A stretch of DNA of 64,000 nucleotides. Source: Mizuhopecten yessoensis. Taxonomy: Eukaryota. A program made the position numbers and the translations under genes. The number at the start of each line of letters is the position of its first letter. Position 1 is the first letter of the stretch. The stretch is taken from positions 415,446 to 479,445 of the forward strand of contig NW_018405529.1 of assembly GCF_002113885.1 (NCBI RefSeq), in the 5' to 3' direction. Positions 1-64,000 of this stretch are shown here, one piece after another. Below the pieces are notes generated by a model. The model saw only the letters and a list, made by a program, of their open reading frames with translations, was not told the origin of the DNA and searched no databases.

Positions 1-190
1 TATTCCGTCTTTGCGTATTGCAGAGTTATCTTCTCTTGAGAGCAAGTATTGATTGTTACGTCATTTGTTTTTGAGAGTAACCTCATCAATTTTTGAGAAA
101 ACAACGTAATTTTCTCACACAAACCAATGACGTAACAATCAATATCTGCTCTCAAGAGAAGATAACTCTGCAATACGCAAAGACGGAATA
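1..190. mobile_element. Palindromic MITE-like element (fold-back), possibly cut by the window edge
   Basis: tattccgtctttgcgtattgcagagttatcttctcttgagagca at 1 is the reverse complement of tgctctcaagagaagataactctgcaatacgcaaagacggaata ending at 189. The arms continue inward with mismatches. Confidence 0.75.
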
Positions 191-389
191 GCACCACGCT
201 GTGAATGATGATACACTTCACCACTATCTCTATCGCCGACTAAAGACACAGTATCAATTTCGTCATCATGTGGTTCTTGCTATTTTAAGACACCTCCTTC
301 TTTGGCGGAAACCTATTCTTTGTTCCATCCTTGATTTGGTTTGTTTTTTCTTCACTTTTTATTAACAGTTATTGTTCATTTAGAGAAGG

Positions 390-541
390 GCTAGGTTTTG
401 GTGGTGGAGGAAAGCCAGAGTATCTGGAGGAAAAGCCTGGTACGCGACTACTTCCCCGCGTAGGCCTCAAAACCGAGACCCAGTGGTAGGGGGATACCGT
501 AGTATCGTATAGACGGTCAGACACTTGGCCACCGCGGCCCC
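390..541 (-). mobile_element. Degenerate tRNA-derived SINE with a V-domain-like core
   Basis: The minus strand starts gggccgcggtggccaagtg (A-box-like) and contains ttttcctccagatactctggctttcctccacc, resembling the V-SINE motif ggttttctccgggtactccggtttcctcc. Confidence 0.5.
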
Positions 542-1167
542 ATGTTCCATTAGTTCCTCTCCACCGTCGTTCATACTTGCAGACATGCATCACACTCCCG
601 ATGTTCAAGTTCATACTCCTTAGATATATTTAAGTACATGATAGCATCAGAACGAACCGGTTTGAGCTATAGCGGTTATGGAGCTACACAATTTAGTTTT
701 ATACAGTAAAGTTGTAACAAAAAAAGAAATATAAAAAATGATCAAATCACAACAAAGTTTAATTACCTTCAACCTAATACAGAAGGTTATTTTACATACC
801 ACGTTCCAAAGCAAAACGTTTTAGGTATTAAATAATCGTTAAATAAATGCACCCAACAAAAAATAACGCAAATAAATATCTTAAAATGTACAAACAAGTA
901 TTCGTACAAATGATCTCTTTTCTCAGGGCTTATGTTTGCTAACAAATTAATGCAATACAATTGATTCAACAATACATATGTAACAAATTAATAAATAATC
1001 TTGTTTTGTGAATAATTGCCATTGTGGATGCATTCCATTTGTAAAAGTAATTTGTAAGCAAACAGATAACAAAACATGTAAAGCAGTTCTATATAATAAT
1101 TCTATTGTTAAATAGTATTTAGTTTATTTTCTGTCATCAAACCTTACCTGTTTAACATATTTCATTA

Positions 1168-1360
1168 CAAAATCTTTTGATGAAAAGAAGGAAGTGCATG
1201 CCATATACACAGATTTCACTAAAGCTTTTGACAGAGTTAATTATCAATTATTAACAAACTGTCTTCATATGGTATTAATGGTAATCTGTTAAAATGGTTC
1301 ACGAGTTACTTGAGTGACAGACTTCAACGTGTAACAGTAAATGGAGTAACTTCCGGTTGG
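1168..1360 (+). pseudogene. CR1/L2-group LINE reverse transcriptase fragment (frameshifted)
   Basis: Manual translation KSFDEKKEVHAIYTDFTKAFDRVNYQLL / KLSSYGINGNLLKWFTSYLSDRLQRVTVNGVTS is the DFxKAFDxV and WFxSYLxxRxQxV region of non-LTR RT, with one frameshift. Confidence 0.85.
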
Positions 1361-1399
1361 TTTAATCATGTTTATCAATAACCTTCCATCTTCCATGTT

Positions 1400-2255
1400 A
1401 ATTTCAAAGTATTTTATTGACAATACATATATAATACAAACATATAAGTTAACATTAAAGGAGATATTTGAACAGTATTGACAAAAGAATAAGACAACAG
1501 GCTTTGCCTATATCAGTCTTCTTCTAATTCCGGTAGATATGTACAATGCTTAAATATATAAAATGTTGTGATTCGTTTCCTCTCACACTCATGCACACCC
1601 ACACCCACACCAGCTTATGTCTAATACTCGTTATTTAAGGGATAAAACTTGCCTGAATAACAATAATTATAACAATACATGAATATTCATTTGGAAATTT
1701 ATCTAGCACGTATAAGTAACGAAACGTTTTGATGATTTAATATAAGAGTCAACATGTATAAGAATAGTTTTATTTAATTGGTTGGATGCATTACTAATAC
1801 CATATACTAAACAGTGCAGATTTAAATATCCTACTAGATTATAAATAGTGGTAATATGATGCCTAATATTAGAATACAGAGGACATTGAAAGAAAAAATG
1901 TATTAGATCTTCCCTCTGTACACCACATACACAGGAAGCATCATCAATCAGATGGTCTTGTAACTTATCACAGTTAAGATCACTTTTAAAATTTCTTAGC
2001 TGACATAAAATTATGTTAAGTTTCCTCGGAACACAGTTAATAAAAGTTTCTGAGACGGATGTATCAAAGGTTTTTTTAAGTTTCTTTTTAAAAGATGAAA
2101 TTGAGATGGAGTCTCGTACAGTGCTATCAAGTGCATTCCATTTTACCATTGTAGAAGGGAAGAAGCTATTCATATAAGTAGTAGTTCTTGTCTGTGGTAT
2201 ATTAAAGAATCTGTTATTTCTGAAGGTATAGTTATTATCTTCCATGTCAGTGAAT
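1400..2255 (-). mobile_element. 5'-truncated non-LTR retrotransposon (CR1/L2-group), ORF2 C-terminus plus 3' UTR
   Basis: ORF 1703-2245 has NSFFPSTMVKWNAL...SFKKKLK and the CxCG...EDLIHFFFQCPLY zinc-knuckle-like tail typical of LINE ORF2 ends. An AATAAA lies near 1415 on the minus strand. Confidence 0.85.
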
Positions 2256-2438
2256 CTGAAGAAATGTTGTCAACTTTTTTTTACAAATAAGTAAAACTCC
2301 ATAGATGTTTTAAAAGTACAAAATGGGATGTGAAACATTGAAGAGTGAAAGTTGTGTGAAAAAACCTTGGAATATGGATGTCATCTACCTTTAATTTAAA
2401 TCTTCACGTTAAAAAAGCTGTATCCAAGGCAATGCAAA

Positions 2439-4011
2439 TGTTACACCGGATCTGGGTGCCAGCTGGACGACCCTAAAAACAAGGAGAGAACAATGACGAT
2501 GGTTTCACTCGGTGTTTTAATGTTGAGGACAGGGGCACATGACATTGATACACAATGACATAGCTATTGACAAGTAAACTAAAAATGGCAAGTGACAAGC
2601 TGAATACCCTATACATTATATACGTATCAACACTGTCATCTTAATCTACTGACAACTGGCAAATATTAAGTGACTTGAAATGTTGAATTGACAGAACATT
2701 ACATGTATATATCAACTATAAACAAAACTTCGCAATTTGTTAAGTTCAACAATCGACTAGATTAGTAACTGGCAATCCACACCTGAATAGCCGACTGGCA
2801 ATTAGGCTGGCAATTATCAACAACAGCTCACTGTATGACCTTGGCAATTTATATTACTCCAAAATTGGCAACTAGCCCAAAATATAGAATTCTTACAATA
2901 TATAACTTATGACAGGTGCGCGAAATGGAACTAAACAACATATTTCTTGTACGTTGGGGTAAAAATGAACTATTGAACAGAACATAGCATTTCGTAGTGG
3001 AGCGAGTAGTATTAAACAGAAATTACTATTATTTAGACCGATTCGACAAAGAATTATCCATATTTCAACAAATGTTAACATGACATTATATAAATCAACT
3101 GATAATTCTTCCAAGATACATCTCCACATTCCAATATCCTGTTATTTTATCTAATCGAAATACCTTATAAACAAGAATAGCCAAAAGAAATAATTATCTT
3201 GATCACAAATTATTATAGTATTGACTAATAATTTTAAAGTTAGTTTGAACTTATTATTTCTAATTAATATCAAAATATATCTTGACAAATACATTAATAA
3301 ATACAAAGGATTCCTTCCAGTGCTTTGATTTTCCTAATAATTGACACAGTCAGGACTATCTATTTCTGTTTCAGACCTCCTATTCTGATACACGTGTTGC
3401 CAATGTAAACACATGGGCGCAGCCATATTGTGACGTCACACCGCGGCCTACTTCAAAGGGCCGAACATTTCCCATTGAGGATTTATAATAAAATGGTAAA
3501 GAAAATACTTTTACAGGAACATTCCTCATATGGGATGTAATAACAAGTTAAATACATGAAATAAAACAAGACTTCCAATCACGACATGACATCTCAGTTG
3601 CTATTTTGACAAATTACGAAAACTGAAACATACCGCGAACATGCCGTTTTCAGAAACCGACCAATTCCCCACTTCAATCGACAAAATACCACTTTTGAGA
3701 CCAAATTTGCAGTTGACACTCTACAATATGCTACATCATATATCTATGCATTAGAATATCAAAAAATTATCCTTTGTCAGTCAATATTTATACTAAACTT
3801 ACCTAAAAACAAGGAGAGAACAACGATGATGGTTTCACTCGGTGTTTTAATGTTGAGAACAGGGGACGATCCGGAACACGGTACGGATATTCCGGAATCA
3901 ATCGGAGTTACCTCCCTTACCCCATCAGTCACCGAAACATTACGGCATAATACTGAGTAAAAATGTGGGGTCCCTGATCTTGCATAAATCACTAAATATC
4001 AACCCGTCACA
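2439..4011. repeat. Copy 1 of a duplicated unit carrying ~65-bp internal direct repeats (right end uncertain)
   Basis: 2439-~3824 is nearly identical to 6985-8371. The motif cctaaaaacaaggagagaacaa...gttgag(g/a)acagggg occurs at ~2472-2536 and again at ~3802-3866. Putative ends are tgttac and gtcaca. Confidence 0.8.
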
Positions 4012-4349
4012 TCATACGAACTAGTTAATAAAATGTGTATCATAATAATTCATTACCGAATATGTATTATTTAATGATCGGTAGCTCCACACTCCTATTT
4101 AATTCTGTACCATCCGATCAAATCCGTCAATTGGAAGGATACCGCCTGATCCGTTTCATTGACCCCTGAGTTCGTGAAAATGCGTAGGATGTTATGTAGA
4201 ATGGTTCTACACTAACCCTAGCCCTAACGTCAGGTCTATTGTATAGAGAGGTCGCCAGCTCTATCGTGTAATCGGCATACGATGTTATGTAGAACGGTTC
4301 TACACTAACCCTAACGTCTTTTTGGCAAAGGGTTATATAACAAACTATC

Positions 4350-4550
4350 TTGGTGCTGTACCGGCAGGGAATGACCCACTTCTTTATGCATGTTTATAAA
4401 TTCTATATATTATCCATATGCGGTGATATTCACTCGAACCCCGGTCAACACAACTCCAACATCCACCTAGATTTTATTTCTATTTGTCATATTAATATTT
4501 GTTCGTTAAGGAACAAAACTCATAATATTGATGCTGAGTTCTCAGGATAC
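4350..4550 (+). pseudogene. N-terminal fragment of LINE ORF2 (2A-like motif plus start of APE endonuclease)
   Basis: Translation ILSICGDIHSNPGQ...ISICHINICSLRNK contains a GD(I/V)xxNPG motif followed by the N(I/V)xSLxNK first motif of the APE endonuclease. Confidence 0.75.
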
Positions 4551-4599
4551 GTTCCTTTACCAATATTTCAGTTATATAATGCCAGTTTTTTCCTTGGAA

Positions 4600-6042
4600 C
4601 GGAGGAGCGGGGTCCAATAGGGGAATCATAGCACATTCTTTAAATCCTTCTTTTCCTGAAGGAATAACAGGATTATGTTTAATTGCATATAAATATAACC
4701 ACTGACTTACCATGTAATACATGTACACTACCAGCAACATACATCTGGCTTCTATAAGTTCAATTTTACCAACATTTAAACGTGAGTGATTCAGGCCTTC
4801 TGGTCCGTCATCTTTTCCTTTAAAACGCTACTAGTCCTGAACGCCCAAGTAGATTTTGACTAAATTTGGTCTAGAGTATCCTTAGGCCAAGGGGACTCAA
4901 TTTTGTATAAAAGGTGGGTGTGGCCCCCCTGGGGGCAGAGGGGCGGGGCCCAATAGGGGAAATAGAGGTAAAACCTTGAAAATCCTTCTTCTACCGTAGG
5001 GATTAAAGGATTTTATCCTAATTTAGTCTGGGGCATCCTTGGGCCAAGGGGACTCAATTTTGTATACATGGTGGGTGTGGCCCCCCTGGGGGCTGGGGGG
5101 GCGGGCCAAATAGGGGAAATATAGCAAATTCTTTAAAATCCTTCTTCTTCTGTAGGAATGCAAGGGTTTGTTCCATATTTGGTCTGAAGCATCCTTTGGT
5201 GAAGGGGAACCAATTTTGCATAAACCATGGGTCTGGCCCGCCAGGGGCCTGAGAGGTTGGTCCCAATAGGGAAAACATAGCGAATTATTCTTTAAAATCC
5301 TTCTGCTTCTGTCGGAATGAAAGGATTTGTTCCATATTTAGTGTGGAGCATCCTTGGGTAAAGGGGAACCAAATTTGTATAAATGGTGGGTCTGGCCCCT
5401 CTGGGGGCTGAGGGGCGGGGCCCAATAGGGGAAATATAGCAAATTCTTTAATATCCGTCTTCTTCTGTAGGAATGAAAGGATTTGTTCCATATTTGGTCT
5501 GAAGCATCCTTGGGTGAAGGGGAACCAATTTTGTATAAACGGTGGGTATGGCCCCCCTTGGACCTGAGGGACGGGGCCCAATAGGGGAAATAGAAGTAAA
5601 ACCTTTATAATCCTTCTTCTACCATATGGATTTAGGGATTTTATCCTAATTTAGTCTGGAGCATCTTTGGGCCAAGGGGACTTAATTTTGTATATGCAGT
5701 GGGTGCTGTCTCCCAGGGGGCAGAAGGGCGGGGGCCAATAGGAGAAATAGAGGTAAAACCTTTTAAATCCTTCTTCGACCATCGAGATTAAGGGATTTTT
5801 CCATATTTAGTCTGGAACATCCTTAGACCAAGGGGTCTCAATTTGGTATAATTGGTGGGTATGACCCCCCTAGGGGCATAGGGGTGGGGCTCTGTTTGAA
5901 GTTTGTTCTCGCTATATCTAAAGTACTGGATGGATCTTTCTGAAATTTCATATGTACTTACAGCACTTACCATGGAGTACTATATCTTTACTTCATACCA
6001 ATTATTTTAAACATATTCAGGTGAGCGATACAGGCCCTCTTG
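4600..6042 (-). mobile_element. Satellite-bearing non-autonomous Helentron/HINE (pearl-like) element with ~157-bp repeat units
   Basis: Tandem diverged units (cccaatagggg at ~4950, 5107, 5262, 5421, 5577, 5735). The terminus caggtgagcgatacaggccctcttgtt is the reverse of the aacaagagg...ctcacctg head seen in other copies in this window. Confidence 0.7.
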
Positions 6043-6984
6043 TTAACAATACCCACAATCATAAAATGACAATCAAATGTGGTTATAAGAAATGTTATCC
6101 GAAACCCTATAAGTCTGCAAATAATAATTAACTTGATTTTGTCTTAAAGTACGCTATAGATCATGTTATGCCCATTTGCTTGCTTACAAATTAATAGGTA
6201 ACGCCACATACCTTTGAAAATTGAATTTAATTCCCATCACATATAATCGATAACATTCCCTGTGTTTATATTCCAAATAGTGTACATACCATTAGATGGC
6301 ATGACTGGTATAACCATACATCTCATATATATTTATCTACGGCGAGCAATAATGAGTGAAATGCCTGCTCTCTGCTATACAAATATAATTTACTTCCTAC
6401 ATATCTATAAGGACAGTGGTTCATTGTTTAATATGGTACACGTTGGTATTTGGTCCTTGAGACCTTTTACTTCTCTAAATACTCGAATGTCCAAAGGATA
6501 TATTAACAGACTTTACTGTATAAAAGTAAGCAAACATGGATGTGCCATAGGTGTACCGTTGAACTCGTATCAGTGTCGATAGGTTCAGGTGTCACTAGGG
6601 GTTCACCTGTGTCTCTTTACAATAAAAGTGATATTTGATACAAGTAGTATTTTGTACATAAACTGCTTGATATCTGCTAAAAGTATTATTTCGTGTGTTA
6701 AGGGTATGCCATCAAAGTAAATGATGTATTAACTTGGTACCAGTTATGATCTATTTACTAAAAAAAATGTCGTATTTTATTGTGTGTAAGTAACTGAATT
6801 ACGTATGTAAGTATGTATGTATGTATGTATGTATTCACAACCCTATATTTACACGTAGGGTTTGTAAATAAATTTGTATGGCTGTCTATTCAAACCTGAA
6901 GAACGATAGTATATTATCAATACCTATTATAAAGTATTCCTAATAATATTATTGTACTATTAATTTCTGGTGTCATATTGTCAT

Positions 6985-8371
6985 TGTTACACCGGATCTG
7001 GGTGCCAGCTGGACGACCCTAAAAACAAGGAGAGAACAACGATGATGGTTTCACTCGGTGTTTTAATGTTGAGAACAGGGGCACATGATATTGATACACA
7101 ATGACATAGCTATTGACAAGTAAACTAAAAATGGCAAGTGACAAGCTGAATACCCTATACATTATATATGTATCAACACTGTCATCTTAATCTACTGACA
7201 ACTGGCAAATATTAAGTGACTTGAAATGTTGAATTGACAGAACATTACATGTATATATCAACTATAAACAAAACTTCGCAATTTGTTAAGTTCAACAATC
7301 GACTAGATTAGTAACTGGCAATCCACACCTGAATAGCCGACTGGCAATTAGGCTGGCAATTATCAACAACAGCTCACTGTATGACCTTGGCAATTTATAT
7401 TACTCCAAAATTGGCAACTAGCCCAAAATATAGAATTCTTACAATATATAACTTATGACAGGTGCGCGAAATGGAACTAAACAACATATTTCTTGTACGT
7501 TGGGGTAAAAATGAACTATTGAACAGAACATAGCATTTCGTAGTGGAGCGAGTAGTATTAAACAGAAATTACTATTATTTAGACCGATTCGACAAAGAAT
7601 TATCCATATTTCAACAAATGTTAACATGACATTATATAAATCAACTGATAATTCTTCCAAGATACATCTCCACATTCCAATATCCTGTTATTTTATCTAA
7701 TCGAAATACCTTATAAACAAGAATAGCCAAAAGAAATAATTATCTTGATCACAAATTATTATAGTATTGACTAATAATTTTAAAGTTAGTTTGAACTTAT
7801 TATTTCTAATTAATATCAAAATATATCTTGACAAATACATTAATAAATACAAAGGATTCCTTCCAGTGCTTTGATTTTCCTAATAATTGACACAGTCAGG
7901 ACTATCTATTTCTGTTTCAGACCTCCTATTCTGATACACGTGTTGCCAATGTAAACACATGGGCGCAGCCATATTGTGACGTCACACCGCGGCCTACTTC
8001 AAAGGGCCGAACATTTCCCATTGAGGATTTATAATAAAATGGTAAAGAAAATACTTTTACAGGAACATTCCTCATATGGGATGTAATAACAAGTTAAATA
8101 CATGAAATAAAACAAGACTTCCAATCACGACATGACATCTCAGTTGCTATTTTGACAAATTACGAAAACTGAAACATACCGCGAACATGCCGTTTTCAGA
8201 AACCGACCAATTCCCCACTTCAATCGACAAAATACCACTTTTGAGACCAAATTTGCAGTTGACACTCTACAATATGCTACATCATATATCTATGCATTAG
8301 AATATCAAAAAATTATCCTTTGTCAGTCAATATTTATACTAAACTTACCTAAAAACAAGGAGAGAACAACG
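6985..8371. repeat. Copy 2 of the 1.39-kb duplicated unit, ending at an assembly N
   Basis: Near-identical to 2439-3824 with about 5 substitutions, all near the left end. The ORF track shows the same 78-aa ORF at 2893 and 7439. It stops at the N at 8372. Confidence 0.9.
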
Positions 8372-10201
8372 NGTTATTGTCACTATTTATTTGGATACTG
8401 GTCAAAATACACAATACACTGACAATGACCGTTCAATCCTAATATAGTTATTGTCATACCTCCTTGCAACTTGATTGAAATGAAGGACTTGACATTGACA
8501 CTAGCCACTCAAACCTGATATGGTTATGTGTTTTTTAAGATTAGCGAGGACTTTGTGAAGGTCTCTTTCCTGTTGTTTTTATTCTACTTTTATCACATAC
8601 ATACAAATATATTATTAATTTGATATAAACGATCAATTCGTTAACCAAGGGTCACTACAAAATAAACAATATCTATATAATTATGTAAATACGCTGATTA
8701 CAGGTCTGACACAACATGCCAGGAGTTTAGCTCCTACTGCACACCAGGGTTCAAACGTTGGTAACGATCAAGACCTCCCCATATTGTGAGACAAATTTGA
8801 AAGGTATTATTGGTATAACTGTGTTAAACCCATCATGTAAATACAATTTGAAAAGTAAGGTTATCAACTTTAATTTGGAATTACACAGATGTGATTTTGG
8901 AATTCTCTTGAATCACAGTTGAAAGAATATTTTGTGTTAACACCTATTGAGCATTTTCACGGCATATGCCCGACATGCCTTGAGCGAAATATTCTTGGTT
9001 GAATGTAAAGCTCAATAGAACCTTATAAGTAATGTTCTGAGTGAGGTACTTACTTATGATATCACAATATCAAATAAAATCGTCAGTTGGTTTGTTATTT
9101 TCACAGAAAATTTTGCATTCTAATAGGCAAGCTTAAAGTAAATGATAAATGTTATACAAGTCATACATCAACTATATTTTCCTCGTGAAACCTTATATTT
9201 CACTGATGAAATGAAAATATCTCATCGTTATTGATAAATTAAGTGTCAATAAAATACTGTAAAATAACTGTAGAATAAGTTAAAGCTAAACATAAGTTAA
9301 TATTTTCAATAATATGCTGATTTCATTAAAGAAACTTGTATTAGTAAAATATATAACTATAAATCTAGAATGATTTCTCTATATACATGTACATTATTAT
9401 ATATATACCATTATCTCAGTAACCTGTTAAAGGCACTTTTGAATTTAATTTAATTAATGTAATGTTCATAAACATGATACAGTATGTCACAATTAGATAT
9501 ATCTCTTGTCCGTTTTATTTTACTCTACTCAATTGATTGAAAACTGTCATTATTTATTTTTTGATCATTAAACATCAACTTCATACTCTAGTCCAATCAC
9601 AGTTACCTTTTATACAATCATTCAGACCTGATTATTGAGTTAAAACAAGGGCACAATATATTTCTTACCTATTACTTCAACATAATTACACCCTTACATA
9701 CATGTATGTAAAAACTTATAAATAAACTATATTTAGATATAAATAAAGATTTTCATTGCCAGAATTTGTAGATAATAAACAAAAAAACAGTATATAATAA
9801 ATAACAGAGAAAAATCAACTTAAATAAAAAAGCAACCACAAATGAATTTTTCACAAATACTTAAAAAGAAAACTTGACATCATCCAAGGTTCAGAATAAA
9901 ACAATCTGTTCATTGGAAACTCTCTTATAACTAAATGAAAACGATCTTTTTCTTAACATCATACATTTAATGTAAATGTGTCCTGGTTTAATGAAGCTCA
10001 TCCTATCAAAAATGTTGTTAAACACATAGTTAACTAACACAGCTTTGACAAAATTATTTTTTAAAAACTTTGTCAAACATATTACCTTGAAATCTGAACA
10101 CACTTACAAAGCTGACCATGAACTACATATAGTTCATCTCAGAATCTTTTTCTTGTTTTTCTTAAATTCTAAATGAATGAATGATTTTTTTTCTTTGATC
10201 A

Positions 10202-13200
10202 CTACTTCTTTGCTTCTTTGTTATCCTCGGGACCTTTGAAGAAGTTGTACAACAGCCCACTAACAGCTACGGTACTTGCAGCTGCCACAGTCCATGCTAA
10301 GGCTGTATCAGCCTAAAATATAAAATAGATCAGTTAAATAAGATACTAAATTTGTACACTCTATTTGAAGCAGGCATTGTCAAGATCAATACAAAGATTA
10401 AGAGTCGGAGGTGGAGATGAGATTATGGGAGAAAGACAGAGTGATGATTCACAAAATATCCACACTGTATACCACTAAACAAAAACATGTATATACCGGA
10501 CACTATACACAAATATATGCATATATAGATTCTCCAAAACAAAAACATGTACAAACACAAGAAACATTCGTGTACGGTCCAATTAAGTTGTGATGACAGT
10601 CATATTACAGATCAATTTTCTAATCAGCGATCACTACCGATACCATTACGAACAGAACAGAGACTTTGATCTGAGCACACGTATACCTTGAAGACGGATT
10701 GGTGAGAAAAACAGGTCTAGTAGGCTACACAATAGTTTTTTGCCAACCCAAAACCAATTTCCTCAACATTTTCACAGAAATAGAATACATATGTCCGTGC
10801 CTGTTCGTATCCAAAGTCTTAATCACTAAAAAAGTTCTCCCTCCCTGTTTTGGTATCTCAGAGACGTATATACTAAAATCCCTAGGTACCAGAGAGTCCA
10901 AGACCATTCTGACCAGGTTTACACAGAATACAGTAAATTTAATAGTGTGTTACATGTATAGTAGTACTGATTATATGCAAAATACATCCTGATCAGAAAT
11001 TAAATACTTGTGTGACAAATTACCTTATTTCATATGAGCATTACATTTTTTTTCTTTTTGTAATTACATTTGTATTAATCAACCAATAAAACAACACATT
11101 TGTGTGATCAAAAGCACACAATAAGTCAGTACATTTGTTAAATTGCATGATTGGGCATAATTTGCATGGACGATGCATGCATGCAATGATGAGTGTGCTA
11201 AATTAAATGCACACAGTATTTTGGTGTGTTATGCTTTCACACAACTGTACATGAATGCTGGATACTACAAAACAAACAAATGTATATAACAGCTACACCC
11301 CTACACATATACGGGTGGTCGGGTGGTGGGGTGGCACGGTAGATATCACACTCGCCTTTCACCAAGGGGGACGTGAAAAGATATGGGTACACCTGCCCAA
11401 CCAAGTGGGTTTTCTCAAGTACTCCGGTTTCCTCCCACTTTAAGACCCCCAGTGCATTGTGTCACCATTTCTCAGTAGAATTTCTTAAAATTTTGTAGTT
11501 ATGTTGCTTTGAAGTAAAGAAAATTTCCTGCCACAAAAATAAGATAGGTTGTCATAATTTTAAGGAATTTAAATGGAAATTTATGAAAAAAGGAGTGACT
11601 TTTGAAAAAGAAAATGACAGTTTGTTGCAAAATAATGTCAATACTAGAATTATGTCAGTGTGACATTAAAGCCGCTCACCTCTTTAAATTTTTAGTAAAG
11701 CTTCAGTAACACATTGAGCATCAATATCTACTATAATACCTCAGATATGTGTTTTTTATTCTGCTTATTGAAAATCAGGTCATGTGATGATGTTGCCTTT
11801 GGAATTTTCAAAATCAATCACCTCTTAAATGATGCCTTAACATTTCTCCCTCTCCTCTTTTTTCACCCTCTTTTGTGACGCATTGTTGTAATTTTTATTA
11901 ACTAGCATCCTCCAATGATGTGACATGAGTATTTACATGCAGAATGGCAATCGGTGAATGGGTAATAAAGAATAGGTGCATTTTGTGCTTGTGAAATGAA
12001 GGATAATTAATTATAACAGTAGTGGGAAAACATGCATGGAGAAAAAAGACTTTGTACTCCTTTTATTTTTATTTATTTTTTATTCATATTAATAATAATT
12101 ATTAATATATGTAGTGACTTCATTTACTGTCATTGAATATACAATTTATCTCAAAATCTCACAAATGTCCTTGGAATATATTTGAATTATATTTCTCAAT
12201 GTGACTTTACCAACGTACGAGTTATTTCCCTTACACCGGATTGGATAATATTTTGACACAGCGCGAATTCTTGTCAAACAGCAGCGGCAGTTGTGTCATG
12301 TTCTTAAATTGTTACATTTTCATAAATAAATACACCAGAAATAGCATGCTGTGTTACAGAAATATTTGATAAGCATACACAGTTCACATATCGTTTCGTC
12401 TCAGAGCCACATCCGTGGTAGCAACAATGGTTTATTACCGTTATCAACCTAAGCACGATATGTCATATTACGTTCCCGTTTGATACATCAAAATAGAGGT
12501 TATACTTCATCACTCATACGGTTAATAAGTATATATATTTACTTCTTCCTTGTAATTACAAAATATAACAAGAGGCCCATGGGCCTTAACGGTCACCTGA
12601 TATATTTATACAGAGAGTTGATTTTGTTTTTAACACGAACAGAAATATTATTCAAAGTGACAAAAAACAATAAAACCACCTTATTCAATATCTAGCATAC
12701 AGATTTAAGACTAAAAGTATTTGAAACTAGCACCTCTGATTCTAAACAAGGAAAATGAAGAAATTTTAGCACATTGACTCCTTTGGGCCCCACCCTACAT
12801 CCCTTGGGGGTAGGGCTGGCTCAAAATGTTCAAAGTATCAAACTGTCAATTCAGGGATATAATTCCAATCAAGTTATTTACATGTAATATTCAAAGTATC
12901 ATTTGCCATTATAAACCATAATAAATTTTGCCCCCCTCCTTCCCCAGGGGGTAAACGTGAGACCCTAGGGTCATAAACCTTAAGACCCTTCCATCTATGA
13001 AGAGTGTTTGATTTTACCATATCTGGGTCTTTGAGAAGAAGATTTTTGAAATTTCAGTCAATTCAACCCTTTTTGGCCCCACCCATCAGCCCGGGGGGGT
13101 CAGTCAGGGCTAATATGTGCATACCATCAAACTGCCATCGAATACTCATAATGCTAACCCAAATTGAATCACTTCCAATGGAAATTAAACAAATGTTGGT

Positions 13201-16200
13201 CCAAAATGTGATTTCCCTATATAAACTAAAGTAAAGTTTACCCCCTTCACAGGGGTAAACGTGAGACCCCAGGGACATGAAATTCACAATTTTGGTAAAG
13301 CACCTTAAGACCCTTCCATCTATGAAAAGTATTTGATTCTACCATATCTGTGTCTTGAGAAGAAGATTTTGAAATTTTAGTCAATTTTACCCTTTTTGGC
13401 CCTGCCGCTCAGGCCCCTGGGGGCTGGGGACCAAACCGGCCACTACTTTTGTTGACCTTTTGCCATGAAAGGTTTCTGCAAAATTTCATTGAAATTGGTT
13501 CAGGGGTTTTGGAGAAGAAGTCGAAAACGTAAATTGTTTACGGACGCACGACGGACGACGCCGGACAAAAGGCGATCGCAATAGGTCACTCGAGACTTTG
13601 TCCCAGGTGACCTAAAAAGCTAGACCGTACAGACAGCGTCAATGCTTGACTTGACAGTCTTCACATGTGCTTTCCCGAATCAGAGTCACGAAAACAAACA
13701 CTCCTCCAACCTTAATTTGAGTTGCTAAAACGCTCAAACCCAGTGCGGGAATTTCACCACCACAATACTCGTAGAATGCACCAGAGATAAATGTTTTGTT
13801 TGGTGAAGGGTATCTGAAGCTTTAAGTAACCCCCTGGTGAGTGTCAGAGATTCTACTTTCTATTTACGATAACGAAACTATATAGCGGAAGCATGCAAGA
13901 CTGAATTATGCGCACGCACCCCGAACGGAAGTGGGTCCGTCATTTCGTCTCTTGACAGAATCAATAAGCCGCTCAACTCTCGCCAAGAGTGGCTTAAAAA
14001 AATGATAATGCCATAGATTAGTATTGCATTAATGTAAATCAATTTAATAAATGCTGAAATGATGTCAAATAAATTATCTATAAACGATTAAAAATTGACA
14101 TTTTATAATAAAACCATATATACACAAAGTAGTTGCAGGTAAGAGTTATCTTTCTTGAAAAACTTCACAGTAGTGAAATAGGTAGCCGGTTTCCTGAAGT
14201 ACAGAACAAGAGATCCCAGAGGGATCTTGGCGCCCACCATTGTGCCATCTTCATTAGTTCTATGTCAGTTGTTCTTTTCTCTTCTTTCCGCTAATCTGTT
14301 TGATCGAGTCATGTTAACAGTAAATGCACCATGAGGTAACTTTTGATCTAAACTTAATACTGATGTGTATGAAAACCAACCTTCAAAGTGAGTTTTGTCA
14401 TTTCACATATTTACTAGTACAGTACTGAAAGAAATAGAATCGATCATTACAATATGAGAAAGATCTTTTTAGTTCTTCCTTTAGCCATTTAGTTTTTATG
14501 ATCAGTCTCAAAATATAACATGCATAACGAGGGATCAAGGGGAACCTACATATCAAATTTGAGAAAGATCCCTCAAGTTATTCCTGTGAAATAGTACTAA
14601 CAAACCTTCAATGTAAAAAATCCAAGATGGCTGTCGGTAGGCCATTTTGTTTAACTGATCAGTTTCAAAAGTAAACATGAACAAATAAAAGGATAGTGGG
14701 GAACCTGCATTGGCTGGCCCCAAAAATATTTTTTGGGCGAGTAAAAAATTTGAAGCACTGGCCCAAATGACATATTGGTGGCTCAAATAATTTTGGGAAG
14801 AAATATTTCCACAGCATTTAACATAATGTTTCGGCACATTTAAACTACATATACATGTAACATGACAATGTTTGTAATATGTAAAACAGATTAAAACATT
14901 ATATTTTAAATTCTTCAACCCTAATTAAAACCTGACATGTTTCCAAAAGAAATACACAAAATGTGTTCCCCAAAGAAGACACCCTGGTCGTATTTATATA
15001 GAAAATCTGAAGAAAAAAAATATCATCACATTTTTTAAATCTTGGACAGTTCGATTCAAATTGAAGTAATGACAACTGAAAAATATACTGCCCCCAGTTA
15101 ATGTGGAAGGGACTATAATTTCTTTTATTCATAAATTTTTGACAGTCGCCCAAACTATTTGTGACTACCTCACTTTTGACAACTTTTGGTCGCCCAAGCA
15201 AGAATTTAATCGCCATTGGCGAGCAGGCGACCATCCATTTCAGGCACTGCTGCACAACAAGGGAACAAGGGAAACCTACATATAAAATTTAAGAAAGATC
15301 CCTCTGGTACATTTGTACTTTCGGAGAAATGGCGGTAACAAATCTTCACTATCAAAATCCAAGATAGCTGCCTTTCGACCATGTTGTTTATCCGATCAGT
15401 CTCAAAAGTTGCCCTGCACAGTAAGGGACCGAGGGGAATCTACATACAAAATAAGAGAAAGATCCCTCTGGTACTTCCCGAGAAATAGTGATAACAAACT
15501 TTCACTATCAAAATCCAAGATGGCTGCCTGTTGGCCATGTTGTTTATTCGATCAGTCTCAAAAGTTGCCCTACACAGCTTAGGACCAAGGGGAACCTACA
15601 TAAAAAAATTAAGAAAGATCCCTCTGGTACTTCTTGAGAAATACCGATAACAAGAATTGTTTACGGACAGATGATGGACGACAGACCACGGACGGACCAC
15701 GGACGCAGGGTGATTTAAGTAGCCCACCATGGTGGGCTAAAAATGGACACATGTGGCTCATTGATAAAAACAAGAGGCCCAATGGGCCTGCATTGCTCAC
15801 CTGGTATTAATCTCACACTTGTAATCTTCACTTGTAATCTTAAAAGTGGACTAAAATACAGCTACAGGCAGAATATCAGTGTTTGATTCATAAGAACCTA
15901 TTAAAAGATTTAAACATATGACGCATGTGACCTTGAATGTCGAACAAGGACATTAGGTTGAACAGAGTTTATAGTCTTCCAACCCAGCATGCTTCTGGCA
16001 AAATTTCATTACCCTGGATCTTTTGGTTATACAGAACAAATCATTTAAGGATTTAAACATATATTGACCACTGTGACCTTGAATATGGGCAAAGGTCATT
16101 CACTTTGTAGTCCTTCATCCTAGCATGTTAATGGCCAAATATCATCACCCTTGGCCTGCTTATTAAGACGTCTAAAGAAGTTTAAAGGTTTTTAACATAT

Positions 16201-19034
16201 TTGACCCATGTGACCTTGAATATATGTCAAGGTCGTTCATTTGAACAAACTTGGTAGTCCTTCATCCCAGAATGTTACTGGCATTATCCTAGGCCTCTTG
16301 GTTATTCAAAAGAAGTTCTTTTAAAGGTTTTTTAACATATTCAACCCTTGTGACCTTGAATATAAGTCAAGGTCATTTGAACAAACTTGGTAGCCCTTCA
16401 TCCAAGCATGTTACTGGCAAAATATCATCACCTTATACCTCTTGGTTATTCAGAGGTTATTAAAAGGTTTTTTCATTTGGACAAACTCGGTAGTCCTTTA
16501 TTCCAGCATGCTACTGGCCAAATATCATCATCATCCTAGGCATTTTGGTTATTGAGAAGAAGTTGTATTACAGGTTTTTAACATATTTGACCCCTGTGAC
16601 CTTGAATATAAGTCAAGTTCATTCATTTGAACAAACTTGTGGTCCGTCATCCTAGCATGCAACAGACCCAATTTCAGTACCCTGAGCCTTTTGGTTATTG
16701 AGAAGTCGTTTTTAAGATTTTACGACATTTGAACCCTGTGACCTTTAANCTTCATCCCAGCATGCTACAGGCCCAATATCAGTACCCTGGGCCTTTTGGT
16801 TATTGAGGAGAAGTTGTTTAAAGATTTTAACATATTTGACCCCTGTTACCTTGAAAGTGGGTCAAGGTCATTCATTTGAACAAACTTGGTAGTCTTTCAT
16901 CCAAGCATGCTACAGGCCCAATATCAGTACCCTGGGCCTTTTGGTTATTGAGAAGAAGTTGTTTGAAGATTTTAAAACATTTGACCCCTGTGACCTTGAA
17001 AGTTGGTCAAGGTCATTCATTTGAACAAACTTGGTAACCCTTTATACCAGCATGCTACAGGCCCAATATCAGTTCCCTGGGCCTTTCGGTTATTGAGAAG
17101 AAGTTGTTTAAAGTAAAATATTGGCGCCGGCACCGCACCACTGCATTATAACTGAATTAATGCCTGGATTGCTTTGAAATACTTTATTATTGAGAGAACA
17201 CACTGTTCTGTCAATAATAAACATACAATAATCACCATTATAAGATCATGGACAAAACCTAAACATAAATATAATGACTCATTACACAGTTATTACGGTA
17301 CAATGTATTTCTGTATTCTAATATTCTGCCAAGAATGACAACTCTTTGGTAATATATTTATTAACAATGTTTTCTACTTACTTTTCCTGTATTTTTGGCA
17401 CTTTGTAACACAAAAAGGTCTGAGAATATGCGGAAATTGTGATACTGTCTCCCTACATTGCATTTTCAACTAGGGATGTACTTCCTATTTCCGTTTATCA
17501 ATACACTCATTCGACCTTAACATCTGGGCCAACGAGAGTGATCAATATAAGTTGTAATAACTTGTTTCATAATTGTTGTAAAATATTTTACATTCAGAAA
17601 CCAAGTATTTTTTGTTTACCTTTTCTGCAGTGAGAACAATCATTACTTATTTATGTGTTGTGTGGTCATAAAGCACTTACATAAATTTTGTTTACCTGTT
17701 TTAAAGACAGAAAACTGATTTTGTCATTAATCTACCTGTTCTGTTGACAGTTTTATGGTTATCTTGTTCCATCCGCAGAAAGCCTCTCATAAATCCTTTA
17801 CCTGATCCATATTAAAATATATCATTAACTCATGTATTATTTACCTGCTCTGACCACTTCTTTCCATATCTAATGAAGGCCGCAAAATGTTCACAGTTAT
17901 TCCACAGAACATTGTAGCCTATCTCTCCGACCATCTCCATGGCTACCCGCACCATCTCGTGTGGTTGACGAGGCCTGAAAACAGAACAGCCTACCAGTAT
18001 ATATACTATACAAACTGACATTGTTTATGTAGGAACAGAGGTATGTAAAAACTTAAGTGAGAAGACTAAATACATCAACAGCTAAGGTTTCAATACTACA
18101 TATTTCCTATCTACATATATACATACGAGCATTTCCTGTCCTTTCCATTATTTATTTTCGCTTTACATTTGAGGGCAATTTTCCAGAAGTCATCAATCAT
18201 CACCCAGGCTTTGCTGAAATTCTTTCCACAGATAGTAAATACACTCCCAGAGTTGATGTTCCCATTAATACCATCATTGTCCCCTCCAGACAGGTGCACA
18301 ATCCTTCCTTCACCTTACCAGAAAAATAAGGAGGAAAACAACAACAAATCAATAAACATTATCTTCATAGTGTTTCAACAATTGTAAAACAGTTAAATAT
18401 AGTTTTGTTCCAGTACAGTAGCACTACAAAGTAAAGTATTCATTATATTGCAACAGCATGTTTTAATCTACCACTGATATGTTTGAGCTTAATTTGCAAT
18501 CAAATCTTCTTGACGTGGACATGGATAAACATGATGCCCAGCCATGGCAACTTTTTGTGCCTTTCTCTTTCAAAATATTCATCTCGTATCTAGAAAACTG
18601 TATTTTTGCCCTTTAAAAAATCATTGCAGTTTCTGATCAAGGAAAATTCCCAAAGATTACGATGTGACAAGATGGAATATGTTAGCCCAAAGCATTGTTA
18701 CATTACATCATAACTAAAAGTCTGACCAATGAAGTTGTGTCCAGGGTGTCACTTACTGGTTGGTAACAAAAATATTTACCAACTCCAAGCAGGATTACCT
18801 ATAGAGTTGATAGTGAGGAAGAGAACAGGTTCTGGAATATGTCACAATGTTACATTGATCCACATTTACATTGTTCTATCAGATACTATTCAGCCCCCAT
18901 TCACAGTATCACCTACCTAAATAGACACCCCAATGGGAGTACCAGCCTCTTGGGAACTCCACCATGTCTCCAATCTTAAGGTCATTGAGGACTGTAGCAT
19001 TATGGGATTGTACTGACATAGAGTTTCCAGCCAT
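10202..19034 (-). CDS. PLAAT/HRASLS-family (LRAT-like, NlpC/P60) phospholipase A/acyltransferase, ~181 aa, 4 coding exons
   Basis: Exons 19034-18917, 18313-18127, 17974-17845 and 10312-10202 have GT-AG junctions with matching phases 1, 2, 0. Protein: MAGNSMSVQSHNATVLNDLKIGDMVEFPRGWYSHWGVYLGEGRIVHLSG...YNVLWNNCEHFAAFIRYGKKWSEQADTALAWTVAAASTVAVSGLLYNFFKGPEDNKEAKK*. It has the GD, HWGVY, VH and NCEHF motifs and a C-terminal hydrophobic segment. Confidence 0.92.
11312..11450 (+). mobile_element. V-SINE-like fragment
   Basis: A tRNA-like head (ggtggcacggtagatatcacactcgcctttcacc) is followed by gtgggttttctcaagtactccggtttcctcccac, the V-domain motif. Confidence 0.6.
12567..13618 (+). mobile_element. 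Complete Helentron-associated (HINE/pearl-like) element
   Basis: Head aacaagaggcccatgggcc...ggtcacctg, internal tandem repeats (~304-bp period), a GGAC-type microsatellite at ~13540-13567 and a 3' hairpin taggtcac...caggtgacctaaaaa. Confidence 0.8.
14205..15743 (+). mobile_element. HINE/pearl-like element with a nested hAT-like fragment (~14710-15249)
   Basis: Head aacaagagatcccagagggatcttggcgcccacc, ~160-bp units (gaaagatccctc), a GGAC microsatellite and the 3' palindrome tagcccaccatggtgggctaaaaa. The repeat array is interrupted by an unrelated block ending ...catttcaggcactg. Confidence 0.75.
15769..17150 (+). mobile_element. HINE/pearl-like element with a ~145-bp satellite array
   Basis: Head aacaagaggcccaatgggcc...ctcacctg and about 8 units of ttgacccctgtgaccttgaa...caaggtcattcatttgaacaaacttgg. 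There is one N at 16749. Confidence 0.8.
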
Positions 19035-19137
19035 ATTGCATTAACTTCTGAAATGAAAAATAACAAAACAATAAAAATTGAAAAATAATAATAACAAATA
19101 GTTGAATTAGGTTTAAGATTGAAAGGACAACAGAAAA

Positions 19138-19345
19138 ACAAGAGATCCAAAGGGATGTTGGCACCTACAATTGTACAACCTTTATTACTCAATCTAAGAC
19201 TGATCTTTCGTCTTATTTTCTCTTATCTGTTAGATTGAGAATCATGTCAACAGTAAATACATCAAGTGATAACTTTAGATCAAAATTTTATACTGCTGTT
19301 TTTGCCATTGTCCTTTCAAAGTGAGATTGTCCTTTCACATATTGA
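19138..19345 (+). mobile_element. Diverged 5' part of the 14205-family HINE
   Basis: aacaagagatccaaagggatgttggcacctac...catgtcaacagtaaat aligns by eye with 14205-14410. Confidence 0.65.
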
Positions 19346-19729
19346 CAACTAGTGCATCAAACAGGAGTACAAAAGACATTCCTGCTTTCTTGCATCCTTC
19401 TTTTTCTTTCTATGAAGTACAAAATGAAATGTGCAAAACAAGAGAGCAGGAAGAACCTATTTAAGGAAGAACATTTCTAAGAAACAGGGCCAACAAACAT
19501 CAATGGTTAAATTCAAGATATTGAACAGGGCCGTCCTTTTTTCTCAATCAAGGTAAATAAGAAACATGCACAAAAAAAGCCTAGTTGGGAACTTTGTAAA
19601 AATCTACCACCTGGCAACAATCTTGTTCTCGCACGCAGTTTCAAATCTGAACATGCAAAACTAAGGACCAATGAACATCTTCTTGTGATATTTGAGAATG
19701 ATTCCTTTGGACTGGGTCAATCGTCAGCG

Positions 19730-20075
19730 ACCAAGTATATTTAGCTACATCATGTAAATTGGTAGAGCGTCCTTCTAGAGTTTTGGAGGTCCCTGGTTGT
19801 AATCCCGGTCTAGCCATTGCATTTCTCTTTTTCATGTTACAAAATTGGCAAGCTTGCAAACCCTTGTTTCAAGTACTGCGTGAATGCTTGGCAGGGGAAT
19901 ATCTGAACCTGAATTGTAAATAGTGATGTCTTTGAGGGGGGAAAAGGGAGGAATGTAAAGGAACTGGACTGGGTTGATTGTCGGCAACCAGGTGGCTCCA
20001 TTAGTAGAGCCACCGTCTAGAGTTCAGGAGGTCCTGAGTTTAAATCCAGTCTTGCTGTTGCATCTCTCCTTCTTC
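19730..20075 (+). repeat. Twin degenerate tRNA-like modules (SINE-like)
   Basis: Two related cassettes with A/B-box remnants: ttggtagagcgtccttctagagttttggaggtccctggttgtaatccc (~19759-19806) and tagtagagccaccgtctagagttcaggaggtcctgagtttaaatcc (~20002-20047). Confidence 0.55.
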
Positions 20076-20464
20076 TATTTAAAAATCCCTCTCAAAATTA
20101 AACACACTCAACGAAAGAGACCATAAGGATTAATCTGAAGACATTTGAGAAAGATTTAACTTGTACTTACCTTCTGAGAAAAAGCGATAAGCTTCAAATG
20201 TCCAAATTAATCCACCATCTACAGCCCACCACTAGAGAATTGTATGCTAAAAAAATAATCTTATTTCATCAATATGAGTTTTCTCCTTTATTTCTATAGC
20301 TTTCAGACCTAACTGAATTACTACAAGAGTAAAATACCTTACTAACATGCATATGGGTAAACTATCATATCAAACTGTACTTGTATAGACATCACATACA
20401 AATGAATCACATGACCAATGTACATGTGTAATGCAATGGAATATGTGTTTCTTACATAATGTTC

Positions 20465-21015
20465 ATAAGATAAGATCAGATAAGATTTTTTTTATCTAAA
20501 GTCGGCGAATATTTGACCGACATGCATGTTACATAAATAAACATTCATACTTATACAAGATAGGCAATACAAATACTATATTTGATAAAACACATCAGAC
20601 TTCAAGTTATTTTCAATAAGGACAGATTTGACACATTGCAGTTAGACAAAATATCTAGAATATTTTAAAACACATCAGATTTCATATAAAGTCAATAAAT
20701 TAGCACTGATCCAATAAAATACATGTAAAATTGACACAGGAGAGGTGTGTAGAAGTGAAGGGGCTGGGGTTGAGGTTTAATTTGCAGGCTGAACATTTGC
20801 ATTGTGTACCGTTCCGGGAGGATATTAAAGATTTGAAGTGAGTGAAGTTATTTGTTGTCCTAAATGTGCTGAGTAGATTGCTCCAAAGGCAGGCTGCTGT
20901 GTATCTGAAGGATGTCATGCTGTATGTAGTGGTTCTAACTTGTGGAATGTTAATATGTTGGTTAGTAGTGTATCTGAAACTGTCTGTAGTTTTGGGTTTT
21001 AGGTGTGACAATGTT
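20465..21015 (-). mobile_element. 3' end of a CR1/L2-group LINE with a short-repeat tail
   Basis: ORF 20700-21011 has IPQVRTTTY...SFRYTAACLWSNL...FKSLI...CKCSAC. The minus-strand 3' end finishes in an (ATCTT)n-like tail at ~20466-20486. Confidence 0.8.
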
Positions 21016-21331
21016 GTGGGGGGTATGGGTTGTGGTTTCTTGTATAATTGTATGTTTCTATTGCCATTTCTCTCATTCTTCTTATTTTTAAAGTAGTTCT
21101 GTGTGCCCTGGTCAATAGGTCATCGTAAGAATATCTACTTTTGTAACATCTGTTTCAGAACAGAAGTGCCAGGAAAGTGGGCAGAAGTGAAAATGTGAAA
21201 GAATAAAGGTGTGGAATATTGTGAGTTTATTAAGACTGTTGATGTGTTTTCTAATTTTGTAAAGTACATTTAGTTCATATCAAATTATTATTGTGCAATA
21301 TAGAAGACTTTAAAAATAATATAATCATTCA

Positions 21332-21452
21332 TATATGGTAACGTTTAGGGTTAATTATCGTCATTATTTTGATATATGGTAACGTTTAGGGTTAATTATT
21401 GTCATTATTTTGATATATGGTAACGTTTAGGGTTAATTATTGTCATTATTTT
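21332..21452. repeat. 41-bp tandem repeat x3
   Basis: atatggtaacgtttagggttaattat(c/t)gtcattattttgat repeated three times. Confidence 0.9.
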
Positions 21453-21608
21453 GTCAATGGTCATTCAATCTCGGTAATGTGAAAATGACAGGCCAAAAAG
21501 CCTAAATAAGCTCATTTATGGTGCCCTAATTTTTCTTCTTTTGGGCCCTATTTCTCTATCTTAGAGGACCACATGCTTTATATACAATGTAGTCTCCTAG
21601 CTTGGCCC

Positions 21609-21694
21609 TAATTCCTGTAGGAACTCTATCTAAATCAGAGATTTATAACGATAGATATAAATCTCTGATCTAGATAGAGTTCATACAGGAATTA
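21609..21694. mobile_element. 86-bp palindromic MITE with a 9-bp target-site duplication
   Basis: Arms taattcctgtaggaactctatctaaatcagagatttata and tataaatctctgatctagatagagttcatacaggaatta, flanked on both sides by gcttggccc. Confidence 0.85.
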
Positions 21695-23130
21695 GCTTGG
21701 CCCATGCCCGGTTCTTTGTTAACTAAAGGTTGACTATTTTTTGTAGTTGTGTATGTACAACAATTACCGAGTCTGTTCTTATTTTGAGTAAAATGGAGTA
21801 GGAGAGCGGGGTATTTACCCTGTTTGTATTCACAGGCTCCAGCTATGTAGTTTTTTTCTGGGACTTGTTGATAATTGGCCCTATTCCCATTTGAAACTAT
21901 TTCATGTTCATGTTTATGTTTAAGGTATTTCAGTGTCAGTGTATTAGGATGTGATTCGCAAAAAAAGGTATTGCGGTGTTTCCAAAGGTTCAGTATACCT
22001 GATAATGGGACCTGTCATAATAAAATGAAACACGAATATAATAAAACGGACCTTGGATACACTTACCTTGATTTGGGATCCCTGAGCATGTTCAATCTAC
22101 TTTCGTTTTTTGCATTACACTACAAACGGACGATTATATTAGTTAGCTACATGTTCTAAAAAATATATTCACCAGGACTTTCCGACAAAAAGTTATAGAC
22201 AAAAAAGCAACGAAACGCTTTAAGCATAGTTGTACATTGAGGTGTAAATTCGAAACCCCTACTCTGTGACTGAAAATAAATAATTCTGTCGATGACTAAT
22301 TATGATCTTGTAAATGTTTGTAGAATATGTAACAAAAAGAAACGGATAGGGACATAGATCCGGATTTTCCTGAATACTGTAGTAATAAAGTATTAACTTA
22401 ATGTCATTTTTTTAAACTTTTCACATATTTCTTGTCTTCCCTACTTNTTTTCTCCTTTTACCTATACATTGTATTGACAAGAGTGATAATGTGAAAAGGG
22501 GAGAAGTTCATAATTAACTCGCTTAAATCATGTCACAAAGTCAAAAAGTGTCAACACAGTTCGGTTTATAAGTCTTTCCAAATTTCTTACATGTCATCGA
22601 CAAAATATCATGTTTTAACTAATTTTATCACTAGCACAATAAATTGGGCTTGAATCTGGGGTTGAGCCTAAGAACATCAGTTACATGAATACATACGGGC
22701 CCAGAGCATATGATGGATTGTGGATGCTATGAATGATATCCTTATAAGAATCGTACTGCCATATATCTCTCAGTTTTGGGGGAGGACATTGTTGTTGATC
22801 AGAATCACTTCTTGTTGGGGTGTGTTGACCTGTTACACTTACTTCGTTGTTGGAGAATTATAGATTGGCTACTATCACTCATATCATTTGAGAACAGAGA
22901 GTTTAAAATGTATCGGTCACTTTTGGGTGGACGCACATGTAATTGTTGACAATTTTCACCCAATTATGATGAAGACATATTGCTGTTGACATATTGCAAT
23001 ATGTCTCACGTTTGTGTTGGACCACGGAATTAGATTAGACCGTGATTGGACATAGATGTTGACCTGTATCAATATATATTTGTGTGTGTGTGTGTGNNNN
23101 NNNNNNNNNNNNNNNNNNNNNNNNNNNNNN

Positions 23131-23720
23131 CATATAACACTGGATCCTACATATAACACTGGATCCTACATATAACACTGGATCCTACATATAACACTGG
23201 ATCCTACATATAACACTGGATCCTACATATAACACTGGATCCTACATATAACACTGGATCCTACATATAACACTGGATCCTACATATAACACTGGATCCT
23301 ACATATAACACTGGATCCTACATATAACACTGGATCCTACATATAACACTGGATCCTACATATAACACTGGATCCTACATATAACACTGGATCCTACATA
23401 TAACACTGGATCCTACATATAACACTGGATCCTACATATAACACTGGATCCTACATATAACACTGGATCCTACATATAACACTGGATCCTACATATAACA
23501 CTGGATCCTACATATAACACTGGATCCTACATATAACACTGGATCCTACATATAACACTGGATCCTACATATAACACTGGATCCTACATATAACACTGGA
23601 TCCTACATATAACACTGGATCCTACATATAACACTGGATCCTACATATAACACTGGATCCTACATATAACACTGGATCCTACATATAACACTGGATCCTA
23701 CATATAACACTGGATCCTAC
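23131..23720. repeat. Perfect 19-bp minisatellite x31 adjoining a gap and a (TG)n run
   Basis: catataacactggatccta repeated without variation. Confidence 0.97.
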
Positions 23721-24418
23721 TGGAGGTATGTCCGTAGGATACGAATTACTTAAAATATTATATGGGGCAAAGAAGTAGTTTCAACAGTGTCCGCACTGTT
23801 GGAATTACTTCTTTGCCCCCCATAATGTATACATATACATACATCAACGTTAGGACTACACTGTCACTTTGTATATATAATTTATACATAAATCTTGTAA
23901 TATTATCAGTAAATGGCTGCCAGTATCTGAATGGTTCGCAGGCACAATACACTTGTGTATATGTTTATGTGTGCTGTTACCCATATCGGTAAATCATATG
24001 TGTATTTCAGACATTTGTAACGAACCCTTGTGCTGTAACCATCCTGTCAAACACATGTATCGATAGTTATGATGGTACTTACTGGTCAAACACCCGAAAT
24101 GTCGCGTGAAAGAAAGAAGAAACCCTACTTTATTTTGGGTTTCCCAATTTGATCACGAGAACAGAACTTTCGTTTTGCATTATGATACCATTGACTAGAC
24201 GAAACCAGCAGGTACGTCATGAGCAACATGTAGGTGATGTCATGGGAATTATCTAAGAAACCAAAAGTGAAACTTAACGAAATGTTAATTTCGTCGTTAC
24301 AGTTGAAGTCTGAAATCGAAAATATATTTCATTTTGTGATTTATTTTCTACAATTTATTTGATAACAGATAATCGTGTTGACATATATAGATAATGTAAA
24401 ATGCCGAAAAAACGAGAT

Positions 24419-24670
24419 CTCAGGGACCTGATAGTTTGTTACAGCTATATTTGAACCTAAATTAAGGTGTTCAGAGTAATTTTACCTGTTTTAGGGGTTT
24501 AGATCGACTTTCGGTAAAAATAACACCCCCAATGATCATGTATAGGAGCATGATCATTGGGGGGTCATTTTTACCGAAAGTCGATCTAAATCCCTAAAGC
24601 AGGTAAATGACTCTGAACACCTTATAGTTTAGGTCCAAAAACAGCTGTAACAAATTATCAGGTCCCTGTG
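24419..24670. mobile_element. ~250-bp fold-back MITE
   Basis: cagggacctgatagtttgttacagct... and ...agctgtaacaaattatcaggtccctg form ~120-bp imperfect inverted arms. A related half copy lies at 61904-62056. Confidence 0.85.
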
Positions 24671-25559
24671 TCTCAGATCACAGTTAATTCACAAATTAAT
24701 AACTGTTGAGACTTATGTTTGATTGAACGAAAAACTAAAGAATTATTTGTTTGTCAGATTAAATTTTGAAATTGTGAAAATATATAAAACACAGGCTTTA
24801 GAAATACCAGAGACAAACATACGGGGTCATTTTTTAATATTACTCTTCTTTCCCTTCTTTTACCAATTCAGATTTATCCAACTGGGCCATGTATCGAACA
24901 AAATCTAGATTTAAGTTGTAGTCTTGCAATTTAAATGTTTCCTTTGTTTTTTTATTGTTGCCATTTAACGAGTGATATTTTCATGATATATTTTGTAAAG
25001 TGCTGCCCGAAAACGAGCTTTCTGCGGCATTAATTCTCGAGTCACATCCACATTGCAGTAACATCTATGAGGATATATATGATTTTTTTTATTTTTTTAT
25101 GAATATATTTTGTCCCCATTGTTACAGTACATCAGCAAATTAAAAAAATCAGTTCACTGTAAAAAGTACCTTCATACATTATTGCGCATCAACACTTAAT
25201 AAAAAAAAAAGTCACATTCAGAAAACTGAGGTGCGTTTCATTTTTATTGTACATTAATTTCTGGCGTTAGAAAATATTGTATTGATAAATGCATTAAACT
25301 TACCTGTAAAATCTACAAATGTTATAACCACCGCATGGACCGACACTAACGTGCTCAGAATTATGTATAGGGTATATGTTGGTTTGTTAGTATTAACAAT
25401 TGCATTTATTGCAGCAAGATCCATATATTATATAGATATAGTGTACAAATATTGAATTGTATTGAACTTGTATGGCAATATATATATATATGGGCAGCTA
25501 TGTTGCCGTCACATATACAAGTTCCGTTTGAACGCTAGAAACTATATAATATTACGAGA

Positions 25560-27683
25560 TCATTCCTTATTTTTATCAAGATGGCTGTCACTCAGATCCT
25601 TTATTGGTTTTCCAAGATAGTCGATCAGCTGTTTAAATATGTCTTGTCTTGTCGTTAAGGATATGAAACATTTGAGTCGTAAATACGCCCTGATTTCACT
25701 CATTCCTACGTCATCTGTGCCTACATTGTCCATGTTTATTATTTCGATAGCTTTGTTACTCTTCCAGGCTATCTTAAACTCCATTCGCATCCAAACTGAC
25801 TCTGTTTTACTGTAGGTTTCTGATAAAATACATAAAAATGTTCTCGATTGTTGTACAGCAACTTTGATCTCTTCTTCCCAAAGATTTCCAACCGACATAT
25901 CCCTACCGGGTACAAAAGTTGTGAAATTCGAACTATGTAATATTCTAAGTAGATAGTCCATAACAAATCTTCGAGAATCATCATCATTTTCATCAAAAGA
26001 AACGAAAACGTCATATTTGCATGTACATCCATCATCTTTTACAATCTTTCTCCTAAATTTTCTCAGCAAAAGTTTGATTTCAAGATGAAATAGAGATCCG
26101 ACAGCTGCTGCCGTTAGTGATATTAATGCTAAACCCAGACATGTCGACAATATAATTGTTAAAACTGTATTTATGTGGGAGTTATCACAGTCCACTAAGA
26201 ATGGCCCAGCCAGTTCCACAAGCGTCTTACTGTCTCCGTTTCTAATGTTTTCACAGAACAACGGATTTAGAAAGTGTACAGTTCCTCTCTCACGCCACTC
26301 CCCTATCCAGGTATTGTTGCACGTACATTCTATTCCATTATCTCCTAAGAGTACATGGTTTGGATCTAAGAGCTGGAATGATTTCGGTAGATCTTTTAGG
26401 TTGTGCTTGTCCAAATCCAGTTTTGATAACGAGACAAGAGATTTCCCCACTTCGCTATCAATAGCGTTCACACCGTTGTCTGATAAATCCAGTATACGAA
26501 GTCTGTGCATATAGACTCTGTGTTCTAAACGTTGCACGTCATTATTTGCCATCAGAAGTTCTACTAAAAAGGCACTTTCCGGAAGTGCCATGGGCATTTG
26601 CTGCATCTCTGTAAACGAACAGTTCACGATGATCCGCCACTGTGTCGGTTGCTCAATACATGTACAAAATTTTGGACAATTAATACGAATATTACAAATC
26701 ATCCGGTCGTATGTCTCCGGATCGTTCATATCTAATGTTGAGTTACCTTGATTTGAACATGCGAGACCGCTCATAGTTGGAATCATGGTTATAACTTTCC
26801 AATTAGATTCCAGGTATAGTGCTACGTTACAGTCGCAAGTTAGAGTAACATTTTGCAAATCATATACACCTGTTGGTACCATTAATGGTATGTACTGTAT
26901 CAGATGAGGATCCTTTTTTAAAAGAAAGGAGAACATATCCTCTTCCATGGAACAACCTGTGAACGAAATATCTCCAGAATTGTAGCGCTTATCCGAGTCA
27001 ATCGTGATGTTATTGGTGTTGGTAAAATGCCCATTTAGAGCATTTTCAAAATTCATTTTGCAGAAAAGATGATTTTCTCTCATGACATTTGTAATATCAA
27101 TAGTTTCAAAAACGTTATTTGAAAAGTCAACGTAGAATATATTCGTCATATTTCCGGTAAACGCATTAGCGTCCAAATTTTTCATGCTATTGTTTGATAA
27201 ATCTAGCACGCGTAAATCGGGCATTTCCATGAACGTCATATTTGAGATGCGCTTAATTTTATTCCCAGCCAAAATCAATGTATCCAATTGCTTAAGGCAG
27301 TGAATTTCATCAATCGTTTCGATAAGATTGTCGGTGAAATCGATCTTCACAAGATTTTTGAAATCACAAATGTTTCTGGGGAGGGAGCGCAACCGTTGAC
27401 CGGTGTAAATGGCTTGGTAACGCTTATAGGTGCTGTTGGTTGGATAATAGATCAATTCAGCTGATGCTTTACCTAAACTGGTGTATTCTACATATACATT
27501 TCCCAGCGACTCCAGTCCTAGCTCCCATGTTGGTCTGGAAAAACAGCTACAACACCTGTCATCGGTACAATTCTTGTTACAAAGTAAGTCTTTTGGTGGT
27601 CCAATATCCGGCGTCCAATCTTCGTATGGGAAACAAACCACCATCGGAATAAAAAACAACAGAACTCTCCTAGTTAAATACAT
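25560..27683 (-). CDS. Toll-like receptor, multi-cysteine-cluster (protostome) type, single coding exon, ~707 aa
   Basis: The ORF has a signal-like N-terminus at M56 (MYLTRRVLLFFIPMVVCF), LRRs (LDTLILAGNKI, LRVLDLSNNSM), an internal LRRCT/LRRNT pair (TCDC...CPKFCTC), more LRRs, an LRRCT (ECTCNNTW), a transmembrane helix and a TIR domain (YDVFVSF, RD..G, SR...ILS, W...EF). Confidence 0.95.
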   Translation of the reverse strand: MYLTRRVLLFFIPMVVCFPYEDWTPDIGPPKDLLCNKNCTDDRCCSCFSRPTWELGLESLGNVYVEYTSLGKASAELIYYPTNSTYKRYQAIYTGQRLRSLPRNICDFKNLVKIDFTDNLIETIDEIHCLKQLDTLILAGNKIKRISNMTFMEMPDLRVLDLSNNSMKNLDANAFTGNMTNIFYVDFSNNVFETIDITNVMRENHLFCKMNFENALNGHFTNTNNITIDSDKRYNSGDISFTGCSMEEDMFSFLLKKDPHLIQYIPLMVPTGVYDLQNVTLTCDCNVALYLESNWKVITMIPTMSGLACSNQGNSTLDMNDPETYDRMICNIRINCPKFCTCIEQPTQWRIIVNCSFTEMQQMPMALPESAFLVELLMANNDVQRLEHRVYMHRLRILDLSDNGVNAIDSEVGKSLVSLSKLDLDKHNLKDLPKSFQLLDPNHVLLGDNGIECTCNNTWIGEWRERGTVHFLNPLFCENIRNGDSKTLVELAGPFLVDCDNSHINTVLTIILSTCLGLALISLTAAAVGSLFHLEIKLLLRKFRRKIVKDDGCTCKYDVFVSFDENDDDSRRFVMDYLLRILHSSNFTTFVPGRDMSVGNLWEEEIKVAVQQSRTFLCILSETYSKTESVWMRMEFKIAWKSNKAIEIINMDNVGTDDVGMSEIRAYLRLKCFISLTTRQDIFKQLIDYLGKPIKDLSDSHLDKNKE

Positions 27684-27889
27684 ATTTACACTACACGTTA
27701 TATCGGAATGAAATTGTTCTCGACTGATGCAACGCTCAACGAATGAATGGTCAGTGTCCGACCGACTTACCAGTAGGGAACCCAGGTACTTATCACAGAA
27801 AGGAGAACATTGAAGGGGATACTTGATTCGGTGAAGAACACGTCCCATAAATCCAAATGTGTCAATATAACGTGATTTACATCCTAGTA

Positions 27890-27899
27890 GGGGTTTTCC
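27890..27899. promoter_or_regulatory. NF-kB-like site upstream of the TLR
   Basis: GGGGTTTTCC matches the GGGRNNYYCC consensus, ~210 bp 5' of the likely ATG. A CCAAT motif is at ~27928. Confidence 0.4.
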
Positions 27900-28259
27900 A
27901 GATACGTTTAACTGGATATGATTTCGGCCAATCAGAGCAGCGGCGGCCGTATTGGATGGTTAATGCGGAAAAGTAAGAGTCAGATGCACAATAATATGCA
28001 TATAGTGGCGCGCTGTCCTTTAGCGATCCAAACCCAGTAGATCAAAACCGGTAGTGTGCGCAAATTATTTCCGGAAACAAAAACACAATGTAAAAGCTTC
28101 TTATTTATATCAAAATAGTGTTATCTTTACACAAACAGCGAGATTAGACTGTGCTACGTTTCCACACCGACTGGTGTCATTGTCAAGCTACGTGTAATTA
28201 TAAGTGACGGTAAATTGTAGAAGGTGAGCACAACTATAGGTTCGGGCGAAATGGCTTCC

Positions 28260-29770
28260 ATCTATTAAAAGTGAAGTAGTAGAACTTGTACTATGTATAA
28301 AGACCTTTATCTCTACAACTGTATTATGTCACAGACTGACGGCATTACACATATTGGTATTTTATTAAACTCTAAACAGAACTCTTTTGAGAGAACAACA
28401 CGTGGATGTAATAAGTAAAGATCGGGTACGATGTCCGTTATTCGTTCCGGTGCACATCCTTGTGCTCTCAAACCCTTAACAGTGGCGAAGTTTATCAAAA
28501 TTAAAGCTTATCCATCCGCCTTATACGGGTGCGAGCTTTGGCAATTGACAAAAATCGAAATAATAATGTTAGAAAGAGCACAACATGTTATTGTTAAATC
28601 TATTCAAGGGTTTGAAAAAAGAACCAGAACTGACATGTGTACATCCTTATTTGGTTGGACCTCTATTGCGGCATATATAGACATTAGAACATTATTATTC
28701 TTGTGAAGATTGTGTAAAAGGAAACCAATGTCTCTTGTTTCTAAAGATTTTATTACCAGACATCTTTTTGTTTCGGCTACGTAGACCAGAACGGATTCAT
28801 CCCCGACATAGTCAATATTAAAAAAGTATTCGTTGCATCAAAATCTAGGAAAGTTTGTTGAAACTGGAATCTTTCGAAAGAACGTATGAAAGTTGAGAAT
28901 GATTTTACATGTTTTCGAGAACTACATAACCAACTCAAACCTGATACTTTATGGAAGCTAGCGCTTCGATTTCCTCAATACAGAGAATATATACAATATA
29001 TAATGACAATAGTTGTAACCATCCGTAGCCTGATTACCATGGAATTATGTCATAAATGTGGGGTTTTATATCAAGCCCCAATGACACATCTAGTGCTACA
29101 GTGTACTTATACGTCCGAGTTGAGGGACCAACTATGGTGCTGTATAATTAATATCAAGGATATACTGTTTAGTGTCTATTTACACTCTCTCCCAGATCTT
29201 GAGATATTACACGTAATGATTGGAGGAAATATAAACTACAAAATTAGTGAAGAAGAGTTGAATGATACTGGATAAAATCCATCATTTATGTGTACAAGAT
29301 GTGTAAACTATATTATACTTAATGTATATAACAGTTATGATTAAAAGTTAAATACATACATATCTGATGTAGAATTTTGTATAAGTTGCATTTAGCAAAA
29401 TATATCACATGAGATACTATATGAACTATACTACATATTAAGATGCATGGGAGTATACATGTGTGGGCCCGTAACACCTCGCAGGTGGGGATATCCCCCA
29501 CCCTTGTGTGATCCAGACCCACAAATGTATCCTCCGCGTTTATAGTTTGTATAATACAATAAATGTCTTTATTGCATGTATTTACAAATACAACGATACA
29601 TTGAAAATATTCTATTAATTTAAACTGTATATACACATCCCTATATATAAAGTGTATATTTATGTAATGCATATTATGTAATCGTGTATATATGTACCAA
29701 ATACTTTGTATATATGTTCCACATTACTTTGTAATCTTCATCTTTGGAGGCAATAAAGAAAAAATAATAC
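28260..29770 (+). mobile_element. Decayed 5'-truncated non-LTR retrotransposon (post-RT C-terminal region and 3' UTR)
   Basis: Broken ORFs 28431-28706 (PSALYGCELW...LERAQ...KSIQG) and 28886-29275 (CHKC...THLVLQC). The sequence gcaataaagaaaaa lies at ~29750. Confidence 0.8.
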
Positions 29771-29877
29771 AACTTATATAATGACGTTTGTTGGCCGAGA
29801 TGGAAACGCTCAGCCGGGGGTTTAAGGTAAAGCGCACCACTGTATGAGTTGTCGCCGGACTGTGAAGAAGAGTTCTA

Positions 29878-29879
<2 letters not shown>

Positions 29880-29908
<29 letters not shown>

Positions 29909-30511
29909 NNNNNNNNNNNNNNNNNNNNNNNNNNNNNNNNNNNNNNNNNNNNNNNNNNNNNNNNNNNNNNNNNNNNNNNNNNNNNNNNNNNNNNNNNNNN
30001 NNNNNNNNNNNNNNNNNNNNNNNNNNNNNNNNNNNNNNNNNNNNNNNNNNNNNNNNNNNNNNNNNNNNNNNNNNNNNNNNNNNNNNNNNNNNNNNNNNNN
30101 NNNNNNNNNNNNNNNNNNNNNNNNNNNNNNNNNNNNNNNNNNNNNNNNNNNNNNNNNNNNNNNNNNNNNNNNNNNNNNNNNNNNNNNNNNNNNNNNNNNN
30201 NNNNNNNNNNNNNNNNNNNNNNNNNNNNNNNNNNNNNNNNNNNNNNNNNNNNNNNNNNNNNNNNNNNNNNNNNNNNNNNNNNNNNNNNNNNNNNNNNNNN
30301 NNNNNNNNNNNNNNNNNNNNNNNNNNNNNNNNNNNNNNNNNNNNNNNNNNNNNNNNNNNNNNNNNNNNNNNNNNNNNNNNNNNNNNNNNNNNNNNNNNNN
30401 NNNNNNNNNNNNNNNNNNNNNNNNNNNNNNNNNNNNNNNNNNNNNNNNNNNNNNNNNNNNNNNNNNNNNNNNNNNNNNNNNNNNNNNNNNNNNNNNNNNN
30501 NNNNNNNNNNN
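29880..30511. other. (GA)n microsatellite followed by an assembly gap
   Basis: GA run at 29880-29908, then Ns at 29909-30511. Confidence 0.97.
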
Positions 30512-31502
30512 TTCCATACTTTCAACTATTCAACAGTTCGTCACGTCCCGTGCTTTGTGTCTTTCTCCTTTTCATTCCATCCTTTCTCGAAAATTCGTTT
30601 CTACCGCACTGGCTGTAACTGAATGGCCCATCACATGCCTATATTACATACATTCAAGCACACGCACACTTCTTGCATTCACGCTCTCGTGCACTTAAAA
30701 GAAAGTTAAACATTACAGAGGATTACTAAAATAATAAGGAACACACAAGTGTACGTTAGAGTCACTTGTCATGAATAGTCGAGTGCATGGTACATTGACA
30801 TGAAAACATATGCTATTGATTTACCCACCTACTAACACGTGACTTTTTTCAACTTCTGCAAGTCATATTCTATATATTGGTTTAGAGCGCATGTCTGCTT
30901 AGATATATATATTTATATATATAATTTGTTAACTTACCCGTTTTATGTACTTGTTCGAAATTTGTATTTTCGTGTTCATTTCTGCTCTTCCATAAACGAC
31001 ATCTCCCAACACACGGCGGTCGTCCGTGTATAATGCGATCACATACATACACGGAAATTACGTGTAATTTTGATACGGGTGGTGTAATTTGTACATATGT
31101 AATATATCCGTACACATTTTAAAACAGTGACTTGTACACGGACTTTTTGAACATATAATTTGTTTTCCACCAGGTATGAGTATGATATCTGCCATATACG
31201 TATGCGTATATGTTGCGTATACGTATACGTGTTATCTGGAAAAAGCCTAGTATGGCCATTTGTTTGAATAGGATTTATGAAGTCATATAACTGGGTTGTA
31301 CCTTTTCAAATACGAGTGTTGACTTCCCAAAGTTGTCTTCCTGTAGTTTTTTCATATTGATTGTACTTCACATACATTGTACGATCATATAGCACAAATC
31401 GGGACGAGGACAAGCAATAATTTTACCAAGGACCGCCCCGAGAGATAAAACCATATATTTTACGTTATAACAATTATTTACGACCCTGTATAAAGTAGAG
31501 AT

Positions 31503-33002
31503 CCGGTGTAACGTTGAAAATGGTCCCCCTTTGAAAATGGAACCGGGATCAGTTTTCAACGTTGAAAATTGAACCGGGAAGCCATTGAAAAAGAAACCTA
31601 ACGCAAAATGATTTTTACATATACGTTGAAAATGGACCCCCTTTAAAAATGAACCATAAGAAAAATGTATATATTGATTTTAAATATCCACTAAGAATAT
31701 ACTTAAAGAAAGTCCTGCGCCTTATTTCTGGATTTTAACCCAGTATGGATGTCTGACCTAATAAGGTCAATATGACCTTCTTTTGGAAATTTGACCTACA
31801 TTATGAAAAGTTGTCATCGGGTTAAGAATTAAACGTTAAAATGTAGTTTGACCGAATTGGGTCACTGTGACCTACATTAGCAAAAATGGTCGTAGGGATC
31901 AGAAATTAATATTTAACAGATGTTAGACAAAATTAGGTCACTGTGACCAAATTTATATATTGAATGTGTTAATATGGCCCCGGGTCCTTATTCCACGTTG
32001 AAAATTGACCCCAGAAAATCATGAAACCTTTTAACATTCAATTGTCAAAAAGTGACCCGGGTCCATATTCAATGTTGAAAATGGACCCCTGAAAATTGTT
32101 ACAGTTGCTCAAATTCAATAGTCAAAAAGTGACATAGGTACTTATTCAACGTAGAAAATGGACACCAGAAAAATATGACACAAGTCCAATGTCAAAATGT
32201 AGCCCCGGGTCCATATAAAAAGGTGAAAATGGATCCCAGAAACATAATGTCGTTTTTGTATGTTCAATTGTCGAAAATGGTCGTGGGTCCATATTCAATG
32301 TTTAATACTGACCCCAGAACATTATGACACCTTCTTATATTTAGGTATCACAGCAAATGACGGGGGTCCATATTCAATGTTGAAAATGGACCCCTGAAAA
32401 TATTACAGTTTTCCATATTCAATTGTCGAAAAAGGACAAATGTCCTTATTCAACGTTGAAAATGGATCCCAGAAACATTATGTCGTTTTTATATATTCAA
32501 TTGTCGAAAATGGTCGTGGGTCGATATTTAACTTTATACCTAATTAGGTAAAACAACAGTTTTAAGTACATTTCTAAACCAAATGGCAGTTTTGAATAAT
32601 ATAGGTCAATTTTTTAAAAGTAGGTCACATTGATCTAATTATTTGAAACAGCAATTCCGAGTTCATTTTTGAACCCAAAGACACATTATAGTAATCTAGG
32701 TAAATTCTTCAAAAGTAGGTAATTTTTTCCTAATTAAGGTAACCAGAAAATTTCTGTTAGTGTATTTCAAATAATTGGAAATAGGTCACACTGACCTGAT
32801 TTGGTTAGACGATGGGCGCATAGGTACATGTGATCATTTTGGTAATTTTGACAAATTAAGGGTCCGTTTTCAACGGATTAGTTTTCAACGGCCTATGCGT
32901 AGAAAATTGACCTCTTATAGGGTCCATTTTCAACGGGAGAGTCAGTTTTCAACAGTTCCCCAGTTCCATTTTCAACGGGGTCGATTTTCACCGTTACACC
33001 GG
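31503..33002. mobile_element. Non-autonomous TIR element with internal ~75-bp tandem repeats
   Basis: TIRs ccggtgtaacgttgaaaat and attttcaccgttacaccgg. Subterminal aacgttgaaaatggacccc motifs are in opposite orientation at the two ends, with an internal array at ~31980-32520. Confidence 0.85.
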
Positions 33003-34226
33003 CACAAATCACCCACCCAAGCACAATCCTCGATTCTGACACTAGTAATAGTGTTCTTCCCACGCCTATCAGTACACTGTTGAGCACTTCAAACATTGTC
33101 AAACGATCTAGACCTCTCAACCATTGGTTATTATAAAGGATTTCACTTAGGTTAGTTTTATGACATGGATATTTTCATAAGTTGGAAACCCTACTCCACC
33201 CGAATTAAAATGTACCAGGTGATGTGCAAGGAAATAAAATGATACTTCAGTCATAGTTTCTACAATTGTGATTATTTCTCGATGTCAACATGACCGCTTG
33301 TTACACCAATACTGCTATGTTACATACTTACTACTATCACACTCGGACTACTTCTAGACCCAGTTTGCTTATTCACGTAGCGGCACCAGGCTTATATGAT
33401 ATCTGAAAATTGCTAAAAGATTTCTGGAAAGCCTTGAACCTAAATTATTGTCAAACATAAATGATATTAAATCCCTTGACGTTTCACACTGTAGTCCAAC
33501 ATTTCGCATGCGAGCTTCAATAACGTCTTCACACTGTATACCACAATTCGGCATGTTAAAGTCCCCGTACTGATTTATATATATATTCTATTCTTAATAC
33601 TATTTTTTTGTTTGTGAATTTTCGGAATTAGTTTAATGAATGACCTCTCTAAAATTGCTAGGAAAATTTCAACCAAGGTGCACTGGAAACACCCTAAGCC
33701 TGTGAGGATGAAAGTTAATAAATGACGGGGATGACCCTTTATGTGGTAGAGAGATGGGGTCAAAAAGGATAATTTTATCTCAATTGATTAAAACGACTCT
33801 TCTTCCCAAACTGCTGGGAAAATTTAAACCAAGATGTGGTAGTACCATCATTCTGTGTACTATTCTGCCAAATTAATGGGAAGAATCCAACCTCACTTCC
33901 AAATTAGCCAGGTGAGCGATATGGTTAGCATTTACGAAATGTATGATCTTGGTAAGGGCCGATATAAACATAACAAATCGTCCGGTTTACCTCCATATAC
34001 ATGTCATATACTAGTATATATTAAAATCAAATGGTGTTGTCCAGAATGGTTTTATACTTAGTGTTTTATTAGATATACATATTGGTAAAATTTTAGCCAA
34101 GGTGGTTATTCCGACATTAAATTGGATTTTAGTTATAAGGGATACTGAACATCGAAAACTATGACAATGAGAATAAATACTAATAACTTTATTGTCACAC
34201 AACTTTTCAAATTGAAATTCAACTCT

Positions 34227-35714
34227 TCATCCAATAATTTCATGTCCTATTCCGGCATCCGATCTGAAATGTTATATGGTTGGAAAAAAAATAATATACC
34301 GATATGCACATTTTCGACGATGCGTTTAGAAGAAGTAGTCTGAAATTGATGTAACAGTCGGGTCAAATCTTTTACTTTGTCAAAGACTACGTTTGTGTCT
34401 TGATGAATAACTATTTCATGACACGACAGAGTAACAGCTGGAATACCTTCAAGTACCGAACTCAAATACATTACTGTTTTTTTTCTAAATGACCATGTTA
34501 ACTCTACAAGCCTGAACTGAGATGTATAGATTTTAATACTCTCCGTTACATATATTAACAAAGGGAGGACTCCACGTAACGTTTGTATGGTTTTATTTGT
34601 GTGTGCGCTTTCATTTAATAAAAATAAATGTGACTTAAAATATGAGACACGCACCTCTTTTTGCAAATAAAATGTCTCAGTGAATGACAAGGCACATCTA
34701 CCCAGCGAAAATCCACACCCTCACTTAGACAAACACAATCTTCTCCTGCCCCGGCATTTTGGGGCTCTGTGGGTCCCCAGTCCATGTATTCCACCGGATC
34801 TTCAGTCTTCGGCCAAATCCATTGTCCCTCTACCACTATATCAGTGGCACTCATGTAGTAACATCCTAAATACATAACCACCATTTCAGTCGTTTAGAAT
34901 TCATTGGGCTCTAAATTTTACTGATATGTGTCATCGATATAGTAATAAAACTGTCAAAACAGTAAGGAATTCGAATTATTTTAATGTTCTTGATATGATG
35001 AAATTTAACCAGTTTTTATATATTATATTGCGTTAAGGAACACTTTTTGATATAATCAGTATTCGCGTCATTGGAGCAATTTAATTGCTTAGTACTTACC
35101 ATGGGCGTGTTTTAGATGTAGTTGGGATTTTATAAAATTATTCTCCCTCTCATCAAAGATGTCCGCCAAAGAAGCATGGAGTATATTACAGTGAAACTGA
35201 AATATATGTTACTACAGAATTAATGTTTACGATTTTGGTATTAAATAGTATGCTATCTCTTTGGAGATACAGGGTCATTACAATATTCCTGTTGGGATTG
35301 ACGTATTCCATTATTACATATTTAAGTAGACAATCATAATTCTGTTTCGTACATTGTATGTTGTGAAAGATAATGTGATTGCTAACCTTGCTTCACTCAA
35401 TGTTTCCATCTCGGTTGTGACAAACAGATAGCATGACTCTTCGTAGTACGACCATCCAGCTTTACATTGACCAGACTGTGTGGTGTCACATGAAAAACCT
35501 AAAATTCAACATTCAATCCAATGACAAACAATCTTTTAAGAATTTTAAGAATTAAACACTGAAATTCAGAAACTCAAGTTAGATATCTCGAATAAACGAA
35601 ACAGAGCGACGAACGTCTTCTGTGATAAGGCATTAATACTGATGTATTAATACAAATTATACCTTCTTTCCAAGCTAGAGTCAAAATCACCAAACAAAGA
35701 ACCCGTAGCTCCAT
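34227..35714 (-). CDS. Secreted perlucin-like C-type lectin (single CTLD), 5 exons, with an apparent 1-nt frameshift at the exon 2/3 junction
   Basis: Exons 35714-35663 (MELRVLCLVILTLAWKE), 35498-35387 (CKAGWSYYEESCY), 35196-35100 (HC...ASLADI...ENNFI), 34865-34655 (ATDIVVEGQWIW...WGPTEPQN...EDC...WVDVPC...FICKK) and 34263-34227 (RSDAGIGHEIIG*). Confidence 0.85.
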
Positions 35715-38700
35715 ACCGAACACTACTGGCAAGACAATGTTTATCTTTTAAGTTATCGGATATACATATTTCGACCTGACACTTTCCTGATAAGCATTTG
35801 ATAGCAAGTTGTGACTCGAGGCATGTATACCATTAACGTCATAAAGCGTATAAGATATTGTATGCCTTTGTGTATTCAAAATACTTTGAGAATAATTTTC
35901 TCGATGACGTAAAGCACATTTGTCTTTGCACGTGGTCATTCGTTCTTAACGTGAAGACAATGTGTCCATGCTTTACATACCCTAGTTCAAAACATATATG
36001 CCATATGTTTTATTGACTCGTTATGTTATTTGGAAATTTTTCATTTATTGATTGAACGAACAACAATCGATGTTTCACACATATATCATCGAGTGAGGAC
36101 CTATCTTATCATCTCCATCGATATATCCGAAATTGACGGAAAGTGTATGTTACGAGTCCTCCTGATAAGCCCTTCAATCAGATCCGCCTATGAAAGCAAA
36201 GACATCTCGACATTCACTTCCCATCGGTATTCCTACACTCTACTAGAAAATCTTGGCATTCATAAGTACATTTCATCTTGGCATATGTTTTCAAAGAATA
36301 TGGTCCGAAATAACTCACAACTACAAAGCAGTATCGACGTAGTCTTTGTTGTAGAAAGAAGCTCTTATAATAAGAGCTAAGAGGCGTCTCTTTAGTTTGG
36401 TATGATAGTGTACAGAGTAAACAGACAAACATTCTGACAGCAAAAAGACATGATTAGACAAACTTGTTCCTGACTGGTCAACTAGGAATTGAAATTGTGC
36501 TTGCTATGTGCTAAAACAGTTATCATTATGACATCAACCAAATATGATGAAGAAAACGTTTACTCTGGTTAAACACCCGGTACTGTATCCTAATTCGTGA
36601 TGTCTCTTCATGATAAGTTTCTTATCTTGTCTTTTTCTTATCGACTTCTAATTCAGAATTTGTCCTAGTTTACTGATTACATAAATGTTTTATCAAAACG
36701 TGTGCAATACATGAACTGGTGACTCATAGAGCCTAAGAATGCATGGGCATAAGACAATTGGTTTCTAGTCCAGCATTCATTTCCGCTGGACGGGTATTTT
36801 TAAAACCAAAAATATTTTATTATCGAAGTCAAAAATTAATATAAATAAAACTATTTGATATTGATATTATCTGATGTTGTTACGATGATAAAACATTAAA
36901 CAGCACACTGAAGTGAGAAATGCATTTCGTAACGACAAGCAACAACATCTTAAGCAGCGCATTACTTATCAATATACGCAAATTTTATCATTCGCTTTTA
37001 TTACCGTTTTGTTTTCTACTTCCCTTATCGACCATTCGAAATATCCATGTAATAGCATCTTTGAGCTTGTGTTTGCCACTTTTAGACAGAAAAAAAGCAT
37101 TCGGTACACATAAATATACCAAATACATGAAACGTCATTTTAGCTGCCGTACAGTAGGATTGATGGCGTACAAAGGGGAGGAGCAAACGTTTTAATGAAA
37201 AATTAAAAGTATAATAATGATAAAGATTCCAATTATTCAAAATCAACATTTGTTCAGTGCCGATATGTGTTCAAGCTGTATCACCACATGGTTGAAGTCT
37301 GTACTTTATTGTGATAGTGAATTGTGATAATTAAAGTTTGCAATGAATTTTGGAAAATTGAATTAGTTGAAGGTCCCACAATAAACCGGTATTGCTTAAG
37401 ACACTTGAGCAAATACCACACCAACTATATGTGAAGCATGCTATCAACTACTATTGTCTCAAGCAAGATGTTATTATCTTAGTGACGCAATATCGCGATT
37501 CTTGTAAAATTTTGAACATCGATTCTGTGTTTGGAGTTTATATATGACGGTATAGTTCAACTGTATTACCATAAATGTCGAACATTTATCAGCTTTGCAA
37601 AAGAGATGCCATTTCAATTTGATTTTCATGCTGGATTTTATTTTCGTCACTTATTTGCGATCTTAATATCCTCATAGTATAGTACAGTAGCAGAATCATT
37701 AAATACAGGCAAGACAGTGTACTCAGAGATAGCGATGTTAACAGTGGATACTGCTAAACGTAAGGAGGGCCATACCAGACAATCATCAGATACTGAAGTG
37801 CTCTATCAACTGCAAGCAGTTGTGAAATCAGAAATCTATTTACCTCTTTCTCTATGTAGATGTTAGGTTATAAAAACCTTACTCGCGGCTAACCAACATT
37901 CACGTGGGGTTGGCCAGTTACACTGAGCTATTATGTGTTCTATTTATTACTTACTAAGCATAAAGCGTTTACTATTCAGTTAGTAATCAAGTCTCGGTTT
38001 AGGAAACATTGACCATAGAACTAGAAGAACAAACAAAATAGATGTAAATTTGTTATCGTTTAGTAAATCAAAATGGAATTCGACTCTTCATCCAACAACA
38101 TGATCTGTTCCAGCATCCAACCTGAAATATAAAACTTCAGTTGGTTCGTTTGTTTATGCTTCAAGTTCAATCTTAAAATAAGCACTGTGATGTAAAATTG
38201 GCATTGTTCCTTGTTAAATACTTTCTTTCAGTAAAGAAGAGATTAGCTTCAATTTGTTACCTTTTTTGTGTCGTATTTTAGAAAATACTCCTATATTATG
38301 CAAAAGACAAAAAACGTCACCTTATCGAATAGGTTTATTGATAGAGATATGGTGATTTACTTTGCTATAGTTAAAACTGATATGACTGTTTAAAAAAGTC
38401 AGAGACAAGCACCTCATTTTGCATATGAAATGCCTCGACGAACGACAAGGTACATCCCGCCATTGAAAACGATCACTGTCACCAAGACCCGGCGTTCTAT
38501 GGTTCAGTGGGTGCCCAGTCCGTGTAAACAACCCGAACACAAGTGTTTGACCAAATCCACTGTCCTTCGACTTCTATATCAGCGGCACTCATGTAGACAA
38601 AGCCTTAAAAAATAGCCATCAATTTCAATTGCTTATTTACCAGTATGAAAGATGTAATATATTATATTATATATATATGACGGAGCCTGCTATTAAGTAA

Positions 38701-38804
38701 TTAAAATAGCTAATAATATGATTTTTTATTGATTAAAAGATCATTTATATATAAACCAAGTTATCAAATGGGATATATAGCAATTGTTTTATAAGTGTGT
38801 AATT

Positions 38805-38925
38805 GCGTCCGTCCGTGTATCTTTATAAGTGTGTCCATGCGTCCGTCCGTGTATCTTTAAAAGTGTGTCCCTGCGTCCGTCCGTGTATCTTTAAAAGTGT
38901 GTCCCTGCGTCCGCCCGTGTGTCTG
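38805..38925. repeat. Short tandem repeat (~34 bp x3) with a GTCC core
   Basis: gcgtccgtccgtgtatcttta(t/a)aagtgtgtcc repeated. Confidence 0.8.
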
Positions 38926-39649
38926 TTGGTGAAAAGATATGTATATGATAGCTCACGAACTCGTAACAGATTAAGTGTAGAGAATAAATGGCTAAAGGTC
39001 ATACATGGACAGTTTGGTGGTGTACTATGTGAGTCTCTGTTGACTTTGATTATTTTGTGTGGTGAATGGGAAAAGAAACGCAACGGCGAAAAATGCTCCC
39101 TAGAAACGTGATCAAAACTTTACATCGACATTTTCTTCTGACGAAGCCGTATTAAGTAAGACCAGTAACTAAGTCCGTCGTCCCGACGACAGTTTTAATA
39201 AGCGGTGAAAGAATTTATACCCTGAACAAAGAATAAAGCATTGATTTACAAGAAATTTACGTCTTGATTTCCTTCATTTTCAGCATAAAGAATTGGCCTT
39301 CAAAGATTACGAATACGCTTATACATTTGGTGTACATAGGTCGACTATTAGCCGTCTTGCCCAAAGACTCCATGTCACAGGGAAACTTGCACACGTTCCG
39401 AAACACTCGTCCTTGTGTGGCGACTCCTTGAGGTGGAGAGAAAAATAAGAATTTCACACTTGCACAACCACTTTCGGTAACGGAAACAGCAGGAATCATA
39501 ATAGTGCGTCATCGTTATGCAATTGATGCAAAACTACCTAATCGTTTACACGCATTTGTTTTTATGCCGTTGTACATGATGACTTACAGGCAAAGCTTAA
39601 TACATGCGAATTTAGATGCTGAACATACACTTTGTAAAACCTTTCTAAA

Positions 39650-40170
39650 TACAATGCTGAAAATGTGTCATGTTCTCGGATGATTAGGGAGAGTTACTTT
39701 ACCACGCAGACGACCAACGCCGTGGCTAAAGACGAGTCCATGAGAACTAGTCAGATATATTATACAGAACGACCAATTTGAGGGAGGTCCCTTATTGCAT
39801 CTGCAGGAATCGTGATTGGTTTAATGGATCTCTTGACCTTTATTCAGGGAAATGCTGCGGCAACCTGGGTCAGAAGTCAAGTTATAGCGCCGTGTGTTGC
39901 TCCTCTGGTACAGCAGCGTCAACCGCAGGATACAGCGAAGATCGATCATGATAACCTAGCAGCACACAATGCCCTCATCCCAGCCTGACCACAATACAGC
40001 CCCGAGCTTTCCCCTATGAGAAGGATAAGACGAACGCCGAATTATCTGGTCCATGGCGCTCAGTTGATGTAATTGTCAGAGGAGGAATGGAATGGTATAC
40101 CAATGCAGAGGTACACTATTCATATCTATGTGATACAAGACGGGGTCTATGGAGCCATAGCAGTTCCACC
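39650..40170 (+). pseudogene. Highly decayed Tc1/mariner transposase relic
   Basis: Remnants read VMFSD (gtcatgttctcggat), F.GG (tttgagggaggt) and *PQYSPELSPM (like WPxxSPDLSPIE) in the expected order. Confidence 0.55.
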
Positions 40171-40643
40171 ACAGCTGCACGATATTGATGGGATTGGAAC
40201 CTACTTCTTTTCGAGAGGGGTGTTCTTCTATTCAACGCCGAATTTGACAGGGTTATGTAGCGGGATGCTATAAACGACAGAGTGATCACCTACCTTTCAT
40301 TCTAACACTGATTCGTTTGATCAACGCGTGTTTTGATTGGATACGGATCATGTTCTAATTTGCGATAGAATCATGATCAATCGTGGTAAGCTCATCCCAT
40401 CGAACTTAAGCCACGTCCCGTTTCTAACCAAAACAAAATGGCGTCAAGCTCGCCTCTAAACGAATTCCCGTTGATAAGGTTAGCAAAAAAACGAACAGAA
40501 AGGACCGATGAAATGTATTTGTTGATTAAATTAAAAAGTAAAAAGTAAACATTCCTTGTTCTAACCTCCATTTATTTCTGAAACGTTCGTTCCATCCGTG
40601 TGAAGGCATCTAGTTAGATTCATTTGATTTCGGTGTGTTAGAA

Positions 40644-40790
40644 TGGAGATAGCACGTTGTTTTTCGTGTCAATACTGGCGATTGGAACATCAAATTTGGT
40701 TTGAAAATTGACCTATCGGTCTCGAGTTCAAACCAAATTTCATGTTCTAATCGCCAGTATAGCCACTCAAAACAACGTACTATCCCCTAA
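40644..40790. repeat. Imperfect inverted repeat (hairpin)
   Basis: gatagcacgttgttttt...ctggcgattggaacatcaaatttggtttgaa pairs with ttcaaaccaaatttcatgttctaatcgccag...aaaacaacgtactatc. Confidence 0.8.
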
Positions 40791-41926
40791 ATAAAACTTT
40801 AGCTGATCAAGTTTATGTCTTTTTATTACATTTTTATAAATAATTTGACGAACTGATTGCATATAATTTTGAGTCAGTGACGTAATTGAATTGCACAATT
40901 CTTGCCTGATGCATGCCTCTGTAATAGTTCAGATTTTATGAAGTTATTCTCTCTCCAATCCAGGATGTCTATCAAGGAGCCATGGACTGCCTGACAGTAG
41001 GACTGAAACATGTTGATACAGAAATAATGTTTACTATTTCGGTTTCACATGGTAATCTATTTATCTATTAAACACAGTAGTACGGGAGGGGGGAATACCA
41101 TAGATAGGCCATGTTTTGGGGCAGCCGATCTACATATGTATATAAAGACTAACGGAGAAGTTAAATCCATGATATTATGATTAATCTTCAACTGTCGACG
41201 CTTGCTGGTGGACTGTAATGTGGTATCTATGAAAACATGATTTTACACAATTTTCATGTTACAGTAGTAGTTTTTGGGAAAATCTAATAAAAAGGACTAA
41301 TAAACAGCTCAAATATCTCAAAAAAAGGTCAGAACTCCAATCCTCGTTCATATATGGAATCTCTACGTCACAAATGCAGGACAAATAAGCTTAGTTAGAA
41401 AATAAGACATATGGGTTTGTAGAAGTGTGGATCCATCTTACTTCTATGTGTAAGGTGGGTCGGACGTGTGACCGTTTGATACACAAACAAAATATATGTA
41501 ACATGGGCATCTGTGTTAAGGATATCCTGTATTAAACTTTTTTCCTTATATGCATTTCAATTTTGGAATAAGGAGTTAATTGCATAATAGAATATGCAAC
41601 AGAAAATTAGATGGCCCTGTGTTCTTTTTTGACGCTATGATTGGTCAAAGATACCAATTTATCTGAGTTTAGGTGATTGTTTTGTTTTTGATCATTTGCA
41701 GTTCAAATTCATACAATATTTTCAAATGTGTGTTATCAGATATGTATGAATGCTATCAGATTTGATGAAAATAGTATTTTCTGTTCAATTATAGAAGTTT
41801 AATTCCTTCGTTTTATTCTTTTAACTCAGAAAAGTGAGTTAAGTTTCCCCTACCCCTTATTTGATAATTAAAAAGTACTCACTTTTCACAACTTTTTTGC
41901 AGATTTTACGTTTGATTTAAATAGTT

Positions 41927-42185
41927 CTGGAGCCGTATTAGAGAAACTGTTCTCATGCTCAAGCATGGGTTCTGTGCTCAAGCCTTTTTTCTTGTTCCGT
42001 TTATGAATTAATAATGAAATCTAATTTTGTCAAGGATTTGGAGGGAAATGAAGATACTTAAATCTAAATGCTGTTTTCAAAGTTCACGTTGACTTTATGA
42101 TCGTTTGACATGATTTAAGTGACTTACAGAAAGAGCACACAATTCATGATTGGGCATGAGAACGGTTTCGTTAATACGGGCCCAG
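41927..42185. mobile_element. MITE with ~35-bp TIRs (Harbinger-like ends)
   Basis: ctggagccgtattagagaaactgttctcatgctcaa pairs with ttgggcatgagaacggtttcgttaatacgggcccag. Confidence 0.7.
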
Positions 42186-42809
42186 GTACTTAACCTCTTT
42201 TAGTATTTAATGAATAAAAAAAAATGTGTTTTTCTCTTTCTAAAACGGCCACAAAATGAGGGTCCATGTGCTTCTTTTTGTCCAATTATTATTTGTGCTA
42301 TTTTGCATCAATCCTTGGTTGTTTCTCGCCGCTGACAAACAAGTAACACGAGCCCTCGAAGTATAACCAGCCGTTCCAACTAATACGCCTGAGACACATA
42401 AAAAGAAAAGTATAACGTATTTCAAAAATAAACAACAAGTGATGCAAGGATTATGTTTATGTGATGTTCTTGATATATGTATAAAAACAGAAAACAGTAG
42501 TTCCAAACTGTTACTCCCCGAGCCCCTTTGCTTATTCAGTCTCTCCAGAAGAGAAATACATGTACAGTCACAAATAATCATCAACAATGAAGACATCCTA
42601 ATAATAGAACAAATGCTAATTACTTCACACTAGTTAACAGAATACCTCTGGTGCCACAATACAAAAATGAATTTCATACATGCAAGTACTTACAGGGGAA
42701 TTTAAAAAAAAAATAGGGATAGATATATCAATATTCCTTTTTCTTACATTTATTTAGAACAATTTTAAAGAGATAAAATATCGTGCAGTAATTCAATTGC
42801 AACTGACTA

Positions 42810-43001
42810 TAGGGCCGTTTTCGTTTAAACGGTTGAACCTGTCGGACCACAATTGTTCGTTTATTAAATAAGGTCGGACCTAGTAATCTGATGCTGTTTT
42901 CAGGCGAGCCTTGACAATGCCTTGTAAGGCCTGCATATACCCGAAATTGTTACATTTACAAACAGACAAACCGGTTGTTCTGCATAAACGAACAGGCCCT
43001 A
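42810..43001. mobile_element. Small diverged MITE
   Basis: tagggccgttttcgttta...taaacgaacaggcccta form imperfect TIRs. Confidence 0.5.
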
Positions 43002-43294
43002 GGTAATGCATTAATATATTTTTTCCTTGAATAACTTAAAGTAAGCCCCTGTACAAATATTTTGAACGGGGTGGACTGAAAACAAATCACTTGAACATTC
43101 ATGCATTAGCTTATTTACATTCAATACTGTAAGACAATAATAGTATATTAAGTGAAAAAAGTCATAACAGTTTTTGTAAATTACGGTATAGATACGTATG
43201 TGCCTTTACTTAGCAAGTGTGAATGTTTATGTAAAACTTGTGTGCTTATAAGAAATAAAAAAAGACCATTTTACAAAATAAAGTCCAAGAAAAC

Positions 43295-43600
43295 GTATGA
43301 GAGACATCGTTTTTATTGAAAGAAAACATGCATGGAAGACATCGTTTGTATTGAAAGAAAAAATGTATGGAAGACATCGTTTGTATTGAAAGAAAAAATG
43401 TATGGAAGACATCTTTTTTATTGAAAGAAAACATGTATGGAAGACATCGTTTGTATTGAAAGAAAAAATGTATGGAAGACATCGTTTGTATTGAAAGAAA
43501 AAAATGTTTGAGAGACATCATCTGTATTGTGAAAAGTTGTAGAAAAATATTTAAGATGTACGTCTAAATGAAAAGTATGAGAGACATCATCTGTATCATG
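43295..43600. repeat. ~35-bp degenerate minisatellite
   Basis: gaagacatcgtttgtattgaaagaaaaaatgtatg units. Confidence 0.9.
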
Positions 43601-44205
43601 TACTCTAGTGCTTCTTAACAGTTTGTTCTGAGAACATGTATAGAACATGTGGTGATCATATTTGCTTGTAAGTACAATGTTGTAATTCATCTTAAGGTTG
43701 TTCTTAAACGGTTATACATTTCACTTAGGTTTCAATGATGTATAATCTATTTATTGGTGTTTTGTATTGATTTTTTCTCAATATTAATGTTAATAATAAA
43801 ATTATAATTTAACAAACAAATCGCTTGTTTTATATATAAGTCAATTCTCTCTACATTCAGATATACAATCTGACACCGACTCTTTGTTATACATGCCAAA
43901 AATGAGAGATAACGTTTTGTCATAGTTATTAAGCTGATAGTAAACAACACTTTGTATATAGACACCAAAGGTCGGTATAAACTGATGTATATAAAACATC
44001 TTAATAGATAATCACTATTTATAATCGTTTCGAGGCGTAGGAATGAGGTAATGTTGTAAACATTTACGATCCTATATACACCTGATAATACTTTTTTGTG
44101 AGATAAGGTCATCACTATGTACGGTAACGTGATTTTATTTATCTCCCCCGGATAAATAGTATTTTATCATGGATACACAGTCCCGTATACGATTAAAGTT
44201 CGGTT

Positions 44206-44480
44206 CAATCACACTAGTTTTCTGATGATGACTTCCTGTGTAAGACGGACTCAATCACACTAGTTTTCTGATGATGACTTCCTGTGTAAGACGGACTCAA
44301 TCACACTAGTTTTCTGATGATGACTTCCTGTGTAAGACGGACTCAATCACACTAGTTTTCTGATGATGACTTCCTGTGTAAGACGGACTCAATCACACTA
44401 GTTTTCTGATGATGACTTCCTGTGTAAGACGGACTCAATCACACTAGTTTTCTGATGATGACTTCCTGTGTAAGACTGAC
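44206..44480. repeat. 46-bp tandem repeat x6
   Basis: caatcacactagttttctgatgatgacttcctgtgtaagacggact, contiguous copies. Confidence 0.95.
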
Positions 44481-44674
44481 ACAACAAACGACTCTGTTGG
44501 TTGAAATGTCTGTTACACTGATGTCTTCTTTCTTAATATGATCGATCTGAGCTTGAGCCATTGAATGTGTCGTACAAACTCTTCACTCGATATATATATG
44601 TATTGTAGGTCCACTCTAGGTCCCTCGGATGGACTTTATCAACCTGGATCTTGCATGGATCATGAGCGGACCGT

Positions 44675-45070
44675 GACTGGACTTTTCCCTGGACATGCCT
44701 GGAGCTTTACCTTCCCTTACTTTAACACTAAACTGGACTGACTGGACCCTGTCTGGACTGACTGGACCTTGCCTGGATCTTACCTGGACCTTGCCTGGAT
44801 CTTACCTAGACTTGCCTGGACCTTTACCTTCCCTTACTTTAACATTAAACAGGACTGGCTGGACCTTGCCTGGACTGACTGGACCTTGCTTGGACCTTAC
44901 CTGGACCTTGCCTGGACCTTTACCTTCCCTTACTTTAACGCTAAACTGGACTGACTGGGCCTTACCTGGACCTTGCCTGGACCTTATCTGGACCTTGCCT
45001 GGACCTTGCCTGGACCTTATATGGACCTTGCCTGGACCTTACCTGGACCTTGCCTGGACTGACTGGACCC
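44675..45070. repeat. 11-bp (cctggaccttR) satellite with a higher-order repeat
   Basis: cctggacctt(g/a) units with three cctttaccttcccttactttaac blocks. Confidence 0.9.
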
Positions 45071-46699
45071 TTTTACACCCTTACTATTCATCTACTTACA
45101 GATGTTAACATTTGCTCTACACTTCAAATATATAAACCTACCAAAGTCAATTTTGATTTCTGAAGAAAAAATCCAGAATTATCTTTATGATGTCATTACT
45201 ACTGTAATACGGGCTGTTGGCTGCAGAGGGAAAAAAATCGATTTATTTAAAAATAAGTATTTAACTACAATTGTGTTCAGAGTTATAAGTGTGTTATTCT
45301 TAACAGGATTGCAGGCAAATATTCATTAAGCGCTAACGCGCGTTATTCAGTTCTCTGTTCAGAATTATGAGACTATAATTCTGAAGAAAATGCAGTTTAA
45401 TGTTTAAAAAATATTTACGTTTATAAGTCTCTTTCCAAGGACAGGATCAATACGGTATTACTATTGCATGGAATCGACTTTTCACATGTACTGCCTTCGA
45501 CTCTACATTTTTATGGAGCAAACCCTACATAATATATGTCCCGTTCAATTCTACTCTTGTGATATATAAAGAGAACATTTACTACAGCTTCAATCCATGT
45601 GTCCTTCTCCCTGGTGACAAAAACATAACACGATCCATCGTAGTAAGACCAGCCCTTCCTGCAGTGAATAGTCCGTGTGGTGTTACGTGGCAAACCTAAA
45701 TTACATAAAAACAAGATTGGTAAAATATCAAGCTTCAACAAGCCTTCTAAAAGATGGTTTGGCCATCCTAACTGTTAATCTAAGAATCAATCATAGTTAA
45801 ATACCCTGCTTCGACATATAATTGGGATATATTTAGACGTTGTAGTTCAGTCATAACTCAGAATTCCTCTGTCGTTCACATCGATATTTCAGGAATCAAG
45901 CCAAAAAATGTATTAATGTTATACTACAAATACCTGTCCAGGGGTTTGGCCAGAAACCAGGATTAATCCTATTAGCATATGTGTATCGGTTTTGGATCTC
46001 AAGCATTTCCATGCTATGACCTAGGGACTTAGTCCCAATTGGCGAGGACAGACCAAGGGGGCTAATTCTGATAGTATACTTGTGTACGTCTCTTCATTTC
46101 CAGCAAACAGACATGGGGCTAGCTATTTGATTGGTAATGTAATTATTTAAACTACACATTACATTGGGAAAAGAAGCATAACCATTACCATTACCATATC
46201 ATGGTTTTATTGATGTAATTAATTAAATTACAAGTACACTGTCAATGTTTTTTTTTAAATAAACAAACGAGTGAGAGAGTAACATAAATGTGGGTTTAAT
46301 ACGTTCATTATAATATATATATATATACATTATAAACATGAATGCACTCCATATACCTGTTCCGTGTTGGTATTTGAAAAAAAATATATTATCATGATTA
46401 TACACTGTAGTTTAACTAGTTTCACATAACATGACTTCATCACATATATCTAATATTGGGCCGGGGTCAAAGCCATTCCAAGTTATGACCTATGAACTAA
46501 TGTCCCAGGGGCTAGGCAGATCTGGCAGTATATTTGTATTAGTTTCTCATGCTAAGCATTTTCATATTCTTTCTACTTTCTATGTGATGGACTGGGGTCG
46601 ACCACGATGCCAGTATCTACATAATTATTCATTCCAGCCCAGCAATCGCATATAGGGTTATAAGGTTTGGATCTCGGCCGTTTCCATATTATGACACAG

Positions 46700-47157
46700 G
46701 GACATAATCCAAGGGTTGGCCGGAGCAAGAGGCAATTTTTCTGTCCTAGGGCTTGGATTTTAACCATTTCTAACGTACGTATATAAGCCGCTTTGGCCCT
46801 GTCCCTCAGCAGCCGTGGGGTCAGCCATCCCTATGTACAATTGGGAATCCCCACTCGAAGAGCAAACCTCCAACCAAATATGGTTGACACTATCTCATAG
46901 TTCCAGAAAAAGAGACGATTGAACCAATGGGGCTAATTTACTTGTGGATGGTCCTGTCCTTCTCCCATCCCTATGAAGGGAGGATCAGTCCCTCTACTTG
47001 TACAATTTCGAATCACCTTCACTTAAGGAACCTTCAAGACGAGTTCGGAGAAACCGTTCAGTGCTTTCGAAGTTGTTTAATGAGACTATTGACGGACGGC
47101 CGGTAATGGACGCCACGCATAATAACCTCATCTTGGTCTCACACCAGGTGAGCTAAA
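46700..47157 (+). mobile_element. 3' part of a diverged HINE/pearl-like element
   Basis: A gacggacggccgg microsatellite remnant is followed by ...caccaggtgagctaaa, preceded by degenerate satellite-like units. The 5' boundary is uncertain. Confidence 0.55.
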
Positions 47158-47429
47158 GACGATATAAAGCGTTGGTCTTAGTCCATAATAAGGCATTAAG
47201 TCTGATGCGTTCATACAAAATAGTTTACCAACATTTTAACCTGTCAATTTCTGATTAACAGAACGAAATGGCAAGTTAACTACAGTTCTAAAGTCAGATA
47301 CAATACGGAATGAAGAACAATATATTCTGTAACCATTTCATAGAGCGAGTGTTGGTGTTCTATATCTTCTATCCCAGCTAGGGTCAAAAATAAATAATTG
47401 AGTACTACAGCACATTGTGTAGGATACAT

Positions 47430-48045
47430 ATCCTCGATACTCCAGAGGTAACGCTCACTTACATTTTGTGCAGCAGCACCCCTGTGATATATCAAAACAA
47501 AATTGAAGGCACGCGGCTTGCCATTTGATCAGTTTCAGGTAAAACAAACTAACCAATCGTTAGAATGAAACCTGTCTTTGAAAGACTACAGCTGAGCGAC
47601 ATCCCATTTAAAATCGAGAGCTCCAGATCAATTAAATTATTGCTGTTTGGGGATGATAAGTTGTTTTTTAACTCAGGGTATATCTGAGCAACTCTCCTTC
47701 ACCTCTCTTTCCCTTCTCTTTCCTATTTTCCACTTTTCACTCATACATGTATACGCAACGCATTGCTGCAAATTTCTTTCTCAAACCTCAAATCTCATGT
47801 CTTTCTTCAACTGGAGATGGATCTATAGAAGTTGTAAAACTTGTTTTCAAATTCATTTTCAACAATTGTGTATTGCTTTATATTATACTGTAAATGAAAA
47901 AAGAAATGAAATAAAGTTTATATTAAACTGTTAATGTTCTTATCTCATCCACAATGTGTTGCACCCTTAGCCTTCAGTTCTGTCATGACATATCCAAGTG
48001 GTGCAGAGAGTGAAAGTGGGCGTTACCTCTGGAGTATCAGGAGTA
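47430..48045. mobile_element. MITE with ~30-bp TIRs
   Basis: gatactccagaggtaacgctcactt (~47436) is the reverse complement, with one mismatch, of aagtgggcgttacctctggagtatc (~48014-48038). Confidence 0.75.
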
Positions 48046-49056
48046 TAATAAGTATAACCAATGACAGACGAGCAATACAGATGTACTAACTTCACTGGGT
48101 TTCACAAAATCACAAACAACGCGCATTTAAGATCAATAACACGACAAAAACCGAAAAAACAATACGTTCAAATAAAGAACAGAAACCATTTTTTTTTATC
48201 AAAAATAATTTAATCATTGTCAGCATAAAATGATGACCACAGACCTTTATTGTGTATGTTTTAGGAACTGCTACTTGTAAGGATATAACAATTATAGGTG
48301 AGAATACAGGAAGAGTAACAACAGCAGCCTATAATAATATTGTTTTATGCAGTTCAGCTGAGACAAGTTTTGTCAACAACACAGAAGATTTCTAAAGAAA
48401 CTGCAGTAATACATCAGGAGATTCAAAATACATAGGCCAAGAGTGACGGATATATAGTTAGCTTCAAAATAGAATGTTCTGCTTGTATCCTACATCATAT
48501 TACAGTATATTAACATGTTTATGGATATCAGTTCACGTACATACCCTCCAAATGATTATATGATTCAAAAATAGATTTTACATATAAAAAGAACGTATGA
48601 ATATTAAATAAATTACATAAATATGTGCGATTAAGTACGCAAACATGTAGAAAATATGTATATGTAGAATTAAGTAAGTAAAAAACTGAAGACAGTGTAG
48701 TTGTTTAATTATACTGAGCTAATATTTCACCGTTGTCTCGATCAGAACTAGATGGCAAGATAAAAAATATCACACTGCCAAGGGTTATTCTGCTTGTGGG
48801 TGATGGGATTTATTTTACATGTGTTCTGTGAAATAAAATTAAAAAAAAAAAAAAAAAAGGGGATATTGAATTTTTCATCTCCATTATTTGGCAGTAAACG
48901 GGTAAACAGAATTTTTCTATATTTTAACAATAAATTCACAGGGACTTTAAGTCATGGTATTAATATTCACTGGGTATTTAACTTTGCCAGAACTTTGATG
49001 ACCACGAATATAATAAAATTCCTCATTAATTGTACCAACTTAACATTAGATGATAG

Positions 49057-49840
49057 TATTATTGTATACATGTACCTATTTTTGTATACATGTATCTATT
49101 GCTGTATACATGTACCTATTGCTGTATACATGTACCTATTATTGTATACCTGTACCTATTATTGTATACATGTACCTATTGTTGTATACATGTACCTATT
49201 GCTGTATACATGTATCTATTCCTGTATACATGTACCTATTGCTGTATATCTGTACCTATTATTGTATACCTGTACCTATTATTGTATACATGTACCTATT
49301 ATTGTATACCTGTACCTATTGCTGTATACCTGTACCTATTGCTGTATACATGTACCTATTATTGTATACCTGTACCTATTATTGTATACATGTACCTATT
49401 GCTGTATACCTGTACCTATTGTTGTATACATGTACCTATTATTGTATACATGTACCTATTATTGTATACATGTACCTATTGCTGTATACATGTACCTATT
49501 GCTGTATACATGTACTTATTATTGTATACATGTACCTATTATTGTATAACTGTACCTATTATTGTATACATGTACCTATTGTTGTATACATGTACCTATT
49601 GCTGTATACATGTACCTATTGCTGTATACCTGTACCTATTATTGTATACCTGTACCTATTGCTGTATACCTATACCTATTGCTGTATACATGTACCTATT
49701 ATTGTATACCTGTACCTATTGCTGTATACCTGTACCTATTGCTGTATACATGTACCTATTGCTGTATACATGTACCTATTATTGTATACATGTACCTATT
49801 GTTGTATACATGCACCTATTATTGTATACCTGTACCTATT
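49057..49840. repeat. 20-bp minisatellite x~39
   Basis: tatt(a/g)(t/c)tgtatac(a/c)tgtacc units in exact register. Confidence 0.97.
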
Positions 49841-50682
49841 AACTTTTTCAGGCTTCATATCCACATAACTTGCACTTCTAGCTTTCTTCAACACCAGAGG
49901 AGGAAGGTGTGGCATGCGCTCCTCATTCTGACATTATAACTTTGTAATTTTTCACACTTACAGTAATTTTAGAGATCACAAGCTGAATTTGTTTTTATTA
50001 AACTTCAAAATACTCATCAAAGTCTTTAATGAGATCATGTTGTAAAGGAAAAAAACAAACAGACAGAAAGAGTGAAATGTTATTGTAACTACAGTAAATT
50101 TACTTTATGTTGATGTATTTACACTAAGTTAATGTAAATATTGTATGTTAATTTATATTTTGTATGTTAATGTAACTACTGTTTGTTACAAATGTGTAAT
50201 TGTAAATATATTATGAGTTGAATGATTTGGTTGCTTGCAATGAAACGCATCAGAGATTTAATAAGAAAAAATTATATTTGCATAGTCTGATGAAGGGAGG
50301 TAATTTTCATTATAATCTTATAGCTTTGCACCTCACTTAGTCAGCACAGTGCTCACTTATATTGTACACAAGACAGTGTAACACAAACTTCATCCTTAAA
50401 ACTTAAAAGGTTGAATAAATGCAATTTAAATCAGAAAAAAGATACATGCAAATGCAGAACAAAACACATACAAACTTAAAATAAAATAATTTTGACAATA
50501 AAAAATAAATAAAGGAAAGAAATATTTAAAAATTACTTGAATTATATTTATCTTAGGAATACAGACATGTTTATTTTGAGTGATAATCATAACATATTTT
50601 CAATTCTATGATTTGTTTCAAAAGATCTTTCAGTGCTACAAAAATATTTCAAAGTAAACATTAACAAAAACACTGAAGTAAT

Positions 50683-53600
50683 TTACAGTTCCCTATAATA
50701 CACCAAATAGGAGTACATGATGATGATTCCAGGGCTGTGTTTGGGGTTGGGGTCTGTCCCATTGTACCATCCAAAATAAGACAAAGAGTTATCTGTCCCT
50801 GGTGACGCGAGCTGGTCTGTGACATCAATCACCCATGGCAACACGTTCTGTCCATCACACCAGCCATTTCGGCCATAAAGCCAGGTACCATGCTCGTTTG
50901 GCTCCACTCCATACGGCACTCGATCTGCACATCCAAGAGGAGTACCTACATACACAAATACAACAAAGGGGATATTTATATATATAAACATGCATCAATA
51001 GAAAGTGTCTAAACACTAAAACACATGTCAACAGAGGGGTTCTCTAAACACATAACTATGTGTCAACAGGGGATATCATAAACATATGTCAACAGGGGAT
51101 ATCTTTAAACACATAAACATGTGTCAACAGGGGATATCTATAAACATATAATCATGTGTCAACAGGGGATATCTTTAAGCACATAAACATGTGTCAACAT
51201 GGGATATCTATAAACACATAAACATGTGTCAACAGGAGATATCTTAACACATAAACATGTGTCAACAGGGGATATTTATAAACACATAAACATGTGTCAA
51301 CAGGGGATATCTTAAAACACATAAACATGTGTCAACAGGGGATATCTATAAACACATAAACATGTGTCAACAGGGGATATCTTAAAACACATAAACATGT
51401 GTCAACAGGGGATATCTATAAACACATAAACATGTGTCAACAGGGGATATCTTAAAACACATAAACATGTGTCAACAGGGGATATCTATAAACACATAAA
51501 CATGTGTCAACAGGGGATATCTATAAACACATAAACATGTGTCAACAGGGGATATCTCTAAACACATAAACATGTGTCAACAGGGGATATCTATAAACAC
51601 ATAAACATGTGTCAACAGGGGATATCTTAAAACACATAAACATGTGTCAACAGGGGATATCTATAAACACACAAACATGTGTTAACAGGGGATATCTATA
51701 AACACATAAACATGTGTCAACAGGTGATATCTATAAACACATAAACATGTGTCAACAGGGGATATCTATAAACACACAAACATGTGTTAACAGGGAATAT
51801 CTATAAACACATAAACATGTGTCAACATGGGATATCTATAAACACGTAAACATGTGTCAACAGGGGATATCTTACACAGAAACATGTGTCAACAGGGGAT
51901 ATCTTACACAGAAACATGTGTCAACAGGGGATATCTTGAAACACATAAACATGTGTTAACAGGGGATATCTTTAAACACATAAACATGTGTTAACAGGGG
52001 ATATCTTTAAACACATAAACATGTGTTAACAGGGGATATCTTTAAACACATAAGCATGTGTCAACATGGGATATCTATAAACACGTAAACATGTGTCAAC
52101 AGGGGATATCTTACACAGAAACATGTGTCAACAGGGGATATCTGACACATAAACATGTGTCAACAGGGGATTTCTATAAACACATAAACATGTGTCAACA
52201 TGGGATATCTATAAACACGTAAACATGTGTCAACAGGGGATATCTTACACAGAAACATGTGTCAACAGGGGATATCTTACACAGAAACATGTGTCAACAG
52301 GGGATATCTGACACATAAACATGTGTCAACAGGGGATATCTTACACAGAAACATGTGTCAACAGGGGATATCTTTAAACACATAAACATGTGTTAACAGG
52401 GGATATCTTTAAACACATAAACATGTGTCAACATGGGATATCTATAAACACATAAACATGTGTCAACAGGGGATATCTTACACATAAACATGTGTCAACA
52501 GGGGATATCTATAAACACATAAACATGTGTCAACAGGGGAAATCTATAAACACATAAACATGTGTCAACAGGGGATATCTTTAAACACATAAACATGTGT
52601 CAACATGAGATATCTATAAACACATTAACATGTGTCAGCATGGGATATCTATTAACACATAAACATGTGTCAACAAGGGATATCTATAACACATAAACAT
52701 GTGGCAACAGATGTGATATCAAAACACATAAACATGTGTCAACAGGGGATATCTATAAACATGTGTCAACAGGGGATATCTTTAAACACATAAACATGTG
52801 TCAACATGAGATATCTATAAACACATTAACATGTGTCAGCATGGGATATCTATTAACACATAAACATGTGTCAACAAGGGATATCTATAACACATAAACA
52901 TGTGGCAACAGATGTGATATCAAAACACATAAACATGTGTCAACAGGGGATATCTATAAACATGTGTCAACAGGGGATATCTTTAAACACATAAACATGT
53001 GTCAACATGAGATATCTATAAACACATTAACATGTGTCAGCATGGGATATCTATTAACACATAAACATGTGTCAACAAGGGATATCTATAACACATAAAC
53101 ATGTGACAACAGATGTGATATCAAAACACATAAACATGTGGCAACAGGGGATATCTATAAACCCATAAACATGTGTCAAAGGGGATATCTTAACCCATAA
53201 ACATGTGTCAACAGGGGATAGCTTTACACATAAACATGTGAAAACAGGGGATATCTATAAACACATAAACATGTGTCAACAGGGGATATCTATAAACACA
53301 TAAGCATGTGTCAACAGGAGGAATCTATACACATATAAACATATGTCAACCGAGGATATTTTCACACATAATACGTTTCAACATGGAATTTTAATACACA
53401 CATAAGCATATGCCAACAGATGGGAAATCAATACATACATAAACATGTGTAAACAGGGGGTATCTATACACACGTAAGCATGTATCAACAGACAATATCT
53501 TCACATACAAACATGTGTCAATAGGGGGAATTATTTCATATAAACATGTGTCAACAGATGGGATATCTTAATGCATAAACATGTGTCAACAGATGGGATA

Positions 53601-56600
53601 TCTTTACACATAAACATGTGTCAACAGGGGATATCTTTACACATAAACATGTGTCAACAGATGGGATATCTTTACACATAAACATGTGTCAATAGGGGAT
53701 ATCTTTACACATAAACATGTGTCAACAGATGGGATATCTTAATGCATAAACGTGTGTCAACAGGGGATATCTTTACACATAAACATGAGTCAACAGGGGA
53801 TATCTTTACACATAAACATGCGTCAACAGGGGATATCTTTACACATAAACATGAGTCAACAGGGGATATCTTTACACATAAACATGTGTCAATAGGGGAT
53901 ATCTTTACACATAAACATGTGTCAATAGGGGATATCTTTACACATAAACATGTGTCAACAGATGGGATATCTTTACACATAAACATGTGTCAACAGGGGA
54001 TATCTTTACACATAAACATGTGTCAACAGGGGATATCTTAACATATAAATAAGAGTCAACAATAAGGGGTACATACATGTACATAAACAGATATCAATAG
54101 AAAGGGGGAGCTGTTTCATTTAGATAAAGTGTGCTATACTTTTTTAATTCTATGTCAACTAGTTATATGTACCATTAATTCACTGTTAAACACTTTCAGA
54201 ATTAGCCAAATCAACACACAAAAACTGTAAGACATATAACAACATTACCCGCATTACTAAAAGTTATATTGTTTATGTGGCTGTTGACTTTAAAATGATG
54301 AGAGGTCACACAAAATTCTCCACATCCATTTTCATCACTGCCATGTCCAGTGATTACAGCAAATATCTCCACCTTAAAACACAACAAAACACAATATGTA
54401 GAAACTATATATATCTAGGATAAACTGACATAGATGTCACATTTATACTGCAATTACCTATTTTAAATTCCTGAGAATAGTTCAGAAAATGCACTTACTA
54501 GAAATTTAAATCTTCAAAAGATGAATTATGTCTTGGAAATGTTATTGTTCATTAATTCAAATCAACAATTATTTCATGTTAATAATGGATAATAGAGCAC
54601 TGACTCATAACTTGTAATTATTTGTTACACAGAAAGGCAACACTGTGTAAATAAGGAGCTATATTTATCCTGCAATAAGCCAAGGGGGCCAACACATAAA
54701 CTCTGACTCAAAGTAGGGGGTGGGCTTATTACAGGGCAATGAATAACCTCTGACTCAAAGTAGGGGGTGGGTTTATTACAGGGCAATGAATAAACTCTGA
54801 CTCAAAGTAGGGGGTGGGCTTGTTATAGGGCAATGAATCAACTCTGACTCAAAGTAGGGGGTGGGCTTATTACAGGGCAATGAATTAACTGACTCAAAGT
54901 AGGGGGTAGGCTTATTACAGGGCAATGAATTAACTCTGACTCAAAGTAGGGGGTGGGCTTATTACAGGGCAATAAATAAACTCTGACTCAAAGTAGGGGG
55001 TGGGCTTATTATGGGGAAATGAATAAACCATTTGTTTGCATTTCTTCTAAACTGCTATAGATATGGGTGGGCTTATTACCAGTCATGGGCTTATTGTTGC
55101 ATAAATTAGGTAACACAATAGCTAATCACTACAGGACCAACACTGTTAGGAAAAACTTACTTGTCATATTACACCTGTTCTCCAAGGAATCAGTAGTGTC
55201 TAACCTAGCTAAATGTTTGGTTTATACAGATTGCTGCATTATACAGTGATTGATAAGGACAGGTTATGATGTTATCGTGTGGAGTAGAAAAAGTTCTATA
55301 TAAAGACATGTAAGCATGTAACTGTATATGGATTAGTTAGTGTCTTATAAAGAGAGGATACTGTGTATTTTACCTTTTTAATATCATCTGGTACTGTAAA
55401 CATGTATGGCTTGAAATGCGAGTTGTAAGTTTTATCAAAGGTGGCTCCAGGTTCATACAGCACTGTGACCTTCTCAGGATACAGTTCACCTACAAATAAC
55501 AAATATATATATATGTACCTCTGAAACAATGTTAAAGAAATAAAAATTCCAATAATATTTAGGACTGTTTATATATGGCCTGATGAAGGAAAGTGAATCT
55601 CTTGCTAATTTACATGACATTTTTCACCATTCACTTCATTTGCACTGGCTCACTTCCATTCATCAAGCCATGCAAGTGACAAAATACTCATTTTCTTCCT
55701 GTAAAATCTGATCTTTCAGTAACTATATGATTCACAATAATCAATAGATTACTTGTAGATTACTAATGTTCCAGCCTTCTTATAATGTTGTGTATTTGTA
55801 ACTTGTGCATTCTTCCTGACAAACGTTCAGCCTTATGACCATATAAATATCTACAAAATTTCTACATAACCAATTTGGACATTCAAATGCTTCACTGTCA
55901 GTATATGTATTAAATCCCATTAAACATGTAAGGTATAAATTCCCTTAAGTTGTAAGTATAAAATCCTATTAAACATGTAAGGTGTAAATTCCATTAAGAT
56001 GTAAGTATTAAATCCCATTAAACATATAAGGTATACATTCCATTAAGATGTAAATATTAAATCCCATTAAACATGTAAGGTATAAATTCCCTTAAGTTGT
56101 AAGTATAAAATCCTATTAAACATGTAAGGTGTAAATTCCATTAAGATGTAAGTATTAAATCCCATTAAACATGTAAGTTGTAAATTTCATTAAGATGTAA
56201 GTATTAAATCCCATTAAACATGTAAAGTGTAAATTTCATTAAGATGTAAAACCTTTTACATCATACCTGATGCCCGAGGTTGAGAAAATCTTAAATTTAA
56301 TGATGGCTTCCAAGGCATTGCCCACGGCTCTGTCTTCATGTTAAACACACAAGTAGAGCTTGTGAGGAGGGGAAGAAGTGGGGACACATCTGTCATCCAA
56401 CGGCCAATCCTCCTGTGGAGCAAACAGTTGCAACATCCAGAGAGTGTCATTCCAAAAACCACAAAACAAAATCAGGAGTGTAGTTAATACAGTAATAGAT
56501 TACACTGTATATTCACACAAGTCACAAACAAAGAGTACATAGCTTCTTGTCTGAAAACCAAATTTGTTTTTTTCTTATCAACTGATTATGAGACATTTGA

Positions 56601-59600
56601 CCTACTAACTTTTAAAAGCTATATTAAGCATTAAGTATGGCATGATCGTACTAAGATAACGATGTTAATCAAAAACCAAATCATGACAATATGTCCCCCA
56701 ACCACCAACACAGAGAAAACATAGTTTTGATAGTGTTGTACCGTCTGAAGGCACTTATCCAGCGTCCCAGCTCCATACCGCAGAGCGGTGACCCTGGGTC
56801 ACAGCAAACATACAGGTTGATGGTGTGATCCCAGTGAGGACAGTCTGTATCCATGGTACCTGGACATGAGAGGGACATGTCCAACTCCATCTTGGAAAAC
56901 TTTTGCAAATCTGTACAGAAAAATATCTGGAATAAGGCAGGTGCTGCTCAATGTCAAAAATTCTTGTTTAATGACAAAAATATTCTGAAACCAAATAATT
57001 CATCGAAATTACCTTCATTATATTTAGTCACAAATTTGATTCATCTGAATATTTTCTGGAAAACAATAAGTCCAAAATAGTGAAACAATCCATCTACACT
57101 AATGAAACAATTAAACACAAAGGCCAAATTTTAACATTACAATAATTAATATACATCCAGGCAGAATCCAATGCAGAAAGTTTGTATTCATCATGAATCA
57201 TTTACCTGTTAAATCCGGCAATGTGATGTTAGCGACAACACCGTCTTTCCCTTGCATTACCCGCTCTGTGAAGATTTCGACTGAGGTAGCCGGTGTGTGT
57301 AATCTTTTGTCCAGCTTATCTCTGTACTCAAACCTACAACACACTTCTTTAGTCAAATATACAATCCATACTCTATTCAATCATACAATGCTCAAGTCAG
57401 TTAAAGTGTCCTCAAATGCAAGTGACTAAATGGTCAGATGGTTTTACTATTTTATGTATATTCCTCAATGAACATATCTTCATTTCCAAGGGGAAGAAAT
57501 CGTGTTTTAAAGTCATGTGTAAAATTGTGATTTTATGAGAAATTACTGTATACGCTCTGACTATGACGGTTCCCATGAGATAAGAGAACTGTAAGTATAA
57601 TTTCAAACTCCTAGTAGCAGGATGTATCACCATACAAATAGATATTCAGCTAAAATTAGATTAAATCAAGACCTGAAAGCAAACATAAATAGATGAGTCA
57701 TAATTTATAATACCGTAAAACCCCATGTAATTTGCGCACTATTTTTCAGAAATTTAATACCTAAAGTGGTGGGTGCGTAAAATACACAGGTATAGAAAAT
57801 TTCAAGTTTTTTTCAGGAAAAGATCAACGATTCTGAGAGATCGCCATCTTGGATTATTTCCCTTGGTACACGGAACTCTAAGACAAATGACGATCAACAA
57901 ATTTATTTATGTCCAACGTTAATAAAAGATACATAATGTGTTGTTATGTGAGTTTATGTGAAAAGTATTATTAAATAGGTAACCGTTAACAAAAAAAGTT
58001 TGGCCAAATTCCTATATGAAACAATTAAGGACAGGTAAGTTTCAAGTGGAAAGTTTTGCCAGAAGGATGTACTGTATATATTAGCCCGAGTGTCACATGT
58101 TTCCATCCTGTTACTATATACTTACCACTGAGCCTGCCACACCAGAAAGTCCATCGATGGATACAGGAACCAGCCCACTTCCGCCAGTGACCCTGCCTGG
58201 TTTATCGCCAGGAAAAAATTCTCAGATGGAGTATTTTGGAAACTGATGTTAAGCTTCTCAGTTCTATGGAAAAAGATACAAGCAATTTGTTACCTCAAAT
58301 ATATCTGAACAATGAAAATAAATGATGGTGACTAAAATTTACTTGAACCAATGACAGGTCAAAAAGAGCCAACAGTGTGCCTGACTGTACCCCCAATGTT
58401 CAATATTTTTAGTAACAGTGACGTTAACTTTGACTTTTAAAACTTTAAAACACTTATTACACATCTTCATATAACAGAGTATCACCACATCAAATTTCAA
58501 ACAGAATAGTCTTTTGGATTCTGAGAAAATCTCTGGAAACGACAGTGTGGACATACAGACAAGATGGACACCATGCCTACCTACTTTATATACTACGGTA
58601 TAGATATACTCCAATATTATCTGGTATAAGCATACAGTACTACAGTAGGGGATGTTACACACCTCTCCAGTATATATACTGGAGAGGTGTGTAACATCCC
58701 CTACTGTAGTACCGTATGCTTATACCAGACAATGGTGGAGTATAACAGTGTATATACTGGAGAGTCGTGTAACATCCCCTACTGTAGTACCGTGTGCTTA
58801 TACCAGACAATGGTGGAGTATAACAGTGTATATACTGGAGAGTCGTGTAACATCCCCTACTGTAGTACCGTGTGCTTATACCAGACAATGGTGGAGTATA
58901 ACAGTGTATATACGGGAGAGGTGTGTAACATCCCCTACTGTAGTACTGTATGCTTATACCAGATAATATTGGAGTATATCTATACCTACTTTATATACTA
59001 CGGTATAGATATACTCCAATATTATCTGGTATAAGCATACAGTACTACAGTAGGGGATGTTACACACCTCTCCAGTATATATAATGTTATACTCCACCAT
59101 TGTCTGGTATAAGCATAAGGTGCTACAGTAGGGGATGTTACACACCTACCCAGTATATACACTGTTATACTCCACCATTGTAGCTGGTATAGACAATGGG
59201 GTATTACACTGACCACCATTGCAGGACAACTCCTGTATACTTTCAGTTTTATTAGCAAACACAACAACGCCAATGGCCCCTGATCTCTGCATTGTTTGAA
59301 CCTAAAATAAAAGGGAAAATACAGTTAATTATCTCATCATTTTACATAATATTTTTCAAAAGGTGAGGAAATCGCAAATGATCAATATTCTTATATTTTT
59401 TCTTAGTTAAATAACAAGAGACAAACTATGACTGTACATATTTTTCAAGAGGATAGGGTTGGGATAATGTATATCACCTTCCCCCACCCCCTTCTAAATT
59501 TTGAAATTCTTCCTTAAATAATACTACTAAGGCACCCCATACACATGGTTGCTTAAAAAAAGAAAAAACACTGAATATATATTTACCTTTTGGAAAAAGG

Positions 59601-61454
59601 AACATTTTCCCGAAGCAACAAGAGCTATGGATCCATTGACAGCCTCCACACTGTTACAGCCAGTCTCAGCTCTAACCAATGACACTGTCTTGTTTCCAAA
59701 CACACTCTGTGGACTTGGCAACCAGTCATATCTGGCATCCAATCTCTTACTGACAACAGGAAATGGTGATGCTTTAACAGAAAGAGAAGCTTCTTTGAAT
59801 AAACATACATAATTAAATTGGCTCATTTACATGTAAGACTGCATGGACATTAATTCCACTGATGTTTTCATTATGCTTCTTCAAACAGGACTCAGAATTA
59901 CATTGTAGAACATTTTATTTTAATAAGATTGGAAATTCACAAATCTCAGGAATGTTCCTCCTGTTCATCCAATACATCATGTGTTCTTTTTAAATAAAAT
60001 AGTCATTGTAAAACATCATATTTATAAACAAAAAGCCAATCTGTCAGTCAAACACCTGTTTATACAGTGGTAGTTAGTTCACTTTAGTTATTACCGTCAG
60101 ATCGGACGACAACCTGGTCGTAGCCACAAAGATGGTCAACACAATGCCACTGGCTCAATGCGTCTGGGATCCAATTGCCAAGTTTGTCTAGTGGAACAAC
60201 AGAAAAATGGATCCTCTTCATCACAACTGAGACGTCTGTACTACTCCTGTAGAAACAAGCGATTGCAATGAAGGTACATATTATGAGTGTAAAGTACAAT
60301 TTTTTCACAAAAGTTGACCATAAAATTAAATCTCAAGAATTCTAATAACTGTTCATTCACTGTCATTCAGAGTGTAAGGATACATATTTGTATTTTGTGG
60401 AAGCAACATAACACAATGAAAAATAGACCACTTTCAGCAATTGTCTTATCATATACCTCTGTATACATGTATGTACATCTACACACTGAGGGGTAAAATT
60501 AGAGAAAAACTTTATAATAATGCTAAGCTAACAATATTTCCAAGTTCCAAATATCAAAATCATTGATCTGAGAAAATTAACTTTTCATTAAGTACATGGT
60601 ATAAGACAATTACAAAATTATTTAGTCACAAAATGAAAACCCATTGGATTACAGAGGCCTTTTTTCATAGTTTAAATATTTTTTTTATTTCCCCAGCATA
60701 TTTTTGGAGGGATATCAGGGTTGAAATGAGGGATTAAACCTAGACATATCTACATGAGTTGATCAAATCCATGTCTACAACATATATAGAAAAACAAATG
60801 GTCAGTAGCTGCCTCTACACATTTATAGACAACTTACATACTGGCCTCTCTTGTCATTGTTTGGAGGATACGGTCCCTCATCCACATGGCCCCATAAACA
60901 TCATGTATCCCAGCTGATTTGGGGATAAAAACAAAATGTATCGAGTTCAAAGCTGTGAAATTGACTATGGGCTTCAATCCTTCGTCCGATGTCCACATAC
61001 ATTCAAGAAAACCCGACTGTGGATCGAATACGTGAACAATCATTGAAGAATTTGCAAATGTTTGACTAGGATAAACAACCTTTCCATAGAGTCCCCAGAT
61101 GATAAAAGGCGACGCTGGGGTGCCTGGTTTATAATCAATGATTTCTCCGTCATTCAATGTTCTTGTCTTCGACCCTAAATGCTTAGAGTTGGCTTTATAA
61201 AAAGCTAAGTTTGCCTTTCCAACTGTTGCCGACCACGTACTTATCGGATGCGCTGTTGCCAGTGTTGGAGGAAATTTACCCACACATTTGCTTGATTTCG
61301 CCTGCTTCACTGACACTCCAAACGTATCAAATATTCTTACGTTCGTGTGTTTATGCTTCACATGCATGGTATATGCTTTCGGAATGATAGTAGAAACAAC
61401 AGCAATGTGCACAAACAGTATCGAAAACAGTAGCGGGATGTTTACGTCTACCAT
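50683..61454 (-). CDS. Secretory PNGase F-like peptide:N-glycanase with a PA domain, 11 exons, 736 aa
   Basis: Exons 61454-60838, 60246-60095, 59792-59587, 59301-59150, 58263-58126, 57333-57206, 56910-56742, 56412-56267, 55489-55374, 54372-54249 and 50945-50683 are all GT-AG with consistent phases and total 2211 nt. Features: signal peptide; PA motif GC...GSIALVASGKCSFFQKVQTMQRSGAIGVVV; PNGase F-type motifs CPHWDH, ELGRWIS, ITGHG...GCGEFC and GTWLYGRNGWCDG. Confidence 0.9.
50990..54065. repeat. ~33-bp minisatellite (~90 copies) filling intron 10 of the PNGase F-like gene
   Basis: acacataaacatgtgtcaacaggggatatctataa units with length variants and a ~185-bp higher-order triplication at ~52560-53130. 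Confidence 0.97.
54698..55028. repeat. 47-bp tandem repeat x7
   Basis: ctctgactcaaagtagggggtgggcttattacagggcaatgaataaa. Confidence 0.95.
55905..56250. repeat. 49-bp tandem repeat x7
   Basis: taaacatgtaaggt(a/g)taaattcc(c/a)ttaag(t/a)tgtaagtat(a/t)aaatcc(t/c)at units. Confidence 0.92.
58577..59190. repeat. 78-bp repeat cluster with internal inversion, derived from the exon 4/intron 4 junction
   Basis: The unit taccagacaatggtggagtataacagtgtatatactggagag...tgctta lies on + at 58723, 58801 and 58879, and on - at ~58610-58675 and ~59015-59190. A palindrome is centred on ccagtatatatactgg (~58675). Confidence 0.93.
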
Positions 61455-61903
61455 TTTGGATGGTCACATGATCATGTCTCCTCTAGATTTGTCACATGAT
61501 ATTTTACGGTGTAACCGAAATCGGAAACTTTCGGCACTTGCCGTTGAAAATAAAGCACCGAATTTTACCACATAAATAAAACCTGAGGTTCCATTGGTGA
61601 TACAATTTCATTTATATGCTACTGCTATATAATGCATTTTTACCACCATGTTTCACGATGAATGGGTGATTCCGATAACAATTTCAGGAGTCGGTAGAGT
61701 TATTTCCCTTGCACCGTTGACCGCACGCGATAATATCGACGATAAGAACCAAAGACCGAGTTTTTAGCACCCAATACATTTCTTGCTAACGAGCTATTCG
61801 ATTCAAAATATTTAGTTGATAATACGTTAGAATTACAATAACAATGATGAACAAAAAACTAAGAAAAATGAAACAATATGTGTATTATTAAAAGGACTCA
61901 AGA

Positions 61904-62056
61904 CCATGCACATGCACAGGAGCACCTATATTTATATGATCACTAGGGGTGTCTATTTTACCGAAAGTTGATTTAACCCCTAAAACATGTAAAAATTACG
62001 CTAGACACCTTAGTTTAGGTCCAAATATAGCCGTAACAAATTATCAGGTCCCTGTG
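61904..62056. mobile_element. MITE related to 24419-24670, with an 8-bp TSD (hAT-like)
   Basis: Shares the ...ccgaaagt...gtaacaaattatcaggtccctgtg arm, is flanked by ctcaagac on both sides, and has CA...TG ends. Confidence 0.7.
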
Positions 62057-62585
62057 CTCAAGACAGCACGACCAGCCTATATCAGTTAGGTTAACCGGTT
62101 GTGTACATTGCTTTTCCTTTCTTGCTAGTAACATCCCTGCACCAAACCTGCAGTATAATTACATGTCGCTGTTAATTTGATATTCAAGAGCTAGTTCCAT
62201 AGAACTACTCGGTAGTGAAGCGGACGTAAAACCTATCCATCAGCTAGTTCCAAACACCATAAGTTCCGTCTATATATAAATGTCGACTGCTGAAGACAAG
62301 CTTACAAAACTGGGTTTCCAGTGATGGAGGTGGATGAAGACTAGAAGAAAAGTTTTTTTAGATTGCCATATTAATTATTATTCATGTAGTGTGCATTTAT
62401 GTGTTGCTGTCCCTAACCCAGTTCTCGGTATGGTGACATAGTATTACCTTATAGTTCTAAAAAAAAAAAAAAAAAAGTACTTGTTTTTATTAAACCGATC
62501 TCTCTGACGCCTCTAAATAATGTTCAGTATATTGAACGTTTTAGAGTATCCTGTTAAAGTTGAACTTTGATTTGTCATAGATTTG

Positions 62586-63391
62586 CATGGCAGGTGTGGT
62601 CAATGATGTACCTTTTCATGGCAGGTGTGGTCAATGATGTACCTTTTCATGGCAGGTGTGGTCAATGATGTACCTTTTCATGGCAGGTGTGGTCAATGAT
62701 GTACCTTTTCATGGCAGGTGTGGTCAATGATGTACCTTTTCATGGCAGGTGTGGTCAATGATGTACCTTTTCATGGCAGGTGTGGTCAATGATGTACCTT
62801 TTCATGGCAGGTGTGGTCAATGATGTACCTTTTCATGGCAGGTGTGGTCAATGATGTACCTTTTCATGGCAGGTGTGGTCAATGATGTACCTTTTCATGG
62901 CAGGTGTGGTCAATGATGTACCTTTTCATGGCAGGTGTGGTCAATGATGTACCTTTTCATGGCAGGTGTGGTCAATGATGTACCTTTTCATGGCAGGTGT
63001 GGTCAATGATGTACCTTTTCATGGCAGGTGTGGTCAATGATGTACCTTTTCATGGCAGGTGTGGTCAATGATGTACCTTTTCATGGCAGGTGTGGTCAAT
63101 GATGTACCTTTTCATGGCAGGTGTGGTCAATGATGTACCTTTTCATGGCAGGTGTGGTCAATGATGTACCTTTTCATGGCAGGTGTGGTCAATGATGTAC
63201 CTTTTCATGGCAGGTGTGGTCAATGATGTACCTTTTCATGGCAGGTGTGGTCAATGATGTACCTTTTCATGGCAGGTGTGGTCAATGATGTACCTTTTCA
63301 TGGCAGGTGTGGTCAATGATGTACCTTTTCATGGCAGGTGTGGTCAATGATGTACCTTTTCATGGCAGGTGTGGTCAATGATGTACCTCTT
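62586..63391. repeat. Perfect 31-bp minisatellite x26
   Basis: catggcaggtgtggtcaatgatgtacctttt, contiguous copies. Confidence 0.97.
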
Positions 63392-64000
63392 CAAGGGTCT
63401 TTATGTAACTCTTTCCTTTGTTCATGTATTGCCCTAGTTTTATCGATTTGGCCTTTTCAGATTTTCGAATGTCTTTTAGTTACGCATTTATATCTTTTCA
63501 TAAGCAGGAAGGCTACCTTATATTGTCTTTTGAGTAAAGGTGTATCTCTGAGTGTCCAGACTATCCAGGTACTACCCTGCTAACACTCAAGAGCTCTTGA
63601 AAAAGGGAGGTTGCATTCCCCTTTGTGTGTTATCAACTCCTTGGATAGGGAAACCTTTATGTGTAAATTGTTCCTCTGAAAAATGAGAGGTTACCTTTTG
63701 ATATCATCTGTCATATATCTTAAAATAGTGGTACATGTATGTGTGGATAAAAATTAAATTCTGACTTTCTTGGAAAGGTATTCTCTGAAATTCACATTTG
63801 AGGCCTACAGTCAGTTACATCTAGCCTGGGAGGGTGCGTGTCCTATGTAAACATAATATCATTGTAAGCAAAACTTTATGTTGGATATTTTGGTTATGGA
63901 TACAGTTCTAGTAATCAAAGACAAGTAATTTCTCCGCCACGCCGGTCATCTAATTTCCAGTATTCATTACGAAAGACAATAACTGTTCATCCCACCCTAG

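Follow-up and report, generated by a model that had tools for sequence, protein, structure and literature searches.

The window analysed here, 64,000 nucleotides of contig NW_018405529.1 from the Yesso scallop, Mizuhopecten yessoensis, carries the ngly2 locus. This consists of 11 minus-strand exons, all with GT..AG ends, which encode a protein of 729 aa. The joined exons, checked for stops, read through without a break: translation starts with an ATG at 61454 and terminates at 50683, and an AATAAA lies 107 bases past the stop. The features are:

Exon 1, 60838..61454, minus strand: aa 1-206; opens with a hydrophobic signal or anchor (aa 6-24), followed by an extension of low confidence (~aa 25-105) and the start of the thioredoxin-like domain.
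N-terminal hydrophobic segment, 61383..61454, minus strand: aa 1-24; probable signal peptide, predicted from hydropathy; model helix 9-22.
Exon 2, 60095..60246, minus strand: aa 206-257; this part of the thioredoxin-like domain ends and the PA region starts.
Exon 3, 59587..59771, minus strand: aa 257-318; PA domain; acceptor 59771 by RNA.
Exon 4, 59150..59301, minus strand: aa 319-369; PA domain; final ~45 bases and donor duplicated in intron 4.
Copies of a 78-base unit, 58578..59191, tandem and inverted: each unit joins the end of exon 4 to the beginning of intron 4; the repeats are predicted to form a long hairpin that covers the donor.
Exon 5, 58126..58263, minus strand: aa 369-415; returning strands of the thioredoxin-like domain; linker helix begins.
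Exon 6, 57206..57333, minus strand: aa 415-458; linker helix; PNGase domain begins.
Exon 7, 56742..56910, minus strand: aa 458-514; W484, D485 and H486 (codons 56833-56825); E504.
Exon 8, 56267..56412, minus strand: aa 514-563; E542 (codon 56330-56328) and W544.
Exon 9, 55374..55489, minus strand: aa 563-601; C-terminal jelly roll begins.
Exon 10, 54249..54372, minus strand: aa 602-643; H611 (54345-54343) and E620 (54318-54316).
Exon 11, 50683..50945, minus strand: aa 643-729 and stop; R668 (50871-50869).

All 11 exons and their junction residues are 100% identical to RefSeq XP_021351177.1 (LOC110448965, 729 aa), labelled "uncharacterized"; neither identifier was found by name in our literature search. 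RefSeq thus already models the gene with the same exons, one of several points on which the stronger framing of the first-pass annotation was overstated. A GenBank entry, OWF51596.1 (777 aa), is a different prediction for the same locus. The exons of the window were searched singly and were joined only for counting stops and length and for motif numbering; full-length alignment, fold comparison, tree and Pfam were run on the public database protein, which was returned by a search with a Capitella protein.

RNA supports eight of the ten exon joints. Those between exons 1-2, 2-3, 3-4, 5-6, 6-7, 7-8 and 8-9 are seen directly, and joint 9-10 appears as loose ends bearing exon-10 letters; joint 10-11 falls beyond the stretch to which RNA could be mapped. 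Spliced RNA was present in four runs from four studies, with low read depth and coded tissues. The exon-3 acceptor at 59771 is used by 12 raw reads (two runs), by one contig and likewise by the RefSeq model; use of 59792 was not seen among the RNA joints. The protein is therefore 729 aa long and not 736, the length first annotated, which needs acceptor 59792. The 11 in-frame exons of that annotation are otherwise borne out by their GT..AG ends, single open frame, RNA joints and RefSeq identity, and the spliced transcripts it anticipated exist. A pseudogene was rejected as an explanation: there is no stop or frameshift, spliced RNA is present and none of the RNA alleles touch functional residues. 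The gene is real, intact and expressed.

The joint between exons 4 and 5 is absent from the RNA joint table; duplication of the exon-4 end within intron 4 is the probable cause. A transcript contig extends to 59152, which rules out upstream in-frame exon-4 donors; those at 59171, 59195, 59210, 59228 and 59231 were discarded, since homology also runs through the exon end. The position and phase of intron 4 match those of Pecten and zebrafish. The inverted repeats in intron 4 might instead fold over the exon-4 donor, disturb splicing and weaken the allele in the assembly. Both the predicted hairpin (-486 kcal/mol, z -31), which pairs this donor, and the missing joint would fit such an effect, but it is very improbable: the exons before and after are covered to a similar depth (in one run, 52.7 and 46.7), a skip from exon 3 to exon 5 does not occur among the RNA joints, the same contig reaches 59152 and the repeat copies make mapping of the joint ambiguous. 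Co-transcriptional splicing may also outpace hairpin folding, and the RNA was taken from other individuals, in which intron 4 might not be the same.

The exon-by-exon search matched Pfam PA, N-glycanase_N and N-glycanase_C, in agreement with the PA and PNGase F N- and C-terminal domains proposed at first reading. The domain order is thioredoxin-like, PA, linker helix and PNGase (PF09112, PF09113). Residues 6-24 form a hydrophobic stretch (KD19 2.46), as the first reading had it; hydropathy does not tell a cleaved signal from an anchor. In the AlphaFold model (pLDDT 89), thioredoxin folds match aa 108-417 (4NMU, Z 11.3), the PA domain spans 247-404 and the PNGase domain 428-729. The region before the PA domain, first described as uncharacterised, is the thioredoxin-like dimer domain of Ngly2. 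No CxxC occurs in any exon, hence none in this domain; the protein contains nine sequons. The model superposes on zebrafish Ngly2 (9LWG) with Z 48.6 and 1.9 A over 607 residues, and on PNGase F with Z 28 and 2.2 A over 277 residues, so that the expected PNGase F fold was recovered. The hallmarks of the PNGase F superfamily are present, namely two eight-stranded jelly rolls and equivalents of W59-D60, E206 and R248.

Several lines of evidence make orthology of the scallop gene to zebrafish ngly2 virtually certain. Eight of the exons were searched against the PDB, and for each of them 9LWG ranked first (E 1e-7 to 1e-29); weak matches of single exons to other entries, DARPin among them, were dismissed as noise. 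The full set of 11 exons is collinear with zebrafish Ngly2, with 46% identity over 624 aa. Every one of the ten introns has a zebrafish counterpart of the same phase; eight of them fall at the same residue of the alignment and the other two lie no more than three residues off. Six or seven intron positions are common to the sea anemone Nematostella. In a quick tree with SH-aLRT support only, the protein is nested in scallops, bivalves, molluscs and bilaterians, following the species tree; orthology rests on this tree and the introns, both examined for this one scallop locus. Sixteen bivalve Ngly2 orthologues were already listed (PMC12753239). The protein thus belongs to a known family rather than founding a new system, as the more guarded wording of the first-pass annotation had allowed on grounds now strengthened by exon matches, fold, introns and tree.

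That annotation also called the enzyme bacterial-type, which is apt for its PNGase F fold but not as a statement of recent origin. A recent gene transfer from bacteria into this lineage, bringing a new deglycosylation route, would draw on a catalytic fold first known from bacteria. It is refuted by the shared introns and by the tree, which tracks animal phylogeny, and homologues occur in sponge, choanoflagellate, ichthyosporean, amoebozoans and green alga; its probability is vanishingly small. A much older transfer, into early eukaryotes, may have occurred. We conclude that the gene is very probably the vertically inherited ngly2 of the Yesso scallop, encoding an Ngly2-type lysosomal acid PNGase.

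The active site is conserved. W484, D485 and H486 correspond to zebrafish W420, D421 and H422 and to PNGase F W59, D60 and R61; W544 corresponds to zebrafish W480 and PNGase F W120, E620 to zebrafish E555 and PNGase F E206, and R668 to PNGase F R248. H611 corresponds to zebrafish H546 and lies at the position of PNGase F W191. All six Ngly2 functional residues (W484, D485, H486, W544, H611, E620) are therefore kept, including the catalytic pair D485 and E620 (zebrafish Asp421 and Glu555). In zebrafish Ngly2, D421A and E555A abolish activity and W480A cripples it (PMC12753239). The four motifs quoted at first reading are present in the order given there, and its assignments of D60 and E206 stand; its E118, the glutamate of ELGRW (E504), was rejected because it aligns with PNGase F E77. 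The true E118 site is E542, placed by sequence-profile mapping with an ungapped T-x-x-W anchor in which W120 is W544. The protein departs from type I PNGase F enzymes (a single catalytic domain, R61, W191) in its two extra domains, H486 and H611.

The traits that characterise Ngly2 include glycan release with an optimum near pH 3.5, a dimeric form, a lysosomal location and ovary-enriched expression. By analogy, PNGase activity of the scallop protein is highly probable, an acid, lysosomal enzyme is probable and an egg-centred role is a tentative suggestion with somewhat less than an even chance. As in zebrafish Ngly2, the scallop protein would enter the ER and be glycosylated, would dimerise through its thioredoxin-like and PA domains and would work inside acidic lysosomal or yolk compartments, where hydrolysis of the Asn-GlcNAc amide by D485 and E620 would free the whole N-glycan and convert Asn to Asp. 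The PA domain is predicted to roof the cleft, so that only unfolded or already cut glycopeptides would fit; yolk or egg glycoproteins and lysosomal glycopeptides are likely substrates by analogy only. H486, an Arg in PNGase F, may favour an acid optimum. It is the only residue that argues for one, because the H611-type His is general in the PNGase F superfamily; PNGaseL has it as well, and its glycan release was higher at pH 7.5 than at pH 6.

A different view is that of a secreted neutral-pH enzyme which, like bacterial PNGase F, removes the N-glycans of food or of microbes within the gut, the mucus or the haemolymph. A signal peptide alone fits secretion and lysosomal targeting alike, E542 resembles PNGase F and several superfamily members with the H611-type His are active near neutral pH. 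We consider this unlikely, however, as H486 matches acid Ngly2, the oyster orthologue is weak at pH 7 and the zebrafish enzyme co-localises with Lamp1 (PMC12753239). PNGaseCg, the oyster protein and the only bivalve enzyme tried so far, was produced in E. coli; tested against whole glycoproteins at pH 7.0, it showed "not much activity" (PMC12381499). Zebrafish Ngly2 is also inactive on whole glycoproteins at pH 7.0, and these assay conditions may explain the weak oyster activity.

The lysosomal acid PNGase reading is compatible with a refinement in which gene and chemistry are the same and specificity is shifted: E542 would close the pocket beside the core GlcNAc, so that core alpha-1,3-fucosylated glycans are rejected, or the pH curve would differ. 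This is possible but doubtful. According to published work, E118 of PNGase F keeps out core alpha-1,3-fucose, and Gly at this site opens a pocket (PMC9522356; PMC13728245). Glu occupies the site in Mizuhopecten, Pecten and Argopecten, against Ala in oyster (Saccostrea), mussel and zebrafish; among 90 homologues it is V in 40, A in 24, D in 12 and E in 4. The scallop Ylistrum nevertheless has Val, and the site therefore drifts within one family; the placement of E118 at 542 comes from a sequence profile and not from residue-level superposition, and neighbouring loops also shape fucose tolerance. Val/Ala-type Ngly2 proteins may accept core alpha-1,3-fucosylated glycans; our literature search returned no assay of Ngly2 on alpha-1,3-fucose and nothing on core fucose in scallops. 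Still more speculatively, position 542 could be a specificity switch within Ngly2: scallops would have regained an E118-like acidic gate, most Ngly2 proteins (His with Val/Ala) would accept core alpha-1,3-fucose and the Arg-with-Asp type of cephalopods and amoebozoans would be nearer to neutral PNGase F. If so, the His-with-Glu enzyme of the scallop would offer a natural intermediate form in which to dissect the acid dependence of Ngly2.

Ngly2, characterised in zebrafish in 2025 as an acid-loving lysosomal enzyme that removes N-linked sugar chains (PMC12753239), is a family named only in that year, and we found no report of clear activity for an invertebrate member. The present work assigns a name to an "uncharacterized" scallop gene. 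The finding adds no new pathway, and specialists aware of the 2025 paper would expect this gene in a scallop; a positive assay would carry lysosomal whole-glycan removal to molluscs and might yield a reagent for mollusc glycans.

Two other enzymes catalyse the same net reaction: NGLY1, a cytosolic enzyme of the transglutaminase fold that has a Cys-His-Asp triad, and PNGase A (PF12222). The scallop protein has no match to the transglutaminase core, PUB or PAW of NGLY1 (Pfam and fold comparison) and no Pfam match to PF12222. With Elizabethkingia PNGase F (1PNF, 1PGS, 3PMS) it shares the double jelly-roll (19-20% identity) and counterparts of W59, D60, E118, W120, E206, R248 and W251, whereas R61 and W191 are both His in the scallop and PNGase F lacks thioredoxin-like and PA domains, has a neutral to alkaline optimum and takes cyclic peptides. 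Pacific oyster PNGaseCg is, like the scallop protein, a bivalve member of the PNGase F superfamily that has a linker helix and carries a PA module above its active site, a likeness drawn from its published description and not from sequence (PMC12381499). Compared with zebrafish Ngly2 (si:dkey-256h2.1, NP_001373269.1, PDB 9LWG; PMC12753239), the scallop protein has a longer N-terminal extension (the match starts at aa 104-109 in the scallop and at 51-56 in zebrafish). It carries Glu where zebrafish has Ala at the position of E118, and its gene is without the last zebrafish intron, but the two proteins have the same domain order and fold, both without CxxC, and 15 of 16 aligned cysteines in common.

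The candidate ngly2 gene (50683-61454, minus strand) is a real, intact and expressed orthologue of the gene for Ngly2, the lysosomal acid PNGase of zebrafish. Its 11 exons form a single open frame after splicing of the window sequence, all ten introns are GT..AG, and exon GC is 0.37-0.51 compared with 0.31-0.40 over most of the window. Several acceptor/donor combinations near exons 3 and 4 preserve an open frame, with products of 702-736 aa. Spliced transcripts exist: within the span of the RNA evidence (55365-61360), seven joints are seen directly (exons 1-2, 2-3, 3-4, 5-6, 6-7, 7-8 and 8-9; CT..AC on the plus strand), supported by up to four low-depth RNA runs (tissues coded) from four studies, and the exon 9-10 joint appears as loose read ends bearing exon-10 letters. 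The first-pass annotation was right about 11 exons spliced in frame but not about a 736-aa product. That model, the longest option (acceptor 59792), was dropped because the exon 2-3 joint places the exon-3 acceptor at 59771; the product is 729 aa. The exon 4-5 joint is absent from the joints listed over this span. A transcript contig extends 148 letters into exon 4, reaching 59152, and 59150 therefore remains as the exon-4 donor. At six positions (61285, 61108, 61088, 60949, 58245 and 57290) all listed RNA reads disagree with the assembly, giving C57F, P116H, Y123D, L169S, I to M in exon 5 and A to T in exon 6. Y123D brings back the zebrafish residue. These mismatches are either rare alleles or assembly base errors.

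A search with the Capitella homologue as query retrieved XP_021351177.1 (LOC110448965, Mizuhopecten yessoensis), a 729-aa protein that matches every one of the 11 exons at 100% identity and agrees at the junction residues. It carries the RefSeq label "uncharacterized", and our literature search found no paper naming LOC110448965. Scallop ngly2 is thus already modelled in RefSeq, and was foreseeable from the 2025 Ngly2 paper (PMC12753239), whose orthologue list includes Bivalvia (16 species, unnamed), cephalopods, chitons, annelids, echinoderms, cnidarians and sponges. In single-exon searches, Pfam returned the expected domains: PA in exons 3 and 4 (each weak alone), N-glycanase_N in exons 7 and 8, and N-glycanase_C in exons 10 and 11. 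In 8/8 exons searched the top PDB match was 9LWG, zebrafish si:dkey-256h2.1, named Ngly2 in PMC12753239. The cluster representatives include 632 relatives of exon 11.

An AlphaFold model of XP_021351177.1 (90-sequence alignment, mean pLDDT 89) matches 9LWG with Z 48.6 and 1.9 A over 607 residues, and recovers the proposed PNGase F fold (Z 28, aa 428-729). PA domain structures match at about aa 247-404. Thioredoxin folds match (Z 10.7-11.3) across a discontinuous stretch, about aa 102-417, and the N-terminal region of ~250 aa, previously called uncharacterised, is mostly this thioredoxin-like domain. In zebrafish Ngly2 the corresponding domain forms the dimer and is without CxxC (PMC12753239); likewise, none of the 11 scallop exons has a CxxC. 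The N-terminal extension has low model confidence and no match in zebrafish Ngly2 or the PDB. Features of the gene and its surroundings are as follows.

61383-61140, minus strand: N-terminal extension (aa 25-105), two predicted helices, pLDDT 42-68
58578-59191: several tandem and inverted copies of a 78-base unit
57707-58015: dispersed repeat of ~310 bases in intron 5, single copy in the window
51010-54061: 35-base satellite in intron 10, ~90 copies
25560-27848, minus strand: single-exon ORF of 762 aa for a Toll-like receptor (LRRs, hydrophobic segment, TIR domain)
1703-2245 (minus), 20700-21011 (minus), 28431-29275 (plus): ORF fragments resembling, by eye, LINE reverse transcriptase ends

Single-exon Toll-like receptor ORFs are common in bivalves. 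The 78-base unit joins ~45 bases from the end of exon 4 to ~35 from the start of intron 4, and has no copy elsewhere in the 64-kb window; the intron-4 copies look like a local fold-back duplication. Long hairpins pairing the exon-4 donor are predicted in the pre-mRNA (-486 kcal/mol, z -31). The RNA, which comes from other animals, gives no sign of splicing harm at intron 4, flanking depths being alike and no skip listed. The intron-5 repeat is probably a small transposon; RNA from many loci contains it in abundance (contig depth >1000, many loose ends). Pecten maximus also has a ~6-kb tandem array in the intron that holds the satellite (about 13350-19360 of its locus), the likeness being one of array and position.

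By alignment, zebrafish W420, D421, H422, W480, H546 and E555 correspond to scallop W484, D485, H486, W544, H611 and E620. Zebrafish Ngly2 loses all activity in the D421A and E555A mutants and keeps ~4% in W480A (PMC12753239). With PNGase F residues counted on chain 1PGS, D485 equals D60, E620 E206, R668 R248 and W544 W120, while R61 is replaced by H486 and W191 by H611. In the text of PMC12753239, W420 is the counterpart of W191, and H422 and H546 are those of W59 and R61; our alignment instead gives W59 = W420, R61 = H422 and W191 = H546. The D60 and E206 equivalents were correctly anticipated but that of E118 was not: the ELGRW glutamate (E504), rejected for this role, aligns with E77.

PNGase F E118 aligns ungapped with scallop position 542, also Glu. 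Among 90 homologues this position is V in 40, A in 24, D in 12, E in 4 and another residue in 10. Arg occupies position 486 in 12/12 Asp542 rows, and Val or Ala position 542 in 62/72 His486 rows; since the alignment rows are related to one another, this pairing is a lead rather than proof. Arg486 with Asp542, resembling PNGase F R61 and E118, occurs in cephalopods and amoebozoans, and His486 with Val or Ala542 in most other animals; the two combinations may mark neutral and acid sub-types. E118 is reported as a barrier to core alpha-1,3-fucose (PMC9522356; PMC13728245). The idea that Glu542 would similarly reject core alpha-1,3-fucosylated glycans is the sole part of this study with some new content. 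The scallop Ylistrum has Val542, and the position is therefore labile.

Beyond the demonstrated gene model, transcription, fold and conserved residues, scallop Ngly2 would, by analogy with zebrafish, enter the ER, form a dimer and be delivered to acidic compartments, where D485 and E620 would hydrolyse the Asn-GlcNAc amide beneath a PA-domain roof letting in extended peptides only. Its putative acid optimum would rest mostly on H486, since relatives active at neutral pH commonly have the H611-type His. The zebrafish enzyme produces the free glycans of eggs (PMC12753239). For the Pacific oyster protein, a PA module over the active site has been described, and material made in E. coli showed little activity on whole glycoproteins at pH 7.0 (PMC12381499). 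This would count little against activity, since zebrafish Ngly2 is likewise inactive above pH 6 (PMC12753239).

Identity to the scallop protein is 73-77% in other scallops, ~62% in mussel and oyster, and 46% over 624 aa in zebrafish. In a quick maximum-likelihood tree it nests within scallops (support 100), bivalves (97), molluscs (88) and, together with zebrafish Ngly2, bilaterians (95); cnidarians branch outside. All ten introns are present in Pecten, and all ten have an equal-phase counterpart in zebrafish; the position coincides in the alignment for eight of them and differs by no more than three residues for the other two. Of the seven introns found in Nematostella, six lie no more than one residue from a scallop intron, and one, though of equal phase, is 12 residues away. 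Together with the 9LWG match, these data bear out the suggestion of an invertebrate Ngly2 orthologue rather than a new family, and the tree and common introns place an intron-bearing gene already in the cnidarian and bilaterian ancestor. Homologues also occur in a sponge, the choanoflagellate Codosiga, the ichthyosporean Amoebidium, two amoebozoans and the green alga Chloropicon; the Ngly2-like family therefore predates animals. This range exceeds the animals and bacteria of PMC12753239, although algae do appear in PMC12381499.
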